A stretch of DNA of 64,000 nucleotides from an uncultured Alphaproteobacteria bacterium (GTDB lineage Bacteria; Pseudomonadota; Alphaproteobacteria; RF32; CAG-239), in the NCBI GenBank assembly GCA_944392205.1, contig CALXVV010000002.1, positions 101,025-165,024 on the forward strand. The letters are read 5' to 3'. Positions 1-64,000 of this stretch are shown here, in pieces. The notes beneath the pieces are model-generated. The model did not search any database. It was given only the letters and a program-made list of their open reading frames with translations, and was not told the origin of the DNA. The position numbers were made by a program, and so were the translations under genes. Position 1 is the stretch's first letter, and every line of letters begins with the position of its first letter.

Positions 1-128
1 AGAATAACAACTGCCGGTAAGGCGGTTATTACCAAAACCACTAGTGCCAAAAGAAGCAGTATCTTTTGTAGAAGGTTGAATTTTATTTTTGCTTTGGCCG
101 GTTGGCGCGTTCTTAATGGTTTTATCAT
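1..128 (-). CDS. hypothetical membrane-anchored protein, N-terminal fragment (continues past window start)
   Basis: Minus-strand ATG (128-126) overlaps the TGA stop (127-125) of the upstream ORF as ATGA. Translation MIKPLRTRQPAKAKIKFNLLQKILLLLALVVLVITALPAVVI has a basic N-terminus followed by a hydrophobic helix. The frame stays open to the window edge. Confidence 0.35.
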   Translation of the reverse strand, partial: MIKPLRTRQPAKAKIKFNLLQKILLLLALVVLVITALPAVVI

Positions 129-2191
129 TTAAACACCCAATAAATGATGCTGAGAACAAAGGAACTCAACATGGTTAAAATTGAAAGAATCGAGCCAAAT
201 TTTATGGCCAGCTCCCTGGATTCTTCATCTAGTTTCGGGCTTCCTTGCAAAATACGATTGCGCTCGGTTACCAGAATATTTACTTTCTTTAGAATGGAGG
301 AGTATTCCGTGCGATCTTTTTTCTTGGCCTCGTCGTTTTCTAAGATATCATAAAGCTCTATTATTTTTCCGCTTCTAGAAATTTTTAAGGCTTCTTGCTC
401 TAAGAACTTGCGATATTTTGTGTTGTGGTAATTCATTATAATCGGTTTGGCCGCTTTTACCAGCCATTGGGTTAAGTTTAACAATTGAACCGGGCCGGTC
501 TTGTTTTGAATATTGGCGTATAACCGCATAATTGCGGATATTTGCAACGCATCTTGATTGGAATTGATGTCGGTTAATATTCCGTCTATCTTCTTACCCA
601 TTTTGCAACGCAGGTAGGCTACGATGTTTTTATCATAGGGTTTATCTTCTTTGTTTTCTGAATAGTTCGAATCCAGAGCTTTTAATAATTTTGACGGAGT
701 GTTTACGAACTCCTTGCCTATCAGCGGACTGGTGCAAGGGAGATCATCATCAAAGTCATAAATAATGCGATCAATGCCGTAACCATAATCGTTGCGGTTT
801 AGATAAACCCTAAATTCATTGCTGTTGGCCGGGGCGTGTAAATAAGGCTGTTCTTGATACCAAATCTTGATTAAATCTCCTGATAAAATTTGGTAAAAAG
901 GCTCCAGGGACCTGCCGCTTTTTAATCCATGGAAGATGGCCTTGGGGAGGCCGCTTGGAAAGACATACATGGTGTCACATTTAATTGGCAAGCTGTAGTC
1001 CAAGTAAATACAGATTTGCGGTAACAGCAAACGGTTCGTTTCGCCTTCTTTATCTGCAGATATCAAACGTTCAATCTTGTTATGAAGTTTTTCATTCTCA
1101 AGTCCGTTTTTTATCCATTCCAGAAGTTTTCCGCTTTTAATTACGGCCAGTCCGTCTGCCGGATTTTCCAGCATCGCCAAGGCAACGGATTTTGCCGTGT
1201 AGTATTTTTCTCCGCCTATGTTTAAGGCTCTCATGGAGCGATCTCCTGGTTCGGAGGAAAAGGTTGGATTCTTACCATCCAGATAGTTATAAATTTGTGA
1301 ACTATTCCAGCGGCTTTCAATGCTGTCTTCCAGCATTCCTTTTAGAAGCGGCATAAATTGATTGGGTATTTTTTCGCCGTTGGAAAGAACTGCCAGAGAG
1401 CCTTTTTTGAGCTTTAATCTTTGTAATTCCGGACCGGAGCAGTTTGGTGAAATCTCGTGTTCTAGTACAATCCCTAAAAGGGTTACACCGGCGGCATAGA
1501 TGTCATCGCTGCTGCTGCCTTGCCCACGGCCCTGGGGTATGCACAAGAGGCTTTCTTGAGTTTCGTAAGCGTTGGGTTGGTATAGGGCCGGAAAAGATGC
1601 CGCGCAATCTCCTAAGACGAGTTCAGAGCCTTCTTCGTCCTTAAAAAAGATGTTGTCCATGCGAATGGCTCTGTGAGTCAGATTGTAGTTTTTTAGAGCT
1701 TCACAACCGGAAACCAATGACAATACCAAGGATTTAAATTTTTCAAAACTTGGCCTTTCTTTTGAGATGGCCTGAGAAACCTTCGGGCCGGTCGGGCGGT
1801 TGTAGATTAATGCCATGTTCATGGTCTTTTCAGGCTTATAATCAACAACGCTATAATCTATAAGTTTCAGCAAATTCGGGTGTTCTATTGATTTTAAGTA
1901 GGGCAACATTGAAAGTCTGGGCGGAAAGTTGTTGTCGCACAGGAGGGCAAAAAGTTCACGCTGTGGATTTATTTTGTCTTTTACGACATAGGCCTTGGCC
2001 CCGTTGGCGTTTAATTCCGGCAAAGGATGACTATAGTCAATTTCAAAACGTTCTTTTACAAGGTAAGTATTGTCAGAAACGCCCCCTTCTTGCCGATCTT
2101 GGTTGGAAACCTCTTCTGGTGCCAAAACGAGGTTCTCCTCTGGAGATGAGGTTTCTTTTGAGATTTCTTTGGTGTTTTCTTCTTCCGCCAT
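125..2191 (-). CDS. tail-anchored protein-kinase-like protein, predicted pseudokinase
   Basis: ORF track 125..2269; I prefer the ATG at 2191 (MAEEENTKE). Kinase-fold landmarks by eye: AYVVKDK (VAIK-like Lys), HRAIRMDNIF (HRD loop with Asp replaced by Ala), LGDCAAS (DFG-like), DDIYAAGVTLLGIV (subdomain IX-like). C-terminal hydrophobic helix FGSILSILTMLSSFVLSIIYWVF. Confidence 0.6.
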   Translation of the reverse strand: MAEEENTKEISKETSSPEENLVLAPEEVSNQDRQEGGVSDNTYLVKERFEIDYSHPLPELNANGAKAYVVKDKINPQRELFALLCDNNFPPRLSMLPYLKSIEHPNLLKLIDYSVVDYKPEKTMNMALIYNRPTGPKVSQAISKERPSFEKFKSLVLSLVSGCEALKNYNLTHRAIRMDNIFFKDEEGSELVLGDCAASFPALYQPNAYETQESLLCIPQGRGQGSSSDDIYAAGVTLLGIVLEHEISPNCSGPELQRLKLKKGSLAVLSNGEKIPNQFMPLLKGMLEDSIESRWNSSQIYNYLDGKNPTFSSEPGDRSMRALNIGGEKYYTAKSVALAMLENPADGLAVIKSGKLLEWIKNGLENEKLHNKIERLISADKEGETNRLLLPQICIYLDYSLPIKCDTMYVFPSGLPKAIFHGLKSGRSLEPFYQILSGDLIKIWYQEQPYLHAPANSNEFRVYLNRNDYGYGIDRIIYDFDDDLPCTSPLIGKEFVNTPSKLLKALDSNYSENKEDKPYDKNIVAYLRCKMGKKIDGILTDINSNQDALQISAIMRLYANIQNKTGPVQLLNLTQWLVKAAKPIIMNYHNTKYRKFLEQEALKISRSGKIIELYDILENDEAKKKDRTEYSSILKKVNILVTERNRILQGSPKLDEESRELAIKFGSILSILTMLSSFVLSIIYWVFK

Positions 2192-2318
2192 GGTTGAATT
2201 CTTTCTTTTTTTGCATAGATGAACGAAGTATATTCTAATATTATTAAAAAAATACAAAGATTTTGGCATTGTGTTTTTGATAAATAGATTCTAAACTACG
2301 AAAAAACAGATAAATAAG

Positions 2319-3398
2319 ATGAGTGAAAATAGTTCTTTAAATATTGAAAATTTAGACGGTGATGCAAAACTTGCCTCGGCCACAGGGGTTGATTTGTCTT
2401 TGTTGAAAAATGCCAGCCAATATGGCGTTGCCCTTAATGATCTTGAAAATTTTAATGCTCAACCTCCTCAAACAGAGTTGCCAAAACAACAAAAGAAAAA
2501 AATTAAGGAAAAGTATTTTTGGCAAGATTTGGATGTTAATCTTGGTGATATTGTTAATTTGGTTATGAATAGTTCTGAGCGGCCGATTGTTATGGTTAGT
2601 GATGATAAGGCCGTTTATTTTAACTTTACAGCAATGCAAATGCTGGACATCAAAGATGTGAAGTCTTCTTTGGGGGAGCCTTTCCTTTCGTTTGTTGATA
2701 AGCAAGATTGGAATCTTATGACCTCCAGTATTGGCGAGATGCTGACCTCTGCTCAAAAGCAAAAAATTAGATTGCGCTCTCTCAAGGGGAAGGTTATTCC
2801 GGTTGAATTCCAGGCCATCTATTTGCCAGATACTAAGCATTTTTCTTTTATTTTGGTCGGAAACCACCAAAATAAAAGCAACAAGCCGTTCTTTAACAAC
2901 TTGTATGATGATTTGACCGGGTTGCCTAACTTCTTCTTGTTTGAAGACAGGGTGCAAATGTCTGTTAATAATGAAAATTATAAGGATTCCAGGTTGCCGA
3001 AAGACTTGATTGCCGTTGTTGGGGTTAATGTTGACAATATTGAATCTTTCAGAAAGCTTCACTTGGAAGAATTTGTTATCAAAAAACTTGCCAACACTTT
3101 GGTTTTGAGTTTGAAAAAAAATTATACCGTGGCCAGAGGGTTGAAATATCATTTTTGGATATTGATGCCTGATTTGATGAGTGGTTATGATCTTGATATG
3201 GAGATAAAAAAGCTTATGGCTCTGCTTAAAGAAGGTGTGAGCGATAATTTTACGACCCACGACTTAACCGTTAGCGTCGGCGCCAGCGTCTTTCCTAATC
3301 CGGCGCGGTCGGCAAAAAAACTGATTGAACAAGCCATAGAGGCTCTAAAGCAATCTCAAGAACAAGAAGGAAGCTCTTTGGTGATGTTTCAGAAATAA
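2319..3398 (+). CDS. PAS-like sensor plus degenerate GGDEF-domain protein
   Basis: The GGDEF-domain start motif YDDLTGLPN is present. The signature position reads ARGLKYHFWILMP instead of R-GGDEF-x-LLP, and the GH..GD region is absent. The N-terminal half is PAS-like (ERPIVMVSDDKAVYFNFTAMQMLD). Confidence 0.65.
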   Translation: MSENSSLNIENLDGDAKLASATGVDLSLLKNASQYGVALNDLENFNAQPPQTELPKQQKKKIKEKYFWQDLDVNLGDIVNLVMNSSERPIVMVSDDKAVYFNFTAMQMLDIKDVKSSLGEPFLSFVDKQDWNLMTSSIGEMLTSAQKQKIRLRSLKGKVIPVEFQAIYLPDTKHFSFILVGNHQNKSNKPFFNNLYDDLTGLPNFFLFEDRVQMSVNNENYKDSRLPKDLIAVVGVNVDNIESFRKLHLEEFVIKKLANTLVLSLKKNYTVARGLKYHFWILMPDLMSGYDLDMEIKKLMALLKEGVSDNFTTHDLTVSVGASVFPNPARSAKKLIEQAIEALKQSQEQEGSSLVMFQK

Positions 3399-3427
3399 AA
3401 AATCCCGCCAAATCGGCGGGATTTTTT
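3397..3427. terminator. bidirectional rho-independent terminator
   Basis: Hairpin atcccgcc (3402-3409) / ggcgggat (3415-3422) flanked by an A-run and a T-run. It lies between convergent genes. Confidence 0.7.
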
Positions 3428-3438
3428 GTAATGATTGT

Positions 3439-4167
3439 TTATCTGCGGTCTCCAAAGAAGCGCAACAGGTAAATGAACATGTTAATGAAGTCAAGATACA
3501 GTGACAAAGCACCGGAAATAGCTTTTTTGGTGGCTATCTCGCTACTATCTCCTTCATAATACATATCCCGGATTCTTTGGGTATCATAAGCAGTTAAGCC
3601 AACAAAGATACCAACGGCTAAAATTGAAATAGCATAGTCAACACCGGGGCTTTTCATGAAGATGTTAACAATCATGGCGATGATGATGCCAAACAAGCCC
3701 ATCATTAAAAACGAGCCCATACCGCTTAGGTCTTTTTTGGTGGTGTAGCCGTAGAGGCTCATGGCGCCAAAAGTGCCGGCCGTGATCAAGAAAACCCTAG
3801 CAACACTGGCACCGGTATAAGCTAAGAGAATCGGTGTCAGAGATGCGCCCATAACTGCTGCATAGGCCCAAAATAAGCCTTGAACCTGAGCAGATGTTCC
3901 TCTATTTAGTACCCAGCCAAAGGCAAAAACCATTACCAACGGAGCAATAAACATCAACCATCCGAATCCGGACATACCGGTAACTTGGCCGAGCTGATTA
4001 ACGTTAAAGAACAATCCCAGTAAAGAGGTGTTGCCAATAATATAGGCACTCAAAGCGGTGAGGCACAATCCTGCCGCCATAAAGTTATAAACTTTTATCA
4101 TATATTGGCGCAAACCTTCACTAATTGAGGCAGAGGCTGCTGTTTGTGAATATGATTTGTTTTCCAT
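3439..4167 (-). CDS. Bax inhibitor-1/YccA (TMBIM) family membrane protein
   Basis: 242 aa with about 7 hydrophobic helices. N-terminal GLRQYMIKVYNFMAAGL and C-terminal DFINMFIYLLRFFG are typical of the BI-1/YbhL/YccA family. Confidence 0.85.
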   Translation of the reverse strand: MENKSYSQTAASASISEGLRQYMIKVYNFMAAGLCLTALSAYIIGNTSLLGLFFNVNQLGQVTGMSGFGWLMFIAPLVMVFAFGWVLNRGTSAQVQGLFWAYAAVMGASLTPILLAYTGASVARVFLITAGTFGAMSLYGYTTKKDLSGMGSFLMMGLFGIIIAMIVNIFMKSPGVDYAISILAVGIFVGLTAYDTQRIRDMYYEGDSSEIATKKAISGALSLYLDFINMFIYLLRFFGDRR

Positions 4168-4240
4168 TCAGTTTTCCTTTTTATGTTACGTTGTACTAAG
4201 ATAAATATAGGGTATGAAGTTTGAAAAATCAACTTGCAAA

Positions 4241-4894
4241 TTAAATGTAGCGGTAAAGCTCTTTGCCTTTTATTTTTAACCAGCGGCGTCCATCTTGGTA
4301 ATTAGGACAAAGGGTGGCAACGCAATTCCAAAAGTTTGCAGAATGATCTTGGTGTAAGAGGTGAGAAACCTCGTGGCAGACGAGATAATCAATGACGTGT
4401 TTGGGGGCCAAAATTATCCGCCAATTATAGTTGATATTGTTTTTGCTGGAGCAGCTGCCCCAGCGGGATTTGGTGTCTTTAATGCTTATGTGATGAACGG
4501 TTTTGCCTAGTTGTTTGGCTTTGGCAATTGAAAGTTTTGACAGTTCTTTGGCGGCAAGTTTTTTTAAAAAATCGCTTACACGACGGTGTAAAAATTCCGG
4601 TTCGCCGCCAACAACCAAAAAGCCATCTTTGAGAGCTATTCCTCTTTGGCCGCGGTGGTGGGTGATGATAACTTTTTCTCCCATTATGGAGATGCTTTCT
4701 CCGTTTTCAAATTTTTCGGCTGTGGGTAAACGGGCCAGCATATTGCGAATCCAGTCGCGATGCTCTTCCACAAAGTTGATAGCTTTGCGAGATGTGCAAT
4801 ACTTGGGAATGGTTAGTACCGGAAGATGATTTTTGTCATCAATCCTTAGGGTTAGGCGTTTGGCCAAGGGAGATTTTATAATCTTTATTTCCAT
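4241..4894 (-). CDS. YgjP-like metal-dependent hydrolase (DUF45/M48 superfamily)
   Basis: HEVSHLLHQDHS HExxH motif and WGSCSS motif typical of YgjP. ORF track extends to 4954; I chose the ATG at 4894 (MEIKIIKS), which avoids a 41-nt overlap with the upstream gene. Confidence 0.7.
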   Translation of the reverse strand: MEIKIIKSPLAKRLTLRIDDKNHLPVLTIPKYCTSRKAINFVEEHRDWIRNMLARLPTAEKFENGESISIMGEKVIITHHRGQRGIALKDGFLVVGGEPEFLHRRVSDFLKKLAAKELSKLSIAKAKQLGKTVHHISIKDTKSRWGSCSSKNNINYNWRIILAPKHVIDYLVCHEVSHLLHQDHSANFWNCVATLCPNYQDGRRWLKIKGKELYRYI

Positions 4895-4913
4895 CCCTAA
4901 AGCTTCTGCAATA

Positions 4914-5423
4914 TCAGAGGTCCGGCCAGTCAACAATGTAATCTTCATAGTCATTTACTCCGGTTTCTGATACAACTTCTCGGTTTTGCAAAGACATTCC
5001 TGCCTCATGGACAGAGGCGGCTCTTTTTGTCTTTAAGGGGTGCCAATCGGGCAAATCTTGGCCGTTGTCTAAAAGCCAATAGGCGCAAGTCTTGGGCAGC
5101 CATCGTGGCTTTTCTCTCACGGCGGCTAAGTCTATATTGCGGCAGTCAGGTACTTTTTTAAAACGGTGTTCATATATTTTGCAGAGGCAGGTCTGGCAAT
5201 CTAAAAATCGGCAGACTGTGCGAGTGAACTTGATGCGGCCGCGGATTTCAAGTTTGTTTAGGCAGCACTTTCCACAGCCGTCGCATAAAAGCTCCCATTC
5301 TCTTTGGGACATTTCTTCCAGTTTTTTCTTCTTCCAAAATTCTGGTTCAATATCTTCCAGGTGTTTATAGCGTTGCTCGGGATCAAAGGGAGAATCCAGC
5401 CAATTATCAGTCATCGTCTGCAT
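4914..5423 (-). CDS. ycgN: YcgN (UPF0260) family Cys-cluster protein, paralog 1
   Basis: WELLCDGCGKCCLNKLE, CQTCLCKIYEHRF, TCAYWLL..DLPDWHPL match my recollection of E. coli YcgN. Confidence 0.8.
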   Translation of the reverse strand: MQTMTDNWLDSPFDPEQRYKHLEDIEPEFWKKKKLEEMSQREWELLCDGCGKCCLNKLEIRGRIKFTRTVCRFLDCQTCLCKIYEHRFKKVPDCRNIDLAAVREKPRWLPKTCAYWLLDNGQDLPDWHPLKTKRAASVHEAGMSLQNREVVSETGVNDYEDYIVDWPDL

Positions 5424-5847
5424 CCTCTATAATATGGTCTTCAAGCTCTTCTTCCGGCACCAAAAGCTCGCTCACAACAGAGTTTGAGACTTTGAGTTCT
5501 TCAGGCAAAGGTTTCTTTGTTTTTAGCGGGTGCCAGGCCGGCAGATCTCCGGTGCGGGCTAAAATATAGTAGGCGCAGGTTTCCGGAATCCATGAAATCT
5601 TGCCAATATTTTCAGAAGTGAGTTTTAGGCAGGTGGGTACGAGCTTGCAACGGTTGGCATATTCTGTGCAGAGGTGTGTTTGGCAATCGTGATACCGGCA
5701 AATAACATCGGTTTCATAAACTTCATCCGAATCCTCATCTTGCAGTTTGATGAGGCAACATCTGCCGCAATGGGTGCAAATGGATTCCCATTCTTCAGGC
5801 GTATATTCGTTTAGTTTTTTTGTTTTCCAGAAGGGTTTTTGAGCCAT
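5407..5847 (-). CDS. ycgN: YcgN (UPF0260) family Cys-cluster protein, paralog 2
   Basis: WESICTHCGRCCLIKLQDEDSDEVYETDVICRY, TCAYYIL..DLPAWHPL. It overlaps paralog 1 by 17 nt. Confidence 0.8.
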   Translation of the reverse strand: MAQKPFWKTKKLNEYTPEEWESICTHCGRCCLIKLQDEDSDEVYETDVICRYHDCQTHLCTEYANRCKLVPTCLKLTSENIGKISWIPETCAYYILARTGDLPAWHPLKTKKPLPEELKVSNSVVSELLVPEEELEDHIIEDADDD

Positions 5848-5915
5848 CTTGTTTTTTATCCGATTGTTGGTAGTCTTTAGTTATGCTATATTAAATTTAT
5901 TAAGGAGATATAAAT

Positions 5916-6101
5916 ATGTTTGGCTGGCTGGTTAAAATGCTTATGAAGACACCTGTTGGGCCATCCGGTTGTGCTTGTTGTGAAGGACATAGACGACGTT
6001 TGGAGGAAATGCGAAAAGAAATCGTCGGTGAAAATATTGACGAAGAAATCGAAAAGGATTCTGACGCGCCAGATGATGGGCAAACTATTCATCATCTCTG
6101 A
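5916..6101 (+). CDS. small hypothetical protein (61 aa) with CACCEGH motif and acidic tail
   Basis: AAGGAG at 5901-5906, 9 nt before the ATG. Composition is plausible. Competing antisense ORFs have no RBS. Confidence 0.4.
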   Translation: MFGWLVKMLMKTPVGPSGCACCEGHRRRLEEMRKEIVGENIDEEIEKDSDAPDDGQTIHHL

Positions 6102-6303
6102 AATATTCTATCTTTCCTCTTTTAGAGAGTTGGTATTTCAGCCACAACCAACGGATTCCCGCAATGAGAAAAAGCGGAATGAACACGTAGGTAAACACAA
6201 CCGCAAAAATGGTGGCGCCCAACGCAATTAAGGTCACAACCGCGGCAATACCCAGGGCGGCAGCTAAAACATATAGTAAAACACTCATAAAATTGACAGG
6301 CAT
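6085..6303 (-). CDS. small two-helix membrane protein (72 aa)
   Basis: The ATG lies 1 nt after the dnaB stop, with AGGAG inside the dnaB 3' end. Two clear hydrophobic helices. Confidence 0.5.
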   Translation of the reverse strand: MPVNFMSVLLYVLAAALGIAAVVTLIALGATIFAVVFTYVFIPLFLIAGIRWLWLKYQLSKRGKIEYFRDDE

Positions 6304-6304
6304 T

Positions 6305-7780
6305 CTAATCTCCTATTCTGTCAGGCAAATATTCTTCTTTTGCCAAATTACCAAATTGCGCGTAATCCCCATTCCAAAACAGTTGAACTGTTCCAGTCGG
6401 GCCGTGACGCTGTTTGCCGATGATGACCTCGGCAACATTTTGGGTGGCGCGTTTTCTGGCCTCCCATTCTTCCATACGTTTCTGCAAATGCTCCGGTGTT
6501 TCAGAGGCTTTTTGTTGAGGCTCTTCGTTTTGGAGGTAGTAGTTTTCACGATAAACAAACATAACAATATCGGCGTCTTGCTCAATAGAACCTGATTCAC
6601 GCAGGTCTGACATAACGGGGCGCTTATCATCTCTTTGTTCAACACCGCGGTTTAATTGAGACAGGGCAATTACCGGAAGATTTAATTCTTTGGCTAAAAT
6701 TTTCAATCCACGAGAGATCTCAGAAAGTTCTTGAACACGGTTGCCCTCAGAGCGTTTGGAGCCGGTACCTGAAATCAGTTGGATATAGTCAATAACAATG
6801 CAACCCAAGCCCTTATTTCTTTTTAGTCTTCTGGCGCGGGTGCGAATGGTGTTGATGTTTAGGCCCGGTGTGTCATCAATATAGAGCGGAATCTTCTCTA
6901 ACTCTCTAACAGCGGCGGCAATGCGGGTGAATTCAGCGTTATCCAGCTCTCCAGTACGCATCTTGTGGCCATTGGTTTGGGTTACGGTTGAAAGAATACG
7001 AGAGGCCAATTGGTCTGCCGACATTTCCAGTGAGAAGAAAGCAACACCTCTGGATTTTTCATCCAGATCTTTGGCATGCAGCATATATTCGGCAACATTA
7101 TAGGCAATGTTGGTGGCAAGAGCCGTTTTTCCCATGGCCGGACGGCCGGCAATGATGATTAAGTCAGAGTTATTTAGGCCGCCGGTTTTGTTGTCAAGCG
7201 CATCAAGCCCTGTCGGAAGGCCGGAGATTTTACCATCTTTTTGATAGGCTTGTTCAATGTGAGTCAAAGAAGAAGTCAGTGCTTCAGAAAAATCTACAAA
7301 ACCACCGTTGATATCTCCTTGGTTGGAAAGCTCAAATAAGCGTTTTTCGGCTTCTTCTATTTGTTCGGAGGCATCAGAATCAATATCTTCTTTGGTGGCG
7401 TTGTTGACAATATCAAAGCCTGTGGCTATCAACTCACGCCGTAGATATTTATCATAAATAAATTGGGCATAGTATTCGGCGTTGGTCAGCGGTGTGGCAG
7501 AATCGGCCAGTTTTACCAAGTATTTGGTACCGCCGACATCATTTAGGGTGCCGTCTTGCTCAAAATAGTTCTTTAAGGTAATGACATCGGCCACGTGTCC
7601 GCGGGTGATAAGCTTGGAGATAACCTCGAATATTTTTGCGTGAGTGGAATCGGCAAAATGTTGTGGTTTCAAAAATTCAGAAACTTTTTCAAATGCTTTG
7701 TTGTTGGCCAAAATGGCGCCAAGCAAGGCTTGTTCGGCTTCAATGTTTTGCGGGAGGGTGCTGATATCTGGTGCTTCCAT
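6305..7780 (-). CDS. dnaB: replicative DNA helicase DnaB
   Basis: NIEAEQALLGAIL N-terminus, Walker A GRPAMGKTALA, IVIDYIQL, KQRHGPTG. Confidence 0.95.
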   Translation of the reverse strand: MEAPDISTLPQNIEAEQALLGAILANNKAFEKVSEFLKPQHFADSTHAKIFEVISKLITRGHVADVITLKNYFEQDGTLNDVGGTKYLVKLADSATPLTNAEYYAQFIYDKYLRRELIATGFDIVNNATKEDIDSDASEQIEEAEKRLFELSNQGDINGGFVDFSEALTSSLTHIEQAYQKDGKISGLPTGLDALDNKTGGLNNSDLIIIAGRPAMGKTALATNIAYNVAEYMLHAKDLDEKSRGVAFFSLEMSADQLASRILSTVTQTNGHKMRTGELDNAEFTRIAAAVRELEKIPLYIDDTPGLNINTIRTRARRLKRNKGLGCIVIDYIQLISGTGSKRSEGNRVQELSEISRGLKILAKELNLPVIALSQLNRGVEQRDDKRPVMSDLRESGSIEQDADIVMFVYRENYYLQNEEPQQKASETPEHLQKRMEEWEARKRATQNVAEVIIGKQRHGPTGTVQLFWNGDYAQFGNLAKEEYLPDRIGD

Positions 7781-7878
7781 AGTTCTAAACTTTTTATAGA
7801 TGTTGTTTAATTTGCTTTTGTTTATAGCAACAAAAATTTAAAACACCAACTATATTTCTTGTTTGATATTTTCAGCCC

Positions 7879-7896
7879 TGTGGATTGTGTGGATAA
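7879..7896. promoter_or_regulatory. tandem DnaA-box-like sites upstream of dnaB
   Basis: tgtggataa at 7888-7896 is the exact reverse complement of TTATCCACA. An adjacent imperfect copy tgtggattg lies at 7879-7887. Both are about 100 nt upstream of the dnaB start. Confidence 0.45.
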
Positions 7897-7907
7897 TGGG
7901 GATAACT

Positions 7908-7940
7908 AAAAAAACCCTCGCTAATGACGAGGGTTTTTTT
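7908..7940 (-). terminator. rho-independent terminator after rpmB
   Basis: aaaccctcg (7912-7920) / cgagggttt (7928-7936) hairpin with flanking A and T runs. Confidence 0.7.
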
Positions 7941-7970
7941 AAGACCTTAACCTTGGATGGTTAATTGTTA

Positions 7971-8258
7971 TTATTTAGAAGCTTTCTTTTTAGCGATTGA
8001 TTTTTTGATTTTTTTAGCTTCATCTGTCAACTTGTTGTTGGATGTAGACTCGAGATAAGCATCCAAACCACCGTTGTGCTCAATGCTGCGCAAAGTTTTG
8101 GAGCAAACTTTCAACTTGAAAATTTTGCCCAAAGTGTCGCTCAACAAAGAAACAACCTGCAAGTTAGGCAGGAAACGACGACGGGTCTTGTTGTTGGCGT
8201 GGCTGACATTGTTGCCGCTCTGAACGCCAGTGCCCGAAATATCACATTTTTTTGCCAT
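7971..8258 (-). CDS. rpmB: 50S ribosomal protein L28
   Basis: MAKKCDISGTGVQSGNNVSHANNKTRRRFLPNLQ is the canonical L28 N-terminus. Confidence 0.9.
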   Translation of the reverse strand: MAKKCDISGTGVQSGNNVSHANNKTRRRFLPNLQVVSLLSDTLGKIFKLKVCSKTLRSIEHNGGLDAYLESTSNNKLTDEAKKIKKSIAKKKASK

Positions 8259-8290
8259 TTTTTTAATCCTTTATCAAAACTAGTTGCCTC

Positions 8291-8319
8291 TTAATACATA
8301 TTATTTTGACATTAGTCAA
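8291..8319 (-). promoter_or_regulatory. sigma70-like promoter for rpmB
   Basis: On the minus strand: TTGACT (8319-8314), 17-nt spacer, TATTAA (8296-8291). The -35 element sits inside the palindrome ttgac-atta-gtcaa (8306-8319). Confidence 0.4.
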
Positions 8320-8403
8320 GGGAAAAATCGATTTAAATGCTGATTTTGAAAGTTTTTGCTGGTATTTTTGTTTTATTTGGTATATGAAACTAAGCAGAAT
8401 TTT

Positions 8404-8480
8404 GTACCCGTAGCTCAGTTGGATAGAGTATCAGCCTCCGACGCTGAGGGTCGTGGGTTCGAATCCCTCCGGGTACGCCA
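8404..8480 (+). tRNA. tRNA-Arg (anticodon CCG)
   Basis: Folded by hand into a 77-nt cloverleaf. Perfect 7-bp acceptor stem gtacccg/cgggtac; D-loop agttggata with A20; anticodon loop cTCCGAc; T-loop ttcgaat; encoded CCA. One U-U mismatch in the T-stem. Confidence 0.85.
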
Positions 8481-8516
8481 CAGAAAAAAACCACCCCTTT
8501 AGCGGGTGGCTTTTTT
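8462..8516 (+). repeat. direct repeat copy 1 (tRNA-Arg 3' 19 nt plus downstream 36 nt)
   Basis: aatccctccgggtacgccacagaaaaaaaccacccctttagcgggtggctttttt. Confidence 0.9.
8484..8516 (+). terminator. rho-independent terminator after tRNA-Arg
   Basis: ccaccc (8491-8496) / gggtgg (8504-8509) hairpin followed by T6. Confidence 0.7.
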
Positions 8517-8644
8517 GTGTGATGAGAACCCAGGGATTTGAACCCACGGGAAAGTGGGTTCGACTACCAGCGAAAGGCGAGCGGAAGCGCGCCGGTGAGC
8601 TTTGGCGAATGAGCGCCTGTGCAACTCAAGCGTTAGCGCAGAGT

Positions 8645-8701
8645 AATCCCTCCCTAGTACGCCACAGAAAAAAACCACCCCTTTAGCGGGTGGCTTTTTT
8701 T
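8645..8701 (+). repeat. direct repeat copy 2 (att-like)
   Basis: Identical to copy 1 except ggg to cta in the acceptor-strand part and one extra T. Confidence 0.9.
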
Positions 8702-8868
8702 GTTGGCGACCCTATCGTTCAAACATCGCCTTCAGGCTCGTTTTCACGAGGAGGGATCCGAACTTTTATAGTTTCGCTTCGGTTGCTGTCGCTTTCCTTG
8801 CTTAACAATAAAAGCTAGGGATACGTGTCAAAAACCTGACGTTGGTCAGCTTTTTGCCCCTATCCCGG

Positions 8869-8915
8869 CTCCGGGTACGCCACAGAAAAAACACTCCTTT
8901 AGTGAGTGTTTTTTT
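8869..8915 (+). repeat. direct repeat copy 3 (att-like, diverged)
   Basis: ctccgggtacgccacagaaaaaa is conserved. The hairpin is retained with paired changes (cactc/gagtg). Confidence 0.8.
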
Positions 8916-9480
8916 GTACCATAAGCGGCTGAATTTTTAGTGTTTTAAATAATTTTCTTAATCTTTTTATCATTAGAAAACGCGCAAGCGGTGGAATTAT
9001 TTTCTCTAGTTTCAGAAATGTCCAAGATTTGTAGGTTTCAAAACTTTTGAGATCTGTGTAGTATAAAAATTTATGACCGTTTCTCTGTTGAATAATGAAA
9101 TTTTTTAAGTTGAAATCATAGAAGAAAATATCGTGCTCTATTAAACAATAACTAAAATGCCAAAGCTGTGAAATTAGCTCTTCATCAATTTTGTTTCTAA
9201 ATAACCAATAATCCAGCGATTTTGAATAAGAACCATCCTCGTCTCTCAGCAATTCACAAACAAGGCCTTTGCCTTGATTGGTGTCAATTAGCTTATTTTC
9301 ATATTTGAGAATATATTCTGAGAGGTAGGATTGTATGCTAAAGTAAGTTTCTATTTCTTTTAGGAGTAATTTAGTGTTTTTTGGTGAAGTAGCTATTTTT
9401 ACACATTTGTTTACATCTTGTGGGTGCTCAAAACATATTCTCGTGGCTCCGTGGCCTATGAATTTGGTTAATATCAGCAT
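8899..9480 (-). CDS. YrbL-like (kinase-fold, PhoP-regulon YrbL family) protein
   Basis: GHGATRICFEHPQDVNKCVKI resembles the YrbL N-terminal motif G.G..R.C..HP.D...C.KI. FFYDFNLKNFII aligns with the YrbL LKPQNIL region. Visibly AT-rich relative to its neighbours. The 3' end reads through the repeat-3 hairpin. Confidence 0.5.
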   Translation of the reverse strand: MLILTKFIGHGATRICFEHPQDVNKCVKIATSPKNTKLLLKEIETYFSIQSYLSEYILKYENKLIDTNQGKGLVCELLRDEDGSYSKSLDYWLFRNKIDEELISQLWHFSYCLIEHDIFFYDFNLKNFIIQQRNGHKFLYYTDLKSFETYKSWTFLKLEKIIPPLARFLMIKRLRKLFKTLKIQPLMVQKNTH

Positions 9481-9514
9481 TTATGTTTACGCTTTTGGTA
9501 GCATTATTTTAATG

Positions 9515-9532
9515 ATGTAATTATAATTACAT
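9515..9532. promoter_or_regulatory. perfect 18-bp palindrome in a divergent promoter region (candidate XRE operator)
   Basis: atgtaattataattacat at 9515-9532, between the divergent starts at 9480 and 9567. An extra atgtaa half-site follows a few nt downstream. Confidence 0.4.
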
Positions 9533-9566
9533 TTAAATGTAAAAAGTCAACATCTAATCTATTTAT

Positions 9567-9809
9567 ATGAAAAGAGAAGATGCTGAAATATTATCTCGGA
9601 AAGTGGTTGAGATCCTTGAAAAAAAGCGAATTGAACGCAAGGTTACAAAGTTGCAGATTTCCAAGGAAACCGGTATTAGCCGTACGGCCATTACTCTGAT
9701 GGTGAAAAATAAAAACAGTCCAACATTGCGAACGCTGATGATGGTTGCCTCTTGTGTTGGTGTTGATATAAAAGATATTATCTCTGAAGCCGAAAATTCT
9801 TTAAAATAA
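9567..9809 (+). CDS. XRE-family helix-turn-helix transcriptional regulator (80 aa)
   Basis: KLQISKETGISRTAITLMVKNKNSPTLRTL is a typical HTH_3/XRE pattern. Confidence 0.75.
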   Translation: MKREDAEILSRKVVEILEKKRIERKVTKLQISKETGISRTAITLMVKNKNSPTLRTLMMVASCVGVDIKDIISEAENSLK

Positions 9810-9836
9810 AAGCCTCTAATTTGTATAGAGGCTTTT
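9808..9836. terminator. bidirectional hairpin terminator
   Basis: agcctcta (9811-9818) / tagaggct (9826-9833) between convergent genes. Confidence 0.6.
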
Positions 9837-9847
9837 ATCTCAAACCA

Positions 9848-10336
9848 CTAATTTGAAAGCAAAGCCGAGAAAAGAGCTGTGGCATTGCTTGAGTTATCTT
9901 TAGAGCTCATCGATGCTATGTTGCTGTAGCCTGCCGCCAGCATATTGGCGGCGCCTTCATCGCTGACGGCTTGAATCTGTGCTGCATAAGCCGCTGATAT
10001 GGTGCTGGTGCCTGTTGCGGTAGTCGATGAACTCAAAGATTGGTCCTTGGAGGTTGAAATTTCTTTGTTGGTGGTGTCTTCCGAGGCTGCTTGAGTCATT
10101 ACGTAGTCATGTTTATAAGATGTTCCCTGCATAATCTGCATTGCATAGGGATAGTCCTCGCTTTGGTCGGCATCTTCTGCACGGCCAACTTCAATATAAT
10201 ATTCGCCGGCAGTAGCTTTATATTCTCCACTTAAAATAGCCTTTATGTTTTGATATTCATCAGAATCTTTGTCAGCTGTGCTATCGCCGATTAAAATTTC
10301 TTTGTTGTTTTTTATTGTATAGACTTTTATGGTCAT
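9848..10336 (-). CDS. hypothetical protein with a C-terminal Ser/Thr/Ala-rich tail; the N-terminus resembles the second half of a PPC-type beta-sandwich
   Basis: ORF track entry. IKVYTIKNNKEILIGDS....YKATAGEYYIEVGRAED resembles the distal half of pre-peptidase C-terminal (PPC) domains, by eye only. Confidence 0.55.
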   Translation of the reverse strand: MTIKVYTIKNNKEILIGDSTADKDSDEYQNIKAILSGEYKATAGEYYIEVGRAEDADQSEDYPYAMQIMQGTSYKHDYVMTQAASEDTTNKEISTSKDQSLSSSTTATGTSTISAAYAAQIQAVSDEGAANMLAAGYSNIASMSSKDNSSNATALFSALLSN

Positions 10337-10732
10337 GCCGGGGCAGTCGCATCTAAAAGCCCGGCATTGGCTTGTTCTTCAGCCTTTTTAGCTTGTTCTT
10401 CCGCATAGCCTTCTGGGTCTAGTTGTTTTTTTTAGGTCTTCCAAATAACTATCGTAGGCGCTTAAGTCCAACACCTTATCATCGCTGCCGCTATTTCGAA
10501 GACTGATGCTCAAGGCCCCGTTGGATTGAACTTGAATCTTGTAGATATCCCTCTCGTTATATTTGCCGAGCTCCGCCACAGCCGTAACACGGGCATAGTT
10601 TAGACGCGTGTAGCCTAAGTCTCTGGCATTGGCCAAACTCTCATCTATGTTGTTTACATCGGTTACGCTCTTTTCCCAGCTGTAAACACCGTTTTCATCT
10701 TTGTTGGTAACGCTTGATATGGTACTGCTCAT
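10333..10732 (-). pseudogene. hypothetical protein interrupted by a 1-nt frame shift at an A8 tract (ORF-track frame ends at 10388)
   Basis: After the A8 run (T8 at 10426-10433 on the + strand) the tracked frame gives TTRPRRLCGRTS then stop. The frame reached by deleting one A gives QLDPEGYAEEQAKKAEEQANAGLLDATAPA then stop. That TGA (10335-10333) overlaps the ATG of the next ORF. Confidence 0.55.
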
Positions 10733-10733
10733 C

Positions 10734-10895
10734 CTATATCTCCCTTTGTTTAATTTGCAAAAGACTCTGTATCGTAAGCGGAGAAAGCCGATTGTTCAGA
10801 ACTCCTTCCAACATGTTGGGAGAATTATCTTCTACAACCGTGGCGGCCGTTTCATCAATGGCTTCTTCTGAGGGAGAGTTGTTTTCTGATTCCAT
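10734..10895 (-). CDS. small acidic hypothetical protein (53 aa), first gene of the three-ORF operon
   Basis: Hand translation: MESENNSPSEEAIDETAATVVEDNSPNMLEGVLNNRLSPLTIQSLLQIKQREI. AAGGAA upstream of the start. Its TAG lies 1 nt before the next ATG, with GGGAGA serving as that gene's RBS. Too short for the ORF track. Confidence 0.35.
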   Translation of the reverse strand: MESENNSPSEEAIDETAATVVEDNSPNMLEGVLNNRLSPLTIQSLLQIKQREI

Positions 10896-11108
10896 CTGCT
10901 TTTCCTTATAAAAGTATTTTCAGTTAAAAATTCGGCTTCTACCAAAGTCCGCTTTTCATACTTCTTATGGAAAAACTTTTCTGGACAACAATACTGATAT
11001 TATTTTTTTATGAAAACTTTAAAAAATGTTTAATTTGCTCTTCTTATTACCTTTATTTAATCTTTTCGTGATAGTCATGTTATCAATATTTGCTTGATGG
11101 AGGCCTAA

Positions 11109-12944
11109 ATGCTTGAACATATGAATGCCATTACTTTAGTCTTTGCCAGCTTGTGTGTGTTTGCCATTGCGTACAGGTTCTATGGTTTGTTTATGGCAAA
11201 TAAGGTGTTGCGCCTGGATGCCAGACGCGAAACTCCGGCGGTGAAATATGCCGACGGGCATGACTATGTCAGCACCAATAAAACGGTTTTGTTTGGCCAC
11301 CATTTTGCTGCTATTGCCGCTGCCGGGCCCTTGGTTGGACCGGTGTTGGCCGCACAATTCGGGTATTTGCCGGGGGCTTTGTGGATATTGATCGGCTGTG
11401 TGCTGGCGGGCGGAGTTCATGATATGGTGGTTTTGTTTGCTTCTGTGCGCCATAAGGGGCAGAGCCTGGCTACCATAACCCGCAGAGAAGTGGGCCCTCT
11501 AACCGGTACGGTTGCCGGGTTTGCCGTCTTGTTTATCTTAATTTTGACCTTGGCCGGTCTTTCTTTGGCTTGTGTCAGCGCAATGCACAATGCTCCGTGG
11601 TCGCTCTTTATTGTGGTGATTACCATGCCGATTGCTGTTCTTATGGGCGTGATTATGAAGTTGCGCCAAAATAGTGTCAGCTTGGCAAGCGTCATTGGCA
11701 TTTCTTTGTTGCTTATCGGAATCGTCTCGGGCCATGCATTGATGCAGCCGGAGGCTTTCGGCCCTTTGTTTGATTGGGATAAGTCTACGGTTTCCTTGGC
11801 CATCCCTGCTTATGGTTTTATAGCTTCTGTTTTGCCAATCTGGCTTTTGTTGGTGCCGCGGGATTATTTATCAACCTATCTTAAAATCGGCACTATCCTC
11901 ATGCTGGCGGTTGGAATCATCTTGGTGCGGCCGGAAATATTGATGCCTGCCTTCACTCCGTTTATCAACGGTGGCGGGCCGGTTATTAACGGGCCGGTGC
12001 TGCCGTTTATCTTTATTACCATTGCTTGTGGTGCAATATCCGGTTTTCATGCCATTATCGGTACCGGAACAACACCCAAAATGCTCGGGAATGAGCGAGA
12101 AATCCTCTTTGTCGGCTATGGCGCAATGTTAACAGAAGGGTTTGTGGCAATGATGGCTTTGATTGCCGCTTGCACTCTGATGCCCGGAGATTATTTTGCC
12201 ATCAACTCTCCGCATGATGTTTATGCCTCCCTTGTGCAGAATCATCCAAATCTGGCCGCGGTAGATTTGCCGTTTTTTGAAGAACATATCGGAATTGACC
12301 TCCATGGGCGTACCGGCGGGGCTGTCTCTTTGGCGGTGGGAATGGCGCATATCTTTCGCAATCTTCCCTACATGGATCACTTGATGGCTTATTGGTATAA
12401 TTTTGCCGTGATGTTTGAAGCTGTCTTTATCTTGACCGCCATTGATGCCGGAACTAGAGTGGGACGTTTCTTTTTGCAGGAGATGATGGGACTTGTTTAT
12501 CCTAAATTTAATGACAAAGAATGGTGGCCAGGCATCATCTTAAGCAGTGCCGTGTTCACTTTCTTGTGGGGCTATCTGGTTTATACCGGAAATATCAGCA
12601 GTATATGGCCGTTGTTTGGGTTGAGCAACCAGTTGCTGGCGGCTTGCGCTTTGATTGTTTGCACCACCATGTTGCTGCGGCTTAATAGAGGGTTTTATGC
12701 TTTGGCGGTAGCAATTCCCGGAATCTTTATGGTCGGAGTTACTTTCTGGGCCGGATATTTGCAGGTCTTTGAACAGTATTGGCCGCAAAAACAATATCTG
12801 CTCGCGGTGCTCGGCTTACTGGTGATGTTCCTGATGATTCTTGTCTTGTTTGGGACTTTTGCCAAATGGAAAAAGCTGTTTGCCGAAAAGCGCCTGCTTA
12901 AAGACGCCTATGGTGAGCCTGTTAAGGAATTGGCCGAGGAATAA
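11109..12944 (+). CDS. cstA: carbon starvation protein A (CstA family peptide/pyruvate transporter)
   Basis: N-terminus [44 protein letters not shown]-like block, polytopic, 611 aa. Confidence 0.9.
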   Translation: [611 protein letters not shown]

Positions 12945-13024
12945 AAACAAAGTTTTATGGAAAAATACTTGCTTATCAATATTGTTGTTGTATAAACAAA
13001 GTATAATTTATGAGGAGAAAAATC

Positions 13025-13174
13025 ATGTCTAAATGCACAAATCCAAAATGCCACAACCCCAACTGCACTTGCGGCGAAAATTGCACTTGTGACGAAAACC
13101 ATCAATGCAGCGAAGGTAAAAAGGAGCAAGGCGCCAAAAAAGAAGGTTGCTGCTGCAATAAAAAAAATAAATAA
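13025..13174 (+). CDS. Cys-rich metallothionein-like small protein (49 aa)
   Basis: GAGGAG at 13012-13017, 7 nt before the ATG. MSKCTNPKCHNPNCTCGENCTCDENHQCSEGKKEQGAKKEGCCCNKKNK has 10 Cys, 2 His, no aromatic residues, and CxC and CCC motifs. Absent from the ORF track (under 60 aa). Confidence 0.55.
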   Translation: MSKCTNPKCHNPNCTCGENCTCDENHQCSEGKKEQGAKKEGCCCNKKNK

Positions 13175-13199
13175 TATTTTCTCTTAGAAAGCCCTGCGG

Positions 13200-13898
13200 A
13201 TGCTGAAATTTAACCGGAACGTTAAGTGGAAAAACCGATTAAGTTTTCTGAAAAACTATCGTTTTAATCCAGAAGCTTTTATGCGAATCCAAATCGATAA
13301 ATCTCTTAAAAAAGAGTTTTATCGCAAAAGTATTCATCTTAGCTCTTTGTGGATTCCCTTGGTTATCTACTTTATGCATCCGGGGTTTAGCGTCTCTTTA
13401 TTTGCGCTTCTTTTGCTCGGAGATATCGGGCTTGAGTATGCTAACTATAAAAAATATCCGTGGGCCAGGCAGATATTCGGCAAGCTCTTTGCTAAAACGT
13501 TGCGCAATAAAGAAACCGTTCATGCCAGATTTCAGGCCACGGGGTCTATGTATGTGTTGGCTGCAGCCATCCTTTGCACCATCCTTTTTTCAAGGCCGGT
13601 AGCGGTTATTGCTTTGTCTGTTATGTTGGTGTCTGACACCGCAGCGGCGTTGTTTGGCAAGGCATATGGCAGCCGCAAGCTCTATAAAAATAAATCTTTG
13701 GAAGGAACAACAGCCTTTTTTATGAGCGCGCTGTTTGTTAATATGATTTTGGCGCCGATGTTTCCCTTTAATGTCGCCAGTGTGATTGCCTGTTTGGCGG
13801 CAACTTTTGCCGAAATGTTTGAGGATAAACTGGATATTGATGACAACTTCTCCATTCCCTTGGTGGTTGGAGCTTTGTTGACGTTCCTTAATCTCTAA
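13200..13898 (+). CDS. CTP_transf_1-family membrane protein (phytol/dolichol-kinase or CdsA-like)
   Basis: SDTAAALFGKAYGSRKLYKNKSLEGTTAFF matches the D..A...G...G..K....KS.EG motif. Polytopic. The real start may be the internal ATG near 13281 (MRIQIDK). Confidence 0.55.
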   Translation: MLKFNRNVKWKNRLSFLKNYRFNPEAFMRIQIDKSLKKEFYRKSIHLSSLWIPLVIYFMHPGFSVSLFALLLLGDIGLEYANYKKYPWARQIFGKLFAKTLRNKETVHARFQATGSMYVLAAAILCTILFSRPVAVIALSVMLVSDTAAALFGKAYGSRKLYKNKSLEGTTAFFMSALFVNMILAPMFPFNVASVIACLAATFAEMFEDKLDIDDNFSIPLVVGALLTFLNL

Positions 13899-13901
13899 AA
13901 T

Positions 13902-14978
13902 TTAGCTCAAAACCTCATCTATAATTCCGCCGCCCAAAACAATATCTTTGTTGTATAAAACTATTGATTGGCCGGGGGTGAGGGCTTTTTGCGGGGTGGC
14001 AAACTCAACCTTTATTCCGTTATCGGTTTTTGTGACTATAACTTTTGTCGGGATTTGAGAAGAGCGGACTTTTGCCCCTGCCTCAAATGAGGTATCCGGC
14101 AGTGCAAAATCCATCCAAGTGCAATTATCTGCCGTGAGAGTTGTTCTCAAACTTTCTTCCTCGTGAGCCAAAATAACCTCGTTTCTCTCTTTGTTAAAAC
14201 CAACAACATATAGCGGGCGGTCAGATGACACGCCGAGGCCGCGGCGTTGGCCGATGGTATAGTTCCAAATACCGTTGTGGCGGCCCAAAATCTTTCCATC
14301 AGGAGAGACAAAGTTACCGGGGTTGTCTTTAACCTCCAGCAGATCACTATAACTTCCGGAATAAAAGTCTTGGCTATCAGGCTTATCAAAAACCTTTAAC
14401 CCGGCCTCCCGGGCCAGTTCTCTGATTTCCGGCTTGCTATATTCTCCCAGAGGTAACAAGATTTTGCTTAATTGCTCTTGCTGCAAGCGGTAGAGAAAAT
14501 AAGACTGGTCTTTGCTTAAATCTTTAGCCGTTCGCAGAAAATAGCGATTACTTGCCTTATTGAAGTCCAAACAAGCATAATGTCCGGTCGCAAACTTATC
14601 AAACTCCAGCCCCTGTTCTTTGGCGGTGCGGGGCAGAGCCTCAAACTTGATGGTGGCATTGCACCAAATGCAGGGGTTAGGTGTGCGGCCGTTTAGGTAT
14701 TCTTGCCTGAAATTGGATAAAACAAGTTTTTTATACTGTTCTCGGCAATCAAAGACATAGTAGGGGATGTCTAATTTTTTGCAAATATCTCGGGCGGATT
14801 CAATATCTTTCTTTTCTTTGGGGCCAAAGCAGGCTTCTTTGCCGTTGGGGGCAAGTGCGCGCACCTTTTGGTCCCATATGGTCATGGTGGCGCCGATTAC
14901 CTCATAGCCTTTTCTTTTTAGCAACAATGCGGCCACTGAAGAATCTACGCCGCCGCTCATTCCTACCAGAACTTTCAT
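13902..14978 (-). CDS. mnmA: tRNA 2-thiouridine(34) synthase MnmA
   Basis: VGMSGGVDSSVAA PP-loop, NPCIWCN, and the QSYFLY block. Confidence 0.95.
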   Translation of the reverse strand: MKVLVGMSGGVDSSVAALLLKRKGYEVIGATMTIWDQKVRALAPNGKEACFGPKEKKDIESARDICKKLDIPYYVFDCREQYKKLVLSNFRQEYLNGRTPNPCIWCNATIKFEALPRTAKEQGLEFDKFATGHYACLDFNKASNRYFLRTAKDLSKDQSYFLYRLQQEQLSKILLPLGEYSKPEIRELAREAGLKVFDKPDSQDFYSGSYSDLLEVKDNPGNFVSPDGKILGRHNGIWNYTIGQRRGLGVSSDRPLYVVGFNKERNEVILAHEEESLRTTLTADNCTWMDFALPDTSFEAGAKVRSSQIPTKVIVTKTDNGIKVEFATPQKALTPGQSIVLYNKDIVLGGGIIDEVLS

Positions 14979-15043
14979 CTTTTTTTCTTTCTAGGTTGTT
15001 TCTTTATCAGCCTTATTATATCTATTTTATTTTTTTATCAAAT

Positions 15044-15074
15044 AAAAAAATCCCCGGAAACTTCCGGGGATTTT
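15044..15074 (-). terminator. rho-independent terminator after the sugar porter gene
   Basis: tccccgg (15051-15057) / ccgggga (15064-15070). The A-run on the + strand is the T-run on the - strand. Confidence 0.7.
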
Positions 15075-15085
15075 GTGCCGCTTCT

Positions 15086-16486
15086 TTACTGAAATTTGCG
15101 GGCCGATCTGCCTTCTTTCCAGTTCTTTTCTATCTTTTCTAGGGAAATTCCCTTGGTCTCGGGAATAAAGAAATATACAAAAAGCATGGAAATTATCGTG
15201 ATGCCGCCAAACATCCAGAATGTGGCCGCTCTGCCGATGAGATCCAACAGCGGCAGAAAACTCAAAACAACCACAAAATTGAAACCAAAGTTGGCTACCG
15301 TGGCGGCACTCATGGCCAGGCCTCTGATTTGCAGCGGCATAACCTCTGATATCATAATCCAGCCAACAGGGCCTAAGCTCATGGCAAATGAGGCAATATA
15401 AACTACTACCGAGGCAACGGCTATCCATTTGCGGGCATCGCCAAGCTCTTGGGCAAAAGCAAACGAGCTGCCCAAGGTGATGAGGCTTATCAGCATTCCC
15501 CAAAGGCCAATATATAGCAAAGGTTTGCGCCCCAGTCTGTCTATGGTGGCAATGGCTACAAGAGTCATACCAAAGTTGACAAAGCCTATGCCGATGGTGG
15601 CGTACAAAGCTCCAATCTGAGAGTCAAAACCGGCAATTTGGAAAATGGTGGGCGTGTAATAAATAATGGTATTAATGCCCGTGCAAATTTGTACAAACAT
15701 GATGCCTACGCCAACAAAAACAGGCATAAACATCCAGCGTTTGAAGCTCGTTTTGCTCTCTTTTTTCTTTGGGGTTAAAGTCTCTTTTATCTCTTTAATG
15801 TGAGCCTCAACATCTCCTTCGGGCTCTATCTTTTTGAAGATGTCTTTGGCCTCTTCATCACGGTGTTTGCTTATCAACCAACGAGGGGTGTCACCTAAGA
15901 AGCTGATGCCAATCAGCAAAATAGCGGCAGGGATTACACCGGAGCCGAGCATCCAACGCCAGTTGTGGTCAAAGTTTGCAAATACGCGGTTGATGAGGTA
16001 GGAAAGCAAAATGCCGGCAGTGATAGCCAGTTGGAAAAGAGAAATCAACATTCCGCGAATTTTTTGCGGAGAAATCTCTGACAAATACAGCGGCACCGCA
16101 AAACTGACCATACCAACCGCAATGCCGATAATGATACGTGAGATAATCAGTTGAGAAATGGTTTGGGCAAAACCGCACATCAAAGAACCAACAACAAAAA
16201 TCAAAGCGGTGGCAATGATTATTTTTTTGCGCCCATACATATCGGCTAAGAAACCATTGGCTGCAGCACCAACGACTGAACCGGCAATGGCCGAGCTTAC
16301 CAGCCAGCCTTGCTCCAGAGGCGTCATTGTCCAGGTTTCGTTGATGAATAGCAGAGCTCCGGATATGACGCCCATGTCAAAACCGGAAAGCAAGCCCCCA
16401 AGCGAGGCTACCGCGGCTATTATGTATAGCCAAAGGTGCTTTTTTTGTTTCTGTTTGGTCATTGATATCTCCTTTTTGTTTTTCAT
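15086..16486 (-). CDS. MFS sugar porter family transporter
   Basis: GRKKIII, GDTPRWL (PESPRWL-like), PETKG, 12 helices, 466 aa. Confidence 0.9.
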   Translation of the reverse strand: MKNKKEISMTKQKQKKHLWLYIIAAVASLGGLLSGFDMGVISGALLFINETWTMTPLEQGWLVSSAIAGSVVGAAANGFLADMYGRKKIIIATALIFVVGSLMCGFAQTISQLIISRIIIGIAVGMVSFAVPLYLSEISPQKIRGMLISLFQLAITAGILLSYLINRVFANFDHNWRWMLGSGVIPAAILLIGISFLGDTPRWLISKHRDEEAKDIFKKIEPEGDVEAHIKEIKETLTPKKKESKTSFKRWMFMPVFVGVGIMFVQICTGINTIIYYTPTIFQIAGFDSQIGALYATIGIGFVNFGMTLVAIATIDRLGRKPLLYIGLWGMLISLITLGSSFAFAQELGDARKWIAVASVVVYIASFAMSLGPVGWIMISEVMPLQIRGLAMSAATVANFGFNFVVVLSFLPLLDLIGRAATFWMFGGITIISMLFVYFFIPETKGISLEKIEKNWKEGRSARKFQ

Positions 16487-16506
16487 ATAATCATATTTTC
16501 TTTAAC

Positions 16507-17253
16507 TTAAAGACGGATGAAGTCTAAAAAGATTGGCCGGCGGCCTTCTCTTATGGCTTTTCTTTGGTATTTGGTTTCAACCCAATCTGAGGGCGGGTTT
16601 TTCCAGTCTTTGCCACAGGTTGCTGCCCAGCGAAAGTTTTTATCTTCGTGCATTTGCCGCAAGCTCCAGGTCTTGTATATCGGGTGGTCGGTGGCTATTC
16701 TAAACAGTCCGCCTGGCTTTAGGATGCGGGCAATTTCTTTTAGGTTGTCAGGGTTTACAAAACGGCGCGAGGCGTGGCGTTTCTTGGGCCATGGGTCCGG
16801 AAACAGCAGAAAAACTTTGTCTAAAAAGCCATCCGGCAGGCGTGAAAAAAGAAGGCGGATGTCATCATCATAAATTCTGACGTTGTCTACTCTTTCGGGT
16901 AAGAGCGTAATCTGCTCAGGCAGGTCATTGCCTTCTTTTATTCCGGTTAGTAAAGTTAAGAGGTTGGCTACGCCGTTTTTGAAAACCTCTGCTCCGATAT
17001 AACCGGTATCGGGATTTTTTAGGGCTTGGCCGGCCAGATGTTCACCATTGCCAAAGCCAATCTCCAAACAAACGGATTTGACAGGCACACCGAACAATGT
17101 TTCTTTTTTAAATACAGTGTTCTGATTTATTTGTAGCTTAGGTAAAAAGCTTTCCAACAAAGAGGTTTTTGCTTTTCTGATGCGGCGACCTTGACGGCGG
17201 CCAAAAAATTTTGGCTCTGACGGGTCGTGCGGGTGTTTATCAGAGTAGAGCAT
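16507..17253 (-). CDS. trmB: tRNA (guanine46-N7)-methyltransferase TrmB
   Basis: EIGFGNGEHL and FPDPWPKKRH motifs. Confidence 0.9.
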   Translation of the reverse strand: MLYSDKHPHDPSEPKFFGRRQGRRIRKAKTSLLESFLPKLQINQNTVFKKETLFGVPVKSVCLEIGFGNGEHLAGQALKNPDTGYIGAEVFKNGVANLLTLLTGIKEGNDLPEQITLLPERVDNVRIYDDDIRLLFSRLPDGFLDKVFLLFPDPWPKKRHASRRFVNPDNLKEIARILKPGGLFRIATDHPIYKTWSLRQMHEDKNFRWAATCGKDWKNPPSDWVETKYQRKAIREGRRPIFLDFIRL

Positions 17254-18397
17254 TTTGAAGATCCTTTACTAAATCTAATTTTTCCCAGGAAAAAGAGCCA
17301 TCGCTTTTGGGCTTGCGTCCAAAATGTCCATAAGCGCTGGTCCCAGAATAAATCGGGCGGCGCAGGTCTAGCCTTGAAATAATGGCCTCCGGGGTTAACT
17401 CAACGTTTTCTTTTATCCAGCTTAATATCTGTTCTTGCGGTAGTTTGCTTGTTCCTTTGGTGTCTATGTATAAAGACAAAGGTTCAGCAACGCCGATGGC
17501 ATAAGATATTTGCAACAAACATTCATCTGCCAAACCTGCGGCCACCACATTTTTTGCCAGCCAGCGAAGCATATAAGCCGCAGAGCGGTCTACTTTGGTC
17601 GGGTCTTTGCCGGAAAATGCCCCGCCGCCGTGCGGGGCCGCGCCGCCATAGGTGTCCACAATTATTTTGCGGCCGGTGAGCCCGGTATCACCATCGGGGC
17701 CGCCAATGACAAAACGGCCGGTTGGGTTTATCAATAGAGCTTGTTCTGATGGCATTAAGCTTTCAGGAATTGCTTTTTTTAAGGCTTGTTTGACAAGTTC
17801 TCTGACCTCTTCTATTTCTACATCCTTGTCGTGTTGGCTGGAAACAACAATTTTAGGTAAAGTAACAGCTTCTCCCTGTTCGTTGTATTCTACCGTGACC
17901 TGGCTTTTGGCATCAGGACCAAGGTGATTTTGTAAATCTTGCAGGCGAATTCCCGAGAGTTCCTGCAAAATTCGGTGTGCCAGAAATATCGGCAGCGGCA
18001 TATATTCCGTTTCAAATCCTTTTTCTTTTTTGGCATAACCAAACATAATGCCTTGGTCTCCGGCGCCGAAGCGGTCTACTCCTAATGCTATATCTGCTGA
18101 CTGGCGGTGAAGTAAGTTGTTTATCTTCAACGTCTTCCAGCTAAAGCCAACTTGCTCGTAGCCGATGTTTTTGACAACTTGGCGAATCGCCAACTCTATT
18201 TCCTCATCTGGGGGGAGGGAGGATGAAGATGTTTCTCCGGCAATGATAACTTGGTCCGTGGTGGCGAGTGTTTCTATGGCTGTACGTGCTTTTGTATCTT
18301 TTTGTAAGTGCAAGTCCAAAAGGGCATCGGATATGGCATCGCAGACCTTGTCAGGGTGGCCGGCTGAAACAGATTCGCTCGTGAATAAAACAGACAT
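17240..18397 (-). CDS. metK: S-adenosylmethionine synthetase
   Basis: GHPDKVCDAISDA, GAGDQGIMFGYA, GGGAFSGKDPTKVDRS. Confidence 0.95.
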   Translation of the reverse strand: MSVLFTSESVSAGHPDKVCDAISDALLDLHLQKDTKARTAIETLATTDQVIIAGETSSSSLPPDEEIELAIRQVVKNIGYEQVGFSWKTLKINNLLHRQSADIALGVDRFGAGDQGIMFGYAKKEKGFETEYMPLPIFLAHRILQELSGIRLQDLQNHLGPDAKSQVTVEYNEQGEAVTLPKIVVSSQHDKDVEIEEVRELVKQALKKAIPESLMPSEQALLINPTGRFVIGGPDGDTGLTGRKIIVDTYGGAAPHGGGAFSGKDPTKVDRSAAYMLRWLAKNVVAAGLADECLLQISYAIGVAEPLSLYIDTKGTSKLPQEQILSWIKENVELTPEAIISRLDLRRPIYSGTSAYGHFGRKPKSDGSFSWEKLDLVKDLQNALL

Positions 18398-18430
18398 TTT
18401 TACCTCAGTTCTTTTTGCTGTTTTTATAAT

Positions 18431-18462
18431 AAAAAAAAGCTGGTAAATTACCAGCTTTTTTT
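18431..18462 (-). terminator. rho-independent terminator after the XRE-family gene
   Basis: agctggta (18438-18445) / taccagct (18449-18456) with flanking A8 and T7 runs. Confidence 0.7.
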
Positions 18463-18480
18463 CCTAATATCGCAAGATTT

Positions 18481-18981
18481 TTATTCTTCGTCTTCTGACT
18501 GATTATTATAGTTTGTTTTGGACATCGATATAATAAGGTCATACAAATGATGAGCCGCCGTGCGGTTGGGAATTTTGTAATAGGCCTTCACCAACTCTAT
18601 GGTTTCTTGCCGCTGCATGGGGTCATCATTGTAGATCTCCTCTTCTTCTTCCAAGAAATCTATATCTCCCTCCGGAAGAGAAAACATCCTCGGAGACTGG
18701 TTGGCAACCGACTTGTCCATGTCTTCGTAAAAAAAGTTGATTGGAACTTCCAACACTTTGCTGATGTCCCACAGACGGCTGGCACCAACGCGGTTCATGC
18801 CTCTTTCATATTTCTGAACCTGCTGAAATGTCAGACCCAACATGCTGGCCAATTTTTCTTGGCTCAGACCTAAAAGTGTGCGTCTGAGGCGAATGCGATT
18901 ACCGACGTGAACGTCGACCGGATTTGGCTCCCCCTGCGGTGTACGGCCACGGTTGGATTTCTTTGTTAGTTGTTTGATCAT
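18481..18981 (-). CDS. XRE-family HTH transcriptional regulator (166 aa)
   Basis: VGNRIRLRRTLLGLSQEKLASMLGLTFQQVQKYERGMNRVGASRL is a classic HTH_3 pattern. Confidence 0.75.
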   Translation of the reverse strand: MIKQLTKKSNRGRTPQGEPNPVDVHVGNRIRLRRTLLGLSQEKLASMLGLTFQQVQKYERGMNRVGASRLWDISKVLEVPINFFYEDMDKSVANQSPRMFSLPEGDIDFLEEEEEIYNDDPMQRQETIELVKAYYKIPNRTAAHHLYDLIISMSKTNYNNQSEDEE

Positions 18982-19126
18982 AGTTCAAGTCCCTTAGGTG
19001 AGTGTATAGTTCGTTACTTATAAAATAGGATTTTGCAATCAAATCGTCAACAGATTTTTTATATAACATATTATATTATAAAATCATAATGAAGCGAAGA
19101 CAGAACATTGTATATAGACAATAGTT

Positions 19127-20647
19127 TTAGTCGTTTGCGTTTTTTTGAACAAATGCAACACCCAGCAGGAGAGAACATATGAGCAGGATAAGGCTGTTGC
19201 CTAATCTACTATAAGTTGTGGAAAACTGTGGTTCCTTGGGCAGGGAAATATCTAAAATGCCCTGTTTGTGAAGAGGTATTTGTCCCAAAATAGTTCCTAA
19301 GGGAGAAATAAGCGCGGAGATGCCGCTGCCGGCAACTCGGGCAATGGTTATTCCTTCTTCTACCGCACGAAGTCTGGCTGCCACCAAGTGTTGGTAGGGC
19401 CCTGCAGAATCGCCGTACCAGCCGTCATTGGTGAGGTTTACAATCCATTGTGGGCGATTGTTTTTATCTAAAATTTGGTGTGGGAAGATTACTTCATAGC
19501 AAATTAAACCACTCAGAGAGGGTTGCTCGGGAATGGTGATAATTTCTGGTCCTTTTCCGGCTTGAAAGCTGCCAATGGCGTTGGCAACGGGCCTTATCCA
19601 TTCCGGCAGATATTTTCGCAAAGGTATATACTCTCCAAACGGGACCAAGTGAAATTTGTCGTATGTGGCGATGATTTGATTGCTCTTATTCAAAACAAAC
19701 AGAGAGTTGTATACCTTGTATGAGGCGTCTTGAATATCTTCGTAACGCAGAGCTCCGGTAATAAGGTATCCTTGCGGCGGAATGGCATATTGCAGCATTT
19801 GTCGATGATAAACATCTTGCTCAAGGGCATAGGGAAAAGCTGTTTCTCCCCAAATGATGAAGTCCACATTCTCAAAGCCCGGAAGTTGGGAGAGTTTTAT
19901 ATATTGCTCCAAATTGTCTGACAGGGCTGCCGCATTCCATTTCAGACTTTGCGGAATGGCCGGTTGAACCAGCCGGATAATTGTGGAGGAGGCTTGGTAG
20001 GGGTGCGCTTTTATCTTAAAATACCCAAAACTACTTAAAAACACCAGAATCACAACAATAATCGATGCTGAAATTTTTAATCTTTTTTTGCTCTTGCTGT
20101 TGAAATATAAAAACGGCGCTCCGGCTGCGAGCAACACCAGCAAACTTAAGAAATAAGTGCCTCCCAAACCAGCTGCTTGAATCAAAATATCGCTGAAAGC
20201 AAGAGTTGAGCCAAGCAAATTCCACGGAAACCCTGTCAGAAAGAAGCTCCTTATCCACTCAAAAATTACAAAAAGAGCGGTAAAAGCCAAATACCTGGCC
20301 CAATCTTTTTTGGCATACCAACTTAACCACGCCGGGATGGCAATAAATAAGCCAAAGAAAAATCCCGAGGCCAAAAAGGTTATCGGCACCAACCACCCAA
20401 AGGCGTTTGCATCCAGCAATAGTGCATTGTTTATCCAGGCCAGACCAAAGGCAAAAAAAGCAAAACCGAAATAATAGCCGCTTTTGAATGCCATGCCTTT
20501 TGTGGCACAGTTGTCAACCAGCCACAAGAGCAGTGAAAAGCTGACAAACAAAACCGGAAACGCATACCACGGCGGTAGGGCGGCGGTAGCCAGCCAACCG
20601 CTTAAAAAAGACAGTAGCCGATAATGTTTAATCAGGTTGGCCTTCAT
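19127..20647 (-). CDS. lnt: apolipoprotein N-acyltransferase
   Basis: Polytopic N-terminus plus a CN-hydrolase domain: WGETAFP, LVPFGEYIP, ICYEVIFP. Confidence 0.9.
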   Translation of the reverse strand: MKANLIKHYRLLSFLSGWLATAALPPWYAFPVLFVSFSLLLWLVDNCATKGMAFKSGYYFGFAFFAFGLAWINNALLLDANAFGWLVPITFLASGFFFGLFIAIPAWLSWYAKKDWARYLAFTALFVIFEWIRSFFLTGFPWNLLGSTLAFSDILIQAAGLGGTYFLSLLVLLAAGAPFLYFNSKSKKRLKISASIIVVILVFLSSFGYFKIKAHPYQASSTIIRLVQPAIPQSLKWNAAALSDNLEQYIKLSQLPGFENVDFIIWGETAFPYALEQDVYHRQMLQYAIPPQGYLITGALRYEDIQDASYKVYNSLFVLNKSNQIIATYDKFHLVPFGEYIPLRKYLPEWIRPVANAIGSFQAGKGPEIITIPEQPSLSGLICYEVIFPHQILDKNNRPQWIVNLTNDGWYGDSAGPYQHLVAARLRAVEEGITIARVAGSGISALISPLGTILGQIPLHKQGILDISLPKEPQFSTTYSRLGNSLILLICSLLLGVAFVQKNAND

Positions 20648-21524
20648 TTGTTTCTGATTCCTTGGGGCGGATAATCATGACCTTCTTTATCCTTCTCGGG
20701 TCTACATCCATAATCTGGAACTTTAATCCGTCTGGGCCTTCAATCACTTCTCCTCTGGAAGGAATCCTTTGAATTAGGTTGAACACAAATCCGCCCAAGG
20801 TTTCAATTTCAGAGGCAGCATCTTCGGAAAGATATTGGGCCAGGTCAAGGTTTGAAATTTCTTTTATCTCATCTAACTCGGCTTTGGCATCGGCGATAAT
20901 TTCTCCTGAATCTTGCACGGCAATCAGAGGATCTTCTTCTAAATCATATTCATCTTCAATATCGCCAACGATTTCTTCTAGCAAATCTTCTATCGTTACA
21001 AGGCCGTCTATGCCGCCATATTCATCCACCACCATGGCCATGTGAACCTTTTGAATTTGCATCTCTCTTAGCAAATCCAAAACCCTCATTGAGGGTGATA
21101 CAAACTTAACATTTGGGGTTACGATATCTGCAACTTGGCAATCTTTTTTGCCTTTTAGTAAGCATTTGACCAAATCTATTACGTGGAGAATGCCGACAAT
21201 ATCGTCAAGAGATTCTCCGTAAATCGGAATTCTGGAGTGCCCTTTGGTGACCATGAGCTCGGCCAAATCTTTTACGGTTCCCGTTTGCGGAAAAGCGATG
21301 ATATCGGCTCTCGGAATCATGGCCTCTGCGCATTTCTTGTTGCTTAGACACAGAATATTGTTGAGCAATAATTGCTCATGCTCGGAAAGCTGATCTTCTC
21401 CATTTGAGGAGGCCTCTTCTATCAAGTCCTCAATCGTTTCGCGTACGGTTTCAGGCTGACGACGGTGAAAAAACTTGGTTACAAAACGGCAAAAAGAAGG
21501 TTCGTTTTTAGAGTCTTCTGACAT
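20628..21524 (-). CDS. corC: CBS-pair plus CorC_HlyC domain protein (CorC/TlyC-like)
   Basis: CBS pair (MIPRADI.., HMAMVVDEYGG..GLVTIEDLLEEIVGDIEDE) and a C-terminal CorC domain. Conserved ybeY-corC-lnt order. Confidence 0.85.
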   Translation of the reverse strand: MSEDSKNEPSFCRFVTKFFHRRQPETVRETIEDLIEEASSNGEDQLSEHEQLLLNNILCLSNKKCAEAMIPRADIIAFPQTGTVKDLAELMVTKGHSRIPIYGESLDDIVGILHVIDLVKCLLKGKKDCQVADIVTPNVKFVSPSMRVLDLLREMQIQKVHMAMVVDEYGGIDGLVTIEDLLEEIVGDIEDEYDLEEDPLIAVQDSGEIIADAKAELDEIKEISNLDLAQYLSEDAASEIETLGGFVFNLIQRIPSRGEVIEGPDGLKFQIMDVDPRRIKKVMIIRPKESETNEGQPD

Positions 21525-21532
21525 TTGTGTTT

Positions 21533-22054
21533 TTACTCCTCATAAGGATTTTTGATGTTTAGGTGCTGCAAAATTTTTATTTCAAGGCCTTCCATGTGCT
21601 CAGCCTCTTCATCTTCTTGGTGGTCATAGCCCAAAAGATGCAAGAGACCGTGCACCAAAAGATGGCTTAGGTGAGCTTGCAAAGAAATGCTTTGCTCCTG
21701 AGCTTCTCTTTCCAGGGTTTCTAGAGCAATAATAATGTCTCCTAATTCTAAAAAGTCATCGGCATTTGCGAGCTCTTCTTCAAAATCAGGGTCATCAACA
21801 TTGGCAAAGGATAAAACATTGGTTGGTTTATCCATGTTTCTGAATTCTTTGTTTAAGCGGTGTACTTCCTCATCATTGCTCAAAGAAAGGTTCACAACCA
21901 AAGTTGCTTTTGTGGTGAACAACTCGGAGGGCTCTTCTTTAGCCATAAAGGCAAAAGTTGTTGTAAAAACACGGCGGCACAAATCATCGATAGTGGCAAG
22001 TTTGTCGTTCCATCTCGAATCATTTATGACAATATTTAGTTCCGGTTTATTCAT
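21533..22054 (-). CDS. ybeY: rRNA maturation endoribonuclease YbeY
   Basis: HLLVHGLLHLLGYDH zinc motif. Confidence 0.9.
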   Translation of the reverse strand: MNKPELNIVINDSRWNDKLATIDDLCRRVFTTTFAFMAKEEPSELFTTKATLVVNLSLSNDEEVHRLNKEFRNMDKPTNVLSFANVDDPDFEEELANADDFLELGDIIIALETLEREAQEQSISLQAHLSHLLVHGLLHLLGYDHQEDEEAEHMEGLEIKILQHLNIKNPYEE

Positions 22055-23012
22055 CTCCGTATTCTTTCTTGCTTCGTTCTTCGTAGGCTTTTACGATTTT
22101 AGCTACCAAGCCATGACGAACAACATCTGCCGCACTGAAACGGACCGAGCCGATATTGGGCACGCCCTGCAAAATGCTCAAGGCATCTCTTAAGCCTGAG
22201 ATGGTGCCGCGAGGTAAATCTACTTGGCTCAAGTCACCGTTGACAACCATGCGGGAATTTTCGCCCAAACGGGTTAAAAACATCTTCATTTGCATCGGGG
22301 TGGTGTTTTGGGCCTCATCCAAAATGACAAAAGCATTGGAGAGGGTGCGGCCGCGCATGAAAGCCAGAGGCGCAATTTCTATCTCACCTAATGCAATTTT
22401 CTTATCCACTTGCTCTGCCGGCAACATCTCATACAAAGCATCATACAACGGGCGCAAATAGGGGTCTACTTTTTCTTTTAAGTCGCCGGGCAGGAAGCCT
22501 AGGTTTTCTCCAGCCTCAACCGCCGGACGAGAAAGAATAATCTTGTCTATGCGGCCTTCCAACATCATTGATACCGCCAGGGCAACTGCCAAATAGGTCT
22601 TACCGGTGCCGGCAGGGCCAAGGCCGAAAACAAGCTCGTTTTTCATCATCTCCTGGATATATAGCGCTTGGGTAGCAGAGCGCGGATAAATATGGCGTTT
22701 TTTGGTTTTTAGGACGATGTTGCTCAAGTCTTGAGCGGTGGCAGAATCGGTGTTGCCGCCGGAAATCCGGATGGCGGCTTTGACCTCTTCCTCATTGATG
22801 GCAATACCTTTGCTGACCTTGTTGTATAAAACGTCTATGGCCGTTTTGGCTTGTTCTATTGCCTCAGAGGGGCCTTTGATGTTCATCTGGTTACCAAAGG
22901 AGCCGATTTCTACTCCCAAAATCTTTTCTATTAAACGCAAATTGCCGTCTTGCGGGCCGACAAGCTGCTGAACAAGATTATTGTTGAAGAGTTCAAAATT
23001 TATTTCTGCCAT
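22047..23012 (-). CDS. phoH: PhoH-family ATPase (YbeZ)
   Basis: GPAGTGKTYLAVA Walker A and ILDEAQN. Confidence 0.9.
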   Translation of the reverse strand: MAEINFELFNNNLVQQLVGPQDGNLRLIEKILGVEIGSFGNQMNIKGPSEAIEQAKTAIDVLYNKVSKGIAINEEEVKAAIRISGGNTDSATAQDLSNIVLKTKKRHIYPRSATQALYIQEMMKNELVFGLGPAGTGKTYLAVALAVSMMLEGRIDKIILSRPAVEAGENLGFLPGDLKEKVDPYLRPLYDALYEMLPAEQVDKKIALGEIEIAPLAFMRGRTLSNAFVILDEAQNTTPMQMKMFLTRLGENSRMVVNGDLSQVDLPRGTISGLRDALSILQGVPNIGSVRFSAADVVRHGLVAKIVKAYEERSKKEYGDE

Positions 23013-23014
23013 GG

Positions 23015-24385
23015 CTATTTTCCTTCCTTTACACCAGACAATGAGTTAACGGTTGCATCTATCATTTTTATATTAACAATTTTATTGCAATATTCTTTGC
23101 CAAGCTCGGCATGGACATTTTGCATCCAAGGGGTTCTGCCGATAAGCTCTCCTTTGTGGCGGCCTTTGATATCAAACAAAACCGGCATGATTTTACCAAC
23201 ACTTTCTTTATTAAACTTTAACTGATATGAAAATAAGAGGTCTTGCAAGATGCTTAAGCGCTCTTTTTTTATCTTTTCTTCTACTTGATTGGGCATTAGG
23301 GCTGCCGGAGTACCTGCGCGGCGAGAATATTTAAATGAAAAAGCCTGAATAAAGCCAACTTGGCGGACCAAGTCCAACGTTTGTTCGAAATCTTCATCCG
23401 TTTCTCCGGGAAAGCCGACAATAAAGTCTGATGAAAAACCAAGCTCCGGGTTGGCCTCTTTGAGCTTTCCAACTACTTCAAGGTATTGGCCGCGCGTGTG
23501 GCGTCGGTTCATCGCTTTTAGAATTTTGTCTGAGCCGGATTGAACCGGAAGGTGCAAATAGGGCATCAGTTTCTTTAGGTCTCTATGGCAGGCAATGAGG
23601 TCATCATCAACATCGGCTGGATAAGATGTGGTGTAGCGGAGCCGTTCCAAGCCCTCAATCTCATTTAATTTTCTTAGTAAATATGCCAGATTCCGCTCTT
23701 TGCCGTTTTTATCTTCTCCATGGTAGGAGTTTACGTTTTGCCCCAAAAGATTTATTTCAACAGAGCCTTCGGCAACCAGCTTTTCTGCTTCTTTGATAAT
23801 GTCTTCCACCGGACGGGAGGTTTCAATTCCTCTGGTGTAAGGCACAACACAATAAGTACAAAAATTGTTGCATCCTTCTTGAATGGCTAAAAATGAGCAG
23901 CCGCCCATGGAGGTGTTTTCAGGCAAAAAGTCAAATTTTGACTCAGCCGGAAACTCGGTATCTATCACCGGAATCCCACGCTTTTTGGAGATTTGAGCCA
24001 GTACCTGAGGCAGGCGGTGATAGGTCAAGGGGCCAAGAGCAAAATCCACAAAAGGAGCGCGTTTGGCGATTTGTTCATCTTCTGCCTGGACAACACAGCC
24101 GACAACACCGATGATGGTGTCTTGGCCCTCTTGAGCTCTTTCTTCTTTTATCAAATTTAATCGCCCGAGGTCAGAAAAAACTTTTTCTGCCGCTTTCTCT
24201 CTGATATGGCAGGTGTTGAAAATAACCAAATCTGCGTTTTTTACCGATGTGGCGGGGCTAAACCCAAGGGTTTCCAGAATGGCCGCGATACGATGCGAAT
24301 CGTATACATTCATTTGGCAGCCGAAAGTTTTTATGTAGTATTGTTTCAATGTTTTCTCATTACTTATTTGTTTATCTTTCAGCAT
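23015..24385 (-). CDS. miaB: tRNA-i6A37 methylthiotransferase MiaB
   Basis: FGCQMNVYDS, radical-SAM CNNFCTYCVVP, TRAM C-terminus. Confidence 0.95.
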   Translation of the reverse strand: MLKDKQISNEKTLKQYYIKTFGCQMNVYDSHRIAAILETLGFSPATSVKNADLVIFNTCHIREKAAEKVFSDLGRLNLIKEERAQEGQDTIIGVVGCVVQAEDEQIAKRAPFVDFALGPLTYHRLPQVLAQISKKRGIPVIDTEFPAESKFDFLPENTSMGGCSFLAIQEGCNNFCTYCVVPYTRGIETSRPVEDIIKEAEKLVAEGSVEINLLGQNVNSYHGEDKNGKERNLAYLLRKLNEIEGLERLRYTTSYPADVDDDLIACHRDLKKLMPYLHLPVQSGSDKILKAMNRRHTRGQYLEVVGKLKEANPELGFSSDFIVGFPGETDEDFEQTLDLVRQVGFIQAFSFKYSRRAGTPAALMPNQVEEKIKKERLSILQDLLFSYQLKFNKESVGKIMPVLFDIKGRHKGELIGRTPWMQNVHAELGKEYCNKIVNIKMIDATVNSLSGVKEGK

Positions 24386-24507
24386 ACGTTATCCCTTCTC
24401 TAATTTCAACAATTTTTATTTATTTTGGGATTTTCCTTTTTGATTGTTTTTTTTTGAAAATTTGCTAAGATATAGCCAGAGTTGGCATTTTAATGAAAGG
24501 ACCGTCA

Positions 24508-24954
24508 ATGTCTGGTTTGAATATGGAGAATGATATGAGCTATTTGTCTGAGATGAGCGAAGATGATCGTGTGATATTTTTGAAAGTGTTGATGCGTTTG
24601 GCTAAGGCTGACGGCAATGTCGATGAGGGCGAAGAAGCCTTTATTGCCGAATTGATGAAGGCTTTTGAAATTCCGCAATCTCGGGAAAATGAAGTGCGAT
24701 CAAATGCCAGTGATGACGATATTGTCGAGGAAGCAAAGAAAATTAAAAATCGTCGCACTGCCATGGAGCTTGTTAAAGAAATGTGTATGTTGGCTAACTC
24801 TGACGGAGACCTTTCGGATAGAGAAACCTTGCTTATCGGTCGGGTCGGAAAAGCCATGGGCTTGGAGCTTGAGAAAATTGAGCAAATCGGTCAGTGGGTG
24901 ATTGATAGAATCGTTTGGCTTGAGGAAGGCAAAATTATTTTTGAGAAAGTTTAA
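24508..24954 (+). CDS. TerB-like (tellurite-resistance TerB fold) protein
   Basis: Two copies of the ADG-DG..-E pattern: LAKADGNVDEGEEAFI and LANSDGDLSDRETLLI. ORF track starts at 24493; I chose the ATG at 24508 because AAGGA lies 7 nt upstream. Confidence 0.55.
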   Translation: MSGLNMENDMSYLSEMSEDDRVIFLKVLMRLAKADGNVDEGEEAFIAELMKAFEIPQSRENEVRSNASDDDIVEEAKKIKNRRTAMELVKEMCMLANSDGDLSDRETLLIGRVGKAMGLELEKIEQIGQWVIDRIVWLEEGKIIFEKV

Positions 24955-24974
24955 GAAAGCAAAGGGAGGCAAAA

Positions 24975-25985
24975 ATGCCGACAAGAGATGAATATGATGC
25001 TTATTTTGAGCCGCTGATTGGGGTGGAGCTAAATAGTTTTGAGAGAATGGAAAAATCTCAAAATGATTACGAAAAATCACGCAACCAGGGAATGCAGCTT
25101 TCTTCAGATGTTCCGCTGGAGCAAAAGGCCAGAGCTGAGGCTATGGTGGCAGAAATGCGCCGGCAGCAAAAGCCGTTTATCAAGAAACTTTCTTTGCAAG
25201 TCCTGGAGAACCAAACTAAAGGTGTGCCGATGAAGACGCCAACCTTTGACGGTAAAGAAGTGCCGGTTTCGGATTTGAGCTATGTCTTGGCCGAATCTTT
25301 GCAGCACCTCTATTCTTCAGAAGATCCGAAGGCTGAATATTATGATTGGGTAGAAACTCAACGGCAGATTGAGATTGATATTAATACCAACGGAACAACG
25401 GAAGACGAAATTAAGGCTCGCAACTCTTTTATTGGTTTCTTGGATGACAGAGAAACAGAACTGAAGTTGATTATTTCTCTTTATGCAACGGCTGAACGCA
25501 ACGGAACCGGCTATTATAAGGAAATGGCCCAAAATAAACTCAATTTTCTACATTTTAAGCTTTCTGAATTACGTCGACTAAGGGATAGGACACAGGCGAC
25601 TAAAAGTAAATCTGATGAGCAGGAACGCGCTGAAAAAGAGATGGCCCATGCCGCAGGGATGGTTTTGGGCGGTATTGCTTTGGCCTCTGCTGAGGAACAG
25701 GCTCTCGGGCGCTATGTCCAAAATCAGGAAATCGGAAACGAGTTTGACAGCGCGGTGGAAGGGGTGATGACTTCTTATCGGCCGGTTACTTATTCAAAAG
25801 ATGACGTGTTTAGAAAACAAGAGATTTTACTGAAAAATCGCAGAAGGTTTATTGAGGGGCTTAGAATGGGTAAATCTGCCGAGCAGCAGGATTTAGAGGC
25901 AAAACGACAAATGGTCAGACGCGCTAAGAGCTTTAGCCTTAGTCGCTATAATCAGTTGGAAAGAGAATACTCTCGGTCTGCCTAA
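24975..25985 (+). CDS. hypothetical charged/coiled-coil protein (336 aa)
   Basis: GGGAGG RBS upstream. It starts 20 nt after the TerB-like gene. No family recognised. Confidence 0.55.
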   Translation: MPTRDEYDAYFEPLIGVELNSFERMEKSQNDYEKSRNQGMQLSSDVPLEQKARAEAMVAEMRRQQKPFIKKLSLQVLENQTKGVPMKTPTFDGKEVPVSDLSYVLAESLQHLYSSEDPKAEYYDWVETQRQIEIDINTNGTTEDEIKARNSFIGFLDDRETELKLIISLYATAERNGTGYYKEMAQNKLNFLHFKLSELRRLRDRTQATKSKSDEQERAEKEMAHAAGMVLGGIALASAEEQALGRYVQNQEIGNEFDSAVEGVMTSYRPVTYSKDDVFRKQEILLKNRRRFIEGLRMGKSAEQQDLEAKRQMVRRAKSFSLSRYNQLEREYSRSA

Positions 25986-26057
25986 CTAATTTATGGTTGA
26001 CAGCAAAAGGTGTCTGGATTATCAAAAACATTAGTATGAATTTTTAGGAGAATTTGA

Positions 26058-26357
26058 ATGGGTGCAATTTTTGAACCGTTTTTGTATGTTATCGGCCTGA
26101 TTGTGGATATTTATTTTAAAATTGTGGTCGTTCAAGTTGTTTTGTATTGGTTGATTCATTTCAAAATCTTGGAGCCTTCCAATAAGTATGCACAAAAAAC
26201 CGTTGAGGTTTTAGACAAGCTGACGGTACCTGTTTATAAAAAAATCGGTGAGAAAATCCCTGCTATTGCCGGGTTTGACTTCTCTCCGTTTATCTTGTTG
26301 TTGGCTTTAATCTTTGTCAGCCGCTTGATTTTGCGTCTGAGCGCTTTGTTGGTGTAG
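26058..26357 (+). CDS. yggT: YggT-family membrane protein
   Basis: 99 aa with two hydrophobic segments and the VVQVVLYWLI pattern. Followed by a DUF167 gene, as in yggT-yggU pairs. Confidence 0.7.
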   Translation: MGAIFEPFLYVIGLIVDIYFKIVVVQVVLYWLIHFKILEPSNKYAQKTVEVLDKLTVPVYKKIGEKIPAIAGFDFSPFILLLALIFVSRLILRLSALLV

Positions 26358-26363
26358 TATCTG

Positions 26364-26666
26364 TTGTTTTTTGAGAAAAATCAAAAGGGCATAATTTTAA
26401 GAGTTAGGCTAACCCCTAACTCTTCTTGTTGTAAAATTAATGGCGTTTTTGTTGATCCAAACGGCGATGAATGGCTCAAAATTAATGTCATTAGCGTGCC
26501 GGAAAAGGGAAAAGCCAATCAAGAGTTAATCAGATTTTTGGCCGTTAAGTTGAGAATTTCAAAATCTGATTTGCAAATCATTAGCGGAGAGCTTGATAGA
26601 TATAAGAAAATTTTGGTGCAGGCGGATAAAGAGCAAATACAAGTTTTGGCAGAGGAGATAAAATAG
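26364..26666 (+). CDS. DUF167 (YggU/UPF0235) protein
   Basis: ILRVRLTPNSS....PEKGKAN.ELIRFLA pattern. TTG start per the ORF track. Confidence 0.7.
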   Translation: MFFEKNQKGIILRVRLTPNSSCCKINGVFVDPNGDEWLKINVISVPEKGKANQELIRFLAVKLRISKSDLQIISGELDRYKKILVQADKEQIQVLAEEIK

Positions 26667-27557
26667 GTGACAGCACAAATAATTGACGGAAAAAAGATAG
26701 CCTCCGAAATCAGAGCCGATTTGGCTAAAAAGGTTGAACAGCTGCCGGGTGAGGTTATGCCGGTGTTGGCGGTTGTGTTGGTGGGAGATAATGAGGCCAG
26801 CCGAATCTACGTGCGCAATAAGAAAAAGGCCGCCGCAGAAGTTGGAATCGGGTGCGAAGTGTTGGAAATGAATGAGGGTATCGGTGAAAATGCTCTCTTG
26901 GCAACTATTGAGGAGTTAAACGAGAATCCGCATGTTAACGGAATAATTGTTCAGCTGCCGTTGCCCGACCATATTAATCCTTTAAAAATCCTATCAGCTA
27001 TTCGGCCGGAAAAAGATGTCGATGGCTTTAACCCGTATAATGCCGGGTTGTTGGCGTGCAAGGAGCCTGAGGCGGTTGTTTCTGCCACGCCCAAGGGAAT
27101 TTTGAAGTTGTTGCAAACAACAGGGGTTGACTTGTGCGGTAAACACGCCGTTGTTATCGGCCGCTCTAATATTGTCGGACGTCCTACCGCCATGGTACTA
27201 CTCAATCACGATTGCACGGTGACCGTTACCCACTCAAAAACCATTGATTTGCCGAATATTGTTCGGCAGGCAGATATTGTGGTGGCCGCTTGCGGATGTC
27301 CAAAATTGGTTAAAAAAGATTGGCTCAAAGAAGGCGCGGTGGTGATAGATGTGGGGATTAACCGCGTGGAGGGAAAACTTTGTGGTGATGTTGATTTTGA
27401 CGCTGCAACAGAGAAAGCTTCTTTCATTACCCCTGTTCCCGGTGGGGTTGGGCCGATGACGGTGGCGATGCTTTTGGAAAATACTTATGAGGCAGCCCTG
27501 AAACAACAAAATTCTCATGGACATCATTGTCATTGCGGACATTGTCATCATTCTTGA
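26667..27557 (+). CDS. folD: bifunctional methylenetetrahydrofolate dehydrogenase/cyclohydrolase FolD with a His/Cys-rich C-terminal tail
   Basis: IIDGKKIA, VQLPLP, GRSNIVGRP, PVPGGVGPMTVAML. Extra tail NSHGHHCHCGHCHHS. GTG start. Confidence 0.95.
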   Translation: MTAQIIDGKKIASEIRADLAKKVEQLPGEVMPVLAVVLVGDNEASRIYVRNKKKAAAEVGIGCEVLEMNEGIGENALLATIEELNENPHVNGIIVQLPLPDHINPLKILSAIRPEKDVDGFNPYNAGLLACKEPEAVVSATPKGILKLLQTTGVDLCGKHAVVIGRSNIVGRPTAMVLLNHDCTVTVTHSKTIDLPNIVRQADIVVAACGCPKLVKKDWLKEGAVVIDVGINRVEGKLCGDVDFDAATEKASFITPVPGGVGPMTVAMLLENTYEAALKQQNSHGHHCHCGHCHHS

Positions 27558-27643
27558 TGATGATTAAAACAAAAATTTTGTTGCGCAAAGTAAATAATCC
27601 TTTATCTTTACGGATAAGTGTTAATTTTTTAGCGGAATAGATT

Positions 27644-28258
27644 ATGGGAATTAGCTATCTTAGACAATCTTTTCATCGTTTGGTGAGAGCAACTTATGAC
27701 TGGATGCTTGATTTGGCCGCGCGCCCAAATGCCATGGTGTTTTTGGCGATTGTTGCTTTTGCTGAAAGCTCGTTTTTTCCAATTCCTCCTGATATTATGA
27801 TCATCCCTATGGTGTTGGCTATGCCTCAGAAGGCTTGGAGAATCGCCGGTGTGGCAACAGTGGCCAGTGTTGTGGGCGGATATTTCGGCTATAGTATCGG
27901 CATATTTTTCTTTGATTTGATTGCCAAGCCGATTTTGAGCTTTTATGGCTATATGCAACAGTTTGATGTTTTCAAAGACTACTACCACGAATGGGGTGCT
28001 TGGATTGTTTTTGGCGCCGGTATTACACCTTTTCCTTATAAGGTTATCACCATTGCCAGCGGTGTTGTCCACCTGGATTTAATCACTTTTACGGTTGCTT
28101 CCGTAATTGCCAGGGGTATGCGCTTTTATTTGGTGGCTTGGTTGCTGAAAAAATACGGCGAGCCAATGAAAGAATTTATTGAGAAAAATCTCGGAATGCT
28201 TTCGGTTTTGTTCCTGGTTCTGCTGATTGGCGGATTTGTTGCCATCAAGTATATCTAA
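27644..28258 (+). CDS. YqaA/DedA-family membrane protein
   Basis: FAESSFFPIPPDIM and GITPFPYKV motifs. Confidence 0.8.
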   Translation: MGISYLRQSFHRLVRATYDWMLDLAARPNAMVFLAIVAFAESSFFPIPPDIMIIPMVLAMPQKAWRIAGVATVASVVGGYFGYSIGIFFFDLIAKPILSFYGYMQQFDVFKDYYHEWGAWIVFGAGITPFPYKVITIASGVVHLDLITFTVASVIARGMRFYLVAWLLKKYGEPMKEFIEKNLGMLSVLFLVLLIGGFVAIKYI

Positions 28259-28887
28259 ATCTTTTTATCGGCGCTGTGGCAAAACTTGGTTATCGGGCAG
28301 TTTTTGCAATCTGGTTTTTGTGCTTTGCAAATATATCTTCCAAATAATACCAGCCAGTGGTTGAGGTGGCGTTTGTATTCATCGGGCAGTTTGTTTAAAT
28401 CTGCTTCAACCGTTAGAGGGGTATTGCCGTCACTTAAATCTAATCTTTTGGCCAGTCTTAAAACATGAGTATCTACTGCCACGGTTGGCTCACCCCACCA
28501 AACATTGAGCAAAACATTTGCGGTCTTGCGGCCAACACCGGGCAGGGATTCCAAAAAATCCCTGTTTTTGGGAACTTCTCCGTTGGCCTCATCTACCAGC
28601 CGTTGGCTTAAACTCATGATGTTTTTGGCTTTGTTGTTGTATAGCCCAATCGTTTTGATATGATTTTTAAGCTCATCTATGCCTAAATTGAGCATTTTTT
28701 GCGGAGTGTCGGCAATTTTGAATAGTTGTTCGGTTGCTTTGTTGACGCCTTTATCTGTGCTTTGGGCCGATAAAACAATGGCTACCAGCAAAGTATAGGC
28801 ATTGTGGTAATTAAGCTCGCTTTTGGGATTAGGGTCTTGAGCTTTAAAAACGTCTAAAATCTCGCAGATTTCTTTTAGGGGTCTCAT
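28255..28887 (-). CDS. nth: endonuclease III
   Basis: HhH LPGVGRKTANVLL and the Fe-S cluster motif CKAQKPDCKNCPITKFC. Start chosen at 28887, where the ATG overlaps the tsaD TGA (ATGA). ORF track extends to 28941. Confidence 0.9.
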   Translation of the reverse strand: MRPLKEICEILDVFKAQDPNPKSELNYHNAYTLLVAIVLSAQSTDKGVNKATEQLFKIADTPQKMLNLGIDELKNHIKTIGLYNNKAKNIMSLSQRLVDEANGEVPKNRDFLESLPGVGRKTANVLLNVWWGEPTVAVDTHVLRLAKRLDLSDGNTPLTVEADLNKLPDEYKRHLNHWLVLFGRYICKAQKPDCKNCPITKFCHSADKKI

Positions 28888-29960
28888 GCTTTTACTCCTC
28901 CGGCACCGGCTGCTTTGGGCGCATCGGCATCCAGGGGCCATCTGGGGCGGGGTTTGAAGTCAAGCCCGTTGTACATCCCTTTTAAGGCTCTTTCCATGCC
29001 GGCCCAGGCAATCATAACGCCATTGTCGGTACAAAAGCGAATCGGTGGTGCGGAAAAGGTCAGCCCTTCCGTATCTGCCAGCTGTTGCAGGCGGTTCCGC
29101 AAATAAGTATTGGCCGCAACACCGCCAGAGACAACCAAATCTTGGCCTTGCGGATATTTTGTTTTGAAAATAACAATGGCTTTTTGCAGCTTATAAACCA
29201 AACTCTCGGTGGCCGCTTTTTGGAAAGAAGCGCAAATATCGGCGGTGTCTTGTTTGCGCAAAATGGCATGCTCAATGTTGTCATCGGGGGCATAAGATTC
29301 TATAATCTTGCGCACAGCCGTTTTTAGGCCGGAGAAAGACAAATTGCAATCGTGTGAATTTTGCAAAGGTCTTGGCAGTACAAAGCGGTTTTCATCTCCT
29401 AAAGCTGCCATTTTTTCTATCATCGGGCCGCCGGGGTAGCCCAAAGAGAGCATCTTGGCGACTTTGTCAAAAGCTTCGCCGGCCGCATCATCTATGGTGG
29501 TGCCTAAGCGTTCAAATTCTCCGACGCCTTTAACAATCAGTATTTGGCAGTGTCCGCCGGAGACCAGCAGTAATAAATAGGGATATTGGACATCAGAGGT
29601 TAGGCGGGCGGCTAAAGCGTGTCCTTCCAGGTGGTTGATGGCAATAAACGGTTTGTTTAAGGCTAAAGCCAAGGCTTTGCCTGCCATAACCCCAACTACC
29701 ACGCCGCCGATGAGCCCGGGGCCAGAGGAGGCAGCTATGGCGTCTATATCTTGAGGTTTGAGGTTGGCGCGTTTGAATGTTTCTTCCAAAATCTCATCTA
29801 TATGTTCAAGGTGGCAGCGAGCGGCAATCTCTGGTACAACCCCGCCATAGACTTTATGTTCCAGTTGGGTTAAAACACATTCGCCCAATATCTGGCGCTG
29901 GTCATTAACAATGGCGGCGGCCGTTTCATCGCAGCTGCTCTCTATTCCTAAAACTATCAT
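28884..29960 (-). CDS. tsaD: tRNA N6-adenosine threonylcarbamoyltransferase TsaD
   Basis: LGIESSCDETAAA, HLEGH, SGGVAAN. Confidence 0.95.
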   Translation of the reverse strand: MIVLGIESSCDETAAAIVNDQRQILGECVLTQLEHKVYGGVVPEIAARCHLEHIDEILEETFKRANLKPQDIDAIAASSGPGLIGGVVVGVMAGKALALALNKPFIAINHLEGHALAARLTSDVQYPYLLLLVSGGHCQILIVKGVGEFERLGTTIDDAAGEAFDKVAKMLSLGYPGGPMIEKMAALGDENRFVLPRPLQNSHDCNLSFSGLKTAVRKIIESYAPDDNIEHAILRKQDTADICASFQKAATESLVYKLQKAIVIFKTKYPQGQDLVVSGGVAANTYLRNRLQQLADTEGLTFSAPPIRFCTDNGVMIAWAGMERALKGMYNGLDFKPRPRWPLDADAPKAAGAGGVKA

Positions 29961-30080
29961 CTAAAAGTTCCCTTTGGCCTTATGTTTATTAAAGGCAAGT
30001 ATTTATTGCAGTTTTTTTTATATTATATACACTAGGAAAATATAAAAGCCAAGAATTTACTGTATGAGGGAATAGGCAAA

Positions 30081-31064
30081 ATGGTAAAAAAACAAGCTGA
30101 AACACCGATTGAAGAAGAAAAAGTAATAAAACATGGGAGTTTTAAAAAGGCTCTGATTAAATTGTTGGTGCTCTTTATCTTGGCGGCAGCAGCTTATGGA
30201 GTGTGGAAGAATCCGGCTTTGATTGATGAGGCCAAGGGCTTGTTTTCCCGCCAGCCAAAAGTGGATGTCTATCAGCAGCAAATTGATGCTCTGACCATGC
30301 AAATGCAATCTTTGCAACAGCAGTTGGCAGCTACAAGTGCGCAAGTCAAAGAGCCTGATTTGTCCGGGCTGGAGGCAAGAATCAGAGAAATTAAGAAGAT
30401 GAATCTGAATATTATTGATTCCAAGGCCGATGTGGCAACCGTTTTAGGCGTTGTCACCAGAATGGATAAGGCTGAACAAAAGCTTGATAAATTAACTGCC
30501 GTGACCGATGACAGCGCCTTGGTTTTAACAGGTGTCTTGCTGGTGAAAGACAGTGCTGAGCGCGGCGGCAGTTTTGAGTATGAGGTAGAGGTTTTGAGCA
30601 ATATTGCCGCGGAGAATCCACAAATGGCAAAAGAAGTACAAAACCTTGTTCCTTTTGCTAAAGATGGCATATCCTCTGAGCTGGATTTGGTCAAAGAGTT
30701 TGATGAGATTTACACCAATCTTTTGAATCAACAGAAAACAGATTTTGATAAGACCTGGAAAGAGCGCCTAAACACCAAGCTAAGTGAGATTGTGCAAATT
30801 AAGAAAACCAACGAAAATGCCCCGGAGTTTTCTGCAGATAAAAAGCTTGAAAACATCAAACAATATGTTGATGACGGGGAGCTTTTTAAGGCGGCCTCTT
30901 TGTTGATGTTGCCTGAAAATCAGGAGTGGATGCAAAATGAAGCTTTGCAACAGTGGGTTAAAAAAGTGCAGGCAAGAGAAGAATTTTATGATGTGATTGA
31001 GGATTTGTCAGCCTCCTCCTTGGCCGCATTGAAGGTTAATTTCTTAAAGAAAAAAGGAAATTAA
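30081..31064 (+). CDS. inner-membrane coiled-coil protein, candidate alphaproteobacterial Mic60 (mitofilin-domain) homolog
   Basis: N-terminal TM helix LIKLLVLFILAAAAYGVW, a Gln-rich coiled coil, and the C-terminal block YVDDGELFKAASLLMLPENQEWMQNEALQQWVKKVQAREEFYDVIEDL, which resembles the mitofilin signature. Divergent from tsaD. Confidence 0.45.
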   Translation: MVKKQAETPIEEEKVIKHGSFKKALIKLLVLFILAAAAYGVWKNPALIDEAKGLFSRQPKVDVYQQQIDALTMQMQSLQQQLAATSAQVKEPDLSGLEARIREIKKMNLNIIDSKADVATVLGVVTRMDKAEQKLDKLTAVTDDSALVLTGVLLVKDSAERGGSFEYEVEVLSNIAAENPQMAKEVQNLVPFAKDGISSELDLVKEFDEIYTNLLNQQKTDFDKTWKERLNTKLSEIVQIKKTNENAPEFSADKKLENIKQYVDDGELFKAASLLMLPENQEWMQNEALQQWVKKVQAREEFYDVIEDLSASSLAALKVNFLKKKGN

Positions 31065-31098
31065 TGCTTACTTCATATTTGCTCGCAGACAATTCCGT

Positions 31099-32388
31099 TT
31101 ATGCAGGAGTTGATTGAGTATCTTCGGCTTGGTTTTCGTGGCAAGTAATCTTGATCTGGCTTAGCTGATTTTTATCACGTTTTATTACCTCAAATTGAAA
31201 ATCGCCGAAGATAAATTTTTGTCCGGCCTGCGGAATGGAGCGAGTCATATCTAAAAGATAACCGGCAATGGTGACGGCGTTGTCATCTTCTATATGCCAG
31301 CCGTATTTGCGGTTGAGGTCGCGAATCGGTACTTGGCCATCAACAATATAGCTGTTCTCACTCAGCTTGCGAATCCCCATAATATCTAAGTTTGAGATAT
31401 CGCTTTCATCGTTAATGTCACCGACAATTTCTTCCAAAATATCTTCTAGGGTGACAATGCCTTGCAAGACACCATATTCATCCACCACAATTGCAAAATG
31501 CTCGCGGCGGGCGCGAAACCACTGTAATTGCTGTTTTAGGGAGGTGTTATCGGGAATAAACCACGGCTTGGTCATCAAATCTTCCAGTTTGACTTTGCTG
31601 AAATCTCCGTGGTTGTCTATCACAGCCTTAAACAGGGTCTTGACCCTTATGACACCAACAATATTCTCTGGCTTTTCCTTATACAACGGAATCCTTGAAA
31701 AAGGGCAGTTTTCAACTTTTTTTAACACATCTTCCATGGGTAAATCTATGTCTAAGGAAAAGAGATTTTTGCGGTGATTCATTACATCATAAACCGTGAT
31801 ATCGGTCAAATCTAAGATGCTTTTTAACATCTCTTGTTCTTGGCGGCCTTCTTTATCGTTATACATATAAATGGCGCCCCTGACCTCGGCCAAGCCGTCT
31901 CCTTTATTGTCTTCTTGTTGTTTGATGCCAAAAGGACGAAAGGTCAGTTGTACGATTTTTTGTAAGATCCAGACAACAGGTGCAAATATTTTTACAAAAA
32001 TATTAACCCACGGGGCAACAATGAGGGCCATGGTATTGGCATGCCGAACAGCATAGCTCTTGGGTAGCATATCCGTGTATATCAAAACCAAAAAGGTCAT
32101 GATAATGGTGGCGTAGGCCACACCTTCGTTGCCAAATAGGCCAATCAATACCCCGGTGGAAAGAGAAGTGGCCAGAGTGTTGCTCAGGTTGGAACCTAAA
32201 AGAGTGGTAATAATAAGATTATCTCTGTGCTTAAAAAGGCGGTTAACCAAGCGCGCCCTTGGGTTTTTGCCGTTTTTTTCCTGGTCGGTGATGAATGCTT
32301 GCGAGGCTCCTGTCAGGGCCGTTTCTGAGCCGGAGAAAAAGGCGGATAAAAACAGTAAAAACAAAACGGCGATGGCAGATATTATCAT
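31099..32388 (-). CDS. CNNM/HlyC-CorC family transporter (DUF21-CBS-CorC; TlyC-like)
   Basis: DUF21 membrane domain, CBS pair, and HFAIVVDEYGVLQGIVTLEDILEEIVGDI. Confidence 0.85.
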   Translation of the reverse strand: MIISAIAVLFLLFLSAFFSGSETALTGASQAFITDQEKNGKNPRARLVNRLFKHRDNLIITTLLGSNLSNTLATSLSTGVLIGLFGNEGVAYATIIMTFLVLIYTDMLPKSYAVRHANTMALIVAPWVNIFVKIFAPVVWILQKIVQLTFRPFGIKQQEDNKGDGLAEVRGAIYMYNDKEGRQEQEMLKSILDLTDITVYDVMNHRKNLFSLDIDLPMEDVLKKVENCPFSRIPLYKEKPENIVGVIRVKTLFKAVIDNHGDFSKVKLEDLMTKPWFIPDNTSLKQQLQWFRARREHFAIVVDEYGVLQGIVTLEDILEEIVGDINDESDISNLDIMGIRKLSENSYIVDGQVPIRDLNRKYGWHIEDDNAVTIAGYLLDMTRSIPQAGQKFIFGDFQFEVIKRDKNQLSQIKITCHENQAEDTQSTPA

Positions 32389-32930
32389 TGGTGTTCCTGT
32401 GCTAGAAAGTTGTTGATGGCATTTATAACCCTGTCAACGGTGATATCTACTTGTTCTTCTTTGGTTTCAACAATGATATCGGCCTCAGAGTAATAGGGGT
32501 ATTCTTCGTTTATGTAGGTTTCAAGCTTGTTCTTGAGCTCGGTGTCATTACCTTTCAAGAAAGGTCGATGCTGACGTCCCGCCGTGCGGTGGTATAAAAC
32601 ATCCAAATCAGCCTTCAACCAGATGGTGATGGCATTTTTGCGCGCATATTCTCTGGTTTGCGGCGCCACAAAAGAGCCGCCGCCGGAGGCTAATACACAG
32701 GGGGCTCCTTGCAGAAGCCGTTTCATCACTCTGGCCTCACCGGCACGATATTCCTCAAGCCCAAAGCATTTTAAGATATCTATCAAAGACAATCCGGCGG
32801 CTTTTTCAACCTCCCTGTCGCCGTCTACAAACGGAAGATTTAGTTTCTTGGAGAGGCGTTTTCCAACGCTGGTCTTGCCACTGCCCATTAATCCGACCAG
32901 AAGAATAATTTTATCATTTATTGTGGTCAT
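32385..32930 (-). CDS. aroK: shikimate kinase
   Basis: LVGLMGSGKTSVGKRL, followed by GGG. Confidence 0.9.
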   Translation of the reverse strand: MTTINDKIILLVGLMGSGKTSVGKRLSKKLNLPFVDGDREVEKAAGLSLIDILKCFGLEEYRAGEARVMKRLLQGAPCVLASGGGSFVAPQTREYARKNAITIWLKADLDVLYHRTAGRQHRPFLKGNDTELKNKLETYINEEYPYYSEADIIVETKEEQVDITVDRVINAINNFLAQEHQ

Positions 32931-33021
32931 TCTTTTGTAATTTTAATTTATCTTTCAAACTTATTGTGTTAACTATATAAATAATACTATCGTTTAGCAA
33001 CATAATTTTATGAGGAATATC

Positions 33022-33165
33022 ATGTTGAGACAGAAAAAAAATTCAAATTGGGTCTATTATCTTATCGGCGCTTTGCTCTTGGCGGCTATCGTGTTTGTCG
33101 CAGTTCATGAAGTGCCGGCGCCCGTTGAGCATGTTGAAGAGGAAATTTCTCTTAGCACAAAATAA
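33022..33165 (+). CDS. small single-pass membrane protein (47 aa)
   Basis: GAGGA at 33012-33016. MLRQKKNSNWVYYLIGALLLAAIVFVAVHEVPAPVEHVEEEISLSTK. It ends 8 nt before xerD. Too short for the ORF track. Confidence 0.35.
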   Translation: MLRQKKNSNWVYYLIGALLLAAIVFVAVHEVPAPVEHVEEEISLSTK

Positions 33166-33173
33166 TTCTTGGT

Positions 33174-34094
33174 TTGAAAATGGCGGATTGTATCGAAGAT
33201 TTTTTGGATATGATGGCGGCAGAGGTTGGAGCCTCTCAAAACACGCTTGATGCTTATCGGCGCGATTTGGAGCAGTTTGTGGAAATCTGCAATAAGCCGT
33301 TTGGGCAAATTAACCAAGATGATATCTCTTCTTATCTTTCGTATTTGGGTAAAAAAGGGTATGCCACCAAGTCTGTGGCCAGAAAAATTTCTGCCCTGCG
33401 CGATATGTTTAAATTTTTGTTTTCTGAAAAACAAATTACATCTAATCCGCTGATGAACATATCCGCGCCAAAGCCTGAAAAACCGCTGCCCAAGTTTTTG
33501 ACCAAGGCTGAAGTAAAAAATCTTTTGGCCGTGGCGCATGAAAAAAATGATTTCCGGTCCAAACGCCTGGCGGTTATGCTGGAGCTGATGTATGCCTGCG
33601 GGTTGCGTGTTTCAGAGCTGGTTTCTTTGCCTGAAAATTGTATCAATTTTGATAAACGGCAGATATTGGTGCGCGGAAAAGGCAACAAAGAAAGGCTGAT
33701 TCCGGTTGCCGCCTCAACACTTAAAGCTCTGGGGGAGTATTTTACTTTTCGGGATGAATTTGTCCGCGGGGGCAGAAAATCTATCTGGTTATTTCCATCT
33801 TTGCGTTCAAAACTCGGGCATATGACTCGAGACGGATTTTTTAAGGATTTAAAGGAACTTGCGGTCAGAGCCGGGGTTAGCCCAAACAAAATTTCTCCGC
33901 ACGTTTTGCGCCACTCTTTTGCCACTCACCTGTTGCAAAATCAGGCGGATTTGAGAACCGTGCAGAAAATGCTCGGGCATGAAAACATCTCTACAACCGA
34001 GATTTACACCCATATCATGTCAGAAGATTTGCTAAGGGTTGTGGCGGGCAATCATCCCCTATCCCGGAAAAACTCGTCTGGCGGTTTTCTATAG
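33174..34094 (+). CDS. xerD: site-specific tyrosine recombinase XerD
   Basis: LDAYRRDL, GLRVSEL, HVLRHSFATHLL, LGHENISTTEIYTH. Confidence 0.9.
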   Translation: MKMADCIEDFLDMMAAEVGASQNTLDAYRRDLEQFVEICNKPFGQINQDDISSYLSYLGKKGYATKSVARKISALRDMFKFLFSEKQITSNPLMNISAPKPEKPLPKFLTKAEVKNLLAVAHEKNDFRSKRLAVMLELMYACGLRVSELVSLPENCINFDKRQILVRGKGNKERLIPVAASTLKALGEYFTFRDEFVRGGRKSIWLFPSLRSKLGHMTRDGFFKDLKELAVRAGVSPNKISPHVLRHSFATHLLQNQADLRTVQKMLGHENISTTEIYTHIMSEDLLRVVAGNHPLSRKNSSGGFL

Positions 34095-34095
34095 C

Positions 34096-34167
34096 GATTT
34101 TAGAGGGAACGCCAAAATGCTCACGTACGTTTGATGTACGCTCCGCTTTTGTCGCCGCACTAAAATC
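34096..34167. other. 72-nt imperfect nested palindrome (possible structured RNA or REP-like element)
   Basis: Outer arms gattttag (34096-34103) / ctaaaatc (34160-34167). Inner arms cgtac (34124-34128) / gtacg (34136-34140). Partial pairing between them. Confidence 0.3.
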
Positions 34168-34224
34168 ACTCTATAAATTCCACCAGCTGAGTTTTTCTTG
34201 TGGGTTGATGTCTGGTATAAAAAC

Positions 34225-34256
34225 AAAAAAGAGTCCCTTTTTAGGACTCTTTTTTT
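34225..34256. terminator. bidirectional rho-independent terminator
   Basis: agagtcc (34230-34236) / ggactct (34244-34250) with A and T runs, between convergent genes. Confidence 0.7.
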
Positions 34257-34276
34257 GGGTTCGGTCGGTGTCGGGG

Positions 34277-34840
34277 CTACATTGCCTTCTTCACGGCCTC
34301 GATGATGTTGTCGAGGACCTCGGCAACAGTCGTTTCATCTGTAATCCACGAGAGATAGCGGCCTTCGCGACAGTAGTCAACTCGGTTGTCAGGGCCGAAG
34401 AAGCTGTCGACTTTTCGATGGATGGCGACAATCGGTCCGTTCCAGTCTCCAGGAATTTCCGTGTCTGAAAGCTCCATGACCTTCTTCTGTTCGATTTCCG
34501 CGGGCGAGGTGCCGGTGAGCTTGGCGTATTTCTCTTTGAGAAGCTCGCGCAGGCGGTCCTCATTGAGGCCTTTGCTTTCCGGATGCTTCAGAATGCCGGC
34601 GTAGTAGAGATCCAGCTGGCAGATGGTTACCTCGGGGGCAATGTCTTCCAGCATCGGGGCCGAAGAGATCTTTTCTATCCTCGTCCATGCCGCTTGGAAG
34701 GGCTCTTGGTAGCGCTTGGCAACTTTCTCTGCTGTCATCTTCATTGCTTCATTTCTGAGAATGAGAGGCACACCGGATTTCTTAATTCCTTCCAACAAGA
34801 AGGTAGCAAATTGCCCGGGTTTGGAAAAAGACGTTTTCAT
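34277..34840 (-). CDS. hypothetical protein (187 aa) with atypical GC3-rich codon usage
   Basis: ORF track entry. Codons are dominated by CTC/CTG, GCC, GGC, AAG, GAG, ATC, GAC and TAC, unlike neighbouring genes (TTG, GCT, AAA, GAA, ATT, GAT). No family recognised. Confidence 0.6.
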   Translation of the reverse strand: MKTSFSKPGQFATFLLEGIKKSGVPLILRNEAMKMTAEKVAKRYQEPFQAAWTRIEKISSAPMLEDIAPEVTICQLDLYYAGILKHPESKGLNEDRLRELLKEKYAKLTGTSPAEIEQKKVMELSDTEIPGDWNGPIVAIHRKVDSFFGPDNRVDYCREGRYLSWITDETTVAEVLDNIIEAVKKAM

Positions 34841-34881
34841 AATTGTAAGGGTTTTATTTGTTAGACATAAGGGTTTCTTAA

Positions 34882-34908
34882 TTATAGCTGTGTTTATTGT
34901 AGCTATAA
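34882..34908. promoter_or_regulatory. inverted repeat upstream of the 187-aa ORF
   Basis: ttatagct (34882-34889), 11 nt, agctataa (34901-34908). Confidence 0.3.
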
Positions 34909-34947
34909 CAGATTTAGAGAAAAATGCAAGTTTTTTGTCAAAAAAAG

Positions 34948-35799
34948 TTACAGGTGGTCGCTTAGCGCTAAAAATTGTTGCGGTGAAAGCTCCTCTGGGC
35001 GCGATGTCAGTGCTATGTCTTTCGCCTCACAAGCGGCCTCAAGCCCATGTAAGGATTTAAGGCTCTGGCGAATCATCTTACGCCGTTGACTAAAGGCTTG
35101 TGCGGTTAATTTTTCAAGCTTATTAATTTGCTCTTGCGACAAAGTTTTTTCTTGCGGCTGAAAAAGCAGAACACTTGACCAAACCTTTGGGGCGGGAACA
35201 AAACACTCCGGGCTTAGGTCAAACAATCTGGTTATGCGGCATTGTAGTTGTGCCAAAATCGATATGCGGCCGTAGTCTTTGCATCTTGTTGGTGCTAAAA
35301 TGCGGTCGGCAACCTCCTTTTGAAACATCAAGGTTAGGCTTTTATAATCTTTTATCTTCTCTAGCCATTTTACCAACAAGGGCACCGAGATATTATAGGG
35401 GAGGTTAGAAACAATATGAACATCCTCTCTACTTTCTTTGGCAAAGTCATATTGCAAGGCATCGCCGTTTTTGATTTGCATTATATTGCCGGTTTTGGAC
35501 TTTAGCTCTTCCATAATACTGATGCAGCGGGGGTCCATCTCTATCACTGTCAGCTTTTTCGGCTCCGCTTTTAGCACTGCTCTGGTTAATCCGCCGGGGC
35601 CGGGGCCAACCTCAAAAACCGAGGCCCCCTTAAAATTTTCCAATCCCTGATTGCTTAAAGATAAGCGGATGATTTTGTCGGTAATGTCTTGGTTGAGCAA
35701 AAAATTTTGCCCCAAAGCTTTTTCGGCCATCAACCGATGCGCCTCAACCGTGGTCTTAAGCGAGGGCAGAGAATCGATAATTGCTCTTAAATCCGCCAT
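34948..35799 (-). CDS. rsmA: 16S rRNA (adenine1518/1519-N6)-dimethyltransferase
   Basis: LGQNFLLNQ, VFEVGPGPGGLT, SNLPYNIS. Confidence 0.9.
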   Translation of the reverse strand: MADLRAIIDSLPSLKTTVEAHRLMAEKALGQNFLLNQDITDKIIRLSLSNQGLENFKGASVFEVGPGPGGLTRAVLKAEPKKLTVIEMDPRCISIMEELKSKTGNIMQIKNGDALQYDFAKESREDVHIVSNLPYNISVPLLVKWLEKIKDYKSLTLMFQKEVADRILAPTRCKDYGRISILAQLQCRITRLFDLSPECFVPAPKVWSSVLLFQPQEKTLSQEQINKLEKLTAQAFSQRRKMIRQSLKSLHGLEAACEAKDIALTSRPEELSPQQFLALSDHL

Positions 35800-35800
35800 C

Positions 35801-36715
35801 TTAACTCCTGATTTCTATAACTGCTTTTTGGCGTAAATCCTGCAGAAGCTTCTTCGATAAAAGCTCCATTTTCTGATTTTCCAGAATAGTTTGAATTTGT
35901 TTCTCGCTCGGAATCTCAGGCTTGTCTTTTTGGGGGTCAAAGACTCTTTCCAGGCGCAAAATATAATACCCGTCACCCAGCAAAATGGGGTCGCTGATCT
36001 CGCCTTCTTTCATCCTTCTCAAGTTTGTCTCCAAAACAGAGGCTAATTTGCCGGTGTTGACCCAGCCCAAATTGCCGCCGTTTGCCGCACTCGGACTTTC
36101 TGAAAACTGCAAGGCATATAGCTCAAAACGGTTGTCATTGCGCAGGTTTTCAACCAATTGGCCAATATTTTGCGCATGCTCTTTTTTGATGAATATCTCT
36201 GAAACCATGAATTTTTCGGTGTTTAGGTCTTTTTTGGCCTCATTCATCATGGCATTAATTTCTTTTTGAGTCGGTGTGCCCTCAGCGTAGTATTTTTGAC
36301 GAATGACTCTTAGCCATGCCAAATCTGATCTCATCTGCTCTTGCATGGTTTGAAGGCTGACATTAGAGGCTTTTAGGATATTAGCCAGTTGTCCGCTCGG
36401 GATATTGTTTGTTTTTTCAAATTGTTTCATCTGGGCGGCAACTTCTTCATCCGTGATTTTGATTCCGACCCTGGCGGCTTCTTGCAACTTTAGTTTTTCA
36501 TCTACCGCATTGTTTAGCACTCTTTGCATAATCATTCCCCGAGTTTGGGCATTAACAGGGATTTTGGTGCTCATGACAAAGGCATTAACTCTGTTCTCCA
36601 AATCTTCATTAGAGATAATCTCTCCGTTGACAAGGGCAACAATTTTCAAATCTGCCGCCTGGGCTCCAAAGTTCAAGAAAACCAACATTGCTAAACTCAG
36701 CAGAAGTTTTTTCAT
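35801..36715 (-). CDS. surA: SurA-like periplasmic chaperone / peptidyl-prolyl isomerase
   Basis: Signal peptide, SurA_N-like region, and parvulin block FSESPSAANGGNLGWV. Conserved lptD-surA-rsmA order. Confidence 0.8.
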   Translation of the reverse strand: MKKLLLSLAMLVFLNFGAQAADLKIVALVNGEIISNEDLENRVNAFVMSTKIPVNAQTRGMIMQRVLNNAVDEKLKLQEAARVGIKITDEEVAAQMKQFEKTNNIPSGQLANILKASNVSLQTMQEQMRSDLAWLRVIRQKYYAEGTPTQKEINAMMNEAKKDLNTEKFMVSEIFIKKEHAQNIGQLVENLRNDNRFELYALQFSESPSAANGGNLGWVNTGKLASVLETNLRRMKEGEISDPILLGDGYYILRLERVFDPQKDKPEIPSEKQIQTILENQKMELLSKKLLQDLRQKAVIEIRS

Positions 36716-36732
36716 ATCTTTTCCTTTCTGTT

Positions 36733-38976
36733 TTATTTGGTGCCGACACCGCCCAATGTTTTGAGGAAGAAGGTGGCGCCAAAAGTGAAGTCTCCTTCAT
36801 AATTTGGATCATTAGAATTGTCTTTTTCTACGTTAAAGATAACTTTGGTGCACTCATCTTCATAGCTTAAGAAAGCACCCATCTCAAGAGAGCCACTGTT
36901 TTGCGCCATGTTTTGGCGGTTGTACAAGCTGATGGACCAGTTCTTGGTTAGCATTGCTCGCAGAGAGGTGTAAAGCTCTTTTCTTTCGGCATTCCTGATG
37001 GAAGATGTTTCATTTGCCTGGAAGTAAATATAAGATACATACATTCGCAAAATTTTGGGGCCAAAACTTGAGGCTAACTCACTGTATGTGACCGAATAGT
37101 CATCTTTATCCAGTTTGAATCGGTAGTTGAAATCTAAATATTCGTTCGGGGAGGCATAAATACGGCCGACATAGTCTGTGAAGGAACCACTTTGGCCATC
37201 GGCGTCTGCGAAACTTTCATTCTTGCTGAACTCATAACTTTGGGCCAAAAGGGCTGATGTGCGGCCTAAAATATTGCCATAAGAACTCCAGTTGACACCG
37301 TAGCTGATGCGGCTGCCGGTATCATTGCGGTCATAGCCTGAGTAACGGTCAAGATTTAAGATGTTGGTATCGTTTAATTCCACATCTTGGCTATCTTCAT
37401 TGGGAATTTTATCTGCCTCATTGCTTTGGTTGGGAGCTATTGCTGCAACAATTATCGGTTCAATAATCTGTCTGGAATCTTCAGTTGCTCTGATGAATGG
37501 CAGTCTCCACTCCAAACCAACCTGCGGAAATATTCTTGCTACCGTTCCGTCGTAAATTTCATTCTCAGAATTAAGGTAGTTGTCAACATAATATAAATCT
37601 GATTTTAAGGAGGCAACTAACTTATATTTCTCACCATATGGGCTGGTGTAGGGCAGGTTCCAAGAATTAATCATGGTGGCGCGTTGGCTGGAATTGTCGT
37701 CTTCGTGATAAACAGAGGCCATGCTGAAACTGTTTTTGTTATAGGCTCCATAGCGGTTGGGGTCGCTGATATTTTCATAGCTGAATGTTGGTAACACCAT
37801 TGGGCGATTGGCATAGCGCAAATCATAACTCAAAATCTTATAATAATATGCCTCAAGAGCTGCATAGTTGCGGTTGTCAAACCCTTGCAAGCTGGCGCGG
37901 CTGGTGAGCCAAGTATCATCTTTTTTAGGCAAAGATAAATCTTTTAGATAGGCGTTATCGGAGGCATAGTTGATGTCGGTGTCGGCAACCCAATAATCAT
38001 TCACCTCATAGCGGCCATAGGCAAATAAGTTGCCGCGATCTTTGGAGGTGTCGGGGTCTCTTAAGAAGCTTCCGCTGGCGGAAACATGACCACGGGTAAA
38101 ATATTTGTTGTAGGCGCCGCTGTAGACAAGGCCCTTGTCACTACTTATAATAGGATTAAACAAAATGTCTTCCTGGTCTGAAATGCTCCAAAAATACTGT
38201 CCCTGAAAAGCTCCCCCCAAATATTTATTGCTCATGATTCTCGGGAACAAGAAGCCGGAACGTCTTTTGACCGTGGGGTCCGGATGGGATAAAAACGGCG
38301 TGTAAAATACCGGGACACCTTTTACTTCAACAAAAGCATTTTGGTAGTGAACATCTTTGGTTTCGGCATTGTGCTCAACTTTGCGAGCTTTAATTTGCCA
38401 TAAGGGGTCTTCCTCGCGGCAGGCATCACAAGGAGAATAGACCGCATTGGTCATTATCTTTTTGTCTTTGTCTCCACGGCGGAAAGTGCTGGCAGCAACT
38501 CTGGTCTTGTCAGCCATGATCATCTTGATGTTTTTCATCTCTCCTTTGGTCATGCGATCTGTTAATTCCGCATAGTCAGAGAAAACAACATTGCCGGTGT
38601 CTTCCAAAATAACCACATCGCCAACCGCTGTTACGGTATCTTCTTTTTGGTTATAAATAATCTTGTCTGCTTTAACCGTATAGTTGTCACGGATAATTTC
38701 AACATTGCCGGTGGCTGTGATGAGGCTTAGTTCTTGATTGTTCTCAACTTCATCGGCACTAAAGTAAATTTCAGGGTTTTCTTTGTCTGTTGGTGGTTTG
38801 GGCGTGAATACATCCGTGATGTTTACCGCCGGAGAAATCTTTGGCTTTTTTACGCCGGTTGTTTTATCTATGGCACTTTGGGTATCTGGGGTAACAATAC
38901 TATCAGCCTTGGCTCGCGAGGCAAACAGCACCATCAACAACGATATAAAACCAAAAAACGGGAGGTGCTTAGTCAT
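36733..38976 (-). CDS. lptD: LPS-assembly outer-membrane protein LptD
   Basis: Signal peptide MTKHLPFFGFISLLMVLFASRAKA, an OstA_N-like region, and a large beta-barrel. Start chosen at 38976 (8-nt overlap ATGACTAA with the upstream gene). ORF track extends to 39054. Confidence 0.9.
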   Translation of the reverse strand: MTKHLPFFGFISLLMVLFASRAKADSIVTPDTQSAIDKTTGVKKPKISPAVNITDVFTPKPPTDKENPEIYFSADEVENNQELSLITATGNVEIIRDNYTVKADKIIYNQKEDTVTAVGDVVILEDTGNVVFSDYAELTDRMTKGEMKNIKMIMADKTRVAASTFRRGDKDKKIMTNAVYSPCDACREEDPLWQIKARKVEHNAETKDVHYQNAFVEVKGVPVFYTPFLSHPDPTVKRRSGFLFPRIMSNKYLGGAFQGQYFWSISDQEDILFNPIISSDKGLVYSGAYNKYFTRGHVSASGSFLRDPDTSKDRGNLFAYGRYEVNDYWVADTDINYASDNAYLKDLSLPKKDDTWLTSRASLQGFDNRNYAALEAYYYKILSYDLRYANRPMVLPTFSYENISDPNRYGAYNKNSFSMASVYHEDDNSSQRATMINSWNLPYTSPYGEKYKLVASLKSDLYYVDNYLNSENEIYDGTVARIFPQVGLEWRLPFIRATEDSRQIIEPIIVAAIAPNQSNEADKIPNEDSQDVELNDTNILNLDRYSGYDRNDTGSRISYGVNWSSYGNILGRTSALLAQSYEFSKNESFADADGQSGSFTDYVGRIYASPNEYLDFNYRFKLDKDDYSVTYSELASSFGPKILRMYVSYIYFQANETSSIRNAERKELYTSLRAMLTKNWSISLYNRQNMAQNSGSLEMGAFLSYEDECTKVIFNVEKDNSNDPNYEGDFTFGATFFLKTLGGVGTK

Positions 38977-40096
38977 TTGCGGCTCCCGAAAACTTCTTTT
39001 GGCGTTGGAATAAAAAGGGTTTGTAGCAAAACAGCAAATACAAACAAAAAACAAAAGGCAAGAGCAAATTCAGATACAAAACAATCAGCCACCAGAGGTG
39101 TCTAACCGCAAGGTTGCCGATGGCCAAATCTAAGGCTTGAATAATGACCATGGCGCCAACCGAGATTGAAACAATTTTTAGCTGTCCGCGGCGATTGAAA
39201 TTACCAATCAGCAACCCGGTGCAGGCAATTAGGCCGTAAATAACATTGAGCAAGGGGGTGGTGAAACGCTTGTTGCCTTCTACAATCCAACGGCGAACTT
39301 CTTTAGGCTCCAGGTCTGGATTAGTGGCGGCCGAAAATAATTCTCCTAAGGTTTTCTCTCTTACGCCGGCTTCTTTTCTGGCTTTGGTTTCTTTGGCACC
39401 AAAATCTACCGAATAACGGTCAAAAATGATGGAACTGAATTGGTTGTTTTGTTTGTTTATTTCTTGGCGGCTGCCGTTAACCAAGATAATTCGCGGCCCT
39501 TTGGGGGTTTGAACTATCCGCCCGCGTTCGGCAGAAACTGTAGATTTGGTCTTGGGGTTTCTTTCGTCATTAATCAAAATACCGCTTACGGAGCCATCAG
39601 GCTCGTGAGTGGTAATGAAAACGGTCAGGTTGTCTTGCAGGGTGGTAAATTCACCTTCTCTGAACATGAGGTGCGAAACATCATTCTTTACTTGCCACTG
39701 AAGGTCATTAAAGCGATTTTCTGCCATCGGAATACCAAAGTTCATAATCCACATATTTAACAGCGCCAAGATAAGCCCCATAAAGATGGCTGGTTTGGCG
39801 TTTTCCCACGGGCTGATGCCGGCTGCCTTCATGACGACCAACTCTCTATCTGAGAGCATGCGGTTATATACAAACAAAACTGCCGCAAACAATGATATTG
39901 GGGATAAAATTGTGAATATTCTTGGCATGAGCAGGGATGTCATCTCGGCAAAAAGTCCAACCGAGATGCCTTTGTTGGTTATTAAATCCACAAATCTCAA
40001 TGATTGTGTCAGCCAGATGATTGACATCAAAGAGAAGGAAACCAGCAGAAAACCTACTAAAATTTGCTTTATTATATAAAGGTTCAGTTTTTTCAT
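38969..40096 (-). CDS. LPS export ABC transporter permease, LptF/LptG family
   Basis: YjgP/YjgQ pattern: LNLYIIKQILVGF and six helices with a periplasmic insert. Start chosen at 40096 (MKKLNLY). ORF track extends to 40144. Confidence 0.85.
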   Translation of the reverse strand: MKKLNLYIIKQILVGFLLVSFSLMSIIWLTQSLRFVDLITNKGISVGLFAEMTSLLMPRIFTILSPISLFAAVLFVYNRMLSDRELVVMKAAGISPWENAKPAIFMGLILALLNMWIMNFGIPMAENRFNDLQWQVKNDVSHLMFREGEFTTLQDNLTVFITTHEPDGSVSGILINDERNPKTKSTVSAERGRIVQTPKGPRIILVNGSRQEINKQNNQFSSIIFDRYSVDFGAKETKARKEAGVREKTLGELFSAATNPDLEPKEVRRWIVEGNKRFTTPLLNVIYGLIACTGLLIGNFNRRGQLKIVSISVGAMVIIQALDLAIGNLAVRHLWWLIVLYLNLLLPFVFCLYLLFCYKPFLFQRQKKFSGAAND

Positions 40097-40147
40097 GATG
40101 CCGATTATAATCAAATTATCGGATTTAGAAACAAATTTTTTCATATA

Positions 40148-40164
40148 TTACATAAAATATGTAA
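40148..40164. promoter_or_regulatory. 17-bp palindrome in the lptF/G - hydrogenase divergent region
   Basis: ttacat-aaaat-atgtaa. It uses the same hexamer as the half-sites of the 9515-9532 palindrome, in the opposite arrangement. Confidence 0.25.
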
Positions 40165-40282
40165 ATTTTTTATATACATTCCGCTTTTTGGCAAAAATTG
40201 GGGGCCGCTTAAATAAGTTCTTGAATGGTGAAAATTTTGCCGATAAGATATTCCCATAACAATAAACATAAAGGAGATTTTA

Positions 40283-40762
40283 ATGGACGCAGGTTCTTTG
40301 GGCTCTACTGTTGCTGCCAAATGGCGCAAAAAGAGAGGCTCTTTAATTATGGCTTTGCACGAAATCCAGGGTGTTAAAGGGTTCGTGCCATGGGAAGATG
40401 CTGTTGATTTGGCCGAAGGCATGGGAGTGCCGCTGGCCAGAATTTATGAGGTTTTGACTTTTTATAACTTCTTTAAGCTGGATGCTCCCGGCAAGGCCGT
40501 GATCTCCGTTTGTACGGGAACGGCTTGCTACCTCAAAGGAAATGACAAAGTTTTAGAAGAGTTTAAAAAAGAGCTCGGAATCGGCGAAGGCGAAAGTACG
40601 GCCGATAAAATGTTTCATCTACAGAGTGTGCGTTGTGTCGGTTGTTGCGGATTGGCTCCGGTTTGTGTCGTCAACGGCAAAACTTATGGCCGTGTCTCTC
40701 CCAATGATGTGCGCAACATCTTGGATGAATGGCGTAAAAAACTTAGCGAGGAAGAGGAGTAA
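40283..40762 (+). CDS. hydC: NuoE/HydC/HndA-like [2Fe-2S] thioredoxin-fold subunit of an NAD(P)-linked [FeFe]-hydrogenase
   Basis: AAGGAG 6 nt upstream. LHEIQ....IYEVLTFYNFF, CTGTACYLKG and CVGCCGLAP cysteine motifs. Confidence 0.85.
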   Translation: MDAGSLGSTVAAKWRKKRGSLIMALHEIQGVKGFVPWEDAVDLAEGMGVPLARIYEVLTFYNFFKLDAPGKAVISVCTGTACYLKGNDKVLEEFKKELGIGEGESTADKMFHLQSVRCVGCCGLAPVCVVNGKTYGRVSPNDVRNILDEWRKKLSEEEE

Positions 40763-40767
40763 GCACT

Positions 40768-42462
40768 ATGGCCGAAATGGATTTGGATAAGAGATTTGAT
40801 ATTCATGAAATCGCTAAGAACAAAAATGCCGAACTCGAGAGATTTCGTTGCAGCGTCTATTGCTGTCACTCCACGGGGTGTAAGTCTTCCGGCAGTGATG
40901 ATATTATAGATTTGCTTAAAACCGCCGTGGTAGAACACGGGCTTGAGGACCAGGTCAGAATTGTGGCCACGGGGTGTATGGGACTTTGCGCTCAGGGGCC
41001 GCTTATCAGAGTTGAAATTAAGGGGCAGAAAGATGTCCTCTATAAACGAATCGAGCCATTGATTGCGCGCTTGATTGTGACGGAGCATATTGTTCCGGCC
41101 TTGAAGCTTCCACAGGGGCAGGATTTTGAGGTGCCGCCTTTCTTGCAAGAACATATCCTTTCTTTGGAGCTACCCTTCTTTACCAAGCAGGAAAAAGTGG
41201 TGCTCAAAGATGCCGGACATATGGATCCCGAAGATATTCAGGAATATATTGCCCGCGGCGGCTATTTGGCTCTTGAAAAAGTTTTGAAAAATATGACGCC
41301 GGCCGAGGTGATTGATGAAATCAAACGCTCCGGTTTGCGCGGCCGCGGTGGTGGCGGATTCTCTACCGGTATGAAGTGGGAGTTTGCCTCCAAAGTACCT
41401 ACGGTGGATGAAAAATTTATTATCTGCAACGGCGATGAAGGCGACCCGGGTGCCTATATGGACCGCTCTATTTTAGAGGGTGATCCGCATTCGGTGATTG
41501 AAGGTATGATGATTGCCGCTTATGCCATCGGTGCCACACAGGGTTGGTTCTATGTCAGAGCCGAATATCCCTTGGCAGTGGAGCGTTTGGATAAGGCCAT
41601 CAAGGCTTGTAAAAAGAATCGCCTGCTCGGTAACAATATTATGGGAACGGATTTCTCCTTTAATATTGAAGTTCGCCTCGGTGCCGGTGCTTTTGTTTGC
41701 GGTGAGGAAACCGCTCTTATCCACTCCATTGAGGGCAAGAGAGGAACGCCAAGGCCTCGTCCGCCTTACCCGACTAATAAAGGTTTGTGGGATAAGCCTT
41801 CCTGCGTTAATAACGTGGAGACCTTGGGCAATGTGCCTAAGATTATTTTGAAAGGTGCGGATTGGTTCTCCTCTTTTGGAACCGAGACATCTAAGGGAAC
41901 AAAGGTTTTTGCTCTGACCGGGCAAGTTGAACACTCCGGTTTGATTGAAGTGCCGATGGGAACAACCATCAACGAGATTGTTAATGAAATCGGCGGCGGT
42001 GTGCCAAACGGCAAAAAACTTAAGGCCGTGCAAACCGGCGGCCCTTCCGGCGGCGTAATCCCTGCAGAAAAAATGGATTTGCCGGTTTGTTATGAAGAGC
42101 TCAAAAAAATCGGCTCCATCATGGGATCCGGTGGTATGATTGTAATGGATGATTCATCTAATATGGTCAATATTGCCAATTTCTACCTTGATTTTACGGT
42201 TGATGAATCTTGCGGAAAGTGTGCTCCTTGCCGTATCGGCGGAAAACAAATGTTGTTGCTGCTTGAGAAAATCAACAAAGGTAAGGGTACAAAGCAAGAC
42301 TTGGCAGATCTAAAACGAATCGCTACCGCTATGCAAAAGGCTTCTCTTTGCGGGTTGGGGCAAACAGCGCCGAACCCGGTACTCTCTACTCTTAGATTCT
42401 TTGAGAATGAGTATCTGGAAAAACTTGTTGATGCTAAACCTGCTGCCGCGGAGGAGAAATAG
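40768..42462 (+). CDS. hydB: NuoF/HydB/HndC-like flavoprotein subunit (NAD(P)H, FMN, Fe-S)
   Basis: N-terminal thioredoxin-like 2Fe-2S domain (ATGCMGLCAQGP), GLRGRGGGGFSTGMKW, ICNGDEGDPGA, ESCGKCAPCR, SLCGLGQTAPNP. Confidence 0.9.
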   Translation: MAEMDLDKRFDIHEIAKNKNAELERFRCSVYCCHSTGCKSSGSDDIIDLLKTAVVEHGLEDQVRIVATGCMGLCAQGPLIRVEIKGQKDVLYKRIEPLIARLIVTEHIVPALKLPQGQDFEVPPFLQEHILSLELPFFTKQEKVVLKDAGHMDPEDIQEYIARGGYLALEKVLKNMTPAEVIDEIKRSGLRGRGGGGFSTGMKWEFASKVPTVDEKFIICNGDEGDPGAYMDRSILEGDPHSVIEGMMIAAYAIGATQGWFYVRAEYPLAVERLDKAIKACKKNRLLGNNIMGTDFSFNIEVRLGAGAFVCGEETALIHSIEGKRGTPRPRPPYPTNKGLWDKPSCVNNVETLGNVPKIILKGADWFSSFGTETSKGTKVFALTGQVEHSGLIEVPMGTTINEIVNEIGGGVPNGKKLKAVQTGGPSGGVIPAEKMDLPVCYEELKKIGSIMGSGGMIVMDDSSNMVNIANFYLDFTVDESCGKCAPCRIGGKQMLLLLEKINKGKGTKQDLADLKRIATAMQKASLCGLGQTAPNPVLSTLRFFENEYLEKLVDAKPAAAEEK

Positions 42463-42464
42463 TC

Positions 42465-44237
42465 ATGGTAAAGTTAAAGATTGATAATTTTGATGTTGAA
42501 GTGCCGGCAGGAACCTCTATCTTGGAGGCAGCACGTCAGGCGCATATTGATATTCCAACCTTGTGCAAACATCCGGATGTTGACCCTTCGGCCGGTTGCG
42601 GTATTTGTATCGTGAAAGTGGGCGGACGGATTATGCGCTCTTGTTGCACGCCGGTGGCAGAAGGAATGGAAGTCATTACCGGCGATGCCGAGATTGTTGA
42701 CGTGCGTCGCACGGTATTGGAGCTGATTTTGAGCAACCATCCCAACGAGTGTCTGACTTGTATTCGCTCCGGGCATTGCGAGCTCCAGGATATGGCCAAT
42801 ACTTTCGGAATTGCGCATTCCAATCTTCCAAGCCTAAACAAAAAATATGAAAAAGATGACTCAACCAAGGCAATTGTTTTGGATCCGTCTAAATGCATTA
42901 TCTGCGGGCGTTGTGTCGAGGTTTGTCAAAACCAGCAAAATGTTTGGGCTTTAAGTTACTTAAACAGAGGATTGGCAACCAGAATTACTGCAGCAGGCGG
43001 TATTCCCTTGGCTGAAAGTCCGTGTATCAAGTGCGGTCAATGTTCGGCTCACTGTCCGACAGGTGCCATTGTTGAGTATGATGAAACTCAAAAAGTTTGG
43101 GAAATGTTGCGTGACCCCGAGATTGTCACCATCGTGCAAATTGCTCCGGCCGTGCGTGTGGCTATCGGTGAGGAGTTTGGCTATGATTTTGGTGAGAACT
43201 TGACCGGAAAAACCTATGCTGCTTTGCGTAGACTTGGGTTTAACAAGGTGTTTGATACTAACTTCGGTGCAGATTTGACAATCATTGAAGAAGCCAATGA
43301 GTTTGTTCATCGCTTTACGGAAAATCCGCAAAGTTTGCCGATGTTTACTTCTTGTTGTCCGGCATGGGTTGATATGTTGGAAAAATATCATCATGATATG
43401 ATTGATCATTTTTCTACCTGCAAATCTCCGCAATCTATGGTGGGAGCTTTGGCTAAGACTTATTATGCTGAAAAAATGGCGATTAATCCTGCCAAAATCA
43501 GGGTTATCTCGATTATGCCCTGCACGGCTAAAAAATGGGAGATTACCCGCAGCAAGGACATGAGTAGCTCCGGATTCCAAGATGTGGATGTGTCTTTGAC
43601 GACCAGAGAGCTGTGCCGCATGATTAAACAAGCCGGTATTGATTTCCGCAGCCTGCCGGAAGAAGAGGCCGACAGCCCGCTTGGTGAGTATTCCGGTGCC
43701 GGAACCATCTTCGGCGTGACCGGTGGTGTTATGACCGCAGCCTTGCGTACGGCCTATTTCTATATTACCGGTGAAGAACTCGGTGATGTAAACTTTAAGG
43801 CTCTTGAAGGGCTTGATGGTGTGAAAGAGGCCGAGGTCGACATCAAGGGAACCAAAGTGAAGATTGCCGTGGCTCATGGTTGTGGAAATATCGAAATTAT
43901 CTTGGATAGGATTAGAGAGGCCAAGGCCAATGGCGAGGAAATGCCTTATCATTTTGTTGAGGTTATGGCTTGCCGCGGCGGTTGTATATCAGGTGGCGGA
44001 CAGCCCAGAGTTATGATGCCCGGACAGCCAAAACCGCGCGGTATTACCGATGATATTCGTAAAAAACGCGCCAAGGGGTTGATGAATGAGGATTTGAAAG
44101 CAAAGAATCGGCTTTCTCATCATAATGAATCAATCAAAACTTTGTATAAAGAATATTTGGGTGAGGCCGGTTCTCACAGAGCTCATGAGTTGTTGCATAC
44201 TCATTATGTGGCTCGGGATAAGTATAACAAAAAGTAG
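42465..44237 (+). CDS. hydA: [FeFe]-hydrogenase catalytic subunit (M3-type, H-cluster)
   Basis: N-terminal 2Fe-2S ferredoxin domain, HPNECLTCIRSGHCELQ, and two CxxCxxCxxxCP motifs. H-cluster motifs TSCCPAW, MPCTAKKWE and EVMACRGGCISGGGQP. Confidence 0.9.
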   Translation: MVKLKIDNFDVEVPAGTSILEAARQAHIDIPTLCKHPDVDPSAGCGICIVKVGGRIMRSCCTPVAEGMEVITGDAEIVDVRRTVLELILSNHPNECLTCIRSGHCELQDMANTFGIAHSNLPSLNKKYEKDDSTKAIVLDPSKCIICGRCVEVCQNQQNVWALSYLNRGLATRITAAGGIPLAESPCIKCGQCSAHCPTGAIVEYDETQKVWEMLRDPEIVTIVQIAPAVRVAIGEEFGYDFGENLTGKTYAALRRLGFNKVFDTNFGADLTIIEEANEFVHRFTENPQSLPMFTSCCPAWVDMLEKYHHDMIDHFSTCKSPQSMVGALAKTYYAEKMAINPAKIRVISIMPCTAKKWEITRSKDMSSSGFQDVDVSLTTRELCRMIKQAGIDFRSLPEEEADSPLGEYSGAGTIFGVTGGVMTAALRTAYFYITGEELGDVNFKALEGLDGVKEAEVDIKGTKVKIAVAHGCGNIEIILDRIREAKANGEEMPYHFVEVMACRGGCISGGGQPRVMMPGQPKPRGITDDIRKKRAKGLMNEDLKAKNRLSHHNESIKTLYKEYLGEAGSHRAHELLHTHYVARDKYNKK

Positions 44238-44272
44238 TAAAAACTCGGCTGGAGGTTTTCTTGCCCGATAAT

Positions 44273-44305
44273 AAAAAAACGCAGATTGATAATCTGCGTT
44301 TTTTT
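44273..44305. terminator. bidirectional rho-independent terminator
   Basis: acgcagatt (44279-44287) / aatctgcgt (44291-44299) with A7 and T7 flanks, between convergent genes. Confidence 0.75.
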
Positions 44306-44323
44306 ACTTCATATTGTCTGGAA

Positions 44324-46417
44324 TTATAAATGCCCGGTAGATAGCAAGTTGTGGTATTTATAAACCGAGCCGTTTTCAACGTCCCAGCTGAAATCTTTTT
44401 TCATGGCATTTTTCTTCATGGCGTTAATCAGATTAGGAGTGTCATAAAACGTTGACAAGGCCTTGTCTAAAGTTTCTGTGTAAGCATTCTCGTTCGTCTT
44501 TAGCCGTTGGGCGGTAAGATTATTACCATAAACTTTGCGATTGTTGCAGAAGAAAGCCTCTGTTCTGAAGCCGTCAACTCCATCTTCTATTGTGTCTACC
44601 AATCCTCCGGTTGACATTGCCACCGGCAGCGCTCCTTTGGCCATGGCCTCCATTTGGGTGAGGCCGCAAGGCTCAAATCTGCACGGCATCATGTAGAAAT
44701 CTGAGGCCAGCTGAATGGCATAGGCAAACTCATCTTTATAGCCATGAAAGACAAAAATCCTGCGGGCAATTTGCGGGTTAATTTCAGCGACTTTATCTTT
44801 CAGCTTAGTCAACATCTCAAAGTAGTTAATATCGCCGGCACCACCCAAGATAAAGACTGGATATTCTACACTGCTGTCTTTGTATTTTTTGGAAAGATTT
44901 AAGATTGCTTGGGCGGCTATGTCGTATCCTTTCTGCTCTACTAAGCGACTGGTGGCGCAAACAATCGGTGTCTTTGAAATATCTTTGATGACCTTTGAGA
45001 GATCCTCAAACTTATAGATATCAACCAAGGGAATCACTTTCTGCTTATAGTCTTTATCTGTGGCGATTTTTGAAATAAGCTTGATGAATTCTTCCTTATT
45101 ATGCAACTTTCCTTCCAGATGATTTTCATCAAAAGTCTTAAAATCCGTATCACCAAAATATTTGTTAACGGCAGTAATCTTTTCTTGGTTGGGTGATATT
45201 AATTTCTTTTCATAACCGTTTACAATACCAAAGAAGTCGCGGTGGTCTTTGCGAATTTTTAAGATATCACGAAAGTCAAATCCAAAACCCAGTTCCTTTG
45301 AAACTTCTTCAAGATAGTTTTTTGAAACAGTTACAACTTTGTCTGCCAGGTGAAAATTGCAAGAGGCCTGATTGTAGCAATCATGCACAATCAGCGTATT
45401 GGTGGCTCGGGGGTTGCTGTTTTTGATGGCTTTGGCATTTTTGAACACAACTGCGGCTCTGTCCTCATATAGGGAGTTCAATATTTTTGCCGTGTTCTCG
45501 TAATCCCAACCTTGATAACCTAAATGGTGAGCAATATGCACAACCGGAAGAGCCTTTATCTTCTCGGCAAGGGTGGCATCCATGGTCTTGTTTTCTACCT
45601 GTGCGGTGGTGAAGTATTTAAATAAGCCGGAGAGCGCACCGCTGTGCCAGTCGTTGGCGATAATGACGTTCGGGCATTCAATCTCCGTAATCTTTTCCGC
45701 ACAGATGTTTTTGATGAGAACATAAACAGATTTTGAGAAAAAGGCAAAACGCTCAACCTCGTTGATGCCGTATTTGTTTTTGATATAGCATCCGTCTTGA
45801 GCGGGAGGATTGTCTTTGTGGGGGTCTATGTTAAAAAATCTGTCGTTAGAGAGGAATATGTAGTCGCAGTTGCCAAAGTGGCCGGTGTAAACATCTACTT
45901 TGTATTTGGTGAGTGTATTCTTTTCACTCATGAAGGGGACATCAATGGTCCTTATTTTTGTCAGCTCAATTTCTTTATGCTCTGCCCCAATGTATTTGTT
46001 GCCAATTAGCTCCGTTTTTTTCTTACCTGTATTGCCGATATAGATCGGAGTTACAACGGTTAGGTTTTCACCCTGAGGGCCAAAGCATTTATTGAAAGCC
46101 TCGGGTAGTTCGGTGGCGATAACGCCAAGACCACCCCATTTCATGAACGTGGCGGTTTCGGCTGAAACCATCCAGCCCCTGATCTTGTCTATTTGCGGCC
46201 AGCTGGTGTTGGCTAAACATTGTGTCTTGGAGAGATTTTGAATTTCTTGAAAGTACGGGTTGGTGGTAACCGCGTAAGTAACAGTAAACTTTCTTTTGTT
46301 AAAACCTTTGGGTAATAGTCTTGATGTGGTTAAATCCGAGTTCAATTTGTGGGGTTTCATCTCATATCTTTCAAGAATCCAGAAAAATAATTCAATCTCA
46401 GGTTTCAATAGAAACAA
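44324..46417 (-). CDS. large glycogen/starch-synthase-like glycosyltransferase (GT5-like)
   Basis: KWGGLGVIATELPEAF (K-x-GGL motif) and RFEPCGLTQMEAMAKGALPVAMSTGGLVDTI. At 697 aa it is longer than typical GlgA. The start is uncertain; an alternative ATG lies at 46360. Confidence 0.75.
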   Translation of the reverse strand: MFLLKPEIELFFWILERYEMKPHKLNSDLTTSRLLPKGFNKRKFTVTYAVTTNPYFQEIQNLSKTQCLANTSWPQIDKIRGWMVSAETATFMKWGGLGVIATELPEAFNKCFGPQGENLTVVTPIYIGNTGKKKTELIGNKYIGAEHKEIELTKIRTIDVPFMSEKNTLTKYKVDVYTGHFGNCDYIFLSNDRFFNIDPHKDNPPAQDGCYIKNKYGINEVERFAFFSKSVYVLIKNICAEKITEIECPNVIIANDWHSGALSGLFKYFTTAQVENKTMDATLAEKIKALPVVHIAHHLGYQGWDYENTAKILNSLYEDRAAVVFKNAKAIKNSNPRATNTLIVHDCYNQASCNFHLADKVVTVSKNYLEEVSKELGFGFDFRDILKIRKDHRDFFGIVNGYEKKLISPNQEKITAVNKYFGDTDFKTFDENHLEGKLHNKEEFIKLISKIATDKDYKQKVIPLVDIYKFEDLSKVIKDISKTPIVCATSRLVEQKGYDIAAQAILNLSKKYKDSSVEYPVFILGGAGDINYFEMLTKLKDKVAEINPQIARRIFVFHGYKDEFAYAIQLASDFYMMPCRFEPCGLTQMEAMAKGALPVAMSTGGLVDTIEDGVDGFRTEAFFCNNRKVYGNNLTAQRLKTNENAYTETLDKALSTFYDTPNLINAMKKNAMKKDFSWDVENGSVYKYHNLLSTGHL

Positions 46418-46446
46418 CTTATAAAAGTATTAAAAGACTATCGCTC

Positions 46447-46475
46447 TTGACTTGTCAAGCATTAGTCACTAAATT
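46447..46475 (+). promoter_or_regulatory. sigma70-like promoter for grpE with a palindromic -35 region
   Basis: TTGACT (46447-46452), 17-nt spacer, TAAATT (46470-46475). Palindrome cttgac-tt-gtcaag at 46446-46459. Confidence 0.35.
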
Positions 46476-46521
46476 CCTTATATATATACACACAAGTCCT
46501 AATTTTTTAAAGAGAAAAAAC

Positions 46522-47118
46522 ATGAGTAAGAACAAAAAAAGACACCCTGAAACACAAAATGATGATTTGGCAAAAGACCTCGATGAGGCCTTGGCTAATG
46601 AAACGGAAACAGACGAATCCGCAGCAGAGGCTGAGGCTGAGGTCGATGATGCCGCCGATGATACTGATTTGGAACTTTTAAAAGCTGAAAATGCTAAGCT
46701 ACGAGAAGATTATTTGCGTGCTTTTGCCGAGGCGGAAAATACCAAAAAACGCTGTGCGCAGGAAATTGAAAAAAATAATAAATACGCCATCTCTTCTTTT
46801 GCTAAGAGCTTGCTCTCAGTAGCAGATAATTTGCACCGCGCTATTGATGCTGTGAATAATAATGAAGGTAATGATAACTGCGAGGCTTTGAAAAAAGGTG
46901 TGGAGCTTACAGAGGCCGAGTTGATGAAAGTGTTTGAAAAATTCGGCATTACCAAAATGGATATTATGGGTAAGGTTTTTGATCCTAATTTCCACCGGGT
47001 TATTCAAGAGGTTGAGGATAAATCTAAGCCGGCCGGAACCGTTATCGCCGAACTGCAGACCGGATATATGCTCAACGGCCGTCTGCTCAGAGAGGCTATG
47101 GTGGTGGTTACAAAATAA
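46522..47118 (+). CDS. grpE: nucleotide exchange factor GrpE
   Basis: RAFAEAENTKKR and HRVIQEVE....GTVIAELQTGYMLNGRLLREAMVVV. Start chosen at 46522 (MSKNKK). ORF track starts at 46321. Confidence 0.9.
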   Translation: MSKNKKRHPETQNDDLAKDLDEALANETETDESAAEAEAEVDDAADDTDLELLKAENAKLREDYLRAFAEAENTKKRCAQEIEKNNKYAISSFAKSLLSVADNLHRAIDAVNNNEGNDNCEALKKGVELTEAELMKVFEKFGITKMDIMGKVFDPNFHRVIQEVEDKSKPAGTVIAELQTGYMLNGRLLREAMVVVTK

Positions 47119-47133
47119 AATTTTGAGGATTTG

Positions 47134-47166
47134 TAAAAAAAAGCCCTGTATCAACGGGGCTTTTTT
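47134..47166 (+). terminator. rho-independent terminator after grpE
   Basis: gccc (47143-47146) / gggc (47157-47160) stem extended by flanking pairs, followed by a T-run. Confidence 0.55.
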
Positions 47167-47233
47167 GTTGCCAGAAAAAAGAAAATGACATATCCTAGCA
47201 GGCAGGTTTAATCAGTATTAAAGAAGATGAAAA

Positions 47234-47953
47234 ATGCGTCATACAAATCGTGCTAATGATGCTCTGCGAGAGATAGAGCTTGTTCCCGGATATAACCCTT
47301 ATGCCGAGGGATCTTGTTTGGTGAAATACGGCAACACCCATGTTATCTGTACCGCCAGTGTGGAAGAAAAAGTGCCCGCTTGGCTTAAGGGGCAAAACAA
47401 GGGTTGGGTTACGGCTGAATATGCTATGCTGCCCCGCTCCGCCCAAGTGAGAGTGCAAAGAGAGTGTAAAAAGCCTTCCGGCCGCACTCAGGAAATTCAA
47501 CGCCTTATCGGCCGATCTCTCCGCTCCGTGGTGGATTTGGAAAAGATGAAAGATATCTCCATTTGTATTGACTGCGATGTTATTTTGGCAGACGGTGGCA
47601 CCAGAGTAGCATCTATTACCGGTGGGTTTGTTGCGCTCTACCAGGCAATGGAAAAGTTGGTGGCCTTGAAAAAACTTAAAGCTAACCCTATCAGAGAATT
47701 TGTGGCGGCGGTTTCTTGCGATATTTATGACGGAGAGGCCGTGCTGGATGTGGACTATGAAGAAGATTCAAACTCGCAGGTGGATATGAATTTTGTGATG
47801 ACCGAAAGCGGTAAGTTGGTTGAGATTCAGGGTACCGCCGAGGGAGCCCCGTTTGATGAGGAACAATTTAACCAAATGCTGGCTTTGGGCAAAAAAGGAA
47901 TCCGCGAACTGATTGCTAAACAGAAAAAAGCTTTAGGAGTGGCCCATGATTAA
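47234..47953 (+). CDS. rph: ribonuclease PH
   Basis: [18 protein letters not shown] and [13 protein letters not shown]. Confidence 0.95.
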
Positions 47954-48530
47954 AAAATTGGTTTTGGCTTCTCATAATCAAGGCAAAATTGATGAACTTT
48001 CACAAATGTTGGCGCCTTTTGGGGTGGAGATTGTTTCGGCAAGAGATTTAAGCTTGCCCGATGTCGAGGAAACGGGAACAACTTTTGCCGAGAATGCCAC
48101 TCTTAAAGCCGATGCTTTGAGCAAGGCTTCCGGCTTGCCGTGTCTGGCAGATGATTCCGGGCTTTGTGTTGATGCTTTGGGAGGGCGTCCGGGTGTTTAT
48201 TCTGCTCGCTATGCACCGGATACACCTTCTAGAATTTCTAAACTTTTGGGCGAGTTGGCTTTGGTGCCTTCTTCAAGCCGAAACGCACATTTTGCTTGTG
48301 TGTTGGCGCTAAAAGTGCCGGGAAAAGAGGTGAAACTTTTTGAGGGAAAAGTAGAGGGCAAAATCATTTCCGAGTGCCGCGGTGACCAAGGTTTTGGCTA
48401 TGATCCGATTTTTGTGCCGAATGGTTTTGACAAGACTTTTGCCGAGATGAGCAAGCAAGAAAAGGCTGCGGTTTCTCATCGCGGTCGTGCGCTTGAAAAA
48501 TTTGTTAAAGAGGTTTTTAAAACTGCTTAA
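47946..48530 (+). CDS. rdgB: dITP/XTP pyrophosphatase (RdgB/Ham1)
   Basis: [26 protein letters not shown]. Confidence 0.9.
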
Positions 48531-51405
48531 GGTGTTTAACATATCGCTTTCTAACAGTTTTGCCGATGTATTGGCGGCAAGGCTGTTGGATGAGTATGCA
48601 CAAAATCCTTTGGCGTTGTCTGATGTCTTGATTCTATTACCCAATCGTCGTGCCTGCAAGACTATGGCCGAGACTTTTGTTAAGCTTCGCGGTATGCAGC
48701 CGATGTTGCTGCCGCAGATGCTTCCGATTGCCGATGTGGAGGAAGATGATCTGATTTTGAGCGGGCAGGGGGCTGCCGCCGGGGTATTAGAGATTCCGCC
48801 GGCCATCTCCCCGATGGAGAGAATGATGCTGTTTATGCGGATTATTCTTTCCAAGCCGCAAGGGTTCGGCACTGAGAGTATTGCCCTCAGTCAGGCATGT
48901 TTTTTGGCGCAAGAACTGGGAAGCCTGATTGATACCGTTAATAATGAAAACTTAGATTTTGCCAATTTGCAAAATTTGGTGCCGGAAGAATATGCCGGAC
49001 ACTGGCAGGAGACACTCAAATTTTTGGAAATCATCACTGCTTATTGGCCGCAAATTTTGCAAGAACGCGGTGTGATTGATGCCAGCGAGCGCAAAAACAG
49101 ATTGATGCTTAAACAAGCGCAGATTTGGGCGGAAACAAAGCCAAACAAACGGATTATTATTGCCGGAACAACCGCAACTTTTCCCTCTATGCGGGAGCTG
49201 GTGAAGGTGGTGGCAGAATTGCCGAACGGTGAGATTGTTTTGGCCGGGCTTGATAAGTTTTTGGATGAGGAATCTTGGAACAAGATTGATGAGAGTCATC
49301 CGCAGTTTGAGCTTAAAACGCTTTTAGATTTTCTTAAAATCTCAAGGGAGCAAGTGCAAGATTTGGTCTTGTCGCAGAATGAGGAGAGAGAAAAACTACT
49401 CTCTGAAATTATGCGGCCGGCGGTTTCAACTGACAAATGGCGTGACCTGACGCCCAAAACAATATCGGCCAAAGCCTGTGAGGGATTACAGCTTATTGAT
49501 TGTCAGGATATTCGCCAAGAGGCCGTGGCTATTGCTTTGATTATGCGTGAGGTTTTGGAAACACCAGAAAAGACGGCGGCCTTGGTTACGCCGGATAGAA
49601 ATCTGGCTAGGCGTGTGGCGGCAGAGTTGGAGCGTTGGGGGATCAAAATTGATGATTCTGCCGGGCGGCCGCTGGTTTTGACACCGTGGGGAAGTTTTAT
49701 GCGTTTGGTGGCAGAGGCCGCTAAACCGGATACTGCAAGAGTGGAAATTTTGAGCTTGTTAAAACATCCTCTATGCGGAATGGGCCAAGAATATTCACTT
49801 GTCCGCAAAAAGGCCAGAGCTTTGGAAAAAATTGTTTGGCGCGGGGAACAAGAAGACACAGAGGCAAAGCAAATTATTCTTTCTTTGCAATCCTTGTTAA
49901 AGCCCCTTTCTGATTTATATTTGCAGGCAAAAGTTAGTTTGTCCGCTTTGTTGGAAGCGCATATTAAGGTGGCGGAAGCCGTGGCGGCAACAAATCAGAA
50001 GGAAGGTAAGGAAAATTTGTGGCGCGGAGATGCCGGGCAGGCAGGCGCGGCTTTGATGGCGCAAGTGATGGAAAAAGCCGATGTCTTGGGGGAGGTGGCT
50101 CCGGATCAATACTTGGGCTTGTTTGAGGCTTTGGCTTTGCAAGTGCCGGTGCGCCCAAAGTACGGCACTCACCCCAGGCTGAAAGTTTTGGGGCCGATTG
50201 AGGCCAGGTTGCAGCATTTTGATGTGATGATATTGGGTGAGGTTAATGAGGGAATTTGGCCCTCCTCTCCGGCGGCAGACCCATGGATGTCGCGCCCGAT
50301 GAAAAGAGACTTTGGATTCCCGCAGCCGGAAAAAGCAATCGGTGTCTTGGGGGCTGATTTGGCTCAGTTTATGGGAGCAAAACAGGTTTACCTAACCAGA
50401 GCCGAGAGAGTTGAGGGAACCCCAATGCTCAAGTCTCGTTGGTGGATGCGGCTTGAGACCGTGTTAAAAGCTCTGCAGATAGATATTGAAACTTTGGAAG
50501 CAAAAATTTATGAGCAAACGGCAAAAAATTTAGATGAACCTCTGAAGTTTGATAAAATATCTTCCCCTGAACCCAGGCCTCCTCTAACAGCCAGACCAAG
50601 AGAGCTTTCTGCCAGCGGAATAGAGATGCTGATGCGAGACCCTTACAGTATTTTTGCCAAGTATATCTTGCGGCTCAAGAAGCTTGAAGATATTGAGCGT
50701 GAGCTGACTATGGCTGATTTTGGAAATTTGTTGCACGGAATTTTGGAAGATTTTAATAATCGCTATCCAAATAGTTTTCCTGCCGGCGCCAAAGAGGAGC
50801 TTTTGGCTTTGGGGCGCCAAAAGTTTGAACAAGACCCAAAATTGGCAGAGAAAAAGGCTTTTTGGTGGCCAAAGTTTGAAAAAATGATTGAGCATTTGGC
50901 TGCCTTGGAGGAAAAATATCGACCGCAAATTGCCAAAGTTTATAATGAAGTCAGAGGTCGGTTTGAGCTTGATTTGCCGGGGGGAAAATTTACCCTAACG
51001 GCCAAGGCCGACAGAGTGGACCAGACCAAGGACGGCAAAATCAATATCATTGACTATAAGACCGGAAAAGCACGCAGTGTTAAAGAAGTGACACTCGGTT
51101 TTGCTCCGCAACTGCCGCTTGAGGGGATTATTGCACAAAAAGGCGGTTTTGATGGAATCGCCGCCGCAGATGTGGAATCTTTGCGCTATTGGCAGCTCTC
51201 GCGCAGGGAAGTGGTTATCTCTGACAAAATTGAGAAGATTTTAGCTGAAACTGAGCAACGTTTGAGAGATTTAATCACGTTGTTTGATTTTGAAACAACG
51301 GCCTATATTTGTCAGCCCAATCCCAAAAAAATTCCCGAATATTCGGATTATGAGCATTTGGCCAGAGTTAAAGAATGGTATGTGAACGAGGGTGACGATG
51401 ACTGA
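48487..51405 (+). CDS. addB: double-strand break repair protein AddB (alphaproteobacterial type)
   Basis: Large protein directly upstream of, and overlapping, addA. C-terminal PD-(D/E)xK-like block (KADRVDQ...INIIDYKTGK). The exact start is uncertain; a GTG near 48532 is possible. Confidence 0.8.
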   Translation: MRLKNLLKRFLKLLKVFNISLSNSFADVLAARLLDEYAQNPLALSDVLILLPNRRACKTMAETFVKLRGMQPMLLPQMLPIADVEEDDLILSGQGAAAGVLEIPPAISPMERMMLFMRIILSKPQGFGTESIALSQACFLAQELGSLIDTVNNENLDFANLQNLVPEEYAGHWQETLKFLEIITAYWPQILQERGVIDASERKNRLMLKQAQIWAETKPNKRIIIAGTTATFPSMRELVKVVAELPNGEIVLAGLDKFLDEESWNKIDESHPQFELKTLLDFLKISREQVQDLVLSQNEEREKLLSEIMRPAVSTDKWRDLTPKTISAKACEGLQLIDCQDIRQEAVAIALIMREVLETPEKTAALVTPDRNLARRVAAELERWGIKIDDSAGRPLVLTPWGSFMRLVAEAAKPDTARVEILSLLKHPLCGMGQEYSLVRKKARALEKIVWRGEQEDTEAKQIILSLQSLLKPLSDLYLQAKVSLSALLEAHIKVAEAVAATNQKEGKENLWRGDAGQAGAALMAQVMEKADVLGEVAPDQYLGLFEALALQVPVRPKYGTHPRLKVLGPIEARLQHFDVMILGEVNEGIWPSSPAADPWMSRPMKRDFGFPQPEKAIGVLGADLAQFMGAKQVYLTRAERVEGTPMLKSRWWMRLETVLKALQIDIETLEAKIYEQTAKNLDEPLKFDKISSPEPRPPLTARPRELSASGIEMLMRDPYSIFAKYILRLKKLEDIERELTMADFGNLLHGILEDFNNRYPNSFPAGAKEELLALGRQKFEQDPKLAEKKAFWWPKFEKMIEHLAALEEKYRPQIAKVYNEVRGRFELDLPGGKFTLTAKADRVDQTKDGKINIIDYKTGKARSVKEVTLGFAPQLPLEGIIAQKGGFDGIAAADVESLRYWQLSRREVVISDKIEKILAETEQRLRDLITLFDFETTAYICQPNPKKIPEYSDYEHLARVKEWYVNEGDDD

Positions 51406-54400
51406 TTTGGTGCTTGAAAAACAAAGAAGAATCGATCTTGCCTCGGCACAGCAGAGAAAAGCATCCGACCCCAATCTCTCGGTTTGGGTGGAGGCCTCTG
51501 CCGGAACAGGCAAAACCAAAGTGTTGTCTGATAGGGTTTTGCGTCTCCTCTTAAAAGGGGTGGCGCCAGCAAGAATCTTGTGTTTGACCTATACAAAAGC
51601 GGCTGCGGTGGAAATGAACAATCGTATTGCCGAGCGGTTGAGTAAGTGGGCGGTGATTGATGATGACAAGCTCATATCTCAGCTCCAGCAGCTTTTGGGC
51701 CAGCAAACTTTGGATGACAAAGTTATGGCCCAGGCCAGAAGATTGTTTGCGGTTTTGCTTGATACCCCGGGTGGAATGAAAATTCAGACCATTCATAGTT
51801 TTTGCCAAGAAATATTAAAGAGATTTCCTTTGGAAGCAAAAATATCTCCTTATTTTGAGGTGATGGATGATCGTACTGCAGATGAGGCTTTGGAAAACAT
51901 CAAAACTTCGCTCTTGCGCAAAATTGAGCTTGAGCCAAACGGGCGGACAGCTCAGGCATTGGCATACATCACAACAAAAGTGAGCGAATATTCTTTTCCC
52001 AAACTTATGAATTCTTTGACCGAGAATCGAAATAAAATTATTCGATTGCTCGCCCAAGGAAGTGATGCCTTGTTGGCTGAGGTTGCCAAAAAACTCAAAG
52101 TTTCTTTTGATGAGACACCCGAAAGCGTGGTTGAAGATTTTTTTGCCGCCACTGATGTTTTGGCGGTTAAAAGCCTTATTGAGGCCTTGGCGCAAGGTTC
52201 CGCCACTGACAAAGGCAAGGGTGAAGCTTTGAGGAAATCTTTTGAGGCAAAAGATTTTGAGGCTTACCGCTCTATCTTTCTGACAGATAAATTTGAGCCG
52301 CGTAAAAGTGTCGGAACCAAGGCGGTGGTGGCCGCTTTTCCCGAGGGGCCTGATTTTGCCCTTAGTGAGGCGTCAAGACTTCTTGAGGCAAACCAGAAAC
52401 TGGCGGCGGTTAATTTGTTTGCCTCAACCAAGGCGGTTTTGTTTTTGGCAGAAGATTTGCTTAAAGGCTATACGGACTATAAACGCCTGCACTCCAAAGT
52501 AGACTATGAAGATTTGATTGTGCAGACCAGAAGTTTGTTAGAGAATCCGCAAGTGGCTCAATGGGTGCTTTATAAATTGGACGGTGGAATCGACAATGTG
52601 TTGATTGATGAGGCGCAAGACACATCACCTGACCAATGGGCAATTATCCGTGCCATTACCCAAGAATTTTTCTATGGGGAAGGAGCAAAAAACAAAAACA
52701 GCACGGTTTTTGCCGTGGGAGATAGAAAACAATCTATCTATTCTTTTCAGGGAGCTGACCCTGCTGAGTTTGAGAAAATGCGCCGTTATTTTGCTGCCCA
52801 AAGTAGTGAAAGCACACCATTTAAAGAAGTTAATCTGGATGTTTCTTTCCGCTCAACTGCGGCCATTTTGGACACAGTTAATCGTGTTTTTGAAGATGAG
52901 GCCGCCAAGACCGGCGTGGTGTCGGCAGAGGAGAAAGTTTGGCATGTGCCTTCCAGAATAGGCGAGGCCGGTAAGATGGAGCTTTGGCCCTTGGTGGAGG
53001 CTGAAAAAGGCGAAAATCCTGATGTATGGTTGCCGCCGGTGGAGAGAATCGTGGCGGAATCCACCAGTTCTCGTCTGGCAAAAATGATTGCCGAGAATAT
53101 CTATAAAAAAGTGCAAAGCAAAGAACTGCTGGTTTCTAAAAATCGGCCCGTGCGTTATCGCGATTTTATGGTTTTGGTTCAGCGCCGCAACAGTTTTGTT
53201 GAGGAATTGGTCAGAGCCTGTAAAAATATCGGAGTTAATGTGGCCGGCGCAGACAAAATTCGGCTCTTGGAGCAGATTGCCGTGCAGGATTTGCTCTCGT
53301 TGGCGAAATTTGTGTTGCTGCCAGAGGATGATTTGACTCTGGCCGAGGTGCTGAAATCTCCCTTGTTCGGCCTCACGGATGATGACCTCTTTGACCTGTG
53401 TTATAATCGGAAATCTTTAACTCTATGGCAGCGTTTGCAGGGGAATCCAAAATACCAGCAAACGGCTCTTGTTTTGCAGCAGCTTTTGAATATGGCAGAC
53501 CAAGTGCGGCCGTTTGAATTTTACAGCCATGTCCTGACCACACTCAAAGGGCGGCAAAAGTTTGTGGCAAGGCTTGGAAATGAGGCCGAAGACGGTTTGG
53601 ATGAGTTTGTGAACCTGGCGCTTTCTTTTGAGCAGGAACATATTCCGTCTTTGCAATTGTTTGTGCAATGGATGGAAGGTGATGAGGTGGAAATCAAACG
53701 TGAGCTTGAGCAAAGCCAGGAAGATGCCGTTAGAATCATGACAGTGCACGGGTCTAAGGGCTTGCAGGCACCGATTGTGATTTTGCCAGATACTGTCAGA
53801 GTAAAGCAAATTAGAAATGAGGCGGGCCTCCTCTTTGATGATAACTTATTGCTTTATCCTTTTCAATCCGCCGATTATGAAGATAATTGCCGACAAATTA
53901 AGAAAAAAGAGAAGCAACTCTCTTTGGAGGAATATCACCGATTGCTTTATGTGGCCTTGACCAGAGCAGAAGAAAGGTTGTGTATTTGCGGCTATCAAAG
54001 AGGCACAAAAGTCAGTGATGAGTCCTGGTATAGCTTATGCAAAAATGCACTTTCTTCAATAGCGGAAAATAAAGATGACGGTTCTCTTTGCTATGAGGTT
54101 TGCCAAGAGGCTCCGCTGCCGCCGGCGCCGCAACCCGCTGCCGCTAAGGTCGAAGTCTCACGCTTTGATTGGATAGAAAAGCCTGCTCCTGTTGAGGCTC
54201 CGCTTGCTAAACCTCTTACGCCTTCAAAAGAAAACGAGGATGAAGAAGAAATTGCTGATTCTCCTTTGAATGAGGGGCATCCGGAATATTTCAGGCGCGG
54301 TCTTATCATTCATAAATTGATGCAGTTTTTGCCGGAAGTTGAGCTTCAAAACAGAGAAAAGGCTACCATGGAATATCTGCAAAAGTTTGGGTCAGATTTG

Positions 54401-54754
54401 GCAGCCTCGGAGCAGCAAAGAATCTGCAAAGAGGTGCTTGCTTTGGTGGAAAATCCTGACTTTGCTCCGCTCTTTGGTGAAAATTCTAAGGCCGAGGTGC
54501 CGGTGATGGGTGAGGTTGAGGGAAAGATTATCTCCGGCAAGATAGACCGTTTGGCCATACTGCCGGATAAGGTGATGATTGTTGACTTCAAAACCAACAG
54601 GCCGGCGGCCCAAACTGTTGCACAGGTTCCCGAATCTTATGTCCGTCAGCTTGCTGCATATAGGGCTTTGGTCGAAAAAATCTATCCCGGTAAAAGGGTC
54701 GAAACCTATATTTTGTGGACAAACACGGCAGTAATGATGCCGATAGGACAATAA
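51392..54754 (+). CDS. addA: double-strand break repair helicase-nuclease AddA (UvrD-like)
   Basis: ASAGTGKTKVL Walker A, VLIDEAQDTSP, TVHGSKGLQAP, LLYVALTRAEERL, C-terminal nuclease block GKIDRL....VDFKTN. Confidence 0.9.
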   Translation: MTMTDLVLEKQRRIDLASAQQRKASDPNLSVWVEASAGTGKTKVLSDRVLRLLLKGVAPARILCLTYTKAAAVEMNNRIAERLSKWAVIDDDKLISQLQQLLGQQTLDDKVMAQARRLFAVLLDTPGGMKIQTIHSFCQEILKRFPLEAKISPYFEVMDDRTADEALENIKTSLLRKIELEPNGRTAQALAYITTKVSEYSFPKLMNSLTENRNKIIRLLAQGSDALLAEVAKKLKVSFDETPESVVEDFFAATDVLAVKSLIEALAQGSATDKGKGEALRKSFEAKDFEAYRSIFLTDKFEPRKSVGTKAVVAAFPEGPDFALSEASRLLEANQKLAAVNLFASTKAVLFLAEDLLKGYTDYKRLHSKVDYEDLIVQTRSLLENPQVAQWVLYKLDGGIDNVLIDEAQDTSPDQWAIIRAITQEFFYGEGAKNKNSTVFAVGDRKQSIYSFQGADPAEFEKMRRYFAAQSSESTPFKEVNLDVSFRSTAAILDTVNRVFEDEAAKTGVVSAEEKVWHVPSRIGEAGKMELWPLVEAEKGENPDVWLPPVERIVAESTSSRLAKMIAENIYKKVQSKELLVSKNRPVRYRDFMVLVQRRNSFVEELVRACKNIGVNVAGADKIRLLEQIAVQDLLSLAKFVLLPEDDLTLAEVLKSPLFGLTDDDLFDLCYNRKSLTLWQRLQGNPKYQQTALVLQQLLNMADQVRPFEFYSHVLTTLKGRQKFVARLGNEAEDGLDEFVNLALSFEQEHIPSLQLFVQWMEGDEVEIKRELEQSQEDAVRIMTVHGSKGLQAPIVILPDTVRVKQIRNEAGLLFDDNLLLYPFQSADYEDNCRQIKKKEKQLSLEEYHRLLYVALTRAEERLCICGYQRGTKVSDESWYSLCKNALSSIAENKDDGSLCYEVCQEAPLPPAPQPAAAKVEVSRFDWIEKPAPVEAPLAKPLTPSKENEDEEEIADSPLNEGHPEYFRRGLIIHKLMQFLPEVELQNREKATMEYLQKFGSDLAASEQQRICKEVLALVENPDFAPLFGENSKAEVPVMGEVEGKIISGKIDRLAILPDKVMIVDFKTNRPAAQTVAQVPESYVRQLAAYRALVEKIYPGKRVETYILWTNTAVMMPIGQ

Positions 54755-54852
54755 ATATATAAATAAGTGCAAATTACTCTTTAATTTATTTTTTTTATCT
54801 CCTATATTATCTGTATTGCATGAGCATTATTTTATATATGAAAGGAAACGAC

Positions 54853-55167
54853 ATGAAAGCTATTACAGACGCCCAGTTCGAAAATGAGGTTTTGAAGGCT
54901 AAGGGTTTGGTCTTGGTTGATTTTTGGGCTGAGTGGTGCGGCCCCTGCCGTCAGTTGATTCCGGTTTTGGAAGAGGTTTCCAAGGAAATGGCTGACAAGG
55001 TTGAGATTTGCAAGATGAATGTTGATGAATCTCCTAACACTGCCGCTCAATATGGAATCCGCAGCATTCCTACTTTGTTCTTGTTCAAAGACGGTAAGCA
55101 GATTGATGTTAAAGTTGGTTTGAACTCCAAGTCAACCATTGAATCTTGGATTAATTCCAACTCTTAA
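54853..55167 (+). CDS. trxA: thioredoxin
   Basis: WAEWCGPCR active site. Start chosen at 54853 (MKAITD), with AAGGAA upstream. Confidence 0.95.
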   Translation: MKAITDAQFENEVLKAKGLVLVDFWAEWCGPCRQLIPVLEEVSKEMADKVEICKMNVDESPNTAAQYGIRSIPTLFLFKDGKQIDVKVGLNSKSTIESWINSNS

Positions 55168-55190
55168 GTCTTGGTGTTTCGATTACTGTA

Positions 55191-55219
55191 GAAAAGCCCG
55201 CAAATTTGCGGGCTTTTTG
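55191..55219. terminator. bidirectional rho-independent terminator
   Basis: agcccgcaaa (55195-55204) / tttgcgggct (55205-55214) with flanking A and T runs. Confidence 0.75.
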
Positions 55220-55220
55220 A

Positions 55221-56585
55221 TTATTGATAGCTCAAAACGTGGTTGGTTTTGGCAATTGAGGTGGTTAGGCGTTTGGCGTCCTCACTCAAGTTCATATTCT
55301 CAAAAATATACAGGGAATCGTGAAAATATTCTAAGGTCTCTTCCAATGTGTCTGTGTCTGCGTCTTTGTTGCCAAGACGATAGTAAATCTCTCCTATCTT
55401 TTCTTGAATCTGCGCCCACAGCAAAGGGTCCCTCTTCTCGGTGATGATTTTTTGCTGATTTTTATAGGCGGCAATCGCCAGCTCGGTTATCTCATCACTG
55501 CCGGTAATGTTGCCAAGGAGAGATAATAAATAGCCTAACTCACCTTCTATCTCTGCCCAGAACTCAGGAAACAGAGCATAGGTGAAAATCTTTTCCGCTT
55601 CTCTTAAATTAAAAACGGCATCTCGCAAAGCTTGCAAATCTTCTTTTTGCCGCCAGTAGTTGAAGTATAATTTGGCAAGTGTGAAAGATATCAACCCATA
55701 GTCGTAGGGATAATTGTATTTGCCAAGGTATTTTTGTGCCAAGCGGTAGTTGCTGATGGCTCCTCTGTAGTAACTGGTGGGATGTTTGGGCAAGTGCATT
55801 GAGGCTGAATCATATAGCTGGCCAAAGTGGTAATAAATACAACCAAGGTGAATGGGGTTCTTTATCAAATCTTGGTGCTTAATGGCCGTTTCTAGCAGAT
55901 TCTTGACAATTTTGAAATCTTTGTCCGTTTCCGAGCGGGCGCAAAAACTCAGATATATAATACCCAAAAAATTCATCACATAGGGGATGTAGTCTATGGA
56001 GAGGGATTTGGCAGAGTTGTCGGAAGACAGCTTGGCGATAATTTTTTTCAGCAAATATCTTTTTTGAATTTGCGGAGTTCTTTCCGTTAAGTTCAAAGCG
56101 CTGATGGTGGCTCCATATAACAGAGTTATCAGTGATGGTGGAAAGAAAATATCTGTTCTTTCAAACAAAACAGCCGGAAAATATAAGCTATCAAGCAGAG
56201 AGACAAAGCTGTCTCCATGGGCGCCGTATTGGTTGCCGGTTTGGAAGTTTAGCCTGATCTTATCTCCTTCCCTGCAGCCCCAAACCAGAACATCTGCTCC
56301 GGTCTTGTCTAATATGTTTTGTCCTTTATCCAGAAGGTCAAACAAGGTGCGGCTTTCCAAGTTTAGGAAAGTTTTATCAAAAGGCTCATCAAAATAACTA
56401 ACGTTTAAGCCTTCACAAGTTTTTAGAAAATTCGCAACAAGCTCTCCGCAATTACCTTCAACATTGTCGGCAAATTCTACGACAACAACGTGAAAGTTTA
56501 TTTGCAAAGCTGCCTCCGGTGTTAGGTCCTCCGGATCGGCCGGGCGAGGTTGCAGGAAAAATTTTTTCAAAAAATCTAGCAGCAT
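55221..56585 (-). CDS. hypothetical protein with a TPR-like C-terminal half
   Basis: Repeated helical pairs with the Y/A/L spacing typical of TPR (AISNYRLAQKYLGK, LAKLYFNYW, IGEIYYRLGN). The N-terminal roughly 130-aa alpha/beta-looking domain is not recognised. Confidence 0.5.
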   Translation of the reverse strand: MLLDFLKKFFLQPRPADPEDLTPEAALQINFHVVVVEFADNVEGNCGELVANFLKTCEGLNVSYFDEPFDKTFLNLESRTLFDLLDKGQNILDKTGADVLVWGCREGDKIRLNFQTGNQYGAHGDSFVSLLDSLYFPAVLFERTDIFFPPSLITLLYGATISALNLTERTPQIQKRYLLKKIIAKLSSDNSAKSLSIDYIPYVMNFLGIIYLSFCARSETDKDFKIVKNLLETAIKHQDLIKNPIHLGCIYYHFGQLYDSASMHLPKHPTSYYRGAISNYRLAQKYLGKYNYPYDYGLISFTLAKLYFNYWRQKEDLQALRDAVFNLREAEKIFTYALFPEFWAEIEGELGYLLSLLGNITGSDEITELAIAAYKNQQKIITEKRDPLLWAQIQEKIGEIYYRLGNKDADTDTLEETLEYFHDSLYIFENMNLSEDAKRLTTSIAKTNHVLSYQ

Positions 56586-56592
56586 TGCGGTT

Positions 56593-57648
56593 CTATTTAT
56601 CCTTGTTGAGGTGTTTTTTTATCTCGGCAAAGTTCTTTTTGAGCTCGGCGGCAACGGCTTGGTTGGTCTCTCTTATGCCAGAGGTGAGAGTGCTCCAGTG
56701 TACCAGTCGATAAAGCTGCCATGCCGTGATGGCGGCGCAGACCAAAGGTATGGAAATCTGGTTGGGAGCATAAACCTGAAAACAACCAAACAAAACCAAC
56801 AGCAGGTTGATTCTTAAAAAATGGCTGGCGATGGTTGCTTGGGATAATCCTGAAGAAACCGCCTTGGCATAAGCCGTGTCTTGCTTGATGTCGGCAAAGG
56901 CTGGTAAAAACGTCAGCTTTTGAGCGAGCGCAAAAAGCAACTCACAAATGAACAGCATGATGAATATGACAGCCGGAGCGGCTGAGCCTTCTGCCACACA
57001 CCAGGCAAGCTGGCCTCCGATGAGAAACCCCAGCAAATCTACCTCGCTGTCTTTGAGAGAAAGAGCAGCGGGATACCAGTTGTATAGTAAAAAGGCCAGA
57101 GAAACCGCGAACAGGCAGGCATTGGTTAAACCCAGAGCAAAGGGGGCAGCGCCAATCAGCGAGAGAACGAAAATGCCAAGCCCGCTGCAAAGAAGTTCTG
57201 AAACAACCAAAGCAGGCTCTCCATTTAATACTCTTAATCCCACGGCAATGATTGACCACAGAAAGGCAACAATCAATTGGTTACCCCAAAGCGGGAGATT
57301 TGAAAATAAGATTGTTTCAATATTAAAGCATATCAAAACAAAGCTTGCCAGAGAGAAAGAAATCAGCCATCTGAAAATGAGCTTGAGCGGAAAGAATATG
57401 AGTGCGGCAACCGGCAGTGCTGCCAACAGAGGCATTAAAAAAGCCAGAGCAGAAGATGGCGAGATGAAGTCATTGTTGTGCCAACCAAAGATGCCAAAAG
57501 ACACAGAAACCGTAAGAATTAAAGCGTAAATGCCTATGGCAGAGAAAGGAATTTTTGGCTCTTTGCGGCTTAATATGTTGAAAATAATGAACCCGGCCAG
57601 AAGACAAAACAAACTACCAAACAACAGAAAAGTATTTTCCAAACTCAT
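56593..57648 (-). CDS. polytopic integral membrane protein, unknown family
   Basis: 351 aa with about 10 hydrophobic helices. It ends 8 nt before the next gene. Confidence 0.6.
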   Translation of the reverse strand: MSLENTFLLFGSLFCLLAGFIIFNILSRKEPKIPFSAIGIYALILTVSVSFGIFGWHNNDFISPSSALAFLMPLLAALPVAALIFFPLKLIFRWLISFSLASFVLICFNIETILFSNLPLWGNQLIVAFLWSIIAVGLRVLNGEPALVVSELLCSGLGIFVLSLIGAAPFALGLTNACLFAVSLAFLLYNWYPAALSLKDSEVDLLGFLIGGQLAWCVAEGSAAPAVIFIMLFICELLFALAQKLTFLPAFADIKQDTAYAKAVSSGLSQATIASHFLRINLLLVLFGCFQVYAPNQISIPLVCAAITAWQLYRLVHWSTLTSGIRETNQAVAAELKKNFAEIKKHLNKDK

Positions 57649-57730
57649 CTTTTGCCCCTTTGAGCTAATCTAAACTGAAAAGAGTATAATCTGGATGCTT
57701 GTTTTCTTCAAGCAAGATTAACAGGTTATG

Positions 57731-58654
57731 CTAAAGTTTATTGCGTATTTTCTTTATTAGATTTTTTAAGGTGGTAAAGCGTGAATCTTCAGGCGAAATC
57801 CCGTGAAACAGCAGGGCTTCTAAGCGCTCAAGCAATAAGATGCTGCTTGTTTTTGATAGGCGTTGCAAGAGAGGCGTGTAGTTTTCGGGAATGGCGTATA
57901 TTTCCGATAAGATATCGGCGCTTTCCATTTTTACATTATCAATGCGGCTTAGGTCTACAATTTCTGCAATGCATTTATCTATGATGGCCCGTCCTTCTTT
58001 GGTCTTGCCCAAGGCATAGATGCTTTTTCCGGAAGGCAGATCTAATAAGGCGGCGGTGATGCGTGGGGCAAACCAGTGCCAAAAGTTGGCCGCATCTGCT
58101 TCTTTTGCGCTTGTTTCTATATCGGTGCTGTTAAAAATATCTTGCAGGGAAGTCGCCTGCGGGGAAAGTTCTTCAAGGCTAAACGTTATATTGGGATGAC
58201 GGCTAAAATTTGTAACGTGGTTTTTGTCGCGGCTTAGCCAGCCGTTAAAGTAGGCATTGATGGTTACTTTTCCTAAAATATCGCTTATCAGAGAATTAGG
58301 TGTTGTCGGCACAAAAGAAACAACGGGTGTTTCTGCCAAATAGCGAGGAGAAAGCAAAAGAAGGTCTCTGCGCAGACATGTTATGTTTGAAGCTATGAGG
58401 AGTAAATCCGGCGCAAAATCCAGCTCAAAAGAATAATGAAAATTATGTCGGTGGCTTTGCAAGCGCTGCTCGTTTTTTATGATAAAATCCGTGGCTCCGA
58501 ATTCATCGGCCTCTTGCGGGAGGCAAAGAAGGGTAATTTTATGGCCGCTTTTTTGCAGCTCGGATGCGAGATAAAAACCAAGGGCTGAGGTTCCTAAAAT
58601 GCATATGTTTTTGGGGGCTGTTGTTTGTTTATTTTCTGGCTTGGCAAAAAACAT
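57731..58654 (-). CDS. ketopantoate-reductase-fold (ApbA/PanE-like) protein with a degenerate dinucleotide motif
   Basis: ICILGTSALGFYLASELQKSGHKITLL resembles the PanE N-terminal Rossmann start, but GxGxxG reads GTSALG. The start overlaps the rsmB stop (TAATG). Confidence 0.4.
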   Translation of the reverse strand: MFFAKPENKQTTAPKNICILGTSALGFYLASELQKSGHKITLLCLPQEADEFGATDFIIKNEQRLQSHRHNFHYSFELDFAPDLLLIASNITCLRRDLLLLSPRYLAETPVVSFVPTTPNSLISDILGKVTINAYFNGWLSRDKNHVTNFSRHPNITFSLEELSPQATSLQDIFNSTDIETSAKEADAANFWHWFAPRITAALLDLPSGKSIYALGKTKEGRAIIDKCIAEIVDLSRIDNVKMESADILSEIYAIPENYTPLLQRLSKTSSILLLERLEALLFHGISPEDSRFTTLKNLIKKIRNKL

Positions 58655-59916
58655 TAGTTTTCCTTCTTTAGTAAAGCTATAAAAAAGCCATCGGCTCCTT
58701 TGTATTGCGGCAGAGAGGATGGCAAAATTCTGATCCAGCCTTCAGGTGTTTGCAGGTCTGCAAGCTCGGGCGGAAGAGGAGCCGAAATGGTTTTGAATTC
58801 CTTTCTGTCTTGCAGAAAAGAGGCTATTTGCTCTTCTCCTTCTTTTTTGCAAAGAGAGCAGGTGCAATAAACTAAAATACCGTCTTTTTTTAAGGCTCGT
58901 CCGGCCAAATTCAGCAGCTGTTTTTGCAAATTTGCCATCTTTTCAACATCCGCGGCGCTTTTGATGTGCACCAATTCCGGATGGCGGCGCAAAGTGCCGG
59001 TAGCAGAACACGGGGCATCAAGCAAAATGATGTCAAACGGCTCACCGTAGAAATCTTGCAAGAAGCGCAGGGCATCTTCGCAAATAATGTTATCTGCCTT
59101 TAGATTTAAGCGGCTCAAGTTTTCTTCTAGCTTTTTTAGGCGGGGGGCAGATATATCAACAGCCGTAACTTTTGCACCTTTAGCAAGGAGTTGTGCCGTT
59201 TTGCCGCCCGGAGCCGCGCAAAGGTCTAAAACTTTTTTGCCTTTAATATCTTTCAGCAGTTTAACCGGGAGGGCTGATGAAAAGTCTTGAACCCACCAAA
59301 GTCCTTTTTTGTATCCGTTTATTTTTGTTATGGAGCCTGAGTTCTTGAGGCGTAGAGTGCCAAGAGGCAACACTTGCGCCCCTTTTATTGTGCAGGGTTC
59401 TTTAAGCGTGATGTCAAGCAGAGGCTCTTCCAGGGCTGCTTTTTCAATGGCAAGCGTTTGCTTCTTGCCATAATCTTTATTTAACAGCCCTCTGAAATCG
59501 TTGGGAAAAAACATGCCCTGGTCTTGAGTCTTGAACTCTTCTTTGCCTGCGCAAACTTTTCTTAAAACCGCATTGACAAAGCCGGCAACATATTTATCCA
59601 GACGTTTTTTGACAATTTCAACATAACTGTTGATAACGGCATAGTCCGGTGTGTTGAGGTACAAAGCCTCCGTTGCGCCCAAAATAAGCGCATAATATGC
59701 CATTTGTGACGAGGCCGGCAATTTCTTTTTGATGAAATTTTTGAGAATCTTCTTGATATAAACCAAATGCCGCAACGATGTTTGCAAGAGCATATTGGCA
59801 AAAGCCGTGTCTGTTTCCAAAGCCGAATCGAGGTGTGTTTTTATATCTTGAGCAAAAGTCCTCTTTTCCAGGATCTCTTGGAGCATGATTGTTGCTTGCA
59901 AACGTATGTCAGACAT
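58654..59916 (-). CDS. rsmB: 16S rRNA (cytosine967-C5)-methyltransferase RsmB
   Basis: NusB-like N-terminus, DLCAAPGGKT, DAPCSATG, YCTCS. Confidence 0.9.
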   Translation of the reverse strand: MSDIRLQATIMLQEILEKRTFAQDIKTHLDSALETDTAFANMLLQTSLRHLVYIKKILKNFIKKKLPASSQMAYYALILGATEALYLNTPDYAVINSYVEIVKKRLDKYVAGFVNAVLRKVCAGKEEFKTQDQGMFFPNDFRGLLNKDYGKKQTLAIEKAALEEPLLDITLKEPCTIKGAQVLPLGTLRLKNSGSITKINGYKKGLWWVQDFSSALPVKLLKDIKGKKVLDLCAAPGGKTAQLLAKGAKVTAVDISAPRLKKLEENLSRLNLKADNIICEDALRFLQDFYGEPFDIILLDAPCSATGTLRRHPELVHIKSAADVEKMANLQKQLLNLAGRALKKDGILVYCTCSLCKKEGEEQIASFLQDRKEFKTISAPLPPELADLQTPEGWIRILPSSLPQYKGADGFFIALLKKEN

Positions 59917-60068
59917 TTGTTCTTTGCCTTTTGTGGTTTTGAAATCTGCCTTATTTTATTTTATCTGGCGATAATTACAAGAGAGAAAAAATAGACTCTT
60001 GTCAAATAACTTAAACTACGTTACTTTTGAGAAAAAGTTTGTGAAATAACACTCTGAAGAGATTGATA

Positions 60069-60503
60069 ATGAAAAAATATACCGTTTTGCTCCTTGCCCT
60101 TTTGCTTTCGGGCTGTGCATGGATGAACCCTTTTAATTGGTGGGGCGAGCCGGAGGTAAAAGAAGAGGTAAAAACAACTTTTGAGCCAAATAAGTTTTTG
60201 TGGCAGGCTGCCAAAGATAAAGTTGCTTTTATGAAGGAAATTTCCGAAGATAAAGAATCGGGAACCATTACAACCGGGTGGACTTTGGTCGAAGGTGTGT
60301 CCGGAGTTGAGTACCAGCTCGAGATTAAGGTCTTGAGTGAAAAGTTGCGTAGTGATTGTTTGGTTGCCAAAGTCAATAAACGATTGTGGAACGGGCAAGA
60401 GTGGGTGGCAGAGCCTGATAATTTGGAGCTTGACCGAAAGGTGGAAGGTGCAATTTTGAAACAAGCACGAGTTTTATATCGAAAAAGTTTGAACTTAAAA
60501 TAA
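60069..60503 (+). CDS. lipoprotein (DUF3576-like)
   Basis: Lipobox LLLSGC. The position immediately upstream of leuS matches my recollection of DUF3576 genes in Alphaproteobacteria. Confidence 0.6.
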   Translation: MKKYTVLLLALLLSGCAWMNPFNWWGEPEVKEEVKTTFEPNKFLWQAAKDKVAFMKEISEDKESGTITTGWTLVEGVSGVEYQLEIKVLSEKLRSDCLVAKVNKRLWNGQEWVAEPDNLELDRKVEGAILKQARVLYRKSLNLK

Positions 60504-60523
60504 AATTTCTGGGATAATAAACA

Positions 60524-62977
60524 ATGAACAATAAAAGATTTGATGGCAAAGAGAGCTTTGCAGAGTGGCAAAAAGAATGGCCTTTGGAAGATCGTTATAA
60601 CTTCAAAAAAATAGAAAAAAAATGGCAGGGAATCTGGGATGATGAAAAAGCCTACCATGTTGAGATAGACAAGAGCAAACCAAAGTTTTATGCCTTGGTT
60701 GAATTTCCGTACCCTTCCGGTGCGGGGCTGCATGTGGGGCATCCGCGTTCTTATACCGCGTTGGATGTTATCGCTCGCAAAAAGAGAATGCAGGGATTTA
60801 ATGTGCTCTACCCGATGGGCTTTGATGCTTTTGGCCTGCCGGCTGAAAACTATGCCATCAAAACAGGCGTGCATCCTGCCGTATCTACAAAGAAAAATAT
60901 TGAAACTTTTACCAAGCAGCTGAAATCTTTGGGCTTTAGCTTTGATTGGGACAGATGTATCGATACTTCTTCTCCGGAATATTATAAATGGACACAATGG
61001 ATGTTCATTAAGTTCTTTGAAAAAGGTTTGGCCTATAAAGATAAAATCGCCATCAACTGGTGCCCGTCTTGTAAGGTTGGCTTGGCTAATGAAGAAGTTG
61101 TCAACGGACATTGCGAGCGTTGCGGGGCAGAGGTTGTTCGCAAAGATAAAGAACAGTGGATGATTGCTATTACCAAGTATGCCGATAGGCTTATTAATGA
61201 CTTGGAAGGGCTTGATTTTATTGACAGAGTTAAATCTCAGCAAATTAACTGGATTGGCCGCTCCGAAGGTGCCGAACTCGATTTTAAATTCGGGGATGAC
61301 AAATTAACTGTCTTTACAACACGTCCGGATACTGCTTTTGGCGTGACTTATATGGTTTTGGCGCCGGAACATGAGTTCGTACAGAAGTATATGAGCAAGT
61401 TTTCCAACCCCGATGAAGTGAAAGCTTATGTTGAGGCTACGGCTAAAAAGTCTGATCTGCAAAGAACCATGGATGATTCAAAAACAGGTGTCGAACTTAA
61501 AGGGGTTAAGGCTGTTAACCCGTTTACGGGAGGGGAGATTCCGGTTTTTATCTCTGATTATGTTTTGACCGGGTATGGAACCGGTGCAATTATGGCAGTG
61601 CCGGCCCATGACCAGCGTGACTATGATTTTGCCAAAGTCTTTAATTTGCCGATTATCCAAGTTTTGGAAGGCGGGGACATCTCTGAAAAAGCTTGGGAAG
61701 AAGACGGAGCCCATATCAACTCAGGTTTCTTGAACGGTATGAATAAAGAAGACGGCATGAAGGCTGCTATTGAGTATGCGACTTCTCATGGCTTTGGGCG
61801 GGCAAAAGTTAACTTCAAATTGCGAGATTGGGTGTTCTCTCGTCAGCGTTATTGGGGTGAACCTATTCCTATGGTTTATTGTGAAAAATGCGGTTGGCAG
61901 CCGATCCCTGAATCTGAGTTGCCGCTCACTTTGCCGCCGGTGCCGGATTATCATCCCAATGATGAAGGCGAATCGCCTCTTTCTAAAGCCGGTGATTGGC
62001 TCAATGCCACTTGTCCGAAATGTGGCGGCCATGCACGCAGAGAGACTGATACCATGCCAAACTGGGCAGGGTCTTCTTGGTATTTCTTGCGTTATTGTGA
62101 TCCGCACAATGATAAGGAATTTGCCTCTAAAGAAGCTCTGGAGTATTGGATGCCGGTTGATTGGTATAATGGAGGAATGGAGCACACCACTTTGCACCTG
62201 CTTTATTCTCGTTTTTGGCACAAGTTCCTCTATGATTGTGGTTTGGTGCCGACCAAGGAGCCTTATAAAAAACGTACTTCTCATGGCATGATTTTGGCTG
62301 AAAACGGTGAGAAAATGTCAAAGTCTCGCGGAAATGTCATTAATCCAGATGATATTGTTGATGCTTATGGCGCTGATACTTTCCGCTTGTATGAGATGTT
62401 TATCGGGCCGTTTGACCAAGTGGCGATGTGGTCTGATGAGAGTTTGATGGGTGTCTACCGCTTTGTCGGTAAAGTCTATAACCTCTTCAAGAAAGTTTAT
62501 GATATTCCGGCAACGGCAAACGATCTGCGCGCTATGCATAAATGTATTTTGGAAGTAACCGAGCGTATTGATCAGATGAAGTTTAATACTGCCGTGTCTT
62601 CTCTGATGACTTTTGTGAACTATATGTCTTCTCTTGAGAAAGTGCCGGCAGAGCTTTACAGCACCCTTATTCGCTTGATGTCTCCGTTTACACCGCACTT
62701 GGCAGAGGAGATGTGGGCGCGTTTGGGCAATGATACGTTGGTTATTACCGAGGCTTGGCCGGTTGGTGACCCTAAATTGGCAGAGGAAACGACGGTGACT
62801 TACGCCGTGCAAATTTGCGGAAAAGTTCGCGGCACCATAGAAATGCCAAAGGATGCCCCGCGGGAAGATGTTGAAAAAGCAGCGTTGGCTATTGGCAATG
62901 TCCAACGCCAGCTGGAAGGAAAAACAATCAAGAAGATTATTGTTGTTCCTAACAAAATCGTGAACATTGTTGCTTAG
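60524..62977 (+). CDS. leuS: leucine--tRNA ligase
   Basis: HVGHPRSYT (HIGH) and KMSKSRGN (KMSKS); CP1 editing domain present. Confidence 0.95.
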   Translation: MNNKRFDGKESFAEWQKEWPLEDRYNFKKIEKKWQGIWDDEKAYHVEIDKSKPKFYALVEFPYPSGAGLHVGHPRSYTALDVIARKKRMQGFNVLYPMGFDAFGLPAENYAIKTGVHPAVSTKKNIETFTKQLKSLGFSFDWDRCIDTSSPEYYKWTQWMFIKFFEKGLAYKDKIAINWCPSCKVGLANEEVVNGHCERCGAEVVRKDKEQWMIAITKYADRLINDLEGLDFIDRVKSQQINWIGRSEGAELDFKFGDDKLTVFTTRPDTAFGVTYMVLAPEHEFVQKYMSKFSNPDEVKAYVEATAKKSDLQRTMDDSKTGVELKGVKAVNPFTGGEIPVFISDYVLTGYGTGAIMAVPAHDQRDYDFAKVFNLPIIQVLEGGDISEKAWEEDGAHINSGFLNGMNKEDGMKAAIEYATSHGFGRAKVNFKLRDWVFSRQRYWGEPIPMVYCEKCGWQPIPESELPLTLPPVPDYHPNDEGESPLSKAGDWLNATCPKCGGHARRETDTMPNWAGSSWYFLRYCDPHNDKEFASKEALEYWMPVDWYNGGMEHTTLHLLYSRFWHKFLYDCGLVPTKEPYKKRTSHGMILAENGEKMSKSRGNVINPDDIVDAYGADTFRLYEMFIGPFDQVAMWSDESLMGVYRFVGKVYNLFKKVYDIPATANDLRAMHKCILEVTERIDQMKFNTAVSSLMTFVNYMSSLEKVPAELYSTLIRLMSPFTPHLAEEMWARLGNDTLVITEAWPVGDPKLAEETTVTYAVQICGKVRGTIEMPKDAPREDVEKAALAIGNVQRQLEGKTIKKIIVVPNKIVNIVA

Positions 62978-63014
62978 CATAAAACACAGTCGGATAGCAT
63001 GAAGGAGAAAGGAA

Positions 63015-63554
63015 ATGAGTAGAAAATGGTTGCTTTGTCTTTTGGCCATAGTGCTCTCCGGCTGTGGTTTTGAGCCCTTGTATGTGAAGCGAGATACCAC
63101 AAGCTCATGGTATTTTGGCGGAAAGACGGATACTTCGATTACGACTGAGATGGCTCAGGTTAAAGTGGAAAGAATTTCTGATAGATTTGGACAGCAACTG
63201 CGCAATAACTTGCTTGATTTAATCACTCCGACCGGAACGCCTAAGAATCCGAAATATCGTCTGAAGGTAAAGCTTCTTAGCCGAAATGTGGTCCAGCAGG
63301 CTATGCGCCGCGATATCACCGCAACAAGTGAGCGTGTTACGTATCGTGTCGGATATGAGTTGCTTGAGGGAAGCAAAACCTTGGTCAAGGGGGATAGTGT
63401 TGCTTATGTAAGCTATGATATTATGGCCAACCCTTATTCTACAACTATGGCTCAGAAAAAAACCGAAACCGATGCCGCTAAAATTCTTGCTAATGATATT
63501 GCTTTGCGTTTGGGGGCTTACTTCCACTCGCAACAGGGCAAAAAAGGACAGTAA
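63015..63554 (+). CDS. lptE: LPS-assembly lipoprotein LptE
   Basis: Lipobox VLSGC, size, and the conserved leuS-lptE-holA order. Confidence 0.7.
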   Translation: MSRKWLLCLLAIVLSGCGFEPLYVKRDTTSSWYFGGKTDTSITTEMAQVKVERISDRFGQQLRNNLLDLITPTGTPKNPKYRLKVKLLSRNVVQQAMRRDITATSERVTYRVGYELLEGSKTLVKGDSVAYVSYDIMANPYSTTMAQKKTETDAAKILANDIALRLGAYFHSQQGKKGQ

Positions 63555-63556
63555 TC

Positions 63557-64000
63557 TTGATTTATAAGGCGGCGCAAATAGATAAATACCTCAAAAAGCC
63601 TGAGCCAAACATTAAAGGGTTTTTGGTCTATGGTAGCAATGAGGGGTTGGTGGCGGAATACGTGCGCAAACTCATTCTCACCGTTTCTAAGGATTTGTAT
63701 GATCCGTTTGCAGTTGTTTATCTTAATGGTGCCGATGTTAACTCTGATCCCGGTTTGATGATTTCTGAATATAACAGCCAATCCTTGATGGGTGGGCGCA
63801 GAGTTGTTATCATCAAAGATGCCGATAATAATCTGACCAAGCATTTGGCCGCAATGCTTGATAGCAGTTCTTCAGACACGTTATTGGTTATCTCGTCGGC
63901 TTCTCTTAACAAAAAATCCTCTTTAGTCAATTTGGCGGAAAAACGAGAAGATTTGGCAGCTATTGCTTGTTACGAAGACCGAGATGAAGATATTTTTTCT
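63557..64000 (+). CDS. holA: DNA polymerase III delta subunit, N-terminal part (runs off the window)
   Basis: TTG at 63557, 2 nt after the lptE stop. The frame is open to the window end: LIYKAAQIDKYLKKPEPNIKGFLVYGSNEGLV...VVIIKDAD is a typical HolA N-terminal domain. Not in the ORF track because there is no stop. Confidence 0.7.
   Translation, partial: MIYKAAQIDKYLKKPEPNIKGFLVYGSNEGLVAEYVRKLILTVSKDLYDPFAVVYLNGADVNSDPGLMISEYNSQSLMGGRRVVIIKDADNNLTKHLAAMLDSSSSDTLLVISSASLNKKSSLVNLAEKREDLAAIACYEDRDEDIFS

What the first reader, a model, noticed from the sequence alone, without database searches (positions are those of the whole stretch)
40148..44305. Three-subunit NuoE/NuoF-coupled [FeFe]-hydrogenase operon embedded in an alphaproteobacterial housekeeping region
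Seen in sequence: three co-directional ORFs with 5-nt and 2-nt gaps, a strong RBS, and a bidirectional terminator at the end. The third ORF carries all three H-cluster motifs (TSCCPAW, MPCTAKKWE, EVMACRGGCISGGGQP) plus the N-terminal 2Fe-2S, His-ligated 4Fe-4S and 2x[4Fe-4S] modules. The first two ORFs carry the NuoE and NuoF cofactor motifs. Codon usage looks like the neighbouring core genes by eye, unlike 34277-34840. Established knowledge: this subunit set is the HydABC/Hnd-type (group A3) NAD(P)H- and ferredoxin-linked, often electron-bifurcating, [FeFe]-hydrogenase known from Thermotoga, acetogens and Desulfovibrio. Hydrogenosomes of anaerobic eukaryotes pair an [FeFe]-hydrogenase with NuoE/NuoF homologs. 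Inference: the surrounding synteny and the Mic60-like gene point to an alphaproteobacterial lineage, so a native-looking copy here bears on H2-producing fermentative metabolism in that lineage and on the origin of the hydrogenosomal module. No hydE/hydF/hydG maturase genes lie in this 64 kb, so the activity of the enzyme is an open question. The flanking genes are lptF/G and a glycogen-synthase-like gene.
Basis: partly seen in the sequence, partly recalled or inferred. Interest (0 to 1): 0.8.

Follow-up and report, generated by a model that had tools for sequence, protein, structure and literature searches.

The report
Gut alphaproteobacterial [FeFe]-hydrogenase lacking ferredoxin arm
The window carries a real, intact three-gene NAD(P)H-linked [FeFe]-hydrogenase operon of a gut alphaproteobacterium; this kind of operon was published for sister genomes in 2016, but its flavoprotein subunit has lost the iron-sulfur domain that passes electrons to ferredoxin in all characterised electron-bifurcating relatives.

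Summary
hydC (40283-40762), hydB (40768-42462) and hydA (42465-44237) form a tight operon with an RBS and a terminal hairpin. All cofactor motifs are intact and codon usage matches the neighbouring genes.

The window comes from a gut MAG contig (CASERH010000001.1). The same operon occurs in at least 60 species-level gut and rumen "Alphaproteobacteria bacterium" MAGs. It is often next to lptD-lptF/G, is under strong purifying selection (dN/dS 0.1 or below), and keeps every H-cluster motif.

Degli Esposti et al. 2016 described this cluster, plus HydE/F/G and PFOR, in sister gut genomes and argued for hydrogenosomal ancestry. That argument has since been contested.

What does look unreported in the papers I found is the shape of HydB. 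It is a bifurcating-type (Bfu) protein, 56-58% identical to the A. mobile and A. woodii enzymes, with the A-x-M, F and GGPSG signatures kept. It lacks the C-terminal 2x[4Fe-4S] ferredoxin-reducing domain and all five Zn/hinge ligands, and this holds across the whole clade. It is a natural equivalent of the engineered T. kivui deletion that loses bifurcation.

Best reading: a ferredoxin-independent, reversible NAD(P)H:H2 oxidoreductase that arose by domain loss. Maturases are absent from the window and could not be tested in this genome.

The parts
40145..40282 (+). Divergent intergenic region between the lptF/G-like gene and hydC. It holds the RBS AGGAG at 40272-40276. A weak candidate promoter (TTGAAT, 17 nt spacer, TAAGAT, near 40222-40250) is my inference only.
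   Evidence: Sequence read. The promoter scan found no + strand site reaching its threshold in this region.
40283..40762 (+). hydC: NuoE/HoxE-like thioredoxin-fold [2Fe-2S] subunit (cluster C1), 159 aa. The Cys77, Cys82, Cys118, Cys122 pattern is present.
   Evidence: Pfam PF01257 at 6.9e-46. The best solved relatives are T. kivui HydC 8a6t_C and A. mobile HydC. Cys positions.
40768..42462 (+). hydB: NuoF-like FMN/NAD(P)H subunit, 564 aa. It has the N-terminal [2Fe-2S] thioredoxin-like domain (residues 28-101), the FMN site, the SLBB domain and the N3-type [4Fe-4S] cluster (Cys482/485/488/528). It ends 12 residues after the core, so there is no C-terminal 2x[4Fe-4S] domain and no Zn/hinge ligands.
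42460..42467 (+). hydB stop codon followed after 2 nt by the hydA start codon. This is the position where bifurcating relatives encode about 65 more residues (the B3/B4 ferredoxin-like domain).
   Evidence: The same tight junction is seen in all 62 alpha-clade orthologues.
42465..44237 (+). hydA: M3-type [FeFe]-hydrogenase catalytic subunit, 590 aa. Domains are N-terminal [2Fe-2S], His-ligated [4Fe-4S], 2x[4Fe-4S], the H-domain with motifs L1-L3, and a C-terminal small-subunit-like domain.
   Evidence: The motifs are conserved in 62/62 orthologues.
44272..44306 (.). Hairpin with a 16-bp stem flanked by A-rich and T-rich runs. It is a likely bidirectional intrinsic terminator shared with the convergent glgA-like gene.

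Best explanation
The operon encodes a soluble heterotrimeric [FeFe]-hydrogenase. HydB binds NAD(P)(H) at its FMN. Electrons pass through the HydB N3-type [4Fe-4S] cluster and the HydA accessory clusters to the H-cluster.

HydB has lost the ferredoxin branch: the C-terminal B3/B4 2x[4Fe-4S] domain and the Zn hinge. The enzyme therefore most likely works as a ferredoxin-independent, non-bifurcating and reversible NAD(P)H:H2 oxidoreductase. It descends by domain loss from an electron-bifurcating HydABC ancestor.

In the gut or rumen it would either vent NADH electrons as H2 when H2 scavengers keep pH2 low, or take up H2 to make NAD(P)H when H2 is abundant.

Shown here: the gene anatomy, the cofactor ligands, the domain loss, its conservation across the clade, purifying selection, and the nesting of this HydB inside the bifurcating-type clade. 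Inferred: ferredoxin independence, the direction of catalysis, NAD versus NADP specificity, and maturation by HydE/F/G encoded elsewhere in the genome.
For: - Anatomy and domains.
- All three subunits best match solved bifurcating HydABC or NiFe-HydABCSL complexes. HydB is 56-58% identical to A. mobile and A. woodii HydB over residues 26-557. Those proteins continue for about 65 more residues, and the window protein stops.
- The alignment to T. kivui HydB (630 aa) ends at residue 565. That is exactly where the engineered deltaBc-term (P565-G630) deletion begins. PMC10021017 reports 'low' bifurcation activity for that variant, and PMC11829005 summarises the deletion as having abolished bifurcating activity.
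- Five positions that are C/C/H/C/C in bifurcating-type references are V/(D or N)/K/absent/absent in all 62 alpha-clade HydBs. I assign these positions to the Zn or 'B2' site. B1 and the N-terminal [2Fe-2S] cysteines are invariant.
- All 62 orthologues end 10-20 residues after PNPVLST..E.EY with no Cys or His.
- dN/dS is 0.025-0.115 with dS saturated. H-cluster and accessory motifs are intact in 62/62.
- An NJ tree with 200 bootstraps gives alpha clade monophyly 100% and nesting inside Fd-domain-bearing HydBs 100%.
- Precedents for NADH-only trimeric [FeFe]-hydrogenases exist: S. wolfei Hyd1ABC and S. aciditrophicus HydAB (PMC5626996, PMC7311640), and fungal Hyd+NuoEF (PMC13556243).
Against: - HydB keeps every residue-level marker that Losey et al. 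2020 and Schut et al. 2022 associate with bifurcating enzymes. These are DPGA-x-M (non-bifurcating enzymes have T/S..K/S/A), GAGAF (non-bifurcating have Y) and GGPSG. All are conserved in 62/62 orthologues.
- It also keeps the N-terminal [2Fe-2S] domain that known non-bifurcating HydBs lack. Conservation of these features suggests the gating machinery still matters.
- Sister genomes are reported to have PFOR (PMC4967309). They therefore produce reduced ferredoxin, which a confurcating enzyme would normally use.
- NADH-to-H2 is only feasible at very low pH2, about 1-40 Pa (PMC7311640, PMC13556243).
- No biochemistry exists for this enzyme.
- No maturases were found in the window.
Confidence: 0.55

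Rival explanations
1. The enzyme is still an electron-confurcating/bifurcating hydrogenase. Ferredoxin (or flavodoxin) would dock directly on the mobile [2Fe-2S] domains, HydC C1 and/or the HydB N-terminal cluster, bypassing B3/B4.
For: All bifurcation-associated residues (A-x-M, F, GGPSG) and both thioredoxin-like [2Fe-2S] domains are retained in 62/62 orthologues. The minimal bifurcating site is proposed to be [B1-FMN-C1], which is complete here (PMC11829005). The T. kivui C-terminal deletion was first reported as 'low' rather than zero activity (PMC10021017). Sister genomes encode PFOR (PMC4967309).
Against: The C-terminal B3/B4 cysteines are conserved in all biochemically characterised bifurcating [FeFe]-hydrogenases (PMC9499530). 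Schut et al. 2022 define the Bfu core by five clusters in BfuB (PMC9304861). The B3/B4 deletion is reported to abolish bifurcation (PMC11829005). Here the whole hinge site is also lost, which looks like complete dismantling of the branch. No substitute Fe-S gene is adjacent in 62 loci.
Confidence: 0.22
2. The enzyme is non-bifurcating as in the best explanation, but its physiological role is H2 uptake. It would act as a 'Hox-like' [FeFe] enzyme supplying NAD(P)H from gut H2 for respiration or biosynthesis, not as a fermentative H2 producer.
For: H2 + NAD+ is exergonic at the H2 levels common in gut contents (thermodynamics as discussed in PMC13556243 and PMC7311640). Sister genomes reportedly carry a second 'type A' hydrogenase plus PFOR that could handle ferredoxin-linked H2 production (PMC4967309). 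The operon sits among housekeeping genes without fermentation genes.
Against: No respiratory or uptake-linked genes were examined, because the rest of the genome is not available here. Group A [FeFe]-hydrogenases are mostly H2 producers in vivo. This rival concerns direction only and shares the mechanism of the best explanation.
Confidence: 0.15
3. The operon is an inactive relic, or a recent horizontal acquisition of no physiological importance.
For: No hydE/F/G lies in the 64-kb window or within 10 kb of the operon in any alpha-clade locus. A HydG homologue search did not return alpha-clade proteins in its top 120 hits.
Against: dN/dS is 0.1 or below with saturated dS. All catalytic and Fe-S ligands are intact in 62/62 orthologues. 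Upstream synteny is conserved across species whose HydA is only 71% identical. Codon usage is native. HydE/F/G are reported in sister genomes CAG:239, CAG:260 and CAG:977 (PMC4967309).
Confidence: 0.04

Closest known systems
hymABC-like NuoE/NuoF/M3-HydA clusters of gut metagenomic Alphaproteobacteria (Azospirillum sp. CAG:239, CAG:260; Acetobacter sp. CAG:977, CAG:267), Degli Esposti et al. 2016 (PMC4967309)
   Same: Same gene order and same kind of organism: gut 'Azospirillum'/Alphaproteobacteria MAGs. Several loci found here carry those NCBI names. The same evolutionary argument, relevance to hydrogenosomes, was already made in that paper.
   Different: That paper noted the extra N-terminal [2Fe-2S] of HymB. 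In the passages I read it did not mention the missing C-terminal 2x[4Fe-4S] domain. I could not confirm by accession number that CAG:239 belongs to the clade found here.
Electron-bifurcating HydABC (A. woodii 7q4v/8a5e, T. kivui 8a6t, T. maritima 7p5h) and the wider BfuABC family
   Same: All three subunits find these as their best solved matches. HydB is 56-58% identical. The FMN site, B1, the N-terminal [2Fe-2S], C1, the signature residues A-x-M, F and GGPSG, and the HydA cluster chain are all present.
   Different: The HydB C-terminal ferredoxin-like domain (B3, B4) and all five Zn/'B2' hinge ligands are absent. The window HydB is a natural counterpart of the T. kivui deltaBc-term mutant.
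[quoted passage not shown]
   Same: Same trimeric NuoE/NuoF/HydA logic, and no C-terminal Fe-S domain in the beta subunit. This is the predicted functional analogue.
   Different: Those beta subunits have T/S..K/S/A, Y and no GGPSG. They also lack the N-terminal [2Fe-2S] domain and form a separate clade. The window HydB has the opposite state at every residue criterion and is nested in the bifurcating-type clade.
Hydrogenosomal HydA + NuoE/NuoF (Trichomonas; Caecomyces churrovis, PMC13556243)
   Same: An [FeFe]-hydrogenase working with NuoE- and NuoF-like proteins. The fungal complex is NADH-dependent and ferredoxin-independent.
   Different: Eukaryotic NuoE/F are complex-I derived (PMC7449678, PMC13556243) and lack the N-terminal [2Fe-2S] domain. 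The window HydB scores about 290 bits to mitochondrial NDUFV1 against 675 bits to Bfu-type HydB.

Membership tests
[FeFe]-hydrogenase group A (catalytic subunit) | H-cluster motifs L1 (TSCCPxW), L2 (MPCxxK) and L3 (ExMxCxxGCxxGGGQP) within the Fe_hyd_lg_C domain | tested here: met
   The motifs are in the translation. PF02906 scores 1.9e-96. TIGR02512 scores 512 bits against a 406 cutoff. The motifs are conserved in 62/62 orthologues.
Trimeric HydABC / group A3-type NAD(P)H-linked [FeFe]-hydrogenase | M3-type HydA with N-terminal [2Fe-2S], His-[4Fe-4S] and 2x[4Fe-4S], co-encoded with NuoE-like and NuoF-like subunits | tested here: met
   NF040763 scores 789 bits against a 765 cutoff. The operon is contiguous in all complete loci. 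No HydDB classification was available; this assignment rests on architecture.
BfuABC electron-bifurcating family (Schut et al. 2022) | [quoted passage not shown] | tested here: not met
   HydB ends 12 residues after the NuoF core. There is no Fer4 Pfam hit, and the alignments stop about 65 residues before the C-termini of the solved HydBs. The domain is absent in 62/62 orthologues.
BfuABC electron-bifurcating family (Schut et al. 2022) | Zn/'B2' hinge site ligands (3-4 Cys plus His) between the core and the C-terminal domain | tested here: not met
   Positions that are C/C/H/C/C in 8 bifurcating-type references are V430, N465, K552 and two non-Cys tail positions (P558, E563) in the window protein, and are replaced or absent across the clade. 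The assignment of these five columns to the Zn site is my inference from PMC9499530 and PMC8880783.
BfuABC electron-bifurcating family (Schut et al. 2022) | N-terminal thioredoxin-like [2Fe-2S] in BfuB, B1 [4Fe-4S], C1 [2Fe-2S] in BfuC, and the conserved A..M residues near FMN/NAD | tested here: met
   DPGAYMDR; Cys70/74 and Cys482/485/488/528 invariant; HydC Cys77/82/118/122.
BfuABC electron-bifurcating family | Catalysis that requires NAD(P)(H) and ferredoxin simultaneously | not testable with these tools
   This needs an enzyme assay.
Non-bifurcating NADH-dependent [FeFe]-hydrogenase clade (Losey et al. 2020 criteria) | T/S at T. maritima HydB position 232 and K/S/A at 234; Y at 367; no GGPSG at 427-431 | tested here: not met
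   The window HydB has A229, M231, F309 and GGPSG at 424-428. The same holds in 62/62 orthologues.
Non-bifurcating NADH-dependent [FeFe]-hydrogenase clade (Losey et al. 2020 criteria) | Fewer Fe-S domains in the beta subunit than in bifurcating enzymes | tested here: inconclusive
   The C-terminal clusters are absent, as in non-bifurcating enzymes. The N-terminal [2Fe-2S] domain is present, as in bifurcating enzymes.
Respiratory complex I NuoE/NuoF (the source of hydrogenosomal NuoE/F) | Reaches the NuoF/NuoE equivalog score; no N-terminal [2Fe-2S] domain on NuoF | tested here: not met
   TIGR01959 scores 482 bits, below its 559 cutoff. NuoE models are also below cutoff. An extra N-terminal PF01257 domain is present.
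Functional [FeFe]-hydrogenase system | HydE, HydF and HydG maturases encoded in the same genome | not testable with these tools
   They are absent from the window and from 10-kb flanks in all alpha-clade loci. They are reported for sister genomes (PMC4967309).

The most novel reading that the evidence does not exclude
A widespread gut and rumen clade has a natural 'ferredoxin-arm-less' Bfu core. It keeps all bifurcation-signature residues and both mobile [2Fe-2S] domains under purifying selection. The most novel reading is that it still couples NAD(P)H and a low-potential carrier by a non-canonical route: direct C1 or N-terminal-cluster to ferredoxin/flavodoxin transfer. That would show B3/B4 are dispensable in nature and would redefine the minimal bifurcating module. 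If this is not so, it is a caught-in-the-act intermediate showing how NADH-only hydrogenases evolve from bifurcating ones.
Probability: 0.2. Interest if true: 0.65.

Novelty: new variant of a known kind. Interest (0 to 1): 0.4.

Why it matters
The operon itself is known biology, and its hydrogenosome angle has already been published and disputed. The useful point is mechanistic.

Structural work on HydABC/Bfu enzymes currently debates which clusters are essential for bifurcation. This clade of at least 60 species offers a natural, selected deletion of the whole ferredoxin branch on an otherwise bifurcating-type scaffold. Expressing it would test the residue-based rules now used to predict bifurcating versus NADH-only hydrogenases in metagenomes. 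Those rules give contradictory answers for this protein.

It would also refine H2 budgets for gut and rumen Alphaproteobacteria, which are abundant: one HydA variant was seen on 531 contigs.

Tried and rejected
- Exact look-up of the window HydA in the assembly index found nothing on record. The source contig was identified through the genome-contig scan instead.
- I searched for clade maturases by using the bona fide HydG of the Planctomycetota locus L062 as a query. The top 120 hits were Planctomycetota, Acidobacteriota and Lentisphaerae only. This is uninformative for the alpha clade and is not evidence of absence.
- tblastn of L062 HydE/G/F against the window and all 75 loci gave no hits, apart from one generic GTPase match.
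- Supplementary Table S3 of Katsyv et al. is not held, so I could not get the residual activity of the C-terminal deletion.
- The promoter scan found no + strand site upstream of hydC above its threshold.
- Cluster member look-ups did not reveal CAG:239 accessions, so the link to the 2016 paper's genomes rests on shared NCBI naming and gene order.
- I considered and rejected a frameshift or assembly truncation of hydB. The same stop position occurs in 62 independent assemblies.
- I considered and rejected recent HGT, on codon usage and conserved synteny.
I did not pursue it further.

Full report
**Observation.** The three ORFs exist as described. hydC is at 40283-40762 (159 aa), hydB at 40768-42462 (564 aa) and hydA at 42465-44237 (590 aa). 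All are on the + strand, with gaps of 5 and 2 nt. An AGGAG lies 6 nt before the first ATG. A 16-bp hairpin flanked by A and T runs sits at 44272-44306.

Pfam and NCBIfam assign HydC to the NuoE/HoxE-type thioredoxin-like [2Fe-2S] family. HydB has an N-terminal [2Fe-2S] thioredoxin-like domain followed by the NuoF FMN, SLBB and [4Fe-4S] domains. HydA is an M3-type [FeFe]-hydrogenase with a small-subunit-like C-terminus. It scores above NCBI's cutoff for 'NADH-dependent [FeFe] hydrogenase, group A6'.

The neighbours are LptD, LptF/G, a GlgA-like glycosyltransferase, GrpE and AddAB. Further out are DnaB, Lnt, MiaB, RsmB and LeuS, so this is a housekeeping region. GC3 and synonymous codon choice of the three genes are within 0.6 sd of 50 neighbouring genes.

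**Origin and distribution.** The window is 100% identical to contig CASERH010000001.1 of an 'uncultured proteobacterium' gut MAG. Close HydA relatives (68-98% identity) occur in about 70 species-representative genomes. Nearly all are gut, caecum or rumen 'Alphaproteobacteria bacterium' MAGs. They include 'Azospirillum sp. 51_20', 'Proteobacteria bacterium CAG:495' and Candidatus Scatocola, which NCBI places in Rhodospirillales.

hydC-hydB-hydA is contiguous in every complete locus. lptD-lptF/G lies immediately upstream in about 45 loci, spanning HydA identities from 71 to 100%. dN/dS is 0.025-0.115 with saturated dS. All H-cluster and accessory cluster motifs are intact in 62/62 HydA orthologues. 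The operon is therefore an old, selected resident of this clade. It is neither a recent transfer nor a relic.

**What is already known.** Degli Esposti et al. 2016 (PMC4967309) reported this NuoE-like/NuoF-like/M3-HydA cluster in gut metagenomic Alphaproteobacteria (Azospirillum sp. CAG:239 and CAG:260, Acetobacter sp. CAG:977). They also reported HydE, HydF, HydG, PFOR and a second hydrogenase, and argued for an alphaproteobacterial ancestry of eukaryotic [FeFe]-hydrogenases. The same paper notes that no HymB-type protein exists in anaerobic eukaryotes.

Later analyses place eukaryotic NuoE/F with complex I of Alphaproteobacteria. They find eukaryotic HydA polyphyletic, with the maturases and PFOR closest to Anoxychlamydiales (PMC7449678).

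Here, HydB and HydC are clearly of the Bfu/HydABC type and not the complex I type. HydB scores 675 bits to bifurcating HydB, 396 bits to Thermus Nqo1 and about 290 bits to mitochondrial NDUFV1.

The nearest relatives outside the clade are three lineages: a 67% GC lineage (P0121, loci L073-75; its DnaB is only 35% identical to the window's), a Planctomycetota MAG (L062) and a Melainabacteria MAG (L063). This favours an ancient acquisition at the base of the gut clade.

**The unexpected feature.** HydB aligns at 56-58% identity with A. mobile and A. woodii HydB over residues 26-557. It then stops, whereas those proteins, and T. kivui and T. maritima HydB, continue for about 65 residues. That extension is the ferredoxin-like domain carrying the [4Fe-4S] clusters B3 and B4.

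The alignment to T. kivui HydB ends at residue 565. This is where the engineered deltaBc-term deletion (P565-G630) begins. That variant has low (PMC10021017) or abolished (as summarised in PMC11829005) bifurcating activity. The authors place ferredoxin reduction at this domain.

The truncation is not an assembly artefact. All 62 complete alpha-clade orthologues end 10-20 residues after the conserved PNPVLST..E.EY, without Cys or His, and hydA follows at once.

In addition, five positions that are C/C/H/C/C in eight bifurcating-type references are all replaced or absent in the clade. I assign these to the Zn or 'B2' hinge site. In the window protein they are V430, N465, K552 and two non-Cys tail positions (P558, E563). 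The B1 cysteines and the N-terminal [2Fe-2S] cysteines are invariant.

The residue markers proposed to separate bifurcating from NADH-only beta subunits all show the bifurcating state in 62/62 orthologues. These are A-x-M versus T/S-x-K, F versus Y, and presence of GGPSG (PMC7311640, PMC9304861).

Among the 45 fifty-percent-identity cluster representatives with the exact A/M/F signature and a complete C-terminus, 38 carry a long Cys-rich tail and only four have a short tail.

A neighbour-joining tree of the NuoF core (200 bootstraps) gives these supports:
- the alpha clade is monophyletic (100%);
- its sister is P0121, which also has a short tail (97%);
- the next group out includes the Fd-domain-bearing Melainabacteria sequence (98%);
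- the whole group is nested inside Fd-domain-bearing HydBs (100%).

The architecture is therefore a secondary loss from a bifurcating-type ancestor.

**Mechanism.** The core path is complete: NAD(P)H to FMN, to B1, to the HydA clusters, to the H-cluster. The low-potential exit is gone. That exit runs from C1 to B3/B4 to ferredoxin in all three structural models (PMC10021017, PMC9499530, PMC11829005).

The most economical reading is a ferredoxin-independent, reversible NAD(P)H:H2 oxidoreductase. It would be functionally analogous to S. wolfei Hyd1ABC, S. aciditrophicus HydAB and the fungal hydrogenosomal Hyd-NuoEF complex, but of independent origin.

The direction of catalysis in vivo is open. 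NADH-driven H2 production needs a very low pH2, as in syntrophy with methanogens. H2 uptake to NAD(P)H would be favourable in H2-rich gut contents.

The main rival is that the retained bifurcation signatures and the two mobile [2Fe-2S] domains still support confurcation, with ferredoxin docking directly. I give this about 0.2. NAD versus NADP specificity was not determined.

**Maturases.** None lies in the window or within 10 kb of the operon in any alpha-clade locus. The Planctomycetota relative has hydB(truncated)-hydA-pta-hydE-hydG-aspA-hydF in a row. A HydG search seeded from that locus did not reach the alpha clade. Presence in this genome is therefore untested. It is reported for sister genomes (PMC4967309), and the strong purifying selection on the catalytic site argues for an active enzyme.

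**Verdict.** The operon is a member of a known and already published kind. The clade-wide loss of the ferredoxin arm, on a scaffold that keeps every bifurcating-type residue marker, is a variant I did not find described in the papers searched. It is worth a biochemical test. Interest is moderate.

Noticed in passing
window 34277-34840 (-): A 187-aa ORF with GC3 0.65 (z=+3.65) and poor fit to local codon usage (z=-2.2). It has no Pfam hit. It may be a foreign insert or a spurious ORF.
   Followed up: partly
window 55221-58654 (-) and 60011-61243 (-): Three consecutive ORFs (454, 351 and 307 aa) plus a 410-aa ORF with no Pfam hit; the 454-aa ORF also has no NCBIfam hit (the others were scanned against Pfam only). 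Two of them have below-average codon fit (z about -2.6 and -1.8).
   Followed up: no
window 125-2269 (-): A 714-aa ORF whose only hit is a weak eukaryote-type protein kinase domain (PF00069, 3.3e-08).
   Followed up: no
Not all ORFs were scanned.
   Followed up: partly
L062:1-10252: A Planctomycetota MAG carries the same truncated-HydB type, followed by hydA-pta-hydE-hydG-aspA-hydF. This is a compact hydrogenase plus maturase plus acetate-pathway string.
   Followed up: partly
L035 and L036: Contigs titled 'Lactobacillaceae bacterium' and 'Lactobacillus sp.' MAGs, one of them 391 kb. They carry the alpha-clade-type hyd genes at 74-78% identity (hydCBA in L035; L036 holds only part of hydB plus hydA). 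They are probably mislabelled or mis-binned genomes.
   Followed up: no
L073-L075: The nearest HydB cluster outside the alpha clade (P0121, 65% identity) also lacks the C-terminal domain. It sits in a 67% GC genome of unknown taxon, between dnaB and mscS/ybeY. The ferredoxin arm has therefore been lost, or the truncated form exchanged, in several phyla.
   Followed up: partly
HydA homologue clusters (P0397, P0401): One HydA variant of the clade is recorded on 531 contigs, and another on a 1.95-Mb contig. The clade is abundant in public gut metagenomes, and near-complete genomes exist.
   Followed up: no
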